A stretch of 53,348 bases of DNA, the filler included, from Stramenopiles sp. TOSAG23-3 (Eukaryota), in the NCBI GenBank assembly GCA_900128585.1. It is 4 parts of 4 records of this genome, joined end to end, with 100 filler letters (N's around TTAATTAATTAA, not from the genome) between each part and the next. Parts side by side here need not be neighbours in the genome. Positions count along the whole stretch, not along the records: positions 49,187 to 51,218 come from LT645141.1; 3 more parts are not named here. One strand, given 5' to 3'. Position numbers and translations under genes: made by a program. Shown here piece after piece: positions 1-53,348 of the stretch. The notes beneath the pieces are model-generated. The model was not told the DNA's origin, did no database searches, and saw nothing but the letters and a program-made list of their open reading frames with translations. Numbering within the stretch: the stretch's first letter is position 1; every line of letters begins with the position of its first letter.

Positions 1-127
1 GGATGGGTGGAAGATATTTTATACACTGATTTTAGGGTTTAGTTTAGGCGCAGGTGTTCATTGTTTGTAATACTAATATTGTCCCCCCTTTCTTTTCTTT
101 GGTACCTTTGAAGAAGGCCCGCCCCAA

Positions 128-1369
128 ATGGCGTCCGGGTCCCAGTTCTATGACGGGTACCGTGACCTGTTCGAGTTCGACAAATACTCTACGTTGACGG
201 AACAAAGCAAGGTAACTTCTATCATATCGCAGGCGGACAATGTAGTCGGTGCATATAGTCCGACGCGGGAAGCATTCTTCTCTCCTGGGAGGCAGAATCA
301 GCATGCGCTGGTGGTAGAGCGGGGGCACATGGGCGGTGGTCGGGACGCCAACCCAGGGACGTTGGAAGACCCGGAAAGGGAACTAGAGCACGAGGTGTAC
401 TTGAAAAAGGTAGGAAAAGTGGAACAACGGTGGAGCTCCTACGACAATTTAATTAGCAAAGGGTTAGATAATGCCCACAACACCAAAGCGAGAAGCAACG
501 CAATGTACGGCAGCCCGAAACGGAACTTGGGGAAACGGTTGGTCGGCGTGGGGGTCGACGCGGAGGGCGAGGACGCCGAGGAGGGCACGCACGCCAAGGT
601 GGGAAACTCTGTGCCACTGCCCAAAATAAAGGTACCAAATTTAGGAGTAATGATGGGGGGTAAGCCCCAGTCCAATAGTAACGCTGTCTCTTCCCCGCAA
701 GGCCAAGACCCGGGGACGGGTGCTAGTAGAGGACAAAACATTCAGCCAACGCCCCCGACGAACCAAATGTCGAGGTTACAAAAGCAGCACGTGACGACGT
801 CTCCGATGACGTACCGGTTCGCCAATAGGGGGAGGAAGAAGGACAAAATGGGGGAGTTCTTGCAGCCCGACACTGCAAAAATAGTAAAAGGGGCGAGCAA
901 TTTTCATTACGGAAAGCGTCAAATCAAACCAAGAGTTTCGCCCCGGGTGCAGACGAACGTGCTGCCCCTCGACGTGGAGCCTGCTGTCATACGGCCTGGG
1001 AAAATGCAAATGAAGCCTGTCTTGACATCGCGCAACGAAGTCAACCGCCTCCTGTGGCGCGACCTGCGGAACAACCCGTCTGCAAAGCCTACGGCCGGGA
1101 TGTTTAACCCTGACTTACCCAGTCGAAAAAAATTAGAATTACCGGGGGCGGAAGAAGAGCGATTGGATTTTGTAAAGAAGACCCGGTTCCTCCTGAAATA
1201 TTGTGGCGGAAAGGCCTTTACTGGATATGAAACGGACATGCCGGCGGCCGTTGTCAATCGTCTGGACGCCTACCGCAAACTAAATACTCGCCGCGAACAG
1301 CTGAAAGCGTTGTACGCGAAGGACGTCGCGCAGCAAAAGAAGAGGTTCGAACGGCGAGTCATATGGTAG
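128..1369 (+). CDS. hypothetical protein (413 aa, low-complexity/basic)
   Basis: Long ATG-initiated ORF with coding-like GC. Just upstream is an intron-like 3' end (TACTAAT at 71-77, pyrimidine tract, AG at 112-113), so an upstream exon is possible. No family recognised. Confidence 0.6.
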   Translation: MASGSQFYDGYRDLFEFDKYSTLTEQSKVTSIISQADNVVGAYSPTREAFFSPGRQNQHALVVERGHMGGGRDANPGTLEDPERELEHEVYLKKVGKVEQRWSSYDNLISKGLDNAHNTKARSNAMYGSPKRNLGKRLVGVGVDAEGEDAEEGTHAKVGNSVPLPKIKVPNLGVMMGGKPQSNSNAVSSPQGQDPGTGASRGQNIQPTPPTNQMSRLQKQHVTTSPMTYRFANRGRKKDKMGEFLQPDTAKIVKGASNFHYGKRQIKPRVSPRVQTNVLPLDVEPAVIRPGKMQMKPVLTSRNEVNRLLWRDLRNNPSAKPTAGMFNPDLPSRKKLELPGAEEERLDFVKKTRFLLKYCGGKAFTGYETDMPAAVVNRLDAYRKLNTRREQLKALYAKDVAQQKKRFERRVIW

Positions 1370-1533
1370 CAGGTGTAAGGATAAAACCAATTGCTGTTTA
1401 GATACATACCTCTTAATAGTACGAAGTATAAAATGCACGACACGCGAAGCATTATTCCCCCTTTCTTTGTCCCTCGTCTGGCCGCGCGCTCAACGCAATA
1501 GTTTACACACTCGCTGCTTCTCTCTTTCTCCGG

Positions 1534-4278
1534 TTAACTCCTTGGTCTAATGTCTTGGGGCTGAATGCCTCGCTCCAACAGCGGGAATATTCGTGTTGGG
1601 TGGCACTCTGTGTTGAAAACATACTTTGTCAAATCAATTTTGTGCTCCTCCATGGGGGCCTGGACCATGTACAAATACTTCAACGTTTCCCCCAGCCAGA
1701 AGCTCTCCATCCTATCGTCCGGCCTTCGGTTTTGCTGCCTCACGTCTGGGTAAGAGCCGTACCCGAACGCCGTTTTGGAATATTTTGTGATCGCGGAGAA
1801 TATGTCCCACGCCCATTCTTGGTAAATGGGGTTGCCGGTGATTTGATGCAGGATAAACATGCTTTCTGCGGTCTCTGGGCGAAGGATGTAGAAAGGGGCC
1901 CGAGAGGCAGGCCGCGGGTCTTGCCCGTTCGGAAACTCCGAGTACTCCGCCGCAATGCCCGTGGCAGTGCGTCGGTACGTCTGGTAGCAGGTGTACAGCA
2001 TCGACCGCGCCATCGTCATGTCTCGCTTTGCATTCTTGTTGGACGGGTCCGTGTACGCCCCAAGGGCCAGCAGGCCGGGGAGAAAGCAGGCCAGGTGGTC
2101 CATCTTGTGGGTGATCCGGCTCCCGTCCCAGTCCCCTACGTACGCCAGGTTGGAAGGCGACGACCGTTTGTACAAAAGTTTTGCCACCCCGTCCATGGCA
2201 TTGTCGTACATTTCGCGAATGTAAGCCTCTTTTTTGCCCCCTTGGAGCCAAGTTTTCAATAGGTATTCGTAGTACGAGTCGCCGAGCGCTCCAAAAGTTA
2301 CACGGTTGGTCGTGAACCGCCCGGTGCCGGGGCTGACGTAAATGGGCGCCAGTCCGTTGGCCATCCTGTTCTTCTCTTTCAGAGTCTTGAACACCTTGGT
2401 GGACACGTCGACGTATGCGGGCTTGTTCGCCACCTTTCCCAAATACCTAAATTCCAACTGCAGAGTCCCTACTTCTGCCAGAATCGCTGCGCTCCCCGTC
2501 CACCCGGCGTTCTGCGACGACCCCGTCGCCAGGTTGACCTGCCCGTTCGGCATTCCCGAAGGCGTGCTGAAGGCCTTGAACAGGCGTGCGCCCAAATCTT
2601 CAGCTTTCTGAAGAAAAATTTTCTCCTCCGACAAATCGTATGCAGACAGCAAGCCACCAAGCGCGCGAATAGTCGTTTCAAAGGTGGAGACCATGCGGTT
2701 GCGATCGAAGGACAGCGACGAGGCCACCCAGTCTTTAGCGTCGTAAAACTCGTCCCGCATGCCCATGACCCAGAGGGTGTCCAGGGAGTCCAGCAACGTC
2801 ATGCCCATACCGCCCCAGTTGTTTTGGCCCCGCCCGCTCACCGGGTGTATCTCGTCCATCCCCCACGCCTTTGCCCGGTAGTGCTTCCAGCAGTGCTGCA
2901 TCGCGGCCTTCACGGCCGTCGCCCTGTCCTTCGCTTTTAGCGCCAGGCTTTCCATGACGTCCCTCGGCACGTTGTCGGCGTACAGGCCGGCCGCAAGGGC
3001 GACGGCGTCCCAGCCCATCGCGGTCGCGACTTCCGAGGTAAACTTGGAGTCCGCCTTGATGTTCACGGGGTGGCCGAGAAGCCTGCGGTTCGATCGGGTC
3101 GCGAACCCGTGCATCTCGTTCCCCGAGGTGTCCATGACCTTGGTGAACGAGTTTTTGTTGTACGGCTTCCGGATGTCCAGGCGGTAATAGCCGACCAGGT
3201 CGGCGGTTTCCGCGTCGATGGCAGTGTCGCCGCGAACTTCCGGGGAAAGCGTGTCTTCCGGGACCTGAACCATCGTCTTTTCCCACACCGTCACCTCGCT
3301 GACGTTCCCGATGAACCCGGCCTCCCCGTCAATGTGGGCGCCGATCCTGAGCTTGTGGACCGACCGGGTGCTCCCGCGCGCAACTTTCACGGTGGCAACT
3401 TTTTTAAAGTCTACGTATATCGTGAACGCGGTCTCCGCGTCCGGGTGGGGGGTAAAGATGGTCAGAGCCACGTGGGTCCACTTTCCGTACTGCAACATCT
3501 TTGGGGAGGACTGCATGTGGTAGCAGCCCTTCTCGTCGTTCCCTATGTCGGCGTGCACCGCCAGGTCGCTCGTCTTCCACCCGTTCACGTACACGGCGTA
3601 CCCGTAACGGTTCGCCGACTTGTCGCAGCCGGCGTCACGGTTCGCGAACAGCGTTTTCATCCGCGCCGCCTTGTTCTTCGGGTCCAGGTAGAACCAGCCA
3701 CTGACAGTCCCAGAGCCTTCTTTGTTGTCCCCAAACCCGACCGTCCCCACTTCGATAAAGTTGTCTCCGTACAGGGGCAGGGAGTACTGCCGGTCGACTT
3801 TGCTGAGGTCCCTCGCCGCGGCGTTCTTCGCGGGCTTGTGGTACTTCTCCTCCACCGTTCGGGATGGCATATTGGGGTGCACCTCCCCGCGCTTGAAGCC
3901 TGCCATTTTTGCTTTCATCCTTGCCTTTGCCCTGGCCTTTTCGGCCTCTTCGTCCGCGTCGCTCTGGCTCAAGTCCTCGTGGGCGGCCTTTTCCTCAGCC
4001 GCCGTCCGCTCCATCGTCCCAGCGTCCCCTTCGACCAACGACCGGTGGGTACCGCTCGCCTGCGGCCTCACGGGGGCCGAGTCCGTCAGCTGCTTGAAGC
4101 CCTGTTTGGTACTCGAATGGCTGGGGTGGTTCAACACATGCAGGACCGCAACGAACAGGCCCGCCAAGAACACGGTGCCAAAGCATACCCCAACAATCAT
4201 AAGCGTGGAACGGTCTTTCCGTCCCTTCCGACGTTTTTTCGGCAACTGGCCGAAGGTCTTGTCGTTGTCAGACCCCAT
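1534..4278 (-). CDS. GH47 alpha-1,2-mannosidase, type II membrane anchor, with a LamG/ConA-like domain in the stem
   Basis: GH47 motifs WGMDEIHPVS, LDSLDTLWVMG, FETTIRALGGLLSAY, LAEVGTLQLEF, GALGDSYYEYLLK, MDHLACF, RPETAES, MESFWLGETLKYLY, FNTECHP. N-terminal TM segment (LMIVGVCFGTVFLAGLFVAVLHVL). LamG-like motifs TVSGWFY, GKWTHVALT, LRIGA...FIGNVSEVTVW. First ATG at 4278. Confidence 0.93.
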   Translation of the reverse strand: MGSDNDKTFGQLPKKRRKGRKDRSTLMIVGVCFGTVFLAGLFVAVLHVLNHPSHSSTKQGFKQLTDSAPVRPQASGTHRSLVEGDAGTMERTAAEEKAAHEDLSQSDADEEAEKARAKARMKAKMAGFKRGEVHPNMPSRTVEEKYHKPAKNAAARDLSKVDRQYSLPLYGDNFIEVGTVGFGDNKEGSGTVSGWFYLDPKNKAARMKTLFANRDAGCDKSANRYGYAVYVNGWKTSDLAVHADIGNDEKGCYHMQSSPKMLQYGKWTHVALTIFTPHPDAETAFTIYVDFKKVATVKVARGSTRSVHKLRIGAHIDGEAGFIGNVSEVTVWEKTMVQVPEDTLSPEVRGDTAIDAETADLVGYYRLDIRKPYNKNSFTKVMDTSGNEMHGFATRSNRRLLGHPVNIKADSKFTSEVATAMGWDAVALAAGLYADNVPRDVMESLALKAKDRATAVKAAMQHCWKHYRAKAWGMDEIHPVSGRGQNNWGGMGMTLLDSLDTLWVMGMRDEFYDAKDWVASSLSFDRNRMVSTFETTIRALGGLLSAYDLSEEKIFLQKAEDLGARLFKAFSTPSGMPNGQVNLATGSSQNAGWTGSAAILAEVGTLQLEFRYLGKVANKPAYVDVSTKVFKTLKEKNRMANGLAPIYVSPGTGRFTTNRVTFGALGDSYYEYLLKTWLQGGKKEAYIREMYDNAMDGVAKLLYKRSSPSNLAYVGDWDGSRITHKMDHLACFLPGLLALGAYTDPSNKNAKRDMTMARSMLYTCYQTYRRTATGIAAEYSEFPNGQDPRPASRAPFYILRPETAESMFILHQITGNPIYQEWAWDIFSAITKYSKTAFGYGSYPDVRQQNRRPDDRMESFWLGETLKYLYMVQAPMEEHKIDLTKYVFNTECHPTRIFPLLERGIQPQDIRPRS

Positions 4279-4701
4279 CCTTCGCTTCTCCCTATTAACT
4301 CGGTGGTGGTAGTAAGGTATATTCAATCCTTACACTCCCAATCCAAACAACACCAAGAGAAAGAAGGGAGACGGAAGGGAAAACAGAACAATCTTGTTTG
4401 AACCTATCCTGGAATAAAACATATATAAGTAATACATAAATGATAGATATATACAAATCGTAAACATTTTATATTAACCCTCCTCTCTCAACCTCCTGTC
4501 TCTCATCACACATAATACTATACTCTATTTATTATATTTTATTAATTGTATTTATAGTCTCTATTATGAGCTTGGGTATTGTCTTCTTTCCTTCTAATAC
4601 CAGGTACCAGGTACGGACAAGGATCATCGTGGCCAATTAATCAGTGGTCTGCACCTAACTACCTATCTAATTCAAGAAGACTTCTTTTTATTTATAAAAT
4701 T

Positions 4702-4846
4702 AAGAAGAAGAAGAAGAAGAAAGAAGAAAGAAGAAGAAGAAGAAGAAGAAGAAGAAGAAGAAGAAGAAGAAGAAGAAGAAAGAAGAAGAAAGAAAGAAGA
4801 AGAAAGAAAGAAAGAAAGAAAGAAGAAAGAAGAAAGAAAGAAGAAG
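4702..4846 (+). repeat. (AAG)n/(AAAG)n microsatellite
   Basis: About 145 bp of purine-only AAG/AAAG repeats, directly visible. Confidence 0.95.
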
Positions 4847-5405
4847 ATATTAATTGTCTTTTATTTTATTTATTTATAGACGTTATAAAATTGATTTATT
4901 TTTATTATAATTTAAATATAAACACAGCATCTATAATTCCAATAAATATATTTAGCATTCTTCTTTTTCTCTTTCTCGAATGAATTGATGGCTGGCTGTT
5001 ATTCTACATCATCACACCTTTTTCTTCTTTTTTTTTTTATTGACTGACCTCCTCTCTCCTCTTTCTTCTCTTCTTCTCTCTTCTTCTTCTTTTATTATAC
5101 TTCGTACTACGTTGAATGAAGAACCCCAACAAATGCAATAAAAAAAACGAACAGTTTAATATTCTCTTCATTTTAATGATTTACTACCATTAATATCAAG
5201 AAAAGAGAGAGTTGAAAAGCAAGGCATGAAAATAAGTTCAAAGCGTGTGTTTCAGTTTCAAGTACGTGCGTATTACACAAAGAGAGAATAAAGGCGGTAC
5301 ATTACAGTGCGTATTTCTTTTTTACTCCATCCACCACCACCGTTCGGACACTTAGTGCTACAAAAGAGGGGACATCTTTTTGTTTTTAAACTTCACTGTT
5401 GTTAC

Positions 5406-6893
5406 ATGGGAAAGAAATCAAAACGGAAAAGTATGTCGGCACCATCTGCGAAAGATCTTAGTGAACAGGCTACCAACGATGCGTTTCACGGCATACTCAA
5501 CATCTACGGGGACAGGAAAGGAAATTCCAAGGACACGCTGCTGTGCATGGGGAAACAATTAGACTCCTTGTGGCAAAAGCTCGGGCAGGCCAAGACGAAG
5601 AATTTGAACCTCATCAAGCCCAGGCAGAAGGTCAACCTTCTCCTCGTCGGGAACCACTCCGCGGGAAAGTCCGCCTTTATCAACTGGTACGTTGGGGGGC
5701 AAAAGGTATGCGCGGAGTCACAAGCCCAGGAGACACAGACCTTCTGCTTCGTCACCTACGGAAAAAAGGAGCTGAACACCACCGGCGAGACGACGCTGCG
5801 CAAGTTCGACTACATCGAGCACATCACGGACGTCTTCGGCAACGCCATTTCGAACTACTTGAAGACGAGCGTCGTCGACCGGACCAACAACGCGTTCAAG
5901 TTCGTCGACCTGATTGATAGCCCGGGGCTCGTCGGGGCCGCCAAGATGGGGAGCGGTGGGGGAAACGTCCAGTCGTACGAGTTCGACATCGACGGTGCCA
6001 TCGCCTACGTCGCCGAGCGGTGCGACCTCGTCTACGTCTTCCTGGACAACCACGGCGGGGCCACCCAAATGCGGACGATGGAGGTGTTCGGCAACCTGCT
6101 GAAGACGGAGCGTGAGAAGAAGGCCTTCAAGACGCACACGTTCGTCACCAAAATCGACCAGATCACCACCACGAAGGACCTTCGCCGGGTCCACTCCTCG
6201 ATCCAGAGCGAGCTGAAGGAGAACATCAAGAAGACCGCCGCCGCGGAGAACGTCGACCTCTCCTTCGCCTTCAAGCTGAAGTCCATCTTCATCCCGAACG
6301 AGGACCGCCTGAAGACCGTGAACGAGGCCATACGGGAGGAGAACGAAATCGACGAGGCCACCGACATCATCATCGACGCCATCAAGAACAAGGTCTCGCA
6401 AAATTTTGAGCAGGTCAAGAACGACTGCAAGTCGCTCATGAAGCGCAGCGACGAGATCCACAAGTTGCACGTGAGCAACACGGGAAAGCGGGACTTTCGA
6501 ATGACCTTGTCCCGGGTTATCTACGCCGCGGCCTTTGCCATTGCATTTTACATCTTTATCTGCGTTAGTGTCGGGATCAAGACCTACCTTCCGGAGGACA
6601 TTAGCGCCAGCGTCGTCTACCAAGTGCTCCTTGACGCGTCCGCCCCGTTCATGGAAACCTACACCGAGCACACCTACTGGGAGAACACGAAGACCTCCCT
6701 CTCCTTGCTGTTGACCTTTTACCTCCTCTGCTTTTTGGGCCGAATGCTTAGCCGGCGGGCCGACGCTTACCCTCTTCTGGACGGCGAAGAGTTAAAGGCG
6801 GTCTTGAACGTGCCGTCGCAAGTTGATAACTTTGACGAGGAAAGGCAGCGACTCTTTGACCTGTACTTGAAAGATCCAACCGATGACGATTAA
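5406..6893 (+). CDS. EHD/sarcalumenin/dynamin-like P-loop GTPase with C-terminal transmembrane segments
   Basis: Walker A GNHSAGKS, G2-like ETQ, LIDSPG (G3), TKID (G4), a helical stalk, then two hydrophobic segments (VIYAAAFAIAFYIFICVSVGI; LSLLLTFYLLCFLG). First ATG at 5406. Confidence 0.8.
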   Translation: MGKKSKRKSMSAPSAKDLSEQATNDAFHGILNIYGDRKGNSKDTLLCMGKQLDSLWQKLGQAKTKNLNLIKPRQKVNLLLVGNHSAGKSAFINWYVGGQKVCAESQAQETQTFCFVTYGKKELNTTGETTLRKFDYIEHITDVFGNAISNYLKTSVVDRTNNAFKFVDLIDSPGLVGAAKMGSGGGNVQSYEFDIDGAIAYVAERCDLVYVFLDNHGGATQMRTMEVFGNLLKTEREKKAFKTHTFVTKIDQITTTKDLRRVHSSIQSELKENIKKTAAAENVDLSFAFKLKSIFIPNEDRLKTVNEAIREENEIDEATDIIIDAIKNKVSQNFEQVKNDCKSLMKRSDEIHKLHVSNTGKRDFRMTLSRVIYAAAFAIAFYIFICVSVGIKTYLPEDISASVVYQVLLDASAPFMETYTEHTYWENTKTSLSLLLTFYLLCFLGRMLSRRADAYPLLDGEELKAVLNVPSQVDNFDEERQRLFDLYLKDPTDDD

Positions 6894-7434
6894 ACAGGGG
6901 GAGATGCACATCTCTCAAAAATATTTTTTCTTAAATAATATGTGGTTACCTTTTTTTTGAAATAATAATGAAATAGGTAAGTCTAACTGAAACTTTATTT
7001 CTTTTGTTTTGATGATGATGAGATGATTAGAAAAAAAGATATTTTAATAAATTTACCAATAAATAATAAAAATACGAAGAAGTCTTCTTAACTGCAAAAT
7101 CTGAATGCTGTGTCTATATTATTATATTCATCATCTAATTATAATATTATTATACAACAAAAAAAGTTATTATTTTTTCTATTATTATTATTATTATTAT
7201 TATTATGAGATATTATTAAAATAATAATATCTATTATCTCATCTTTTTTTCTTTTGTATATGGTACCTTCCATCCGGTCCGGTCCAACTAATAATTTTCA
7301 TTACATGATGATGAAGAAAAAAACAGGAAAAGAGTAATTGTTGTATTGTCAATTTAACAGTAATTCAAAATTTTCTTCCTTCATTGTTGTGCATTCTCGA
7401 GTGCGATTGTTCGGTTCTGCCCACTGTGTTTTAG

Positions 7435-7917
7435 ATGGTGAAGGTTGGGGGAAGTTCATCCGCGAAAGGGGGAGAAAGTGCGGGATCTTCTTCGTCTGAA
7501 CTTCCGGCGACTTCGTCAGGTTCGGCGACGGTGGGGAGAGTGCACGTTTCACCCAGCGAAATGGTAGAGGCAAAAAAGACAATAATTAAGTTGTCGCTGA
7601 CGGGAAGGAAGAAAATAGAAAGGGTAGAGGGTGGAGGAAAGAAAAGGTCGGGGAACTCAAATGCGTACTTGGAAGGAATGTTTCGGTTCCTGGAAACTTC
7701 CGCCCACCAAATAAAACGGTACTCCAAGGGAACCATTGGCCGGACACCCGCAGCGCCGTTGGTCGCCATAGACTCCTTTCGGGAACTTTTGCCCAAAGTC
7801 AATAAGAAGCTGAGCAAGCAGGAGAGAATCAAGTTGGCCAAAATTGAGTGGAAAAAGCTTCGGGACGCTGAAGAAGAGCACGAAAAGAACTATCGAAGAA
7901 AAAAGACACGGCAGTAA
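7435..7917 (+). CDS. small basic protein with HMG-box-like C-terminus
   Basis: ATG ORF in a GC-richer island. The C-terminal segment RTPAAPLVAIDSFRELLPKVNKKLSKQERIKLAKIEWKKL resembles the HMG-box helix pattern ending in W-K-x-L (by-eye match only). Confidence 0.45.
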   Translation: MVKVGGSSSAKGGESAGSSSSELPATSSGSATVGRVHVSPSEMVEAKKTIIKLSLTGRKKIERVEGGGKKRSGNSNAYLEGMFRFLETSAHQIKRYSKGTIGRTPAAPLVAIDSFRELLPKVNKKLSKQERIKLAKIEWKKLRDAEEEHEKNYRRKKTRQ

Positions 7918-8083
7918 ATTTCTTCGAAAGTTTATCATTACTTACGCACGCGGCCGTAAGTAGTTTTAAATGTTTTTAGAATTTATATTACGACTGTGCA
8001 TTAAAATCTTTGGCTGTTATTTAAGTGCTCTTTCAAACAAAATTTTAAAAGAGGAGTACCGCACCACAGTTAGTAAGCTTTTA

Positions 8084-9845
8084 TTACCGCCTTGCCCGAC
8101 TGCTTCGATGCTGCAGCTTCCAGTCACTCCAATCGAGGCGTTCCTCGACTCTCACACCCCTTCGTCTACCTTCCTCGATCTTCTTCAAATACTTTGTTTT
8201 CTTAAAGTCTCGCAACATTTTTCTTTGCTGCTCACGGTGTGTGCTCAACCTTGACGAGGCGTAGCTGCGCACGGTGCCCATCGCGCTTTGCTGCGTCGCT
8301 GGCCTTGAGAACAATTCTGGTTGGGACCGCACGTGCTGCTGGTAACTGCTCCTTCCGGTCAGCATGTTTCTCGAACGTGCACTCCGTGCCGTAGACCGCG
8401 GGCGAAAATACTTTGTAGGGATCTCCACGGCCGCAGTGTCCAAAAAGTCTCTCTCCTTGCAGAACAGGTCAATGTCGTCCCTGTTCACTTTAATGTTCTC
8501 CTCGGACGAGGGGCGAAAGCCATTTTGCACAGATCGCTGCCCCTCGCCGTCTCCTCCGCCACCGGTGAGCGAGTAAAGGCTTCCCTTGCCTTTGTAATCT
8601 GGGGGGACAGCCCTGCACGCAAATTCATAGAACGACAGTTGGCCATTGTTGTCCACGTCGTACTTGGAAAAAAGGGCCTTGGCCTGCTTCTCTGTCGCGT
8701 TTATTCCAATCTGGTGCAGGCGCTTGCGGAGCAGTGCCGGGGTTATCCCCGCCTCGCTATACTGCTTGTGCTGTACTGCGTACTGCCTTGCCATCCGCCG
8801 CGCCGTGTACGCCGACGATGGCGACCCTCGCCCCGTATTGATGGGCGCAGCGGCCCCATTGCTGGCGTTTTGCGCGCGATCATCATAGGCTTGGACGGCT
8901 TCGAAATGCTTCATCCACGTGCTCGGGCCAGTGTTTCCCTCAAATCTTTCTGGAGCGAACATCATGAAGGTCTGCTTGAACTGCCCGACCTTCGGGTTTG
9001 CCCGTTCCAATATTTTCTTGTGCATCAAGCGTTCTACTTGTTCGGTGCCTACCGAGCTCGATCCCCGGGGGACCCCTACCTTAAACCCTCCCTGGTTCCC
9101 AAAGTACTCCGCCTTCGACTCTTTCGATGCGTTCTCGCGGAGCGTCGCGATGAACTTGTCGAAATCGATCCTTCTCGATCCATCGTTGTAGCCGTACCGG
9201 CTTACGATTTCATTCAAAATTTTGGGTCCCATGGTAATCCTCATCTTGGTTTGGACACAGCTTTGGAACTCCTCCGCAGACAGGGCCGGCCGCGGTTTGT
9301 TCAGAATTCGGTAGAGCAGCTCCCTTTCTTGAGAATTGTTTCGGCACCGCAGGGTAATGAACTTCCATATTCCCGCCTCGATGTCCCGTGCCTTTAGGTT
9401 TGCGACGCGATGCTGTTCCAACGCAGAGTGCGCGTGCGTCAGCTGCCTTGCCCCGATATTTTTGTCCTTCGGTTCCCATGGCTTCCTCCTCCCGTTCCTA
9501 ACAATGGACTGTATTTTTTTGCTTGCATTCTCTAAAACGTCCTGTAAGCCCCTTCCGCGACCCACGGGCGAGCGCACGGTTGATATCCTCCTCCGGAAAA
9601 TGCCCCGAGCATATGGAGCGTACGAGGGCGGCAATGCTCTGCGACGACACCGTGATGCCAAACTTGACCAGCCCCTTTTTCATCGCATCGATCGTTACGC
9701 CATTCCGCGGTCGATCAAAGTGCTCGTAAGCTTTGTAAAACGTAGGCCCCCCAAGGGTCACAATCTTCGTCCTCAGAAGCGAGCTCAAATTCGCAAGGGA
9801 CAGCTTCAAGGGGGATTTTCTAATGTTCAAGGCTTTCCCATCCAT
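8084..9845 (-). CDS. multi-EF-hand calcium-binding protein (split across two frames near 9500-9625)
   Basis: EF-hand loops YDVDNNGQLSFYEF and YGYNDGSRRIDFDKF. The upstream frame (ATG 9845) encodes another EF-like unit (FYKAYEHFDRPRNGVTIDAMKKGLVKFGI). Joining needs a +1 shift or an 82-nt GT..AG intron (9542-9623). Confidence 0.7.
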
Positions 9846-10417
9846 GACCCGAACGTTTCCTTCCGTCAACTTCTATACTATGCCAATAACAAATGGCGGA
9901 TTTTTTTTAATGAAACAAACCAAATGAAGAGGGGTCCAATCTCTTCGAAATCTACTTCCAATCAATTGATTCATCCCATCGATCACATATGTACATATTA
10001 CTATATGCATTCTTCTTCAAACGTGCGGAATGAATAAAACGTAGTAGTAGTAGTAGTAGTTAGATATTTAATCTTCTTCTTTTTTTTGTTTTTTTTTCTT
10101 TTATTTTTTATTATCCGTTATATATAAAAAAGATAAATTAATATTTTATAACACATTCTTCTTGTTATTAGTAGTATTATAATACATAGTAATAGTTTAT
10201 ATAATTACAGCTATTAAGTAATAAAAAGAAGAAAACATTTTTAAAAAGCAGATTGCTGATTAATCCATCTCGTATAGAGAACTATAGACGAAAATCTTTT
10301 TTGACCTGCTGAGCGAAATTCTATTCCGAGCATTTAGAAACAGCGAACGGTTGTACATAATCCCTGGCGGGCATTTGATATTTGAACTGTGTTTGGTTCT
10401 TCTTTCGCTTCTTTGTC

Positions 10418-11041
10418 ATGGATTCGTATAGACTAAGAGATCCTGGGTTGATCCCCTCCGTGGTTTACCCGACGGCGAAGATGTTTGAGCCCCCACCCCC
10501 CCCTAGGCTTGGTGTGGACCACAATTGGTGCCTTTTGAACGCGGCGGGGTTCTCGTTTCCCGACGTTAACGAAAAGACTCCTAGGGTACCGGGTAGCAAA
10601 TACTCTTTTAAATGTACACAGCACGCACTTCGTTTAGGGTTGGTATTAATAGAAGACAGTCGTGGGCACGTGCGATGCCACGACAGCGTTGCACCCGGTG
10701 GATACATGGTTGATTGGCGTCCGATGAACACGTACGGCGATGTTGGATGGACAGCGGCTCATGCTGCTGCGTTTAATGGGCAAAAAGAGGCATTGCTGCT
10801 GTTGCTAGCAAATGATTGGAGCCCTGACTTGCCAGACAAAAATGGGAAGACCGTAGTTGATATTTTGAACGACGAGGGTTACACAGACTTGGCGTTGTAT
10901 GTACGGAAAAAATATCTCGATAATATGACGCCCAAGGAGAGAAAGAAACAGGTCAAGGAACGTTTGAAGCGGGAACGCGAGAGATTCGAATCAAATTATA
11001 AAATACACTACGACGAATACGGAAGGGGGATGATTGTGTGA
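10418..11041 (+). CDS. ankyrin-repeat protein
   Basis: GWTAAHAAAFNGQKEALLLLLANDWSPDLPDKNGKTVVDIL matches the ankyrin consensus. First ATG at 10418. Confidence 0.75.
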   Translation: MDSYRLRDPGLIPSVVYPTAKMFEPPPPPRLGVDHNWCLLNAAGFSFPDVNEKTPRVPGSKYSFKCTQHALRLGLVLIEDSRGHVRCHDSVAPGGYMVDWRPMNTYGDVGWTAAHAAAFNGQKEALLLLLANDWSPDLPDKNGKTVVDILNDEGYTDLALYVRKKYLDNMTPKERKKQVKERLKRERERFESNYKIHYDEYGRGMIV

Positions 11042-11172
11042 GTGAGTTAGTGGAGCGTTACATTTTGTTTTTTAAAATAATTTTAATTGCTTAAATAAAT
11101 AACAGCCAATTTTCTTGAGTTTTTAAAAAAAGCAAAAATTATTCAACTCCCATTACATACATATCCCGGCAC

Positions 11173-11796
11173 CTATCTACTCATTTCAATGGTTTCCACT
11201 CCACCTTTATTACTTTCAGCGTCAGGGCCTGGCATTTGAGCCGATTGATTTATGGCTAAGTTTTGCTGGTTGGGCATCGGCACCGCATTTACCGTCACAA
11301 TCGGCTGGCCTGCCATTTGCGGAACCATCATTGGCTGGCCGGGCATTTGCGGAACCATCATTGGCTGGCCGGGCATTTGCGGAACCATCATTGCATCTGA
11401 TACGCCGGTTGTGGCATGGGTTGCCCGGGCATCTGCAAGACTTGGCCGCCCTGGGTTACCATCACCTGTTGCTGTTGTGGGTAAGTTTGATGTGGCTGTG
11501 GGTATCCCTGCTGCTGGGCAGGAAACCCTGCTTGAAACTGGTTGTTTGCATTCGCTAAAAGTAGTTGAGCATCCTATTGTTAGTACGGTCGTTGTTGTAA
11601 AGTTGTATCATTATTTTGTGAAATGTCGTAACTTACGATTACCAGTGGTAGGATTCCAGCACACCACCGTGTATAAGTAGCCACAGTAACAGGCTAGGCA
11701 CATTTGTGGGCACGCGCACCCTTGCGCTTCATAAACTGCGCACGGGGGGCAGAAACATTTTAAACAAAACCCTGGGTCCTGATAGGTAGGAGGCAT
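11173..11796 (-). CDS. PLAC8-like Cys-rich membrane protein with Pro/Gln/Met-rich tail; one intron
   Basis: Exon 1 reads FCLKCFCPPCAVY...MCLACYCGYLYTVVCW. The intron has a GTAAGT donor (11636), a TACTAAC branch site (11579-11585) and AG acceptors at 11574 or 11555. The tail carries MMVPQMPGQP repeats, with a frame discontinuity near 11393. Confidence 0.65.
11302..11391 (-). repeat. 30-bp coding tandem repeat x3 (MMVPQMPGQP)
   Basis: Three near-identical copies of ATGATGGTTCCGCAAATGCCCGGCCAGCCA on the minus strand. Confidence 0.9.
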
Positions 11797-12148
11797 AGCA
11801 AAATTCCGTGTAGCGATGACACGCCGCGGACAAAAGTATAATAAAACGGCGGTGCGAGGAGGAACAAAACTACAGCCGGCTATAATGGTCTCGTCATTTC
11901 TTTTACGCCGTTCTTCTTTTTCATCCGAGAATGGACTTCCGTTTGCTTTTTCGTCCTATAATAAATTAATTGTTTCTAATCGTTTTTTTTAAACACCCAT
12001 CGATCGATCGATCGACCCACAACAAAAAAGAGAAAAAATAATAATAAAAATAATGATATGAAAAAATGAGATGATGTTTTTAATTTTCATGTTGATAGGT
12101 ATTTAAGAATACATCAAAATATATTCAAGTACAATACTAAAAAAAATT

Positions 12149-14303
12149 TCAACTTGTTTCTTCGTCTCCTTCCCATTCCAACCCCATCTGTTCAAACCGG
12201 TAGGTTTGGTGACGCTCTAGTAGTACGACAAACTGATGAATGTACTCGGTGCACGCTTCGGAGGGACCATTTATTTCTTTTGCCTCAAACGGGGGGCGCA
12301 TGCTCGGCATGTCCGCAACCGAGGACAGCCGGTTCTGAAGCGTTTTGAAGGCTGCGCTTTGCGGCAACAGCATCAGCATTCCGTACAAGGTCTTCATAAG
12401 GGCAAAGTGGCGCTCCGTCCCTTTCTCTAACATTTCTAATCGCACGTGGATGAATATCGGCGATTCGAGCAGCTGGACTAGTTTGTCCAACTGCATGAGG
12501 AACCCAACGCTGATTTCCGCCATCGCGAAGTTCGTGATGAGGACGCTTGCCAAGTCGTAGGCCTGGGCCAGGAAGCACAGGCTGAGGGCGGAGATGGGGC
12601 TGTGGCACCAAGAATTGTACAGGGTCGTGAACAAGGACCTCGACTCGTCCCGGTCGGCGCTCGAAATCTCGAACATTCCGTCGTTGTTGCTGTTCTTGGA
12701 CTTCTTCCTCTTGCCCTTTTTGCTGTTGCTGAAAAATCCGGCAGCGGCGGACGATGAAACCGCGGAGAGGGGTGTGGATGTGATGCCCTGGCACTTCTTC
12801 AGCTTCGCCCGCAAGGGGTCCAGCTCCGACGCCGTCAGGAGGATGATATTGAGCATCTGGACGATGACGGAGGCAAAGTTCAGGTCCTCGGTGCTCTCGA
12901 TGATGTGGGACAGCTCGCGGTACACGCGTTCGGGGGATAGCAGCATGCTCAGGTGGCGGAACACGAGGCTCCCGCGCTTCTGGAGCAAGTTCTGGTCCTT
13001 GGCAAAGAGGTTGTACACCTCCTTCAGGACTCGGCTGAAATTCTCGTGCCCGTTGTCCCGGCAAATCAGGGCAATGACCTGGATGTCGAGCACGACGATG
13101 TCGTCCGCGTCGTCGCTCAGCGTGCGGAGCAGGGCGTAGAAGTAGACGTCCATCTCGTCCGACATCTTTTGCGGCAGCTTCTTCAGGAGCATGGCGATCC
13201 ACGCCAGGGAGGCCAGGCGCGTGGGCTCGTTGTCGTTCAAAAGGTTCAGGGTCAGCTTCTCCAATATAGCTTTTAGGTCAATGTTGGCAGTGGTGTTCTT
13301 GACGACCTCCATCAGCGCCGCGTTGGCGTTCGACGCGTTCTCCTTGATCTCCGCGGCATTGTCGGAGATGCAGTGCAGCATCGCCTCCACCAGGATGGGA
13401 AAAAACGGAACCAGTTTCTCCTTCCCGATCGGCACAAACTCGTAAATCCAGTGCACTGCGGTGACGCGGTGAAACTCGTGCCGAGACTTGCACTGGCCCA
13501 CTAAAATGCTAATCATTCCGACGGAGCTCACCTCGCACGGGCCAAACTCGACGCTGTTCTCCTTTGCCTTGATGTCCTTCAAAAACTCGCCCAGGGCCAA
13601 ATCGGCGGCCTGGCGAATCTGTCGGTTCTTGTCGCTCAGCATGTTGAACAGCCCGTCCAGGAAGGTCGGCAGCCACTCGAGCATGTTTATCCCCGGGACG
13701 CTGTCGAGGGCGCTGATCCACATCACAAGGGTGTGCCGAATGTACGGGTTCGTCTGCGTTATGTACTTTTGGAGCAAGGGGATGAACGACGAGACGTCGA
13801 ACGAGTCGCACTCCGTCACTATGTCCTTCACGAGCCGGTCCAAGAGCTGGACCCCGTTCTTCACGTCAATGTTCACGTCCACGCACAACTTGCACAGGCC
13901 ATCAAAAATTTTGTTAAAGTACCGCAGCGTGTGCTCCCGGCACACCTTAACGATGTTGAACATGCTCTCGCACGCGTAATACCGGACGCGGCTCTCCGGG
14001 TCGTCGAAGCACTTGAAGACCGGCTCGACGAGCAGGTCCAGGTACACCTTCGCGTTGTCGATAAGGCCTATGGCGCAGGCGGCGAGCCCGATCAGCCCGC
14101 CCTTGCGATAGTTGGGAGACGGCGAACGGACGAACTCGTCCCCTAAAAATGTGATTAGCGCATTGATTTTTGCGACGTCCCCCCTTCTCAACAAGGGCTT
14201 TGATCAGGTTCTCAATGTCATGCGCCGCCGACTTTCTCCTCTCGTAGGAGTTTGCCCCAAGCTTCACTTCCACCTCCTTTGGCAAGATATCAGTGCTTTC
14301 CAT
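12149..14303 (-). CDS. VAC14: VAC14 homolog (PIKfyve/Fab1-Fig4 scaffold, HEAT repeats), with a 1-nt frame break at 14179-14184
   Basis: Hallmarks YERRKSAA.DIE, RKGGLIGLAA, DPESRVRYYACESMFNIVKV, VKNGVQLLDRLVKDIVTE, LNIILLTASEL, SWCHSPISALSLCFLAQAY, LDKLVQLLESPIFIHVRL, LYGMLMLLPQSAAFKTLQNRL. The N-terminus lies in ORF 13947..14303 and the body in ORF 12149..14194. Confidence 0.95.
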
Positions 14304-14333
14304 CGGTACGCACGTTCGTTCCCTTTTCTTTAA

Positions 14334-14390
14334 CTAAACAAACAAAAAGATTAAAACGTCAGCAACCGTTGTAAATATTGTCTTGCCTAC
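14334..14390 (-). other. probable 57-nt 5'-UTR intron of VAC14
   Basis: Minus strand AG|GTAGGC donor, GCTGAC branch site and TTTTTGTTTGTTTAG acceptor, about 30 nt upstream of the ATG. Confidence 0.55.
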
Positions 14391-15511
14391 CTTCGTTATT
14401 CCCTTTTCAAACTCCGTTCAACATTATTCATCAATCGTTTCCATGCTTTTTTTACTTTATAATATTCAAGATCACTTTGTCAATTATACAGTTATTAATA
14501 AATAAATAATTAATTAATTATTACAAACAACAGTGTACCTCGTATAAAAAAATCACACTCTATTTTTATTATCTTCTTCTTTCTTCTTTCTTCTTCTCAA
14601 ATTTCTTCTCTTCTTCTTCTTCTTCCTTATTAATATATAGTCATAGTAATGGACTACCCAGCGCTGCTGTGTAGTGTAGTATAATATTACAATAATAATT
14701 GTATTTTTTGGATACTTCTTCTTTCTTCTTCCTTTCTCAATGATGGTGTGTAGTGTACGGTGTAATAGGTTATTTTAATTTAAGAAAAAAGATAATAATT
14801 ATTAGTTTTATTGTTAGGGTTTTAAAGTAATCAATAAAAACTGTTATTATACAAGAGGGGTTAGGATTAGGGCGGGTGGGGTCACCTTTTTAACTGCTCC
14901 TTTTTTTTTTCTTTTTTTGGTTATGAATAGTCGTCTATTATAATTTAAATATACAGACTATTCTATTATATAATGTATTATAATTATGTAATATTTAGCT
15001 ATACAGAACGAGATGGTAAACGACGACCATTGTCAAACGTCAAACATAGATTTAAGAAGAAGAAGCGAAGTGAAGCGTCTGTTTTGGTTATTGTTTTAAT
15101 ACCTTACTATTTTATCAGATATAATTAACATCATTGTTTTAAGTGAAGAAGTCAGGTTTAAGTCCTTAATTTACGGTACAACAAAATGAAGCGATTTGCT
15201 GAATAACGGAACTGGTTGCACCTTGTTGTTGTTTGCTAATGTGCTGTAGAGTGTTGATATTATATTATAAAATAATAATAATAATAAAATAAAACACTTC
15301 TCTCCTCCTGTTCTTTTCTCTTCTCCTAGCTTATCAATTGTAAACGATTCCAGTTGCACTGCACGGCTGGCTCGTCAACGAATAAACTCTGGTTTTGTAA
15401 ACATTCGAAGAACAAACACGCCGTTACACCCTGTGTCAAATTCAAAATACTTTCATAATAGCGTGGTTCGCACCGTGCTGGAATTGTAGGGCATATCTCG
15501 TGCCGCCAGAC

Positions 15512-18500
15512 ATGTCAACCGTGCGTGTCGTCGAAGAGCTACGGCGAAGCAAGCGCTCGTCGCCGTCCTTCCCGGACCGTCGCTCTCCAACGAGCAAGGC
15601 AACGCGGCGTGGCAAAAAAGGAACGTCTGGAAAATCTGGCAAGAAGGCAATGACCCCATCGCTGAGGGATTACCTTGACAGACCCGAGATAATCGCGAAC
15701 ATTATGGAGCTTACCCCAGTCTCGCCCGTCGTGGACGTGGCGGTGCCCGCCCCGAGACTATCCAGGCCAACGTCAACAAGCAGCCATGCTAACAGCACTT
15801 TTGAAGAGACGCTGTTGTCGCACGATCGACAGCAGCTCACGGCAACAGTCTTGGGAACACCATTAATAGATTTAGCAGAGCCTAAGTTGCACTCTCAGGC
15901 CCACTCAGGAAATCCTCCGCGAACCGAGCAGGTCAATGTACAGACGGGGGGCAAGAAAGGCATACTTTTGGGCAACGGGCTACAACCTCCCGTATTTTCT
16001 ACAATGTCCCACGCGATGAAGAAGAAAGTTGCACGTTTGCCGGACCCAAACGAGTTCGAGCAAAAGTGTTTGGACACGTTCGAGAAACGTTTTATAAAGG
16101 GCCAAGTGGACTTGTCCTTAGAAAGCCCTATGCTGTACAGTGGTCTCAAGAAGGGGGTGAAGGTTGCGCGAAGGCGCAAGCACAGCGGCAAGGACTTGGC
16201 GGCGTCCCGAAGCCTCTTCAAACGAAAGAAAAAGCCCCAGGCGTCGGTCCCGAAAATGCCCAGCCCGTCCAAGGCGCAAGCCAAGCCATCAGAAAATGAG
16301 GGCAAGGCCGCTGCCACGAAGGCAGCTGAAGAGACTGAGGGCGAGGTCTCGGGGCGGGAGAAAGAAGAAACCGACGGTCCGCCAACCGAGGGGGGGGCGG
16401 CGCCGAACGTCGCAGTCGCCGCGCCCTCGGGAGACAGTCAAGTCGCATCGCCCCCTGAAAACAGAAAGAAACTTAAAACGGCCAACAGCGACAGAATTTT
16501 TGAAGAAATCGACGCGTCTCAGCCAACCGTAGCGTATGGGGAAGACTACCGAAACGACCGGTTTTCCATTCCGCTAGACCGGGGTGCGGGTCCGCCAAAG
16601 CTAACCCCACCGCACGAGGAGCTCGTCGTTCAGCACTACGAAGACGAAATGAAAAAGTTGACGGGGGAGCTCGGCGATATTGAACGACAAAACGAGTTGG
16701 AGAACCGTGGGCTCAAACGCTTGGTAAAGGTACAGAAAGTTCGTGTTCTGGCGTTTCAGGACAAGGAACACGAAGAGACGAAAATGTCGTTCGACACTGT
16801 TGGGGAAACAATCCAAAAAATCGACGACACGATCGAGCAGAAACTCAAAGAGGCACGGGACTCCCTTCCAGACAATTTCTTGTTTGAACACGGCCTTGGG
16901 AAATTCGTGAAAGAGCGAGGTGCAAACACTGTCCTGAAGTGTTTTCGAAGGCTTCAGAACCAGCTGTTGCACACGGGGATGGAGCACTGGCAAAGTTTTC
17001 TGAAAATGGAAAGGCACGCCGAAAAGGTGTGGGCCACAATCGTGCTCCAGAAAATTGCCAGGGGGTTCCTTGCACGGTTGGAAATGGAGCTGATCCGAAA
17101 AGAAAAGATTATACAAGACGAGCGGGAGCACGACCGGCTGGCCCGGCTGTTCAAGCTGAGGTACGACTCGGCGGTCTACATCCAGAAAATGTACCGCGGA
17201 AAACTTGGGAGGCGCTTTGTTAGGAACCAGTACCTGCGAATCGAGTCGGCGCTGGTAATCCAGAGGTTCGTTCGGTACACGCAGTCAAAGTTTTTGCTGC
17301 TCATGAAGCGCGCCATGTGGCTGCGAAAGAATGGCGCCGCCACGATCATCCAGTGCTGCTGGCGGGGCATGAAGGGTAGGTACAGGGCAAGGATTGTTCG
17401 CAAAATTCGTCGGGCAGAGAAAATGGTTGAGTGGGAAGAAGAGAAACACTTTGTGCTACAGGATGCGTTCAAGAAAGAGGGTGCCGCAGTGCAAATCCAG
17501 TACTGGTGGATCATGGTCAGGCTTCGCCATGAATTCCTTCGAATGAGAAAGCTGTTGAAGCGAAGGCGCGTTTCGGTGCTCCAGAGGGCGTACCGCTGCT
17601 ACCGTGCGCGCGTTCGGGCGGCGGAGCTACGGGCGATCCGCGACGAAAAGCTTGCAAAGGACAACGCTGCGGCCCTGACGATCCAGAAGGCCTGGCACCG
17701 CAAGCGAGCATACATGAGAGTGCGAGCCAAGCTGCGGCGGATAGAAGAGGAGAAGGCCAAGCACTTGGAGAAGCTGAAGCACCAGGGGGAGGAGAGGAAA
17801 ATTCACCTGAAGATTCTATCCGACATTACGGGCGACCCCATTGACATCAACATGACGACGGTGCACCGAAAATTATTTCATCTGAGAAAAATGCTGAACC
17901 CGTTCGAGAAAGCCCGGGAGGAGAAGGCAGCGCTGAAACTTCAAAAGTGCTTTCGCGGAATGAGGGCTCGCAAGCGCTTGGGCGGCAACAGGCAGAAGCA
18001 CCATTTGGAGTACCGGCGAAACTTGAAGCTCAAGAGGCTGGAGGCGAGCAAGACCATCCAGCGGTTCTGGCGCGGCTTGGTCGGGCGGCGATTGTTTCTG
18101 AAAGCCCGAAGGATTCGCATGGCAATACGGGTCCAGGCGCGCTTTCGTGGGTGGAAAGGCCGCCAGCTCGCCCTTGCACGCGGGATTCAATGGTACGCTG
18201 CAATCCGAATCCAGGCGTCTTTCCGTGGGTACTACCAAAGGATCCACTTTCAGGAGTACGTCCGGCAGACAAAACTGACCATCCGTTCCGCCACTACAAT
18301 AGAGCGCATTGCGCGGGGCTTCATCTGCCGAATGCACTACGAAAAGGAACTGGAGCGGCAGCGCTGGCTGAGCGAGCTGCGCATGCGGGGGCGCACCGAG
18401 CTGCAGGCCTGTGCGCTGCTTGCGCGCGACCACTTGCTGCTGAAGGAAGCCAAAAAGTCAAAAAAATTCAAGGGTGCCACGCAGGCGCTGTTCCACAAAC

Positions 18501-20836
18501 TTTGCGAAATGTCCAGGTCCAAGGAGGGCATAAGCAATTCGATGTTCCTGAAGCTTGGGAAAGAGTGCGGTTTTGTAGACAACCGAAGGGTAAAGCTGAA
18601 CACGCTGGACTTGGCGATATCGAAGGCAAAGGGGAACAGCAAAACAAACGGAACGGGAACGGGCGCCGGGAACCTGACCTACCCAGAGTTCGCGTTTGCG
18701 CTTCGGTATTTGGCCGACACCAGGTACAAGAAGACTGAGGCGGTCCGAAGGCAAACGGGCAGTGACGCGAGAATGGTCAAGTTCTGCTTTGCCCACATTT
18801 TGACGGACGGCACGGGCGACGCGAAGATGAAGCGGCAGCACTTGAAGAAGCACATTCCAAAGTGGGTCCACCCCTTTTGCAAGCGAATGGACGAGCTGCA
18901 GGACGAGTACTTGGGCCTATACGCGCGAAAAATTCAGGGACACATTCGCGGGGATATTGGGAGAAACATGTACGCGGCGGCAAAGGTTAGAATCAAGAAG
19001 GAGCGGGAGCGCGCGAAAATGATCCGGGCGTCCCTCATGATATCGAAGCATCAGCGCATTCGCAAAGCGAAGCGGGTGCTGGCGAACATGGCGGGCCAGA
19101 TTATTCAAAAGTACGTCGACCCCAAGACGGGATTCTTCTACTACTACAACCCGAGGACAGGGCACCGGTCGGTAAAGAAGCCAGAAATTCTGGGCAGCCA
19201 AGACGTGGCAAAGCCGTTCGAGCTCCCGGACAAGCACACCGAATACGTCGTCCTGTGTGCCAACTGCTCCACAAAGAGCGCAAAAGTGTTCTGCGAGCCC
19301 TGCGGGGACGCGTACTGCAATGACTGCTTCACCACGCTGCACTCGAAAGGGAAAAAAGCGTCTCACCACAGGGACAAAATGCCGATGTGCTCCTACTGCG
19401 AGTACCAGGCCGCGACGCGCTATGACCGATTTCACAAACAGTTTTGCGACTCTTGCTACGACTACCAGTACGAAGACACCATGCAGGCCAAGACGTACAC
19501 CCACATCGTTCTGCCGTGCTGCGAGTGCAACGCCCGCGCGTGCAAGTGGCGCTGCAAAGAGTGCGAGGACGTGTTCTGCACGCCGTGCTTTGGAAAAATT
19601 CACAGCTCCGGGAAACGGGCGCTTCACACGAACATTCCCCTGACATACTACACTGTCAAAATGGAGAGTCAGCGACTGGCAATGGAGAGGGAGGCAAAGC
19701 GCAAGATTGCGGCCGCAGAGGAAGAGAGCAGGATGGGGATCGTTCGCCAGGAGAAGCTGGAGTACATTGCGCGGAAACTGCAGGCACTATGGCGTGGCAG
19801 GCAGGGCCGGGCCGAGGGAAAGGCGTACTTGAAGGTGGAGCGAAAGAAGATGAGGCACCATTACCGCCAATCGAAGGTGGACAACAACACAAAGAAGACG
19901 GCAAAGTACATGGCGGCCAGTATCTTTGGGGTAGAGGAAATCCTAGAGACAGACACTCCGCGAACCAGGGCGCGTAAAGAGAGGGCGCTCTTGAGGGACC
20001 CTACCAAGGCCCTAAAGCACTTAAACGAGCACGCCTTTGAGTTCCAAATAAAGGAGGAGGGGAAGCTCCTGCCTCACTTAGTCAACGTTTACCCTCAGGA
20101 GGTTGAGTTCGAAACGCTGGGCGATTTGCGGGACCACTTAAAGCCGGGCGACCGTGTACGCATCGGCGTTGCGGACTCGTACGTCATCAACGTGGAGTCC
20201 GACGTGGACCCCGACAAGGACGAGGAGGAAAAGAGCGGGCGCAAGTACACCCACCAGTTCATGTGTTTGGACCGTCCCTGGGCCACCGAAAAACTCCTCA
20301 ACACGAAGATCTACAAGTTGCGGCCGCCGCCGAGAAAGATTGGGCTGAACGCGGAGCTGAAAAAGCTGGCGATGGAGAAAACAAAAGGGCTGCGGGGGGT
20401 GTACAGCGAGAGCACCGGGGCGTTTTTTGGAAAGCTGTCGAACGCGGCCGCCACGGTGGGAAAGGCGACCGGGATTGGCATGGCAAAGAAGGCGGCAGAT
20501 TTTTACAAGAACACAGCCGATCGAGCCATTAGCCACTCCCTGCAGCCCGAGCGTACCCCTGGGGCATTCGAAAAGGAGCGCCGCTACTGGACCGAGAACG
20601 ACAACGGGGACGGAACGTTCTACTACTACAACAGGATTACCGACGAAACCACGTGGGAGAAACCAGAGTGTCTGCTGAACGCCGCGGAGATGAAAGAGTT
20701 CAAGAAGAAGGAGGCCGAGAAGAAGGCCAGGGAGGACGAAATCGCCGCTCAGAAGCAAATGCTCGAGTTCAAGAAGGCACAGCGAGAAAAGGCCAAAGCA
20801 GGTCGGGGCGGCAGGGGAAAAGGTCGCCGGCGGTAA
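15512..20836 (+). CDS. large IQ-motif / p25alpha(TPPP)-like / WW / B-box protein
   Basis: Many IQ motifs (LQKIARGFLAR, IQKMYRGKLGR, IQCCWRGMKGR, IQRFWRGLVGR, VQARFRGWKGR, IQASFRGYYQR). A p25alpha-like segment (ISNSMFLKLGKECGFVDNRRVKLNTLDLAISKAK...LTYPEFAFAL). WW domains (YVDPKTGFFYYYNPRTG..KP; WTENDNGDGTFYYYNRITDETTWEKP). B-boxes (CANC..CEPCGDAYCNDCFTTLH; CCEC..CKECEDVFCTPCFGKIH). First ATG at 15512. Confidence 0.88.
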   Translation: MSTVRVVEELRRSKRSSPSFPDRRSPTSKATRRGKKGTSGKSGKKAMTPSLRDYLDRPEIIANIMELTPVSPVVDVAVPAPRLSRPTSTSSHANSTFEETLLSHDRQQLTATVLGTPLIDLAEPKLHSQAHSGNPPRTEQVNVQTGGKKGILLGNGLQPPVFSTMSHAMKKKVARLPDPNEFEQKCLDTFEKRFIKGQVDLSLESPMLYSGLKKGVKVARRRKHSGKDLAASRSLFKRKKKPQASVPKMPSPSKAQAKPSENEGKAAATKAAEETEGEVSGREKEETDGPPTEGGAAPNVAVAAPSGDSQVASPPENRKKLKTANSDRIFEEIDASQPTVAYGEDYRNDRFSIPLDRGAGPPKLTPPHEELVVQHYEDEMKKLTGELGDIERQNELENRGLKRLVKVQKVRVLAFQDKEHEETKMSFDTVGETIQKIDDTIEQKLKEARDSLPDNFLFEHGLGKFVKERGANTVLKCFRRLQNQLLHTGMEHWQSFLKMERHAEKVWATIVLQKIARGFLARLEMELIRKEKIIQDEREHDRLARLFKLRYDSAVYIQKMYRGKLGRRFVRNQYLRIESALVIQRFVRYTQSKFLLLMKRAMWLRKNGAATIIQCCWRGMKGRYRARIVRKIRRAEKMVEWEEEKHFVLQDAFKKEGAAVQIQYWWIMVRLRHEFLRMRKLLKRRRVSVLQRAYRCYRARVRAAELRAIRDEKLAKDNAAALTIQKAWHRKRAYMRVRAKLRRIEEEKAKHLEKLKHQGEERKIHLKILSDITGDPIDINMTTVHRKLFHLRKMLNPFEKAREEKAALKLQKCFRGMRARKRLGGNRQKHHLEYRRNLKLKRLEASKTIQRFWRGLVGRRLFLKARRIRMAIRVQARFRGWKGRQLALARGIQWYAAIRIQASFRGYYQRIHFQEYVRQTKLTIRSATTIERIARGFICRMHYEKELERQRWLSELRMRGRTELQACALLARDHLLLKEAKKSKKFKGATQALFHKLCEMSRSKEGISNSMFLKLGKECGFVDNRRVKLNTLDLAISKAKGNSKTNGTGTGAGNLTYPEFAFALRYLADTRYKKTEAVRRQTGSDARMVKFCFAHILTDGTGDAKMKRQHLKKHIPKWVHPFCKRMDELQDEYLGLYARKIQGHIRGDIGRNMYAAAKVRIKKERERAKMIRASLMISKHQRIRKAKRVLANMAGQIIQKYVDPKTGFFYYYNPRTGHRSVKKPEILGSQDVAKPFELPDKHTEYVVLCANCSTKSAKVFCEPCGDAYCNDCFTTLHSKGKKASHHRDKMPMCSYCEYQAATRYDRFHKQFCDSCYDYQYEDTMQAKTYTHIVLPCCECNARACKWRCKECEDVFCTPCFGKIHSSGKRALHTNIPLTYYTVKMESQRLAMEREAKRKIAAAEEESRMGIVRQEKLEYIARKLQALWRGRQGRAEGKAYLKVERKKMRHHYRQSKVDNNTKKTAKYMAASIFGVEEILETDTPRTRARKERALLRDPTKALKHLNEHAFEFQIKEEGKLLPHLVNVYPQEVEFETLGDLRDHLKPGDRVRIGVADSYVINVESDVDPDKDEEEKSGRKYTHQFMCLDRPWATEKLLNTKIYKLRPPPRKIGLNAELKKLAMEKTKGLRGVYSESTGAFFGKLSNAAATVGKATGIGMAKKAADFYKNTADRAISHSLQPERTPGAFEKERRYWTENDNGDGTFYYYNRITDETTWEKPECLLNAAEMKEFKKKEAEKKAREDEIAAQKQMLEFKKAQREKAKAGRGGRGKGRRR

Positions 20837-21513
20837 ACGGTAATTGTAGATGGAGGCTGGGAGGGAAGTGGTGCCACAGAATGGAACTGTTGCACGAATG
20901 CATGATGAAATTGAAGGAAGAAGAAGAAAAAATTCATGAATTAATTATAATGCTATTCTTCCTACATTATATATTACAGCATATATTTGTAAGGTATATA
21001 AAATATTTAAATCTATATCTACTATATATTATGCTGTCTTTTATATAAATAGTTTTCATTATATATTATAATCCTTAACTACTAATCAATTGGATTTCTG
21101 TTTTTTTTGTGGTCTTCCACTGCTTGATTTTTTTATTTTTTAAGGTAATGTGATGCTGTGATCATGTTAATTATTTGGGTGGTGGGTGGTGGGTAAATAA
21201 ACAAAACCCACACAATACTATTCCTATGTGTATTTGTAGAGATAATTAGATTGATAAATAAACAAATATCCTTCTTCTCGCTCCATATTATAATACTCTA
21301 CACTATTACTATATATAATAATACTTGTACACCAAAAAAAAATTGAAGAAGAAAATCTGCTGCCCGCCCCAGATGAACAAACAGATCGCCCCGCCCCGTC
21401 TATTTAAAAATGAAACATTACGTGTTTACCACGCCGATAGAATTATTTACTTTACACGAATTTTCTCGACACAAAGTACCGTAAGCATTTGTGATACCTT
21501 AAGAAATACAACA

Positions 21514-23283
21514 ATGAACCACTGCGCCGTTTTAAAGCTGGCACTTTTGCTGGCGCTCTCTGCCCGTGCCTTGACGGCACCTTCCTCGGACCCTGACCTT
21601 GGCTTTGACTTGCTGATGTCCGGAGTTGGTGGGGGGGAAATCATCCGTCAAACGTTAAAGGTTGAGGGGGAAATTCCGTCGTGGTTAGAGGGAACGTTGG
21701 TTCAGAACGGTGGTGGGAGGTTCGAGTGGCCGTCCAAGCTTCGCAGAAACTTGACCAACGCGGGAGATGGGTACGCAAAGCTCGACGTGTTCCAATTTTC
21801 GAACGGCTCGGTCACGTACACGTCAAAATTCTCTCGCTCACAGTGGTGGAACAAAAGCGTGGAGATACACGATATTTCGCCATCTCTGACGTTTGGCGTT
21901 CCCGAACCTCCTCGTAAATCGGACAAAGAAGGCCTGCCAAACGTTTTGGCGTCGAACGACAACCTTGCTGTGAACGTCATCGCCGTCCAAGACCGTATCC
22001 TGATGGTTAGCGACCAGCCGGGGTCGATAGAATTTTCCCAGGAAACGCTGGAGTTCGGAAAGCACAAGAGCCCGATGCCGGGGCCGTTTTGCGCGTTTAC
22101 GGACATTCCTGCCCTTCCGTTGGGGATGATGGGTTCGTTTGGGTCCGCGCACCCCCTTTGGACCGGGAGCTCGCTGGACAGTTCGGGGGATGCGTACGGC
22201 CTCCTGAACGTCCAAAGGCTGTCCACGCTTGACCACCGCCCGGAGCAGATTCGGCTCTTCAAAATAAGTGCAGAGGAGCAGAAAACCAAATCGACGGCAA
22301 ACCCATGGCTCACGCGACGAGCTGTCGCCACGATAAACATGCCCAAAGGAGAATTTGCCCCCTACATGCACTCGTTCTTTCTCGCAGGGGCCCCGGCCCC
22401 TACCCACGCCGTGCTGGTTCAGCACGCGATGAACATTGCAATGGCAGACTTGATCGCGGGCCTCGGCCTGAAGCCGATCTCTGCCGGCTTTGATATAGAC
22501 CTGTCCAGGCCGATGGTGTTTCACATCATCGGCCTCGAGTCTGGAAACGTGGAGAAGAAGATTCGAGTGAACATGACAGATTTTACCCCCGCCGCCTCGA
22601 ACAACTCGATGATTGTCAGCCACACCATCAATGGGTATTTTACAAAAGCGAACGCGAGCGTCCTGGTGCTTGACGTAATCGGGTACACTTTTCTGTTCTT
22701 CGACCGGTTCTCTTCGGACCAGATCAACAACAAAACGGCCCGGGACCATGGAGAGTTTTCCACGAAGCGGGCCAAAACCTTTCGTTTTCTTCTGGATGTG
22801 GATGCCGGCGTCGCCCTCGATGTTTTTGAGCTTTTCCCAAAGAGCGACTGGGAGTTTCCCATCATAAACGAAAATTTCAAAGGAAAGCCGTACTGCCACG
22901 CGTTCGGGTACGAGTTTCGCCACCAAGAGGGCGGGGAGGAGGGCGCGACGGGGATGGCAAAGATGGCAATGATCAAGTACAACGTGTGCGGGGGGCTGGA
23001 CAAGGCAACTGGGAAGCGAGAGGGGCAAACCTTTACAAGGCCATTTCACTACTTCAGCGAGCCGTGGTTTGTTCCGCGGCCGAACGGGACGAAGGAGGAC
23101 GATGGGGTGGTCCTTGTGCTTGCGCTGGATGGTGCGGCTGCCAAGGGGGTGCTGTACGTCTTGGACGCCTCCACCCTCGTGGTCCAAGCGACCCTTAGGC
23201 TTCCCGTGCTGGTCAATCTGAAAACACACGGGCGCTTTATTTGGAAGAAAGAGGTTGGGGTGAAGAAAGCGAGGGACGTTTAA
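21514..23283 (+). CDS. carotenoid oxygenase (CCD/BCO/RPE65 family) with N-terminal signal peptide
   Basis: VEGEIPSWLEGTLVQNGGG, DG(Y)A, four Fe-ligand His (SAHP, YMHSF, SHTINGY, THGRF), EFPIIN, SEPWFVPRP...EDDGVVL, LYVLDA. ATG 21514 begins MNHCAVLKLALLLALSARALTA. Confidence 0.92.
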   Translation: MNHCAVLKLALLLALSARALTAPSSDPDLGFDLLMSGVGGGEIIRQTLKVEGEIPSWLEGTLVQNGGGRFEWPSKLRRNLTNAGDGYAKLDVFQFSNGSVTYTSKFSRSQWWNKSVEIHDISPSLTFGVPEPPRKSDKEGLPNVLASNDNLAVNVIAVQDRILMVSDQPGSIEFSQETLEFGKHKSPMPGPFCAFTDIPALPLGMMGSFGSAHPLWTGSSLDSSGDAYGLLNVQRLSTLDHRPEQIRLFKISAEEQKTKSTANPWLTRRAVATINMPKGEFAPYMHSFFLAGAPAPTHAVLVQHAMNIAMADLIAGLGLKPISAGFDIDLSRPMVFHIIGLESGNVEKKIRVNMTDFTPAASNNSMIVSHTINGYFTKANASVLVLDVIGYTFLFFDRFSSDQINNKTARDHGEFSTKRAKTFRFLLDVDAGVALDVFELFPKSDWEFPIINENFKGKPYCHAFGYEFRHQEGGEEGATGMAKMAMIKYNVCGGLDKATGKREGQTFTRPFHYFSEPWFVPRPNGTKEDDGVVLVLALDGAAAKGVLYVLDASTLVVQATLRLPVLVNLKTHGRFIWKKEVGVKKARDV

Positions 23284-23416
23284 GGTGTTGATAAAAAAAG
23301 TGTAAGTGAAAGGTATAAGATAATTTAATTCGTGTGTGTGTGTTTTAACATTAGTAACGCACGGGCTTCCTTTGTGCAAACTTCACCGCCGACGCACGCG
23401 CGCGCACACCAATCGA

Positions 23417-24583
23417 TCAGCACCCACTGCTATCACCTCGCGCCAACAGCCGCCTCCTCGTCCCTTCGCTGCGCACTTCCGATCGAAATGTTAACCCTTT
23501 GAACTCTACCATCAGCCCAAACTTTTTGACTTTCCACTCCAACTTGTCACAATTTTTCTGGAGGTAGTCCCCAAACTTTGGAGGGATCACACCTTCCCAG
23601 ACCACGTTGTCCCCCACAATGTGCGCGTGTTTCGTCACCGTGCTTTTGACCCACTTCGCAAATTTTCGCAACGGTTCGTCTTGAGAATCTAGTAGATTTT
23701 TGTCGTTGGCATCCAGGACTTCCACTACCTCCTCTCCCAAGAGCCTCCTTCTGCGCGACCGCTGTGCTGGCGCTGGGAAGGTCAAGCCATTTCTCGTCGT
23801 TCCAGTGTACAAATCGAGGTGCATGGGGACCCCACAGCCTCCCTTGTTGGAACCAGAAACGGGGCAAATGCACAGAGGATTTTTCTGGTTTAGCAGCATC
23901 CACATGGCAAGGCAGGACTTTTTCTGCCCATTCTGCCCCTTCCCTTTCAAGACACTGATACAATTTTTCTTCTCGTACTCCTTTAGTTTTCTCCCGCACG
24001 CACACAGGGCGGAATTGTAAGCGGCAAAGCCTCTGCGCAATTGAAACGAGCCGGTGCTGTTATCGACAACAAGTTCCACGTCTGACGCATCTCTTAAGGC
24101 AAGCAAAATGTTGTCGATCAGTTTTTTCTTTTCGTCAGTAAACGTGTTTTCGATGGCTTGTGCGCCACAGTTGGTCGCGTCGCAAAGATGCTGAAGATTT
24201 TCTGTCGGAAGCGTTTCGAGTTGTTGTTGCTTTACCAGCGAAGAAACGGTTGTCGACGATGTGCCAGTTTCTATTGATGCTGTCGCCGTTTCGTGCACAT
24301 CCGACGCAGTTTTTTCTGCATCCTCTAGGACCTCGTCCGGTGCAGTGTCTGCCTGTACATCTGCGTCGTTCACGTGGTTCTGGATTGTATCGTCAACAGC
24401 TTCAGAGGTAAGTGTATCTGCTGTCGACCCAGAACCTTGGTGTACGGTCATAGGGGCAGAACTTGGTTCTACGGTCTCAGGGGCAGAACTTGGTTCTACG
24501 GCTACAGCGGCGAGTTCATGGTTCACAATCTTCTCACACTCCTTTTCTATATCCGTGTTTGTTGAAAGTTCCAGAAGAACAAA
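23417..24583 (-). CDS. 5'-truncated hypothetical protein with degenerate RING-like Cys cluster and RRRLL motifs
   Basis: The frame is open from the linker at 24583 to TGA at 23417. It contains two VEPSSAP repeats, a Cys cluster LCAC...C...SCLAMW...CICP...GGC, two RRRLL motifs, and ends RRRLLARGDSSGC. Confidence 0.7.
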   Translation of the reverse strand, partial: FVLLELSTNTDIEKECEKIVNHELAAVAVEPSSAPETVEPSSAPMTVHQGSGSTADTLTSEAVDDTIQNHVNDADVQADTAPDEVLEDAEKTASDVHETATASIETGTSSTTVSSLVKQQQLETLPTENLQHLCDATNCGAQAIENTFTDEKKKLIDNILLALRDASDVELVVDNSTGSFQLRRGFAAYNSALCACGRKLKEYEKKNCISVLKGKGQNGQKKSCLAMWMLLNQKNPLCICPVSGSNKGGCGVPMHLDLYTGTTRNGLTFPAPAQRSRRRRLLGEEVVEVLDANDKNLLDSQDEPLRKFAKWVKSTVTKHAHIVGDNVVWEGVIPPKFGDYLQKNCDKLEWKVKKFGLMVEFKGLTFRSEVRSEGTRRRLLARGDSSGC

Positions 24584-24683
24584 NNNNNNNNNNNNNNNNN
24601 NNNNNNNNNNNNNNNNNNNNNNNNNNNTTAATTAATTAANNNNNNNNNNNNNNNNNNNNNNNNNNNNNNNNNNNNNNNNNNNN
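24584..24683. other. artificial contig linker
   Basis: 44 N + TTAATTAATTAA (stops in all six frames) + 44 N; the same 100-bp structure occurs three times. Confidence 0.98.
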
Positions 24684-24819
24684 TACAAGCGTCAACAAAT
24701 TAATATGATGATGAAGAAGAAAAAAAAAAAGATATAAAAAAAAGAAAGAAGTAAAAAATATTATCATATCACATATCTCGTCGATCCTTGGTCGAAGTAC
24801 GTATGCGTAAGCGTTTCCC

Positions 24820-26366
24820 ATGCGACTTGTTCCGGCCAAACATAAAAATGTTCGCTCCCCGAGCAGGTTCGCCGAACCGCCAAAGTCTCCTAAGCCACGT
24901 GCCATTCCACACATTGAGATTCAAACACAGTTTGAGGCTCCTCTGGAAACCCTGCGTGAGACTCCTATGGGGGCGGTGGCCAGCAGCGTTGCGGCGAGCG
25001 GGTCTTCTCTGGCCGTTCAGCGAGGAACAAGTACCGCAAACACCCTGCCCACCTCATCCACGACCAGGACAACGTTGACAAACATCAGTAACGACGGTGA
25101 TGACGTCGACTATGAATGCCCTATTTGTTATTTTGCATTTGATGATGAACATACAGTTATTCAATGTAGGAATGGGCACTCGTTCCATGAAACATGTTTG
25201 GAGCAGTGGCACCCAAACAGTGAAAGTAGTGGGGCAAATTGCCCTACTTGTTCAGTTGCCATGGATAAAAGTTTGCCAATAAAGAATAGATTTGCTTCCT
25301 CGGCATCAAAACTAGCCGAGGAAGTCAAATTATTAAGAGCACGACTACAACAACAACAACAACAACAACGACGGCGACGAAAAACATTTAAAAAAAAAAA
25401 CCCACCGCCACCAATTGCTGTTAACGTGAACCAATTTGCTGGCAATGGACAAGTAAAGCATTTATCTGAAGGGTTTCGTTCTTATGTATACAAAAAAATC
25501 AACGATTTTATCCAAAACGACACAGCAGAACAGTTGTACTTCCCACACACAATTGTAGGTGCGTGTAGGGATTACATTTTTAAGACTGGAACTGGCCTAG
25601 GACTATTGTGTAGGAGTAAAACAATGTCCAAAAAGAAAAAAGGGGTCTTATTGACAAAACGATCTGAAGAAGAATCTAAAAAACAGAGGGAAAGGGCAGC
25701 ATTAAGGAGAGAAAGGAAAAATGCGCAAAATGCTAATATTATAGCTAATTCAATACAAATTAATACCGATGCCGGCTGTTTTGTGAAAGAATGTACTGGC
25801 AAACCAAAACATTGGTACTGTGAACATTGTGTTCTGGAAAGGAAATACGAGGATCATATAACTTTTGCTCGTCATCTCTTCAGCAACAAGCATAAAGCCC
25901 AACAAACTATGTCCAACAGATTGAAGAAATACGCAGAGAATGGCGAGCTTTTCGTCAAAAATAAAAAATGCTTAACGTTCCCAATAGCACAAGGAATGGC
26001 AGCAACTTGGAAGTGCAAAGAATGCAATTTTACCGTAGACTATGACAATCCATATCGATGGATTTGGCATAAAAATTGGGCCAAGAAGTTACACGCTGGC
26101 AAGGACATAAACAAGCCAAAAACAGGAAAGAAGCAAACGAAGAAGCAAGCAAGTACTAAAAGAAAACACGTAGGTGGCAGGGATTCTGTTAATACTGATA
26201 CGAAACGAAGCACCGAGTGTCCATGGTATGGCCAGATAATGTAAGGTACCATGGCGTTGTTTCAAAGGTAGATGCGCGTGGCAGGCATACTGTCATTTGG
26301 GATGAAGACCAGACAGAGACGACCGGTTTGAAATACTCACAATTTAGCTTCGTCGTAACTCCGTAA
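24820..26366 (+). CDS. RING-H2 + R3H-like + C2H2 zinc fingers + Tudor-like protein (last domain behind a probable 41-nt intron, 26170-26210)
   Basis: RING CPIC..CRNGHSFHETCLEQW..CPTC. R3H-like segment INDFIQNDTAEQLYFP...RDYIFKTGTGLGL. U1-type finger YCEHC...HLFSNKH and a second finger WKCKEC...H...H. The downstream frame HRVSMVWPDNVRYHGVVSKVDARGRHTVIWDEDQTE is Tudor-like. The start codon is uncertain. Confidence 0.78.
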
Positions 26367-26446
26367 GATTGAGGGAAGAATGTACGAGTAACAAGAATTG
26401 TATAAACCATTATATATGTTACTACTCTTTAAAGAGGGTGTTTTAC

Positions 26447-29059
26447 TTAACCGGTAAGACTCTCGAGCCTTGGATCCTTGCGCAAGTTCTGGTCCATATT
26501 TGCATACTTCTGCAAGGCATTTTCTTCGTGCCTGGACAAACGCTGCTCTAGAATCGAAATACGGAACATAGCCTCGGAACAGAACTTTTCGAACGCTTCG
26601 TCTGCTCCTTCCATGTGATCGCGGCTTCTCTGGAAGTTCGCTTGTTTCTTCGACAATGCACTATTTTCCTCGTCCAGGCGTCGCTGGATAATGTTAGCCC
26701 TTTCTAATAATCGTTCTTTCAAGGCTGCAAGGCATGCGGCTCGGGATTTAGCCGCCTCTTCCCTGGTCGGATCCCGTGGGTCCTTCGCAAAATTCTGAAG
26801 AAACGGAGTAAGGTAATCCACAAAGTTGGGGTCTTTGATTTCCTCCTCTTCCTCTTGTTCGTCCTCCTTGGCCGCTTCGGCCTTCGCTCGCTCCCGGGCC
26901 GTCTCGAAGACGCTGCGGTCCAGCAACACTTTTCCTTCCTCGTTCTTTCTGTGCTGAAATATATCCCGCGATTCTTTCCCCGCGTCCTTAAAATCTTGGT
27001 GTAAATTTTTCTCGTCCGCCCAAATCCGCTCGACCTCTTCTTCCCGAGCACCAGGATCAAATTTTGCTGCAAACGCTTCGGAGGGGGTTCGGCTTTCGTC
27101 TTTAAAGTATTCCCGAGTGCTGCATCGAATGTTGTTGTCCCCATAATGGTACACGCACACGCATCGCTGGTCATCGACGTAGTAAGTGCGGCTGGAAACA
27201 TCATCATCCGCGTTCACGCTTGGGTTGCGAGAAAATTTTTGCTGCATTTTTGTCACTAGCAAATCCCCTAGCTGCCCCGACGGTAAAACGTAGTTCCCCC
27301 GCTTTCCAGCTTGGTCGCTGTTGCGGTCCAGGACCACCCGGCGGAACGTTAAAAAGTCGTCCCGTTCTTCAAAATGCTCCGTAATTGACTTTCCGATCTT
27401 TTCAAATCGTTTGACTTTCCCGTCCAACCGTGCCGTCAGGTAGAAGTGCATCTCTACGCTACGGCCCGGTTGGTCGATGCTCTGCTTGAGCCCCGTCTTC
27501 CGGCCTGGAAGAAAGTACTCGTTGGTGCTTCCCTTCAGTGGGTAGCGCACGCGCCGGTAGAGTTTGTCCTTTCGACTGGAAAATTCTTCCCGTATTTCCG
27601 TTGGAATCGTGCGGGAGAGGTCCCTAAATATAGTCAATCGAGTCAGCATGCCCATGTCGTTTGCCCCTGGAGCGAACACCTCCATTTTCGCACGCTCGTA
27701 CAGTACCACGCGGCAACCGGTTTGTCCGTACCGCAGGGCAACTTTCTCTCGGGGAATGCTTAATTTTCCGACCCAGCTTGGCGGCATGTCCAAAATTTGT
27801 TCGCGCTCTTCAACATCGTCCAGTGCATCCTTGCCCTCCGCCTCCCCACGGCCGCTTGCCAACGAATCCCTGGGGCTGCCTTTGTTGTCGTCCCCAAACG
27901 GGTCGCGGTTTGTATCTTCGCCATTTTCATCCCCCTCGGCCTCCGAGGACTTCTTTGCTCCATTTTTGTCTAGATTGTCGATGAAGACGAATTCCCAGTT
28001 GTCCGAATCAGAAAGATCAAACCCCATCTCGTTCACGGAGGTTGTATCGTCCTGCACGTTCACCCAATAATTTCGGTGATTCCAGACTGATTCGACGCCA
28101 TAGTACGGGCAGTCGTTGACGCGGTAAAACCGGCCGGTAGAAGCTTCTACAAAGAGCGCTTCCTTGATACCACGCTTTACGGGGCCAACCATGACCCACG
28201 AATGGACTAGGGTCGTGTCGACGTCCCCCTGCTTCCCTTCGTCCGCGTAGGTTTCGTAAAAATCCCCCTCCTCCTGCTTTCGTCGGGCTGCCGCTGCTTC
28301 TTCTTCCTTTTGCTTCGTTTCTAACATTTCAATAAACTGACTCTTTGGGATACCTTGGGGTTTGAGCTTGTATGCAGGGTTCGTTACGCCCGAGGACTTG
28401 GACGGGCTCCCGCTGCCCCGGCGCCCCCCGGCCTTGCTCTTGCTAGAGTCCTCCGCCAAAATGTCCTGCTCAAGCAAGGGGCAGATCTGCCGGGACTCAT
28501 CCCTCAGTGTTATCCACTTTGGTGCGTAACCGGACACTACGTACGCATCGTAGCCACTCCCGATGAGAAAGCTCGCCAGCAACACGGAAAACCCAAAGCT
28601 ATCGGCAACCTGTGACTTCAAGACCATGGTGGGGGACGGGAGAATTTTTGGTACTTGGTACGAGTCTGCTAACGGTTCGTAATCGATGAATCCCGCCACG
28701 AACTGCGAGCACGACCGGATGTCGTACAGTTCTTTGTACGGCAGCTGGGTGGGGCGCACCGACGAGCATATCAGCTTGCGTATGCCGCACTCATTTTTTG
28801 GAAACAAGAGGAGGGGGGCGCGTTTCGGAAATATACCTACGAACTGGCGACGAAAATTCTCAACGTACTCCAACGCCAATTCCTCTTTTGTGCTATTACT
28901 TTTATACGAATGAGGTAAACCCCCAATATCAATCGCGTCAATACGCTGGATCAAAGAATACACCGTCCCCTCGTTAGTAAACACAGGAATCTCTTCTTTC
29001 GTTTCGCCTTGGTCCGTCGAACTGGCCGGCGGCATAGCGCCCTGGTCGTTTGCAGACAT
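26447..29059 (-). CDS. DRC7: dynein regulatory complex subunit 7 (DRC7/CCDC135)
   Basis: SYKSNSTKEELALEYVENFRRQF..FPKRAPLLLFPKNECGIRKLICSSVRPTQLPYKELYD, LASFLIGSGYDAYVVSGYAP, LDMPPSWV.KL, DYLTPFL, CLAALKERLLERANIIQRRL, AMFRISILEQRL. Confidence 0.93.
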   Translation of the reverse strand: MSANDQGAMPPASSTDQGETKEEIPVFTNEGTVYSLIQRIDAIDIGGLPHSYKSNSTKEELALEYVENFRRQFVGIFPKRAPLLLFPKNECGIRKLICSSVRPTQLPYKELYDIRSCSQFVAGFIDYEPLADSYQVPKILPSPTMVLKSQVADSFGFSVLLASFLIGSGYDAYVVSGYAPKWITLRDESRQICPLLEQDILAEDSSKSKAGGRRGSGSPSKSSGVTNPAYKLKPQGIPKSQFIEMLETKQKEEEAAAARRKQEEGDFYETYADEGKQGDVDTTLVHSWVMVGPVKRGIKEALFVEASTGRFYRVNDCPYYGVESVWNHRNYWVNVQDDTTSVNEMGFDLSDSDNWEFVFIDNLDKNGAKKSSEAEGDENGEDTNRDPFGDDNKGSPRDSLASGRGEAEGKDALDDVEEREQILDMPPSWVGKLSIPREKVALRYGQTGCRVVLYERAKMEVFAPGANDMGMLTRLTIFRDLSRTIPTEIREEFSSRKDKLYRRVRYPLKGSTNEYFLPGRKTGLKQSIDQPGRSVEMHFYLTARLDGKVKRFEKIGKSITEHFEERDDFLTFRRVVLDRNSDQAGKRGNYVLPSGQLGDLLVTKMQQKFSRNPSVNADDDVSSRTYYVDDQRCVCVYHYGDNNIRCSTREYFKDESRTPSEAFAAKFDPGAREEEVERIWADEKNLHQDFKDAGKESRDIFQHRKNEEGKVLLDRSVFETARERAKAEAAKEDEQEEEEEIKDPNFVDYLTPFLQNFAKDPRDPTREEAAKSRAACLAALKERLLERANIIQRRLDEENSALSKKQANFQRSRDHMEGADEAFEKFCSEAMFRISILEQRLSRHEENALQKYANMDQNLRKDPRLESLTG

Positions 29060-30277
29060 TGCTTCGTCCGGTCGTTGACTTCCTGGTGAATACGTGAAGT
29101 GCGTGTGTGGTGAAAGACTACCTAAAAATTGATTCCACCCAAACTAAATCAAACAATACCTTGATTTAAAAATCTTGTGCCTATCCCTTTCTTCCGCTTT
29201 ATTGTCGTTTCAAATACATATTAAATACAACTTGATCGACTTCTACACGTCTTTTTGTTTTCTATTTATTAGACGCGACGACGGCGGGAGGATCAAAATA
29301 TCTGCCGTCGTCCTCCGTCTTTCGTCTTCTTCTTTTTTATTATTATTAAATAAAAAAAAAGAAAACACATCATTTCTTCTTCTTTTTTTCTTCTTCGTTT
29401 GATAAATTACAAAGACACAGCATTATAATAGAAGAAGAATTAATTAAAAATGACGTTGTTTCTAAGTGAATATATAAACACAGCATAGTAAAACCTATGA
29501 ATGCCGTTACTTCCTAAAAATCTATTTTGATAGAATTTATAAATATACTTATATTTATATATTTAGTATACTTAGGTAATATTCCATGTTGTTTGTGCAA
29601 AATAGGAAATATTGTGTTTTAAGCTAAGCTAAGCGTAAATGTTAATATTGAAATAGTACTCATTGTATATTTTAATTACGTATATTACTTATTTGAGTTC
29701 ATTAGGAACGAAACTGTTACTTGAGATTTTATTGAGCTATAATTTTAATAGGAAGACAGCATCACAAACATAATGAACAACAGGACACAGTATTCGTATT
29801 TGTTTTAACACGATCGACGGCGATTCTACTTCAAATATTTTATATTAATAATTATTTTATAATATTATTTTCAAAAAACCAAAACAAATAGCGAAACATT
29901 TTATATACTTTAAGTACGAATATTAGGTCGAGTTCAACAACTACAGATTTTAAATAGGAGAAATGGAATAAAAAAGAGGAAGCAATACAATACACCACCC
30001 TACCCCGTACGTACGTATTATACCAAGTATTAATATTACAATTTAAATTATACCTCTTGGCGACTAGACTAGACTAGACAAGACAGACTACGATACGAAA
30101 CGATACAAGAATAGAATAGAATAGATAGAACGTGTACTGCAAGAACTCCTCCTGTTTTTATGTCTCGTTGTTAACTTGTTGTACAATAATACAATTTTAA
30201 GTGTCCACATTAGTAAGGATTCCAGTCGAAAACCAACCAACCCCGCACATCACCCCGCAAACTCCCCTTCCTCCATG

Positions 30278-30328
30278 TTCCTTCCTTCCTTCTTTCTTTC
30301 TTTGTTTGTTTCTTTGTTTCTTTGCTTG

Positions 30329-30360
<32 letters not shown>

Positions 30361-30394
30361 TTTCGACTCTTTCTTTCTTTCTTTCCTTCCTTCC
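30278..30394 (+). repeat. (TTCC)/(TTTC)/(TTTG) microsatellite
   Basis: Compound tetranucleotide pyrimidine-rich tract, directly visible. Confidence 0.9.
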
Positions 30395-30933
30395 TATTGT
30401 CTTTTATATTTAAATAATCGTTCGTTCTACTTATTTCAATCAAGAATGCCTATCTAATGACCTCATTTGAGGAATATGAGGAGGATAACCAAGGGAAAAA
30501 TGAAAATGAAAAAAAGGGGGGAGTACGATATTACAGAACACAGCACTTACTAATGCTATTTGATACATAATATCAATAATGCCAATATGCATACAGTAGA
30601 AAGTAAAATCGATTTAGTATAGGAATAGGACCAAAGAACTTCTTTGTCTGTATATCATCACACATGTACTTATACTGACGACTAATAATAATGAGTGCGC
30701 GTATAGTAAGTAAGTATAATAGTAAAATTGCATTTTCTTTCAAACGTGCGTTTTCCGCAGTTTACTTTTACGGTAGGTAGGTAGGTAGGTAGACAGACGT
30801 AAAAACTCGAAAGGAAAGGGAGTGCACGTTGGAAAGTTATCGCACAGTTAAACCGCACAGGAGTAGAGCTTGCACGTATTGTTGTATAAGAACAGATTTG
30901 GTGCAGGGCAGTCTTTTTCTTCGTGAAGTAAAA

Positions 30934-33900
30934 ATGGCGAAGCGTGGCGGAGTGATCCAATTAGTGGGTCTCCTCCTGTTCCTTTGTTTGGCCCAGTGCG
31001 CTTTCTTTGTAGACGCTGCGCATCACAGGCGACGGGATGTGGAAGAAGATGATAGTGTCGCAGAGATAGTGGCACAGAATAAAACGATAGGTGGAGAAAG
31101 TGGTGCTACTGGGACGACGGATAATTTCTTGAAAGAAATAGAAGAGGTCGACGAGGAGGCAAACGAAGGCGTCAGGGCCGAGCAAGAAAAGTTGCAAGAG
31201 CGCCAAGAAGCGCTCGACGAGATCCAAGAGATCAAAGACAACACGACGGCGTTGGCGAAGGAAGAAATACAAGAAGATCGTATTCATGATAAAGAGTTGG
31301 AAGCTGCGGCCGAGATGGCGCTGCCAACGCCAGAGATTACGAAGGAGGCGCAAAAATCGTGGATCAAGCCCGTGGACTATATGATTGACCCTCACCCGAA
31401 GAAAATAAAGTGGAAGCCGTTGACGGACCGCAGCAAACTGTACGCCACTTCATACCCAACGCCTGTCGAGGGTGTGCTGGTAACACTGTACAATCCGCGG
31501 CCAGACCGGCTGTTTACGGTGTGGGACTACAGCCGGATCGCCAGCGCCATCAACGAGGTTGCCGTCCATAGTAGCGTTCCAATGGACAAGGAGACTAGGT
31601 GCTTCTGTTATTTGGTAGCCCAGGCGACGCTGAAGAACCACCCCAAGTGCGTCTGCACGCACCCTGCCTTTCCGCTGAAGGAGGAGCAGAAGACTCCCAC
31701 CCCATTGCCGTCTTTCAAAAAGGTTATAAAAGCTGCAAACGAAGAAGACGTCAAGGCCCACATCGCCAAAAGCAAGAAGATGGCGAGCGAAGCGAGGGTG
31801 AAAAAGGAAGCGGCGAAGGAGCGCAGGATTGAACTGATTCACGAACGTTTGGAGCAACACCGGGAAAAGGTCCATGAGACCCGTGCAAAGCGGTTGAGCG
31901 GCGAACTAAATGCGCTCGAAAACTATGGCTCAAAATTCATGGTTCAGAAATTAAAAGAGTCCAGGAAATCCCAAGGGGAGAACGGGGGGCCGTTCCGCCC
32001 TGTCCCAAAGCCGGTCGTTGTGCACAAGATACAGGAAACAGAAGCAGACGTGAGGACGCTGATGGGGGCACTGGCAATGCAACGCACGGAAGTTGTTGCG
32101 AGGATCAAAGAATATGCACGGTTGAACAGGATGGCAACGAACGACCTGGAAGCTGCAGGAAATTCCGCGCATTTCCTTGGGAATGTTATGAGTGCAAAAT
32201 ACGAGGCCCTGGTTGGCAAGTACATGGCAGAAACCCCTTTGAACTACACAAAGAACTTGCCAAAAATCTTGGAACATGCCGACGAAGAGACGAGGCCAAC
32301 CATAATTGCGTGGCTCCTGCAGAAGCAGAACGAATCGTGGGCGAGGCAGGTGAACGAGACAGAAGCCAGGCTTACGAGACTGCATGAACGAATGGGGCTG
32401 AAAGAGGAAGAGTTCAAAGCGTTCAGAGCAAAGCCAATGAAAATGTGGCTGATGGAAGACCGTGAATATGTAAGGCTGGAGCAAAACCACAAGCGTGTGT
32501 CAGAGCAGTTGCTGAAGGCCCAAAGGCATTACGCCCACGAAAGCAGGCATGCTATCGACGAAGAGACTGCCAAATCGCAGGAGCAGAGGAAAAAGGCGGA
32601 AGAGACCGAAAAGCTGGATAGAAAGATGAGAAGCAAACTGGCGGCCCTGCATGCAGAAATGGCCCGAAAGGAAGAAATGCGCAAGCAGGCAGCTGAGCAG
32701 GCCGCCAAAGCGCGAGCGGTTGGTTTGGCAAGGAAGCATGGGGTCGCCATCGACATTTCGCCGCAACTGAACCGTTTGAAGATCATGCGCAGCAAGTTAG
32801 AAGAAGCCACGAAGTCCCTAGAAAGGGAGTACAAGGCCCGGGAGACATCGTTGGGCACGTCAGGGACGGGAGACGAAGTCTGCACAGTATGCAAGAAAGA
32901 AGACCAAATCTTCATTTTAGAAAACGAGATTTTAAAGGATATGGATAAATTGAGATTATGCAAGGCAAAGCCGGCCGAGTTTGCCCCGGGCTGTGCAGAA
33001 ACCATTCAATTCGAAATAGACAGGCTGCAGCAAGAAGTAAACCGCCGTAGGGCGTTGCTGGCAGAAATGATAGTGGAGTACAGGCAAGATTTGTCTGCGG
33101 TCAAGACGCAAATTAAAGATTGTCGGGCGCGAAGCAGGGGCTGCCCTACGAAAGAACAGCAAAGTCTCCTGTTCAAACAAAAGAACGTTGAAGACATATT
33201 AGAAAAAATGGAGAAGCGTGACCAGCAGCGCACCATTCTCAAGATTTACCGCTGCCTGTACGATCATAGAGAAATCGAGGTTCACCGTGTGGACACCATG
33301 TTTGGTGCTCCGCAAGCCCATTTTTCAACGGGCTGTCCAAAACTTGAGAAGTTTGTTACCAAAATTCCCAGCACCAAGAACCTTTTTCAGTGCATATGTG
33401 CAGATTACGACAAGACTGATGTGCTCGCGAAGAAGGTGTCCAACACCGAGGGTACACTTCGTGCAAAGGCACAGTTAGAAGAAGCGACGAAGGTGTACCG
33501 GGAGAAAAAGAAAGAAGAAAAGGCCGAGGAGCAGCAAGAAGCAGCAAAGGAGGTCTTGAAAGAAGAAATAGTTGATGCCCTGAAAAACGGTGATATTCAA
33601 ATCACCAAGGGCGCCCACAATGTAGACGACATTGCCAAGCGAGCCCGCATGAAGCTTAAGTCAGAGATGTCGCCGTCAGCGTTCAAGGAGCGCGAGAAAA
33701 AAATAGTCAAACAGGCGCTAGCGCACTCCAAGGAAAGGCACGAGGGCAGGAAAGGCTGCGACAAGCCAAGCTGTGCCGACATGAAGGGACCCAAAATTCC
33801 ACCTGAGCTTATGGCCAAATGCATGTCAAAGATTTCTAGTTCGGCCATCCAAGCCAATCTGAAGAAGGCTTTCGACGCTGGCACTCACGAAACTGGGTGC

Positions 33901-33987
33901 GCGTTGCTCTCCTTAGCCTCAAATTCTGTTTTGCGAGACGCGCACGATTGTTTGTGCCCCAATAGTGTACCTGGGAAAGGTGTGTAG
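30934..33987 (+). CDS. secreted coiled-coil protein with Cys clusters, unknown function (about 1017 aa)
   Basis: ATG 30934 starts a signal-peptide-like MAKRGGVIQLVGLLLFLCLAQCAFFVDA. Long E/K-rich helices are interspersed with Cys motifs (CFC..CVC, CTVC, CIC, CLCP). Confidence 0.8.
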   Translation: MAKRGGVIQLVGLLLFLCLAQCAFFVDAAHHRRRDVEEDDSVAEIVAQNKTIGGESGATGTTDNFLKEIEEVDEEANEGVRAEQEKLQERQEALDEIQEIKDNTTALAKEEIQEDRIHDKELEAAAEMALPTPEITKEAQKSWIKPVDYMIDPHPKKIKWKPLTDRSKLYATSYPTPVEGVLVTLYNPRPDRLFTVWDYSRIASAINEVAVHSSVPMDKETRCFCYLVAQATLKNHPKCVCTHPAFPLKEEQKTPTPLPSFKKVIKAANEEDVKAHIAKSKKMASEARVKKEAAKERRIELIHERLEQHREKVHETRAKRLSGELNALENYGSKFMVQKLKESRKSQGENGGPFRPVPKPVVVHKIQETEADVRTLMGALAMQRTEVVARIKEYARLNRMATNDLEAAGNSAHFLGNVMSAKYEALVGKYMAETPLNYTKNLPKILEHADEETRPTIIAWLLQKQNESWARQVNETEARLTRLHERMGLKEEEFKAFRAKPMKMWLMEDREYVRLEQNHKRVSEQLLKAQRHYAHESRHAIDEETAKSQEQRKKAEETEKLDRKMRSKLAALHAEMARKEEMRKQAAEQAAKARAVGLARKHGVAIDISPQLNRLKIMRSKLEEATKSLEREYKARETSLGTSGTGDEVCTVCKKEDQIFILENEILKDMDKLRLCKAKPAEFAPGCAETIQFEIDRLQQEVNRRRALLAEMIVEYRQDLSAVKTQIKDCRARSRGCPTKEQQSLLFKQKNVEDILEKMEKRDQQRTILKIYRCLYDHREIEVHRVDTMFGAPQAHFSTGCPKLEKFVTKIPSTKNLFQCICADYDKTDVLAKKVSNTEGTLRAKAQLEEATKVYREKKKEEKAEEQQEAAKEVLKEEIVDALKNGDIQITKGAHNVDDIAKRARMKLKSEMSPSAFKEREKKIVKQALAHSKERHEGRKGCDKPSCADMKGPKIPPELMAKCMSKISSSAIQANLKKAFDAGTHETGCALLSLASNSVLRDAHDCLCPNSVPGKGV

Positions 33988-34112
33988 AACTTGGGGGGAA
34001 AGTACTCTTTAACTTATTTTTTAACTTAATAAGGAAGAAAAAAGACATTGTAATTATACTAAGTGCAAAAGATAAATAAAACCGCCGCCACCAGCTCTCT
34101 GTGATCGCTTTT

Positions 34113-34421
34113 TTATCCAACAACAGCTTGTTCAATACCGTGTTCTGATGGATTTGGTACCACCTTTGAATTTGAGCCTCTATTTGGTGTACGCTTTTGT
34201 TTTTTTGTTCTGTCAGCATCTTCTTCTCGTTTCATATACGCAGCAAGCCATGCTTGCTGCTCACCAGCTACCATTTCTTCGATTCCGTTAACGAGTCTAT
34301 TAATGTTGTACTGGCTAGCTTTCTCAACTTTTGTCAATGAATTCCACCACAAAATCTGGTTCTCGATTGCGGCTATAATGCCATTGTACCTCATCAACTT
34401 CTTCTTGTGATATCTCTCCAT
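34113..34421 (-). CDS. small hypothetical protein (102 aa)
   Basis: ATG ORF whose position fits the local convergent/divergent gene pattern; no recognisable domain. Confidence 0.4.
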   Translation of the reverse strand: MERYHKKKLMRYNGIIAAIENQILWWNSLTKVEKASQYNINRLVNGIEEMVAGEQQAWLAAYMKREEDADRTKKQKRTPNRGSNSKVVPNPSEHGIEQAVVG

Positions 34422-34940
34422 AAGAGTCGTCTAATACACTGAATAACCTAAAGCCAACCTTTTTTTACTACAAAAAAAGTTTGAAGTATGAACAATATAA
34501 TGTTGGAGTTAGGGTTTATGCTACTTGGACAGCAAATCATCATCATCATCATCCTCTCCAATCAATAGTCCGTCCATCATCTTTTTTTCTTCTTCTTCAT
34601 TATTCATCAACATCATCATCACATCATCATTAATAAATACGACCGACGGAGGAAGGAAGGAAAAAAGAAGAAGAAGAAGGGGTTCGTTGTTCATCGTCGT
34701 GTATTATTATTATTATTTTCTCTTCTTCTTCTTCTTGTTGCTGCAAAGTTCGCGAATAATCCACACAATATAGTATACACAGACAGGAATCATAAAAACA
34801 TTTGTCCAGAATTGGATCGTTTGCATTCAATGATCACACACTCGGCATAACTAAAAATCTAACGGATTGATAGTTTTAAACAAAGAATTGTTTTTGTTGC
34901 GTAAAAGTACTGCTATAAATTCAATCCTTGCGCGTGCCAA

Positions 34941-36614
34941 ATGTCGACGAACGAATCGAGTGTTGTAGCTAATTCACCGAGCGCGCCCGCTGTGGGGGGC
35001 GCGGTGCCAAGTAGTCGGGGGCAGCCTGGTAGCTCAGGTAGACCGGCTCCAACTGGACTGATGGCGCGTTTTGGCTCTTCCGTTTTAGGGTTGTCCCCAG
35101 TGACGTGGGCACTACTGGCCTCTGCTGCAGGCATGCAATATTTCGGGAGTGCCGCCGAGGAACCTGTAAAGGAGCGTGCTGAGAAGACCGAAACCGAACG
35201 CGTGCAAGAAAATGCAGGAATGAATGTAGATTTTTTGGGTCAAATCAAGACGTGGGCGGACCAGTATGTCGCCAACAAACAGATACCTGGTATGGTGGTT
35301 GGTATATCGCACAAGGGAAAACTAGTATACAACGAAGGATTCGGCGCGTACTCCACCGACTCGATCCTGGCTATAAAGGAAATGGGACAGCTAATCGTGA
35401 CCGCTGCTTGCTTGACTTTGGTAGACAAAAATAAACTCTCGTTGGATGATCCTGTGTCGAAATACATCCCTTCGTTTTCAAACTTTCGGGTTTTGAAGTA
35501 TCCATTTTTTAAAGAATCGGCTGGGGTATGGGCAACTGAGCCCTTGAGGTCGCCTATTTTAATCCGGCACTTGTTGAATCATACATGGGGCTTTCCCTCC
35601 GGGCGGCCCTTCCACGCAAGTGAAGAAGCGATAGCACACATGGACAGGGAGGTAGACAGCAAGTTTTCGAAATTAGAGCCTGGTAAAACTGAAAACGACT
35701 TTGCGAAGATGGCAAACGTCCCGCTTCTGTTTCAGCCTGGGAAAGGGTTTCGCAAAACCGTCGGTGTTGACGTGCTCGCGCACATCGCGTGCAAAATCAG
35801 TGGCACACCACTGGACCAATTTGTGCAAACGACTATTTTGGACCCGTGCCGAATGTCAGAAACCGGGTGGTTCGTAACGGCAGAAAACAAGGCAAGGGCA
35901 ACACCTCAGTATTTAGCTGTGCCGGCGTATACAGGTACAATGGGTCTTGCGCTTACAGGAAAAGACGAGGGTCACACCTCGTGGCTCGGGTGGCGAATTG
36001 CGGAAACGAAACGGAAAGCTCCGATAGGGAAACCATACCAAGGCCGGGTGAATAGCAATGGTATTTACAGCACTTGCGAGGACGTCATGAAATTTATGCG
36101 CATAATAAAGAGCGACTTTGCCGGTACCATTTTGTCTCAAAGAATGGTCAGTATGTTAACTACAGACTCTTTGAAGGGCCAAGCGCTGTCCGACAAAGAT
36201 TTCAACACACATGGGAGAGACACGGCCAACTCGGCAGGTTTTCACCCAAGTCTTGGCGCCAGTTCTCCTGGCCAAGGCATGGGATACGGTGGAACATGTA
36301 TAGTAGTTGACCCAAGTACAAGTGCTATTGCTGGATCGGCGGGGACCTTTTCCGTTATGGGGGACATGGGAACGGAAGTGTGGCACGACCCGAAGCAACA
36401 AATTTCAGTTTTTGTAGGTACTCAGGTTGCCCCTTTCCACGCATTCCCACAATTGAGGCAAGAGTTGGCTGCCTATGTGTACGGCAGTTTACTCCCGAAG
36501 GCAGCTCTGCCGTTCTTTGTCCTGCCCGACCAAAACCAGCCGACTACAATGATGTCCTCGATGATGAATATTGCCATGTATATGATGATGTTTATGCCCA
36601 TGGGGGGGCTCTGA
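34941..36614 (+). CDS. beta-lactamase/serine-hydrolase (class C / esterase family VIII) fold protein, catalytic motifs degenerate
   Basis: IPGMVVGISHKGKLVYNEGFG, LVDKNKLSLDDPVSKYIPSF, IRHLLNHTWG, PLLFQPG, ILDPCRMSETGW, GIYSTCEDVMKF, G..GTEVWHDP. The SxxK position reads EMGQ. Confidence 0.88.
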   Translation: MSTNESSVVANSPSAPAVGGAVPSSRGQPGSSGRPAPTGLMARFGSSVLGLSPVTWALLASAAGMQYFGSAAEEPVKERAEKTETERVQENAGMNVDFLGQIKTWADQYVANKQIPGMVVGISHKGKLVYNEGFGAYSTDSILAIKEMGQLIVTAACLTLVDKNKLSLDDPVSKYIPSFSNFRVLKYPFFKESAGVWATEPLRSPILIRHLLNHTWGFPSGRPFHASEEAIAHMDREVDSKFSKLEPGKTENDFAKMANVPLLFQPGKGFRKTVGVDVLAHIACKISGTPLDQFVQTTILDPCRMSETGWFVTAENKARATPQYLAVPAYTGTMGLALTGKDEGHTSWLGWRIAETKRKAPIGKPYQGRVNSNGIYSTCEDVMKFMRIIKSDFAGTILSQRMVSMLTTDSLKGQALSDKDFNTHGRDTANSAGFHPSLGASSPGQGMGYGGTCIVVDPSTSAIAGSAGTFSVMGDMGTEVWHDPKQQISVFVGTQVAPFHAFPQLRQELAAYVYGSLLPKAALPFFVLPDQNQPTTMMSSMMNIAMYMMMFMPMGGL

Positions 36615-37017
36615 AATGCGTTCTGGGTAATGGTATAATCCGTCGTTGGTAATGGAGACAAATAGATAGAACGAATCAAGCAGTGGGCGGTTCGGTCGAA
36701 GCAATATGTTCGGGTGCATCAGCGTGTTGGTATTTGACGAGAAAAGAGGTGAAAGAAACGTCTCCTTTTAAAATCTGATGTGTGATAAAATAATCTTAAA
36801 AGGACAAAGCTTTTTTTAAAAAAAAAAAAAGTATAGTATTTTATAAAAGAGAAATTAATGTTTTCAATTCTTAAGTTTAGTATCTACACTGGCTCACAAA
36901 TCGCGTGTTTTTAACACACTATGTTTTATTAATCCAATTTAATTTACAACAAACAGTGACACTGTCTCCAGGCAGAGAGCGAACCCCTTCTACCACAGCC
37001 AGGGCGTGTTTCAACAC

Positions 37018-37494
37018 TCAATCTTGTTTCTCCCCGTCGGTCTGCTGCAACCGAAGAAACCCGGCCGTTTGCCTATCGATAAAGTGGTACAGTGCCCGCT
37101 TTGCCAGCCAAATTTCAACCACCAAAAATATAAGCCCTACAACACCAAGCGGGAACTCTACGGGGTATCGTATAGTTTGTCCAAAACTAAGGTACAAAAG
37201 ACAAGGTGCTTGTGGGAAACACGAAAAGAGAACAAAAGCAGAGAGCTGGGGTACTTTTTCCTTCAAGTTTCCATGGTATCCGAACCAACAGCGAGCGATT
37301 TCTGTCCCACACCATATAAATGTGCTGAACGGCATGAGAAAGGATTGGGTGAAGTCTAAGTTCTGCAAATTGAACGATTTGTGCGCCGACAGATAGACCA
37401 GTATAATCCCATACACTAAAGAAAACCAAGCGTTGTAGTAAAGACACAACTGCAACGGCAGACTGCCATTTAACTGTTTCGAAGTGGGCGCCAT
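37018..37494 (-). CDS. TMEM17: ciliary transition-zone transmembrane protein, TMEM17/TMEM216 family
   Basis: SLPLQLCLYYN and EIARCWFGYHGNLKEKVPQLSAF...QAP, with four hydrophobic segments. Confidence 0.85.
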   Translation of the reverse strand: MAPTSKQLNGSLPLQLCLYYNAWFSLVYGIILVYLSAHKSFNLQNLDFTQSFLMPFSTFIWCGTEIARCWFGYHGNLKEKVPQLSAFVLFSCFPQAPCLLYLSFGQTIRYPVEFPLGVVGLIFLVVEIWLAKRALYHFIDRQTAGFLRLQQTDGEKQD

Positions 37495-39463
37495 CTACCC
37501 TTCCGTTCTTTCCTACCAAACTACAGTCTGTGTGAATCCCTTTTAGCGGCTGTGGTTAATTATCGGAACAAGCGCCAACACGTCCTTCCCTGTCGATTTT
37601 AAATCATTTTCCTTCCTGGCGCATTCAAACAGAAACGGTGGGAAAGCGGTATGTTACGATTTATAAAACCAATGAATAGCTAAGTAGAGATAGAAGAAAG
37701 AAGAATTATTACGAAGAAGTAGTAGGTGTAGTAATAATAATAATAATACTATATACTATATCGATCTACTATAGTCTGTACTACTAATAATAAAAACCAG
37801 TTAAGTTCGTTAGTAATAAAGTTAAATAAAATAATTTAAAGAAGAAGGAAGTTTTATAGTTAGTTATATATAGTTGTAATTTGTTTTAAAAACTGTTGCA
37901 CCTTACACCATTCACAGGCCCACAGTGAGGAAGAAAATGGAAGCAAGTGGTTATTTTTGTTTAATTCAATTTTTTAGTATAATAATAGGGAGTAGAGAGT
38001 ATGGGAAGGAGGTAGTAGGGTGTTTTTGAATTCTTTTTATTTAATTATAGAATGTTATATATTTAAATCCTATTTAATATTGATTTTAAAAGTATAATAA
38101 TTTGTACATTGATTGGAATAATAATTTGTTGCTGGAGAGAGAGAGTGTACAATAGAGTCCGTCCGTCCGTCCTTCTCTCTTCTCTCTTCTCTCTTCTCTC
38201 TCCTTCCGTCCTTCCGTTCCGTGATGACTTTTTTTTAGTGGTGAGTCGAATATGATATTTATAGTTAGTAATCCTAATAAGGAATGAAGAAGCTATTAAT
38301 TATATTTAGGGGGCTGGGCTCTGGGCTCTGGGCTCTGGGCTATTTTGATGACGTTTTGTTCTTCTTGTCTATTACGGGAATCTAAAATCTTAATCAGGGC
38401 TGCTCTGCTCCTTCCTTCACCTCCTTCCTTCCTTCACTTCCTTCCTTCCTTCCTCCCCCTCCGGTTGTTCTGTTGTCTGTCATGTGTGAGGGAGGTTGTT
38501 CCCCCGCTGACATCATGGATCGATCCTGGATAATTAAAATAGACGAAATGAAATTTGATAGGAGTACCTATATAGTATAATCAGAACGAACGTAGAAAGA
38601 ACGTAGAACGTTCCGTAGAGTTATTGAGTTATTTATATTGGCATAGTTCCAATAGTGTTACATCTAAAATTCTATTTTAGTTAGAAGGAAGATAGAAGAA
38701 GTGTGAAAGGCCAAAAAAAAGAAAAACATCGTTAATTATTTATTCCCCTACTATCCTTATGTAAAGAAAGATAGAAAACTGAAATTGAGTGCATTTTTAT
38801 ATTTGTATTCTACTTTAATATACATTAAATTACCTATTTAAATTTATACGAAAATCCCCAAACGTCTCTTCAAAAATATACTTCTATGTATAATCAGTAT
38901 ACGAAATAAAAAACAAATATTAATATAATAATAGTATTATTAATATGTATTTGATAGGGAAATAAAGTTGAAAGGAATGGATAGCGTCTTCAAGACGGAC
39001 GGAGAATGAATAAAAATTCATAATTAAGGATAGTTTATATATATAATTTTATAATAGTAATTATATACTTAATAACAAAACGTATCAAAATGCAAAATAG
39101 TTATTCCAATGCAATCATATATCCTTAATTATCTATTGGAACGACGCGATCTGGAAAGATTGTTTTTCATTATTAATTAATCAACACGCGCTTAGTACTT
39201 TACTTTTAACTCGTGCGTGAGTAATTTTAATTTTTGTATACAGCAGTTCTAGGGTAGACATGTTTGGCGTTTAAACAACAACTAGTGAAATCACAACAAT
39301 TTCTTCGTCGCTCTTAACATTAAGCACGTGTCATAGAGGTACAACTAAGACGCTCTTTTAACATTAGAACGGTGCAATACAGATATTGTAAGTTTCTGCA
39401 CGCCAGTACAAAAGAGTAAACTCAAACCACAACAACGGACTGAATTCGAGTGGGTGCTTTTAA

Positions 39464-40156
<693 letters not shown>

Positions 40157-40441
40157 AAGGTGTGCGCTGCCGAGATTTGCCGAGAAAAGTCAGCGCTGTG
40201 TTGGCGCATGGCTCATTTTAAAATTTACGTTTTGCAATAACAATATTTTACGAAATCTTATTTTCATTTTAACTTACAAAAACGAATAAAAACAAGTTGT
40301 TCCGTTCCGAAGTTCAATCCCTTACTTCCCAAAATTCTACGGTCATACATGATAATAATTTTTTTTTTAATCTCTGCTCTCTTTTTAATTATACACTTAT
40401 ATAAGAAATAAATTTAATTCGAAGAGACACTTTTGTGCTCT

Positions 40442-43400
40442 TTAAAAATCATCCTCTTCTCCAGCTTTCTCTTTCTCTTTCGCTTTCCTCTCCTTTTCCT
40501 GTTGCCTCTCCAGCTTTTCTTTGGCATCTCTTTCAACTTTGCGCTTGTGGCTGATCATGACGTACTCCATCTTCGTTGGGCAGCGTATTTCTTCCGAGGC
40601 AGAACTCCACTTCCCTTGGCCAACTTTATTGATCGCAGTCATACGAAAGACGTACGTCTTCCCAGAGGATAACCTTTCAGCCGTCGCAGTCATTTGCCCA
40701 GGGTCCAGTTCATCGAATATGACCCCTTCCTCCCATCGTCCAGTGCCAATTTCCATGTGACTGTATGCATACTGGGTAATTCGACCACCATTATGAAATG
40801 GAGCTTCCCATGTCAAATCGACAGTGTTCATGGTCTCTTCGCTGCACTTTGGGGGATCCATAACTTTCGGAACTTTCGCGCGGTCTGTTGGAACTTCGTC
40901 GCTGGGTTCATTGAATTCACTAAAGCCAATGTCATTCCCGGCACATAGAATAAATTCGTATACAGTCGAAGAGTCCAACCCTGAGATCAAGACGGAGCGC
41001 CATCCGTTGTACCCATTATCCTCGTCTTCGCCAGTTCCATCGCCTCGTGTTTTTGTGGCACGATCGCGCTTCAGCCGCTTATTCCGCTCGAACTCTAATT
41101 GGACGATATTCTGAGGGCAGTACCCTTGACACTCGTCGTCTACTAATGTGAGTTCGTTGCTTTCTGTAAACGTTGCGCCGACGCTTAGCCCCCCCTGTCT
41201 CCACCTGATTTTGTACGTGTGAACGGTGCCGCCGTTGTGGTACGGACGCCGAAAGTGAACCCGCATTTTTGTTGGCCCCTCGGAAACAGGGAAGGCCGTG
41301 TCCGGAGAATCGGGTGGCGAAATTGCTGTTCGGGCAATAACTGGACTGCACCATGGCCCTAGCCCTTCGCCGTTTATGGCGGCAAACTGGCACTCGAAAA
41401 ACGTCCCCGGCTCCAAAAAAGTGATCTCTCTTCGCCATGGCTGAATTGTTGAAATTCTGTATATCAGCCACTTCTCCGGTTCTTTTTCCGTCTTTTCGGG
41501 CGCGTCTGTTTTCGATGGTCCACGCAGCTCTTCTTCGTCTTCCTCTGGTGTTTCTTCTTCCTTGCCACCGTCTACTTGTTTTAGGCATGGCCTATACCTC
41601 AGTTTATACCCATTGATTATTGCGCCGTTGTCATACGGCGGTTTCCACTCGTAAAACAGTGATGTGACTTGCTTCTCTGTTATAGCGAATGTGTCTGGCG
41701 GCATTGGTATTGTTGCAGCTGTCGCGGTTGAGAATGAGGGTCGACTCCACGGGCCAATCCCCACTCGGTTAATTGCTGCAACTCGAAATTGGTACAGCAC
41801 ACCCGGCTTCAGACCAGTGACGACTGTTGCTAGGAGTGCATTATGGCCAGGCTGGGCATCCCCGTGGTCTTTCAACAATGCCTTGCGTTTCTTTCTTACT
41901 TCGATTTTCAACAGTTTTTTGCGAACGCGAAGCCGCCTTACTTCAATTTGTTTCATCCCTTCTTTGATTTTCATTTTTCTCAATTGCTCTTTTGCACGAT
42001 GTTTGATTGCGTGTGCAACGTCGGCCGCACCTTTCCTCGCGTCATTGATTTCGATGACTTTGTCGGGGAAATCACCAAAGCTACGAACATCGCCACCCCT
42101 GAGCTGCAATCGTATGTTAAGAATATGGGCACCCATGTCTTTAGGCTGACGCCACGACAGTGCAATCGATGTCTTGGTTACCGTTTCGACGCTTGGCGCA
42201 ACAATTCGCAGAGGCTCGGCGGCGTACGTTCTCGCCCACCGGCTAGGGGTGCTCCAGTCACTTTTTCCAATTTTATTAACAGCGCGCACCCGGACTTGAT
42301 AGCTTATACCGGGCGTCAGCTCGTCTATGTGGAGTTCTAGTACATCACACACACCCAGGTGAAAGGAGTGCCCCCATTCAGCCTCGAGATCGGGATTTGG
42401 GGCACCTTCGCGCCTTTCTATAATATATTCAATAATTTTCTCGCCCATAGCTGGAGGAGCTTCCCACGATATATCCATGAAATACTGGTCAATTTTTGTA
42501 ATTTTGGGTTTGTCTGGGGCATACGGCGGCACCGGTTTAATCTGCCACATTTTTATGAACGTGTCGAGGGAACTGGACAAAACATGGCCGCTGGGCAATT
42601 CGACTGCGTGATGCACGACGTCTGCGTGCCCGTGGAGAACTTTTAGCATCAACCTGTTCTTGACATTCCATATTCTGACGCTGTGATCAGCGCCCCCACT
42701 TATAAGCCTCTCGTCGTCGGGGGACCAAGTGACAGACATCACCCAGTCAGTATGGCCGGTGAGTGTGGACACCAGCGTGCCATCCTTCGGCTTCCATATT
42801 TTTATTGTGTGATCTACTGACCCCGTAGCGATACGCCTTCCCGATCGAGAGTAACGGCACGTGTTTATCCAGCCCGTGTGCCCAAACCACCTAACACCAA
42901 ACTTACGCATGTCGAAGGTCCTGATGAGCCCACCGCGGAGGGCAATTTCATCTATAGTATTTCTCTTGCGTAGGTCCCACATCTTTTTCGTTGCGCCTAC
43001 GCCTTTCTCGTCAACTTTGTCCTTATTTTCACTATTACTGTTTCTGTCGCTTTCGGCATCACTATTTTCGACAGTGCCATCGCTGCTTTCGCCATCTTTT
43101 GATTCTTTGTCGTCGTCGTCGCTGTTGCTAGGAGAGTAGTTCGCGTTTGGAGTGGCTGCTTTTCGGGCCGCTGATGCCGCTAATTTAAAATTTGCTACGT
43201 CTTCTTTGGCTTTTCTTTCTTTTTCCAATCGTTCCTTTTTTTCTTTTTCTGTCTCCATTCGATCTTCATAAACGGTATAATTGCCAGCGTTTACACGCAT
43301 TTTCCCAAAGAAACCTCTGTGGACCGGAACATATTCGGGCGGCCACTCTGTCTGGGGCAACCGCTGAAATATCTGTACATCCCACTGCTTTATAGTAGGG

Positions 43401-44320
43401 TCTATTGCCCCACCCGTCGAAACAAATTCTTTGCCGTTAGGCGCGAAGGAGACGGCGGTCACTACATCAGTGTGTCCATGAAACGTGTGCAGCTTGCGCA
43501 TACGCTTCGTTTCAAACAGGTTAATAGTCTTGTCACTACTGCATGTGATCAAGAATTTTCCATCTGTCGACAGGTCCATGCAATGAATTGGCTCAAAGTG
43601 AGCGTTTTCAACTATTTTTAGACACTTGTTAGACTCGATAAATCCGCGTAGTTCAGCATCCCACTTTCGAATCGAAAAATCTTGAGAGACGGACAGGATC
43701 TCTTTAGGTTGTGGAACAATGCCCCCATCCGGCACAGCTGAAATCAACTGTAATCTGCTAATAAAACCTTTATGGGCCTTTATCGTCGACAATTGGGTGC
43801 ACCGTAACATATCCCAAATTACTATAGTGTGATCGTCTGAAGAAGAAAACATGAGCTTTTCGTCCTTCGAGACCACAAAGTGTCGCACACCTGCATCGTG
43901 CCCCACATACTCTTTTATTACATTTGGCGAAGCCATTTCAATTTCCATCCCCTCGTACCACCCTTTATTCATCAATTTGCCCTTCCCTTTGTTGCTATTC
44001 CCCACTGCCTTCACTCTTGCTGCCTCGCATTTTTCTTGTATTTTATCTTGACGATCTAGAAACTTGGCAAAGTTGTACAAGCGCAGTTTAGTTTCTCGCG
44101 CAAAGGACAGCGAGTCTTCGATCTGCATAAGGCGCTGCTCTTCTTCTCTTAGTTGGTATGTAACTGCCCACCGGTAATTTCGTTTCTCTGCGGCATCCCC
44201 CGCCTTTTTTGCTTCTAATTTCTTCACCCGCTCCGCACGCTTCTTCTGTTTTACCTGGAGGTCCATTTTTTCCTCCTCGGTCATACCGCTGGTGTTCAAT
44301 TTCAACTCAAGCGACGCCAT
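40442..44320 (-). CDS. WD40-repeat plus fibronectin type III repeat protein
   Basis: GH..WD repeats (GHDAGV..DHTIVIWD, GHTDVV..TIKQWD, GHTGWI..DHTIKIW, GHTDWV..DHSVRIWN). About five FN3 units follow (LTPGISYQVRVRAVNKIG, LKPGVLYQFRVAAINRVG, LEPGTFFECQFAAINGEG, LDSSTVYEFILCAGNDIG, LSSGKTYVFRMTAINKVG). Confidence 0.9.
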   Translation of the reverse strand: MASLELKLNTSGMTEEEKMDLQVKQKKRAERVKKLEAKKAGDAAEKRNYRWAVTYQLREEEQRLMQIEDSLSFARETKLRLYNFAKFLDRQDKIQEKCEAARVKAVGNSNKGKGKLMNKGWYEGMEIEMASPNVIKEYVGHDAGVRHFVVSKDEKLMFSSSDDHTIVIWDMLRCTQLSTIKAHKGFISRLQLISAVPDGGIVPQPKEILSVSQDFSIRKWDAELRGFIESNKCLKIVENAHFEPIHCMDLSTDGKFLITCSSDKTINLFETKRMRKLHTFHGHTDVVTAVSFAPNGKEFVSTGGAIDPTIKQWDVQIFQRLPQTEWPPEYVPVHRGFFGKMRVNAGNYTVYEDRMETEKEKKERLEKERKAKEDVANFKLAASAARKAATPNANYSPSNSDDDDKESKDGESSDGTVENSDAESDRNSNSENKDKVDEKGVGATKKMWDLRKRNTIDEIALRGGLIRTFDMRKFGVRWFGHTGWINTCRYSRSGRRIATGSVDHTIKIWKPKDGTLVSTLTGHTDWVMSVTWSPDDERLISGGADHSVRIWNVKNRLMLKVLHGHADVVHHAVELPSGHVLSSSLDTFIKMWQIKPVPPYAPDKPKITKIDQYFMDISWEAPPAMGEKIIEYIIERREGAPNPDLEAEWGHSFHLGVCDVLELHIDELTPGISYQVRVRAVNKIGKSDWSTPSRWARTYAAEPLRIVAPSVETVTKTSIALSWRQPKDMGAHILNIRLQLRGGDVRSFGDFPDKVIEINDARKGAADVAHAIKHRAKEQLRKMKIKEGMKQIEVRRLRVRKKLLKIEVRKKRKALLKDHGDAQPGHNALLATVVTGLKPGVLYQFRVAAINRVGIGPWSRPSFSTATAATIPMPPDTFAITEKQVTSLFYEWKPPYDNGAIINGYKLRYRPCLKQVDGGKEEETPEEDEEELRGPSKTDAPEKTEKEPEKWLIYRISTIQPWRREITFLEPGTFFECQFAAINGEGLGPWCSPVIARTAISPPDSPDTAFPVSEGPTKMRVHFRRPYHNGGTVHTYKIRWRQGGLSVGATFTESNELTLVDDECQGYCPQNIVQLEFERNKRLKRDRATKTRGDGTGEDEDNGYNGWRSVLISGLDSSTVYEFILCAGNDIGFSEFNEPSDEVPTDRAKVPKVMDPPKCSEETMNTVDLTWEAPFHNGGRITQYAYSHMEIGTGRWEEGVIFDELDPGQMTATAERLSSGKTYVFRMTAINKVGQGKWSSASEEIRCPTKMEYVMISHKRKVERDAKEKLERQQEKERKAKEKEKAGEEDDF

Positions 44321-45119
44321 CTTCTAACACCCGTGCGACTCGCGTGTTTTCCTTTCCCGAAGTTGGCGAAAAAACTCATTGCGTTTTGCCCCTTTAAATA
44401 AATTCGAACGAACAAATTCTCAATTGGCATAGTTGACACATATACAAGAAGGCGGTAGTGCATTGGTACTATGCATTAAATTCATTATTAATATTATTGT
44501 TGAGGAAGAAGAAATTGAATGATGGTTTTGAAAATACTTCTACTACTACTTCTTAGTCTACCGACGACCAAAAGCAAACGAAGGAGGGCGCAGCACGTAT
44601 TATTATTTTAATTATTGTAAAATATAAATAGGAAGGTAGTTTGTGTGAATTGATGAATGATGGATGATAATAATAAAATACTTGACTTCCTTATTTAGTT
44701 TAGTCTAGTCGTCTAGTCTATCTCTATATTAATAAATTATATATAAATTATAGTCGGTTCTAATACCCATGATGATGATGATGATGGATGGTAACAACTG
44801 CTGTGTTTTCGAATATATTTATGTATCTATGTACATTATAATAACATATATAATTCCAATTAATACTTCTTCTTCTTCAACAGACGCAGACAGCAACAAG
44901 CAAGCGGCGGGGTTTTTATTTTATTATTTATTAAATTTTGGATTTCAGGAGGAGGAGGAGGTAATGTACAATATATTACATTACATTTCATAGTAGACTA
45001 GACAACTAACTATAGCACCCTGGCCTTATCAGAGACAATAAAGTACAATATCATAGTATTCTTGGTGAACAATGATAGGTAGGTACGGTACATTTTAGTA
45101 ATTACATTAGCTTAATTAC

Positions 45120-47914
45120 CTACCTACCTTCTACTCGCCGAAGTTCTTGTCTCAAATTGCTGCTCCTTGCATTAATTTCCCCCAATCGGTTTTCAATCAG
45201 CTTCTTCCGATGGCGGGCATCCATGCGGCGTTTTGCAATGCTTTCGGTGCGCATCAACTCCGTTTCCAACCGAGTTTTTTCTAGGCCCAAACGAACCAGC
45301 TCGTCTTCGATATCTGACATTAGGGTGCGTTGTAATTTCATAGATGCTTCCGTTGCAAACGGGGCAGCTTCGCTGCGACGTGTGCGCTGATCTCTTAGGT
45401 TTTGGGTAAATTTGCTCTTCACGACTTGCGGGTCTTCAATTTTAAAGTTAGAACGCTTTTGTTTGGCCGCAAATGTCTGCGCCTCTACGTAGAGTGGCGA
45501 ATTACTGCCGCGAGCAGTACGCATGGGCTCCGGGCTCTTTATTCCTATTTCAGTCGCGGGCATTTCATCGATTCGTGCAGCCCTGCTCTCTCGTGCAGCT
45601 TGCTTTTGTCTTGCCCTTGCCATTGCCTCCGAAAATGATATTGCAGCCGCTGCCTTGTCACCATCTTCGTGTGATCTTGGTGCACTGTTTTCCTGGGAGT
45701 CGCGCTGAATGTTTTTATTGGAATACCCCCCCTGCACTTCGGTGCGGGATTCATTCACTGCCATGGGAAAACTATTTGAATCGATCACGGGAACTGCATT
45801 TTCAAACCTTCGCATCTCCGGCTCGGTTACTACTGCCGCTTGTGGTGGTGTTTTGGTTGTTGTCGCAGCCTGCTGTTGAAACACCCTGTCCGTAGCGGTG
45901 GTTTTAGATTCTTCAACGGCATCCCCAAACTCTCCTGGGCCACCCCATTGCGATTTTCTTCTCAGCAGGGGTCTCGTTGCAGGGCTTATGGGGTTGGCAG
46001 AGTCTATTCTATTATCCCGAGCTACTACTTCGGGTGCTCGCCCCTGCGGGGAAGGTGGTGGTTCAACGGGTTGCTGAGTTTGTCTTCGTCCCAGCCTACT
46101 ATCGTCTCTTGGCGCATTTTGAAAACGGTTGTGGAAAGCCATTTGCCGTTGCCCTATGCCCCCGCCATAAGGGCTATTTTGTTGAATGTTCTCCCTATTG
46201 TACGGCGAATAATTGTGCTTTGGAGTAGGGCTTTTTTCCCTATGGTGGAAGGAGGCTGGAGCCCCAGCCGCAACCATACCTTTAAGCTTCATGGCATTTT
46301 CTAGAACATCTTTGTGGCAACGCATTTCATAAAGCTCGTGGCTGAGGTTTTCGATCTTGTCTGCGGCAGCGCGCAACGCCCTTTCTTTTTTATCCAGTTC
46401 TTGGTTTACAACATCGTTTTGCCGTTTGGTTTTTTGGTTTTGATATTCTGCCTGGGCCATATTTGCTGCGTCTAACTCCATTTGCCGTTTCGTAGATTTA
46501 AGCTGGCTTTCGTAGTCGTCTCGCTGGACTCGAAATGCGTTTGAAGATTTGCTCCATTTTTCAACATCGACGATGAGCTTCTCTCGTTCAGCTCTCAGCG
46601 AGTTGAGTTCAGCCTCAAGGCTGCGTTCGTGGGCTTGGGCAGTCGCTGCCAAAGAGCTGTACTTCTTGACTTGATCTTGCAGCTCCTCTTCTCTCTTTCG
46701 GAAGACCGTTTCTAGATCATTTATTGACGTTGGTCGAGACCCAGTACTATCCTTTTTCAGACTTTCCACGAGCAGTTCCAATTTTTTCACTTCGTCCTGT
46801 TCTTCCGCAAGTTGTGCCTGCACGCTGTTTGACTCGTCTACTTTTGATTGCAAAACCCGAAGTTCGTCTTCCAGAAAGAAAACTTCTTGCTGCGTAGAGT
46901 GCAGTTCTTTTTCCAATGATGCTGCTCGAGTACCAAGTTGTCCTTCGGTCTGGTTGGTAGTAGTAGTATCTGAGACAGCAAAGCCTGGGGATACATGCGA
47001 CATGGCAGTTCCTTCGCCGGGTTTACCACCATCCCGTGAGCCTTGCAAGTTGTGGGTTTGTGGGCCCCTTGAACTATTGGACCTTTCCTCCGCAGCAGAG
47101 ATGCGTTGTTCTAGACTACGAATCTTGCTCTCATAATCTTGCTTCATTGAGTTAATTTCCTTTTTCAGAAGCGTGGCGGTTTCCTGGGCGGATGGCCCAT
47201 TCTCCACAACTCTCCCAGTGGCATTGGCGTGGGGAGACGCGCTTTGCATTAATTGCGAGGGAGAAGCGGTAGAGCCGTTGCGCAGCAAATTGCCTTGTGA
47301 AAAAACACCAGGGCTCCATTTATTGACGTACCGTGATTGGGCAGTTAGTTCTTGCTCACCACTTAAATCTGGGGAGCCGGCAATTGCCGCAACCCTATGA
47401 GTTGGGATCGAGGTGGATTTGTACGCCGGCCCACCATACGTAGGCGAGTTCGGGTAAAACCCTGCTTGCAGTGTTGCAGGTGGCGGGGGAGGCGGCAAGT
47501 TGCCAGCACCATAAAATGCCCCTGGGTTGAATAGCATTGGCGGACGCGGCAAGCCTTGAATCTGTTGAAGATAAGCCTCTTCCAGCATGCGCTGTTGTTG
47601 CTCACGAACAGCAGCCTCTACGAGACTATTATTATCGGCGGGGTGGCCAGGGGGCGGCTGTCTTGCCGTCTGGTTCAAGGCGCTCGCTGCCGACCTTGAC
47701 GACGACGCTGCACGAGCAGACTCGGTGCCTTCATGTTCTATCCCTGGGATCTCCCCAACACCGGCATCGTTCTGTGTTGGGGGACTTCCACACGTAACGG
47801 GGACGTTGCTTTTGGGAAGGCGGGTTGTCCGTCGTCACCTTGCCGATGGTGGTTGCCAAGGCCCCCACCGATCTCTTCTTCGTCGTCGCTAACTACAAAC
47901 GACAAATCATCCAT
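45120..47914 (-). CDS. coiled-coil protein with MPP9 (MPHOSPH9)-like C-terminal helical hairpin; frame break in the 5' part
   Basis: Central coiled coil. The C-terminus IEDELVRLGLEKTRLETELMR...ARHRKKLIENRLGEINARSSNLRQELR resembles the MPHOSPH9 C-terminal domain (by-eye). ATG 47914 (MDDLSFVVSDDEEE) is in a different frame from the main ORF; the frames overlap at about 47740-47835. Confidence 0.7.
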
Positions 47915-49086
47915 ATTGACCAATATTATTATCGCAGCTTCAACTATTATGTTTCCGAGAAGGTAATATTCAAGCGCGACCCAGCAATCAGCCAACCTCC
48001 TAGCACGCACTCACCGACTTGTAGTTGAAAATTGATGAGGGGTTTGGAGGAGGGGGGCACCAATACACGCGCACCTGCAGAAACTACGCAGTCCAAAATT
48101 CTATTCTGGTGAGACCGACACAACAAACGGAACACAAGAACGTGCGATGCTGTACCTGGAGAACGAATGACCTGTGAAATTCTGCTCAGAGACGAATGGT
48201 CCTATTTCCCATGACAGTTGCTTCTATCGTCCCATTCGTTTATTGAAGAAGCTCTTCTCGTACTGTGTATAATCATCTGCATTATTATATATATATTATT
48301 ATTATCTCTGTCACACTCTATCTAACCGCGGAGGAGGAGGAGAGAAAAAAAACTCTCCTCACAAACGAAAGAGCAGCGCAGGGGGGGGTCACAACAGGAA
48401 CAGAGCATTACGAACATCCATTTAACCATTGTGTGTGTTTGAATTATCGATCCTGGCGCAGATTTGAATAGGGAATTTTCCTTGGGCTGGGCTGCCTGCC
48501 TCTCCATCCAGCCTTGCCTACCCTTACCTTTCTCCTCGTTACAATATTCGTGTTAATATTAGGGTTGTATATTTAGGCGTTATTGTGATTAAATTAAACT
48601 TAAATATATGTATCTGTTTATTTTATGCAATTAAATATAGATTTTAGTCTTGATTAGTGTTAGATTGCATAAAATATAATTTGTATTATAATGATAATTA
48701 AATCTATTAATAATGCAAATATACATTATTATATTATAAATTATGAGTTTAAAGTCATAAATAGTGTAAAGTACGATAATACCATTTTAGATTGTTTTGA
48801 ACTTTTATATACATATTTGAGGTACAAATGATTATATTATGAATAAAAACATATTATATAGACACTATTATAATTATTTAATAATACCCTAGATTTAACT
48901 CTACTAATGGAACGCCTCGCAGCTTTAAAATGCCTGAAAATTCCCACGGTCGTTTGGTTCGCTGCAAGAAAGCAGTCATGTTTACATAGGTACTGTAGAG
49001 TTATACAGTAAAAGTATTCCTATACTGCTCCAGGAATCAAACTCCAGAACCCTGTACTGTACTTTTCCAATAAAGCCTCGCCTCCG

Positions 49087-49186
49087 NNNNNNNNNNNNNN
49101 NNNNNNNNNNNNNNNNNNNNNNNNNNNNNNTTAATTAATTAANNNNNNNNNNNNNNNNNNNNNNNNNNNNNNNNNNNNNNNNNNNN
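49087..49186. other. artificial contig linker
   Basis: 44 N + TTAATTAATTAA + 44 N. Confidence 0.98.
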
Positions 49187-49326
49187 AGGTTTTTTTTAAG
49201 ATAATTTTGCTGCAACCAGTGCAAGCGTCCGAAAAACTCGAATGTAGACAATATTTGTACAGTCGATTATCGTATTATTGCTCTGAAATACTTGTGTACC
49301 TACTCACAGTTTTAAAATGGCGGCTC
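49187..49326 (+). repeat. left inverted repeat (140 bp)
   Basis: Reverse complement of 51079-51218 with only two mismatches (49266/51139 and 49294/51111); contains ATG GCG GCT C of ORF 49317. Confidence 0.97.
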
Positions 49327-50150
49327 GCACCAGTACAACTCGAACAAAAAAATACGAAGTTACAGTGGGGTGGACTTCAATGGCACGTCCTTATTGGGAG
49401 TACAAAAATGCGGGTGAGAATGGGCAATATATGAGATATGTGCCGAGTGACGCAGATGACAGCGCCTCCTACAAGCATAAAATTGCTTTCCAATATTTTG
49501 GGGATCCCCCAAGTGGTTGGTGGAAGGAATGGGAGAAAAAGGCAAAAGAAGCCAGGACTAAGAGGGGCGGCCCAGCGGTTAATTTGGTAGATTATCGCAC
49601 TCGTGGGACCAGTAGAAAAAGAAAAACGCCTTTAAAAGCATACTGCGTAAAATGTGAAGAAGAGATCAAGTATATTTCCAAGGAAAGAAAGGGTTTTTGC
49701 ATTGCTTGTAGTAATAAACATCGAAAACAAGTAAATGCCCAGAAGAAAGAAGCACAAAGAAATCTGGCTCTCCGAGAGACAGAGATGAGAACCCTACAGG
49801 ACCAAGTGAACATGTTTTCTGAAAATAATGATTCTTTGAAAACTGAAAATGACGTATTGCGACACAAAATCGAAAGGATATCAGCAGAAGCAGCTAAAAA
49901 TGCTTCAAAATACGACAGGCAGTTATCGTCAATCAGAAAACAACAAGAAAAAGCGAAGGCGGAAGCAGAACTTGGGGGTGAAGCTATGGCGCGAGTAGCA
50001 ACTCTGTTCATGGATATTGCAGCAATTTTTAAATCCTTAGACGCAACTGGCAAGCGAATAATGGAAGTGCGTTCATTATGCGCAGAAAATCGCTTAAGTC
50101 ATGAAAAATTATCAAAAGAGAAAATGCGTTTTATGTCCATGTTGCGTTAG
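49317..50150 (+). CDS. 277-aa protein: PWWP-like N-terminus, C4 zinc finger, coiled coil
   Basis: ATG lies inside the left IR. Motifs: WTSMARPYW...KIAFQYFGD..SGW, basic RKRK, CVKC-x14-CIAC, then a heptad coiled coil. Confidence 0.7.
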   Translation: MAARTSTTRTKKYEVTVGWTSMARPYWEYKNAGENGQYMRYVPSDADDSASYKHKIAFQYFGDPPSGWWKEWEKKAKEARTKRGGPAVNLVDYRTRGTSRKRKTPLKAYCVKCEEEIKYISKERKGFCIACSNKHRKQVNAQKKEAQRNLALRETEMRTLQDQVNMFSENNDSLKTENDVLRHKIERISAEAAKNASKYDRQLSSIRKQQEKAKAEAELGGEAMARVATLFMDIAAIFKSLDATGKRIMEVRSLCAENRLSHEKLSKEKMRFMSMLR

Positions 50151-50417
50151 ATTTTGCATCTCAAATCCGTACACTGCAGCACGTGGAAAAGTCATTCTGT
50201 TGTTGCGCATTTGGTCTTGGCATGACGCCCCCCCATCGCCAATAACTACATCTGGCTTGCCGTTTCCAATATGTATTTCTCGTAATAGTCTATGCACAGT
50301 AAAATAACTAGGTTCATCTAGTGTTCCACTCATCCCTAAGCCTGGAATGTCCGCTTTTGACTGGATTGCCCAATACTTTCTTCTACACTGTTTTGCATCT
50401 GCGGTGTGTTGCGCTTT
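50112..50417 (-). pseudogene. truncated class I SAM-methyltransferase-like fragment, in the -1 frame of ORF 50336..51088
   Basis: Open frame KAQHTADAKQCRRKYWAIQSKADIPGLGMSGTLDEPSYFTVHRLLREIHIGNGKPDVVIGDGGASCQDQMRNNRMTFPRAAVYGFEMQ... has motif I-like VIGDGGAS and motif II-like FPxAxVYGFE. It ends shortly after running into the 3' end of the opposite ORF. Confidence 0.45.
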
Positions 50418-51088
50418 TTAGTGCGCTTGCCTCGTGGGGTAAAAGCTACACCTGAAGTTGAAGCTACACCTGAGGTTGTTGGTTGAGGGGTACATGGTTT
50501 CGGCCGGACGTAAAAAAGATTGTGTTCGTTTCGTAGAATAATTAAATTCTCAGGGAATTTAATGCCAAGCTGCACACAATTATACACAATACCAAACAAA
50601 AGATAATACAACCGGCTTACCAAATGCTTACTTGTCTTTTTCCCTAAAATTGCCATCAAGCCATGTCTATTTGAAATTGGGTTTTGGATTTTTAACAGAT
50701 GTTCTTTATCACTTTCATTCGCAAGTGGGACGACAATATTAGTAATGTAGGCTTGCCATGATAATTCGAATCCTCTCCATGCATGCGGATTTATTCGTTT
50801 AACTGAATACTTCCCACCTTCAAAGGGTACTCCTTGAACGTTGTAGTACAGTTGGCGCCCGTCTTTGTCAAAAACTCCCCTTAAAAGTTTTCCTTCTGTA
50901 GGATGGGACGGCATTTCAGGCGATGGAGCTTTTTTGTACCCATAGATCGAAGGTTTGAACTCAGCACGATATGCCCATTTACAAAAATCTGAGCAAAAGC
51001 AGTATAAGGAAGCATTGTCGCACTCCGTACATTTTTTTGAAGCTGTGAGAGGCTGAAATCCCCAATAGTGCAAGACCTGAGCCGCCAT
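50336..51088 (-). CDS. 250-aa protein with FCS/MYM(TRASH)-type zinc finger
   Basis: ATG lies inside the right IR. CTEC-x7-FCSDFC finger, an 18-nt direct repeat encoding TSGVA twice, and a basic RGKRTKKR patch. Confidence 0.7.
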   Translation of the reverse strand: MAAQVLHYWGFQPLTASKKCTECDNASLYCFCSDFCKWAYRAEFKPSIYGYKKAPSPEMPSHPTEGKLLRGVFDKDGRQLYYNVQGVPFEGGKYSVKRINPHAWRGFELSWQAYITNIVVPLANESDKEHLLKIQNPISNRHGLMAILGKKTSKHLVSRLYYLLFGIVYNCVQLGIKFPENLIILRNEHNLFYVRPKPCTPQPTTSGVASTSGVAFTPRGKRTKKRNTPQMQNSVEESIGQSSQKRTFQA

Positions 51089-51218
51089 TTTAAAACTGTG
51101 AGTAGGTACATAAGTATTTCAGAGCAATAATACGATAACCGACTGTACAAATATTGTCTACATTCGAGTTTTTCGGACGCTTGCACTGGTTGCAGCAAAA
51201 TTATCTTAAAAAAAACCT
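51079..51218 (-). repeat. right inverted repeat (140 bp)
   Basis: Mirror of 49187-49326; contains ATG GCG GCT C of ORF 51088. Confidence 0.97.
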
Positions 51219-51318
51219 NNNNNNNNNNNNNNNNNNNNNNNNNNNNNNNNNNNNNNNNNNNNTTAATTAATTAANNNNNNNNNNNNNNNNNNNNNNNNNN
51301 NNNNNNNNNNNNNNNNNN
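51219..51318. other. artificial contig linker
   Basis: 44 N + TTAATTAATTAA + 44 N. Confidence 0.98.
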
Positions 51319-52933
51319 CCTTCTCCAGGCTTTCGTTCGACACTGCAATTGGTTTTCCGCTGACGGTTGAGAAAAATGAGCTGCTCGAGGCTGTAGGCTT
51401 TGAGCTCTTGCCCGCATCGCCGGTCGAAACTGTGGGGATGACTGTGCGAGGTGCTTTGAACCCTTTTCCCCCGTGTGGAAATGACGACTTTCCTGGGACA
51501 TTCGTCTCTGGAAGAGGTGCTTCAGCCTCGGACATGAATGAGGACGCTTCAGCGAGACTGGCCTTCGACAGGGATAATTTTCGACCCGACGCAGACGTGA
51601 ACAAAGAGATCGGTACGTCTACGTTCTTGCCAGATGGCGGAGAAGATGGTTCTAGGCCCGAAACTTTCTGAGTCGTCGCATGGCTTTCCGTAGTACCCCC
51701 ACATTTGTCCAGAAGAGAGGACGCTTGGGTAAGCCGACTTTCCGAAACGTGTATCAGTTTCCCCGAGGCGCTCTGAAATAAGGAAGACTTTGTGCTTGTT
51801 TTGTTAATCGTTCTGGGCATTTGCGATGGTTTGCTGGCCTCCTTCGCGGCCTTGCATCGACCGATGCTCTGCCCTTTCCTTCGCGCTTGTTGGATCGCGC
51901 CGTCTTCTTCCTCCAACAAAGTCGATGCTTTCGCTAACAAGTTTTCCGATACGTTAATTTGGCGCCCAGATGCACTTTGAAAAAGCGACTTTGCACTGCC
52001 CCCGTATTTGACTTTTCGTGGCGCGGGAAAAGGTTTAATATTCGACTGATGGGCTGCGGTATTCTTTGCATTTGACGGCAGGGAGGGATTGCTGTCATTC
52101 AGCAAGGAATCTGCGCTTCTCAAAAGGTCTTCGGAAAGCCTAATGGATTGCCCCGAAGATGCCTTCTTGAACAGCGACAGTGTGGACAGTGACGATGGTT
52201 TCTCCGGTGCCCGCTTGTTCTTATCGGGGGGTCGTTTGGCCCTCTCCGGTCGAGCTCTGCTCCCTGATTTCCTCTTCAAAAGCTGTTCAAAGCTTCTGTT
52301 CTCTTTAATATTTACATGTTGGATGCCTGGGGGATCTCTTCGAAGGCTGCTGCTGGCGTTCGAGCCCGACCAGTTTGAAAATTTCCTTCGTTCTTTGCCC
52401 TGCTCTTTCCCGGCACTTGGAGGCGATGGCAAATCGTAGATGGAGAAAGTATTATTCTCCGACTGTTTTCCATAGTTCCATCCAGAGTCAGGGGTGGATT
52501 TTTGCTGCTGCTCAATGTTCTTTGTACTAGCGGGCTGGGCGACCTGCGCACGGTGCATAACATTTTTGTTCCCCTCGTGGACTTCAGAAAACGGTAGCAT
52601 TGGAGAGGACTCGCTCCTGTTCACGGAAGAATCGTTTGAAGAGAATTGAATTGCTTCGATGCTGCTGCCCCGTTGTCCTATCGCCAACCTGTCGGAGGTC
52701 AACGGCATCTTTGGTGCTGGGAGAGCCCCCGACGGTATCGGCTTCAACGGTATCCCATTTTCGTTTTCAGAAGTGTCGACGGTTTGGAATGAAACCGAGG
52801 CAGCAATTTCCTCCCTGGCGAGCTCTCCTTGACCTTCCACCTGTATAAAAATATCCAAAGGAAGCTGCGTGACTTTGCAGTTTTCCCAACAATTCCCCTT
52901 TTCATTTAATTTCAGAGATGGTATTTGAAACAT
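51319..52933 (-). CDS. BRCA2: BRCA2-like protein, N-terminal part with at least five BRC repeats (3' truncated at the linker)
   Basis: BRC-type repeats LFKKASSGQSIRLSEDLLRSADSLL, LFQSASGRQINVSENLLAKASTLL, LFQSASGKLIHVSESRLTQASSLL, LFTSASGRKLSLSKASLAEASSFM and FFSTVSGKPIAVSNESLEK. The DNA-binding domain is not visible. Confidence 0.82.
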
Positions 52934-53348
52934 ATTTTGCGACCGATTTATTTACAAAGCAGCAAATCAACAACAAAAACCAAACAACGGTGCCCCCCCC
53001 CGTCGCCAACCCTGGCTGATGCTGTTTCCTACCAGAAAATAGTCCAGTCCAATTGGCCACCGCCCGTACACTTCGCTCTGTTTGCTAACAAAAGCAATCC
53101 GTTCAACATTCGCTCGCTTGCTCGCTCTCCGCCCTTTTCTTTTTATGTTTTCTTATCTCTGAATTGTCCAAGAATAAAAGTAGATCTTTTTTCTTTTTTT
53201 CAAATTCAACTTGTGTTTTATCTTATAATAAGATTCAAATAATACGGTACCAAGTAAGAAAAAAAATAAAAGTTTTTTTAATAATGAAATTCATCATCAT
53301 CTTCTACTACTAAAAAATCAATCTCATTTCGGTACGGTACCTCCTGTA

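What the first reader, a model, noticed from the sequence alone, without database searches (positions are those of the whole stretch)
49187..51218. Two convergent genes launched from a shared 140-bp inverted repeat that includes their start codons
Seen: the contig ends are 138/140 identical inverted repeats. Identity stops exactly 10 nt into both ORFs (ATGGCGGCTC), so two unrelated zinc-finger genes share the same leader, start context and first three codons (MAA). The contig lacks the microsatellite spacers of the host contigs. The outer 79 bp are perfectly identical and both ends stop at the same base, as expected if the assembler broke at a longer collapsed repeat, so the true IR may be longer. 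Known: MuDR/Mutator elements express two convergent genes from TIR promoters, and IR-flanked flip-flop segments switch expression (e.g. mating-type inversion in methylotrophic yeasts). Inference: (a) a non-autonomous or internally deleted TIR transposon or virus-like element, (b) an invertible cassette that puts one or the other ORF under an external promoter, or (c) a small linear replicon. No transposase or recombinase is recognisable.
Basis: partly seen in the sequence, partly recalled or inferred. Interest (0 to 1): 0.82.

Follow-up and report, generated by a model that had tools for sequence, protein, structure and literature searches.

The report
Cut-down copy of a TIR mobile element
This 2-kb contig is a shrunken copy of a mobile element of roughly 6-7 kb from a marine microbe: it keeps both inverted ends and only the first parts of the element's two inward-facing genes, so its two 'genes' are stumps and not a new two-gene switch.

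Summary
The contig 49187-51218 has 138/140 identical inverted ends, and identity stops after ATGGCGGCTC in both ORFs.

Neither ORF is a whole gene. ORF2 is codons 1-246 of a 1610-aa protein (P0011/P0012, 99% identical). About 163 nt are then missing, which shifts the frame. Codons 301-~370 follow. At 50143-50145 a large deletion joins this stump to ORF1, and ORF1's stop codon lies just past the junction.

An independent run (X2) carries both genes running on past that junction. Contigs from three runs extend 82, 86 and 236 nt beyond the contig ends, so the repeat is at least 222 nt and the contig ends are not the element's ends. The full-length gene also sits on a 36-kb contig.

Best reading: an internally deleted, non-autonomous copy of a ~6-7-kb TIR element with two convergent genes. 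It is most likely a DNA transposon whose large orphan protein is the transposase.

The flip-flop cassette and small-replicon readings are not supported.

The parts
49187..49326 (+). Left arm of the terminal inverted repeat. These are the inner 140 nt of a repeat of at least 222 nt. It holds the leader, the ATG (49317-49319) and the first three codons plus one base of ORF1.
   Evidence: Self reverse-complement comparison gives 138/140. The X2 unitig of 226 nt covers 49187-49326 and runs 86 nt further out.
49317..50150 (+). ORF1 remnant: 276 native codons with a CxxC...CxxC zinc ribbon and a coiled coil/leucine-zipper-like stretch. The last codon and the TAG stop (50148-50150) were created by the deletion junction.
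   Evidence: ORF list. In X2 the reading frame continues past 50145 for at least 10 more codons. Only sub-threshold coiled-coil and zinc-ribbon hits were found. No homologue was found.
50143..50145 (.). Junction of the large internal deletion, with a 3-nt overlap (TGC) between the two parent sequences.
   Evidence: X2 contig 9 matches up to 50145 and then runs on unlike for 805 nt. X2 contig 10 matches from 50143 and runs on unlike for 2642 nt. The X1 unitig of 1812 nt crosses the junction without a branch.
50143..50350 (-). Out-of-frame fragment of the large gene (codons 301 to about 370 of P0011). It is listed mechanically as a 73-aa ORF at 50112-50333.
   Evidence: tblastn: P0011 aa 301-376 matches 50351-50127 at 94.7%. 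It is 62% identical to P0007 aa 320-384.
50350..50351 (.). Site of a deletion of about 163 nt (codons 247-300 plus one base). It shifts the frame and brings up the ORF2 stop at 50336-50338.
   Evidence: X2 contig 10 has 162 extra letters here plus one shared base. tblastn HSPs 1-246 and 301-376 abut with a one-base overlap. The missing peptide is present in P0011/P0012.
50351..51088 (-). Codons 1-246 of the large gene: CxxC...C zinc finger plus the conserved N-terminal domain. This is 'ORF2', listed as 50336-51088.
   Evidence: 244/246 identical to P0011. The domain family has 6 proteins at E<=0.001 among 1.84 billion representatives, aligned as A2.
51079..51218 (-). Right arm of the terminal inverted repeat. 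It holds the leader, the ATG (51088-51086) and the first three codons of the large gene.
   Evidence: The X1 unitig of 222 nt covers 51079-51218 and runs 82 nt further out. X3 contig 13 runs 236 nt further out.

Best explanation
The contig is an internally deleted, non-autonomous copy of a longer element of roughly 6-7 kb. That element is bounded by inverted repeats of at least 222 nt. SHOWN: the intact form carries two convergent genes that both start inside the repeat with the same leader and the same first three codons. One is a 1610-aa protein and the other is a longer version of ORF1. SHOWN: this copy lost about 163 nt, and then at least 3.4 kb between the two genes, at junctions with 1-3 nt of overlap. 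It kept both ends, the first 246 codons of the large gene and 276 codons of ORF1. INFERRED (odds about 0.55-0.6): the parent is a cut-and-paste DNA transposon, and the 1610-aa protein is its transposase. On this reading the N-terminal zinc-finger domain recognises the repeats, and a C-terminal conserved region of about 830 aa holds the catalytic core. The repeats would serve both as transposase binding sites and as twin promoters/5' leaders, as in maize MuDR. INFERRED: the deletions arose by interrupted repair or end joining, as in Ac/Ds, P and Mu derivatives, and this copy could move only if a full-length copy supplies the protein.
For: (1) The TIR is real and independent of this assembly. 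It is 138/140 in the window. In run X2, from another study, the same repeat unitig abuts both the ORF1 and the large-gene starts. (2) Truncation. P0011 aa 1-246 matches 51088-50351 at 99.2% and aa 301-376 matches 50351-50127. P0011 and P0012 are 1610 aa and continue through the missing 54 residues. (3) The X2 contigs continue both reading frames past 50143-50145. The large-gene continuation reads like P0011, and ORF1 reads on for at least 10 more codons. (4) The X1 unitig of 1812 nt crosses both junctions without a branch, and the copy differs from X2/P0011 at H7R and W38R. It is therefore a separate diverged copy. (5) The ends are not reached: unitigs run 82, 86 and 236 nt beyond. A full-length protein of the same 90% cluster is on a 36,433-bp contig. 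(6) Relatives show further internal breaks that keep the gene's 5' end. L002 jumps from about aa 317 to about aa 460 in another frame. L003 leaves the domain at about aa 150 and reads into unrelated sequence. The P0001 cluster members diverge at four different points. (7) A 55%-identical homologue (P0010) has a Ulp1/C48 peptidase domain inserted mid-protein (E 2.5e-15). This domain is reported in Ginger1 and Mutator transposases (PMC2836005, passages read). (8) A relative, L001, has the same convergent layout: a 1607-aa gene facing a 299-aa gene. (9) Published parallels: MuDR TIRs contain the promoters of mudrA and mudrB, and Mu elements include deletion derivatives (PMC10401008, passages read). 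Junction overlaps of 1-4 nt fit end joining after excision (PMC3814204, passages read).
Against: No transposase family was recognised. Pfam found nothing for P0007, P0011 or the C-terminal alignment A4. There was no PDB sequence match and no NCBIfam or PHROGs hit. The Atlas feature hits to RAG1/Transib and CACTA clusters score 0.76-0.80, a range that shuffled proteins often reach. My D964/D1052/E1440-1447 triad is a by-eye guess. Under it, the C(2)C and H(3-4)H signature of the CACTA/Transib group is absent. The true element ends, a target-site duplication and the copy number in any one genome were not seen. The relative L001 shows no terminal repeat within its 6.7-kb contig. GC3 of the two ORFs is 0.38 against 0.47-0.82 for ORFs of contigs 1 and 2, so the element may belong to another entity in the sample. 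All 8 single-base differences among copies are nonsynonymous, which gives no sign of purifying selection, though the numbers are small and four rest on contigs of depth 3-4.
Confidence: 0.65

Rival explanations
1. It is a defective, internally deleted genome of a linear TIR-bearing extrachromosomal replicon or virus-like element. It would be comparable to a defective interfering genome: it keeps the replication origins in the ends and is copied by the full-length helper.
For: It has long inverted ends with both genes starting inside them, and its composition is unlike the neighbouring contigs (GC3 0.38 against 0.47-0.82). The repeat unitigs of X1 and X2 stop 82 and 86 nt beyond the contig, which could be real ends. 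Deleted forms that keep both termini are expected for such replicons too. Linear mitochondrial plasmids with TIRs and polymerase genes are known (listing and abstract starts only).
Against: The X3 contig continues 236 nt beyond the contig end, about 150 nt past where the X1/X2 unitigs stop. A full-length protein of the same cluster is on a 36,433-bp contig. There is no DNA or RNA polymerase, helicase, Walker A or capsid signal in Pfam, PHROGs or motif scans. Five IMG/VR scans found no match, and nothing was found in phage or plasmid records.
Confidence: 0.15
2. The truncated copy is not mere debris. Its 246-aa N-terminal zinc-finger protein, still driven by the TIR promoter, acts as a KP-like repressor or competitor of the full-length protein. 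On this view, N-terminal-only derivatives recur because they are favoured.
For: The open frame, start context and leader are intact. N-terminal-only relatives of 172-276 aa sit on contigs of 1.2-2.2 kb in a second lineage that is 39% identical. Internally deleted P elements encode the 207-aa KP repressor (PMC7776569, passages read).
Against: No expression of the ORF2 side was seen. The only RNA-library contig covers the ORF1 start, at depth 2. The 5' end of the gene is retained simply because it lies next to the end of the element. The short relatives lie on short metagenome contigs and may be fragments. The two changes against the full-length form are both nonsynonymous.
Confidence: 0.12
3. 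It is a chimera made by whole-genome amplification or assembly, which joined the two ends of a full-length element.
For: The best holders are small data sets of 5-11 Mb of contigs, which look like amplified single cells. The big junction has a 3-nt overlap, as template switches do.
Against: There are two separate same-orientation deletions in one molecule. The X1 unitig crosses both without a branch at word depth 20, and no full-length alternative was laid in X1. The copy has its own two amino-acid changes. The repeat arrangement itself is confirmed in X2.
Confidence: 0.05
4. It is an invertible (flip-flop) cassette. Recombination between the inverted repeats would put one or the other ORF under an outside promoter.
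For: Only the geometry supports it: an inverted repeat flanking two opposed ORFs.
Against: Both ORFs are broken remnants. Both already carry the same leader inside the repeat, so inversion would change nothing for them. No recombinase was found, and no contig in the other orientation was seen among the 18 records laid.
Confidence: 0.03

Closest known systems
Maize MuDR / Mutator and its deletion derivatives
   Same: It has TIRs of about 200 nt or more and two convergent genes read inward from the two TIRs. In MuDR the TIRs hold the promoters (PMC10401008, passages read). It also has internally deleted non-autonomous copies that keep the TIRs.
   Different: No MULE/Transposase_mut or SWIM domain was detected. 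The protein is twice as long, at 1610 aa. Here the repeat reaches through the start codon and three codons of both genes. The TSD is unknown.
Drosophila P element and the KP derivative
   Same: An internal deletion leaves an N-terminal DNA-binding stump still expressed from the element's own promoter. Families of 0.5-2.8-kb deleted copies sit beside the full-length element (PMC7776569, passages read).
   Different: There is no THAP domain. The TIRs here are far longer than 31 bp. There are two genes, not one. A repressor function is untested.
CACTA/EnSpm-Mirage-Chapaev-Transib (CMCT) transposases, including RAG1
   Same: The only family lead for the large protein is Atlas feature neighbours carrying RAG1_RNase_H and Transposase_21. 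The protein is large, with a long stretch between the candidate second D and E.
   Different: Scores are 0.76-0.80, which makes this a lead only. There is no Pfam hit. The C(2)C and H(3-4)H motifs required between the second D and E (PMC12730594, sections 4 and 16 read) are not invariant under my by-eye triad. CA...TG termini could not be checked.
Transposases with a Ulp1/C48 peptidase domain (Ginger1, some Mutator)
   Same: The homologue P0010 carries a Peptidase_C48 domain. Such domains are reported in Ginger1 and Mutator transposases (PMC2836005, passages read).
   Different: The domain is inserted mid-protein and is absent from the window's own lineage (P0011). No integrase-like or MULE core was detected.
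Linear mitochondrial or cytoplasmic plasmids with TIRs
   Same: Inverted termini with opposed genes.
   Different: No protein-primed DNA polymerase or phage-type RNA polymerase was found. Sequence continues beyond the putative ends in X3, and the full gene lies on a 36-kb contig.

Membership tests
Class II TIR (cut-and-paste) DNA transposon, non-autonomous derivative | Terminal inverted repeats at both ends | tested here: met
   138/140 over the 140 nt held. The same repeat lies next to both genes in X2. The outer ends are not in the contig.
Class II TIR (cut-and-paste) DNA transposon, non-autonomous derivative | Derived from a longer coding element by internal deletion | tested here: met
   About 163 nt and at least 3.4 kb are missing relative to X2 and P0011.
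Class II TIR (cut-and-paste) DNA transposon, non-autonomous derivative | Target-site duplication flanking the TIRs, and several insertion sites | not testable with these tools
   The contig stops inside the repeat. Read laying gives no letters for the overhangs.
Class II TIR (cut-and-paste) DNA transposon, non-autonomous derivative | Transposase with an RNase-H-like DDE/D (or other recombinase) core | tested here: inconclusive
   No Pfam, PDB, NCBIfam or PHROGs sequence hit. Conserved D/D/E candidates were picked by eye only.
Mutator/MuDR (MULE) superfamily | MULE/Transposase_mut catalytic domain | tested here: not met
   Pfam scans of P0007, P0010 and P0011 list no such family at E<=0.1-0.5.
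Mutator/MuDR (MULE) superfamily | Long TIRs carrying promoters for convergent genes | tested here: inconclusive
   The geometry is met. Promoter activity is not shown. One 151-nt contig of a polyA RNA library covers 49271-49421 at depth 2.
CMCT group (CACTA/EnSpm, Mirage, Chapaev, Transib, RAG1) | [quoted passage not shown] | tested here: not met
   Between D1052 and E1440-1447 the only invariant motif is C(2)H at 1190-1193. Invariant CxxC lie at 20, 453, 713 and 1555, and H(4)H at 983-988. The triad itself is unverified, so this is a weak 'not met'.
CMCT group (CACTA/EnSpm, Mirage, Chapaev, Transib, RAG1) | 5'-CA...TG-3' termini and 2-5-bp TSD | not testable with these tools
   The element ends are not in any sequence I could read.
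KDZ (Kyakuja-Dileera-Zisupton) | KDZ transposase domain detectable by profile | tested here: not met
   No Pfam family at all for P0007 or P0011. That Pfam holds a KDZ model is recalled, not checked.
Linear plasmid / protein-primed replicon | Family-B DNA polymerase and/or single-subunit RNA polymerase | tested here: not met
   No Pfam hit. No conserved polymerase or Walker A motif in 3 of 3 full-length proteins.
Invertible (flip-flop) segment | Both orientations present, and a site-specific recombinase | tested here: not met
   The records laid from X1, X2, X3 and X19 show one arrangement only and no joints. No recombinase family was found. Contigs can miss rare forms.

The most novel reading that the evidence does not exclude
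The parent element founds a so far undescribed superfamily of eukaryotic DNA transposons in marine protists. It would have an orphan transposase of about 1600 aa with no detectable tie to the known superfamilies. Its TIRs, longer than 220 nt, would carry promoter, leader, start codon and the first three codons for two convergent genes. Its second gene would be exchangeable between lineages (ORF1 here, an unrelated 299-aa gene in L001). N-terminal-only deletion copies such as this one would be kept because they damp transposition, like KP elements.
Probability: 0.15. Interest if true: 0.7.

Novelty: new variant of a known kind. Interest (0 to 1): 0.4.

Why it matters
The contig itself is ordinary in kind: a non-autonomous deletion copy of a mobile element. 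Its two ORFs should not be annotated as intact genes. What deserves a follow-up is the parent. It encodes a conserved protein of about 1600 aa that the sources name only 'hypothetical protein', and no family library recognises it. It is seen in three runs from three different studies at near identity, and proteins of the family occur in JGI, ENA and NCBI data. It is built like MuDR, with both genes reading in from identical ends. If the protein proves to be a transposase, it adds a lineage, perhaps a superfamily, of DNA transposons from poorly sampled marine eukaryotes. It would also be a clean case of a repeat serving as both recombination site and twin promoter.

Tried and rejected
- **Whole genome and earlier findings:** neither is held or open for this window.
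- **Structure prediction:** No fold and no fold search could be run.
- **Complex prediction:** a job with two copies of the N-terminal domain was not available.
- **Atlas:** a part of P0011, and P0001, are not held. The whole-protein feature hits are leads only.
- **TIR 24-mer scans:** no match in IMG/VR, JGI metagenomes or prokaryote genomes.
- **Protein scans:** IMG/VR with A1, A4, ORF1 and P0008 gave none. Prokaryote genomes with A4 gave none. Phage and plasmid records gave none.
- **RNA genes:** no Rfam family and no tRNA.
- **ORF1:** no homologue in the word-indexed search. It is unrelated to P0008 and to P0011. Only sub-threshold coiled-coil, zinc-ribbon and bZIP-like hits were found.
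- **P0008:** no Pfam or PDB hit. My impression of an HxD...H oxygenase motif is by eye only.
- **L001 ends:** no TIR was found. The best short inverted matches are at chance level: 27 matches of 12 nt with <=2 mismatches, and the best candidate is 13/15.
- **Uncovered parts and depths:** these are not evidence of absence or of copy number. This applies to the uncovered X1 left arm and X2 right arm, and to the word depths of 20 in X1 against 550-1079 in X2.
- **X19 contig:** it comes from a polyA RNA library that may contain DNA.
- **Supplementary files of papers:** not consulted. They might list transposon families that match this one.
- **Literature searches:** searches turned up no description of this family, but nine keyword searches cannot show that none exists.
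Full report
**What is there**

The window is four contigs joined by N/TTAATTAATTAA spacers. The finding is one whole contig, 49187-51218 (2032 bp, GC 0.41).

- Against its own reverse complement, the first 140 nt differ at positions 80 and 108 only, and nothing matches from position 141 on.
- A 36-nt probe from the outer repeat hits just the two ends of this contig, with none expected in 100 shuffles.
- ORF1 (49317-50150 +, 277 aa) and ORF2 (50336-51088 -, 250 aa) both start at position 131 of the repeat and share ATGGCGGCTC.
- The contig has no microsatellite, unlike contigs 1 and 2.

**The ORFs are stumps**

ORF2 had one word-index homologue (P0001, 39% identity, on a 1954-bp contig). A full HMMER pass over 1.84 billion representatives found 6 proteins at E<=0.001. 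A metagenome scan with their alignment returned three loci.

In L001 the homologous domain is the N-terminus of a 1607-aa ORF. That ORF faces a convergent 299-aa ORF. Searching with the rest of that protein gave P0011, 1610 aa, whose first 246 residues are the window's ORF2. tblastn puts:

- P0011 aa 1-246 on 51088-50351 (244/246 identical);
- P0011 aa 301-376 on 50351-50127, in another frame.

The small '73-aa ORF' at 50112-50333 is that second piece, 62% identical to L001's protein. The window therefore lacks codons 247-300 plus one base, which shifts the frame and produces the ORF2 stop.

**Independent reads**

Of 22 runs listed, two small DNA data sets from different studies hold 0.96 and 0.85 of the sampled words. 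I laid four runs (X1, X2, X3, X19).

- **X1:** one 1812-nt unitig (49297-51108) spans the whole interior without a difference. A 222-nt repeat unitig runs 82 nt beyond 51218.
- **X2, repeat:** the repeat unitig is 226 nt and runs 86 nt beyond 49187.
- **X2, ORF1 side:** it lies on a 1579-nt contig that matches up to 50145 and then continues unlike for 805 nt.
- **X2, large-gene side:** it lies on a 3771-nt contig that matches from 50143, carries 162 extra letters at 50350, and continues unlike for 2642 nt.
- **X2, loose ends:** translated in frame, they give the P0011 continuation of the large gene and at least 10 further codons of ORF1. ORF1's TAG at 50148-50150 is therefore a product of the junction.
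- **X3, a seawater metagenome:** a 623-nt contig covers 50832-51218 and runs 236 nt beyond the contig end.

Three things follow. The repeat is at least 222 nt. The contig ends are assembly breaks. The intact element is roughly 6-7 kb (my sum from these pieces and the 4833-nt gene).

A protein of P0011's 90% cluster (P0012) lies on a 36,433-bp contig.

**Not an artefact**

- There are two same-orientation deletions in one unbranched unitig of word depth 20.
- The copy has private amino-acid changes against X2/P0011 (H7R, W38R).
- The repeat geometry is confirmed independently in X2.

Together these argue against an amplification chimera.

**What the parent is**

The large protein has no hit in Pfam, PDB sequences, NCBIfam or PHROGs. 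It has no Walker A or polymerase motif.

Three full-length homologues, 48-50% identical to P0011, align end to end. They share:

- an N-terminal CxxC zinc finger and domain;
- a conserved middle region;
- a conserved C-terminal region of about 830 aa, with invariant acidic residues and an invariant C(2)H.

One homologue has a Ulp1/C48 peptidase domain inserted (E 2.5e-15). Such domains are reported in Ginger1 and Mutator transposases (PMC2836005, passages).

Atlas feature neighbours are RAG1_RNase_H and Transposase_21 clusters at 0.76-0.80, which is a lead only. The CMCT signature of C(2)C and H(3-4)H (PMC12730594, sections 4 and 16) is not met under my by-eye triad.

Relatives show more internal breaks that keep the 5' end of the gene (L002, L003 and the P0001 cluster). 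This is the pattern of deletion derivatives of DNA transposons. Junction overlaps of 1-3 nt fit end joining (PMC3814204, passages).

**Mechanism proposed**

This is a TIR element built like MuDR, whose TIRs contain the promoters of its two genes (PMC10401008, passages). Here the repeat reaches through the start codon and three codons of both genes.

- **Shown:** the geometry, the truncations and the longer parent.
- **Inferred:** promoter activity, transposase function, and dependence of this copy on a full-length helper. The only RNA-library trace is a 151-nt contig at 49271-49421, depth 2.

**Rivals**

- **Defective genome of a linear replicon:** about 0.15. It is weakened by the X3 overhang, the 36-kb contig and the lack of any replication gene.
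- **KP-like repressor copy (PMC7776569, passages):** about 0.12. It is compatible with the main reading.
- **Amplification chimera:** 0.05.
- **Flip-flop cassette:** 0.03.

**Surroundings**

Contigs 1, 2 and 4 carry ordinary eukaryotic genes (DRC7, Vac14, GH47, BRCA2 repeats). Their GC3 is 0.47-0.82 against 0.38 for the element, so host assignment is open.

**Verdict**

The reading as a two-gene switch is wrong, and the reading as an internally deleted TIR element is right. The contig is ordinary in kind. Its parent family is uncharacterised and worth a fold and a full-length sequence.

Noticed in passing
L001:5445-6344 (-) against window 49317-50150: The gene that faces the large gene differs between lineages. 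L001 has a 299-aa ORF (P0008) unrelated to ORF1 and with no Pfam or PDB hit. By eye it has an HxD...H pattern, like 2OG-Fe(II) oxygenases. The second gene looks like exchangeable cargo.
   Followed up: partly
P0010 residues 860-972 (homologue of the large protein): A Ulp1/Peptidase_C48 domain flanked by proline/alanine-rich low-complexity linkers is inserted between the two conserved halves of the protein. It is absent from P0011 and P0007.
   Followed up: partly
L002:135-1158 and L003:49-1014: L002 reads the N-terminal 317 residues and then jumps, in another frame, to a stretch matching about aa 460-477 of P0010. This is a second internal deletion. L003 leaves the N-terminal domain at about residue 150 and continues in frame for about 170 residues of unrelated sequence with no Pfam hit.
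   Followed up: partly
P0001, P0013, P0014, P0015 (cluster of the 39%-identical relative): Four N-terminal-only variants of 172-276 aa, on contigs of 1.2-2.2 kb, are near-identical up to four different points and then diverge. Part of this lies in a GS-rich low-complexity stretch. They could be recurrent truncated copies or fragments.
   Followed up: no
P0011 residues ~330-560 (missing from the window copy): By eye, the middle region has motifs reminiscent of a Rossmann-type methyltransferase: a G-rich loop at 335-343 and LKGGG at 542-546, with a Cys-rich insert. Pfam finds nothing. Untested.
   Followed up: no
window 49671, 49813, 50712, 50725, 50977, 51043, 51046, 51069: All 8 single-base differences between the window copy and the X2/X3 contigs change an amino acid. 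Four of them rest on X3 contigs of depth 3-4 and may be errors.
   Followed up: partly
window 1-24583 against 24684-49086: Long ORFs of contig 1 have GC3 0.67-0.82 and those of contig 2 have 0.47-0.62. This is either strong heterogeneity within one genome or two organisms in the assembly.
   Followed up: no
window 51319-52951 (-): The fourth contig is almost filled by an open frame with BRCA2 repeats (E 9.5e-17) that runs off the contig's low-coordinate end at 51319, which is the protein's C-terminal side.
   Followed up: no
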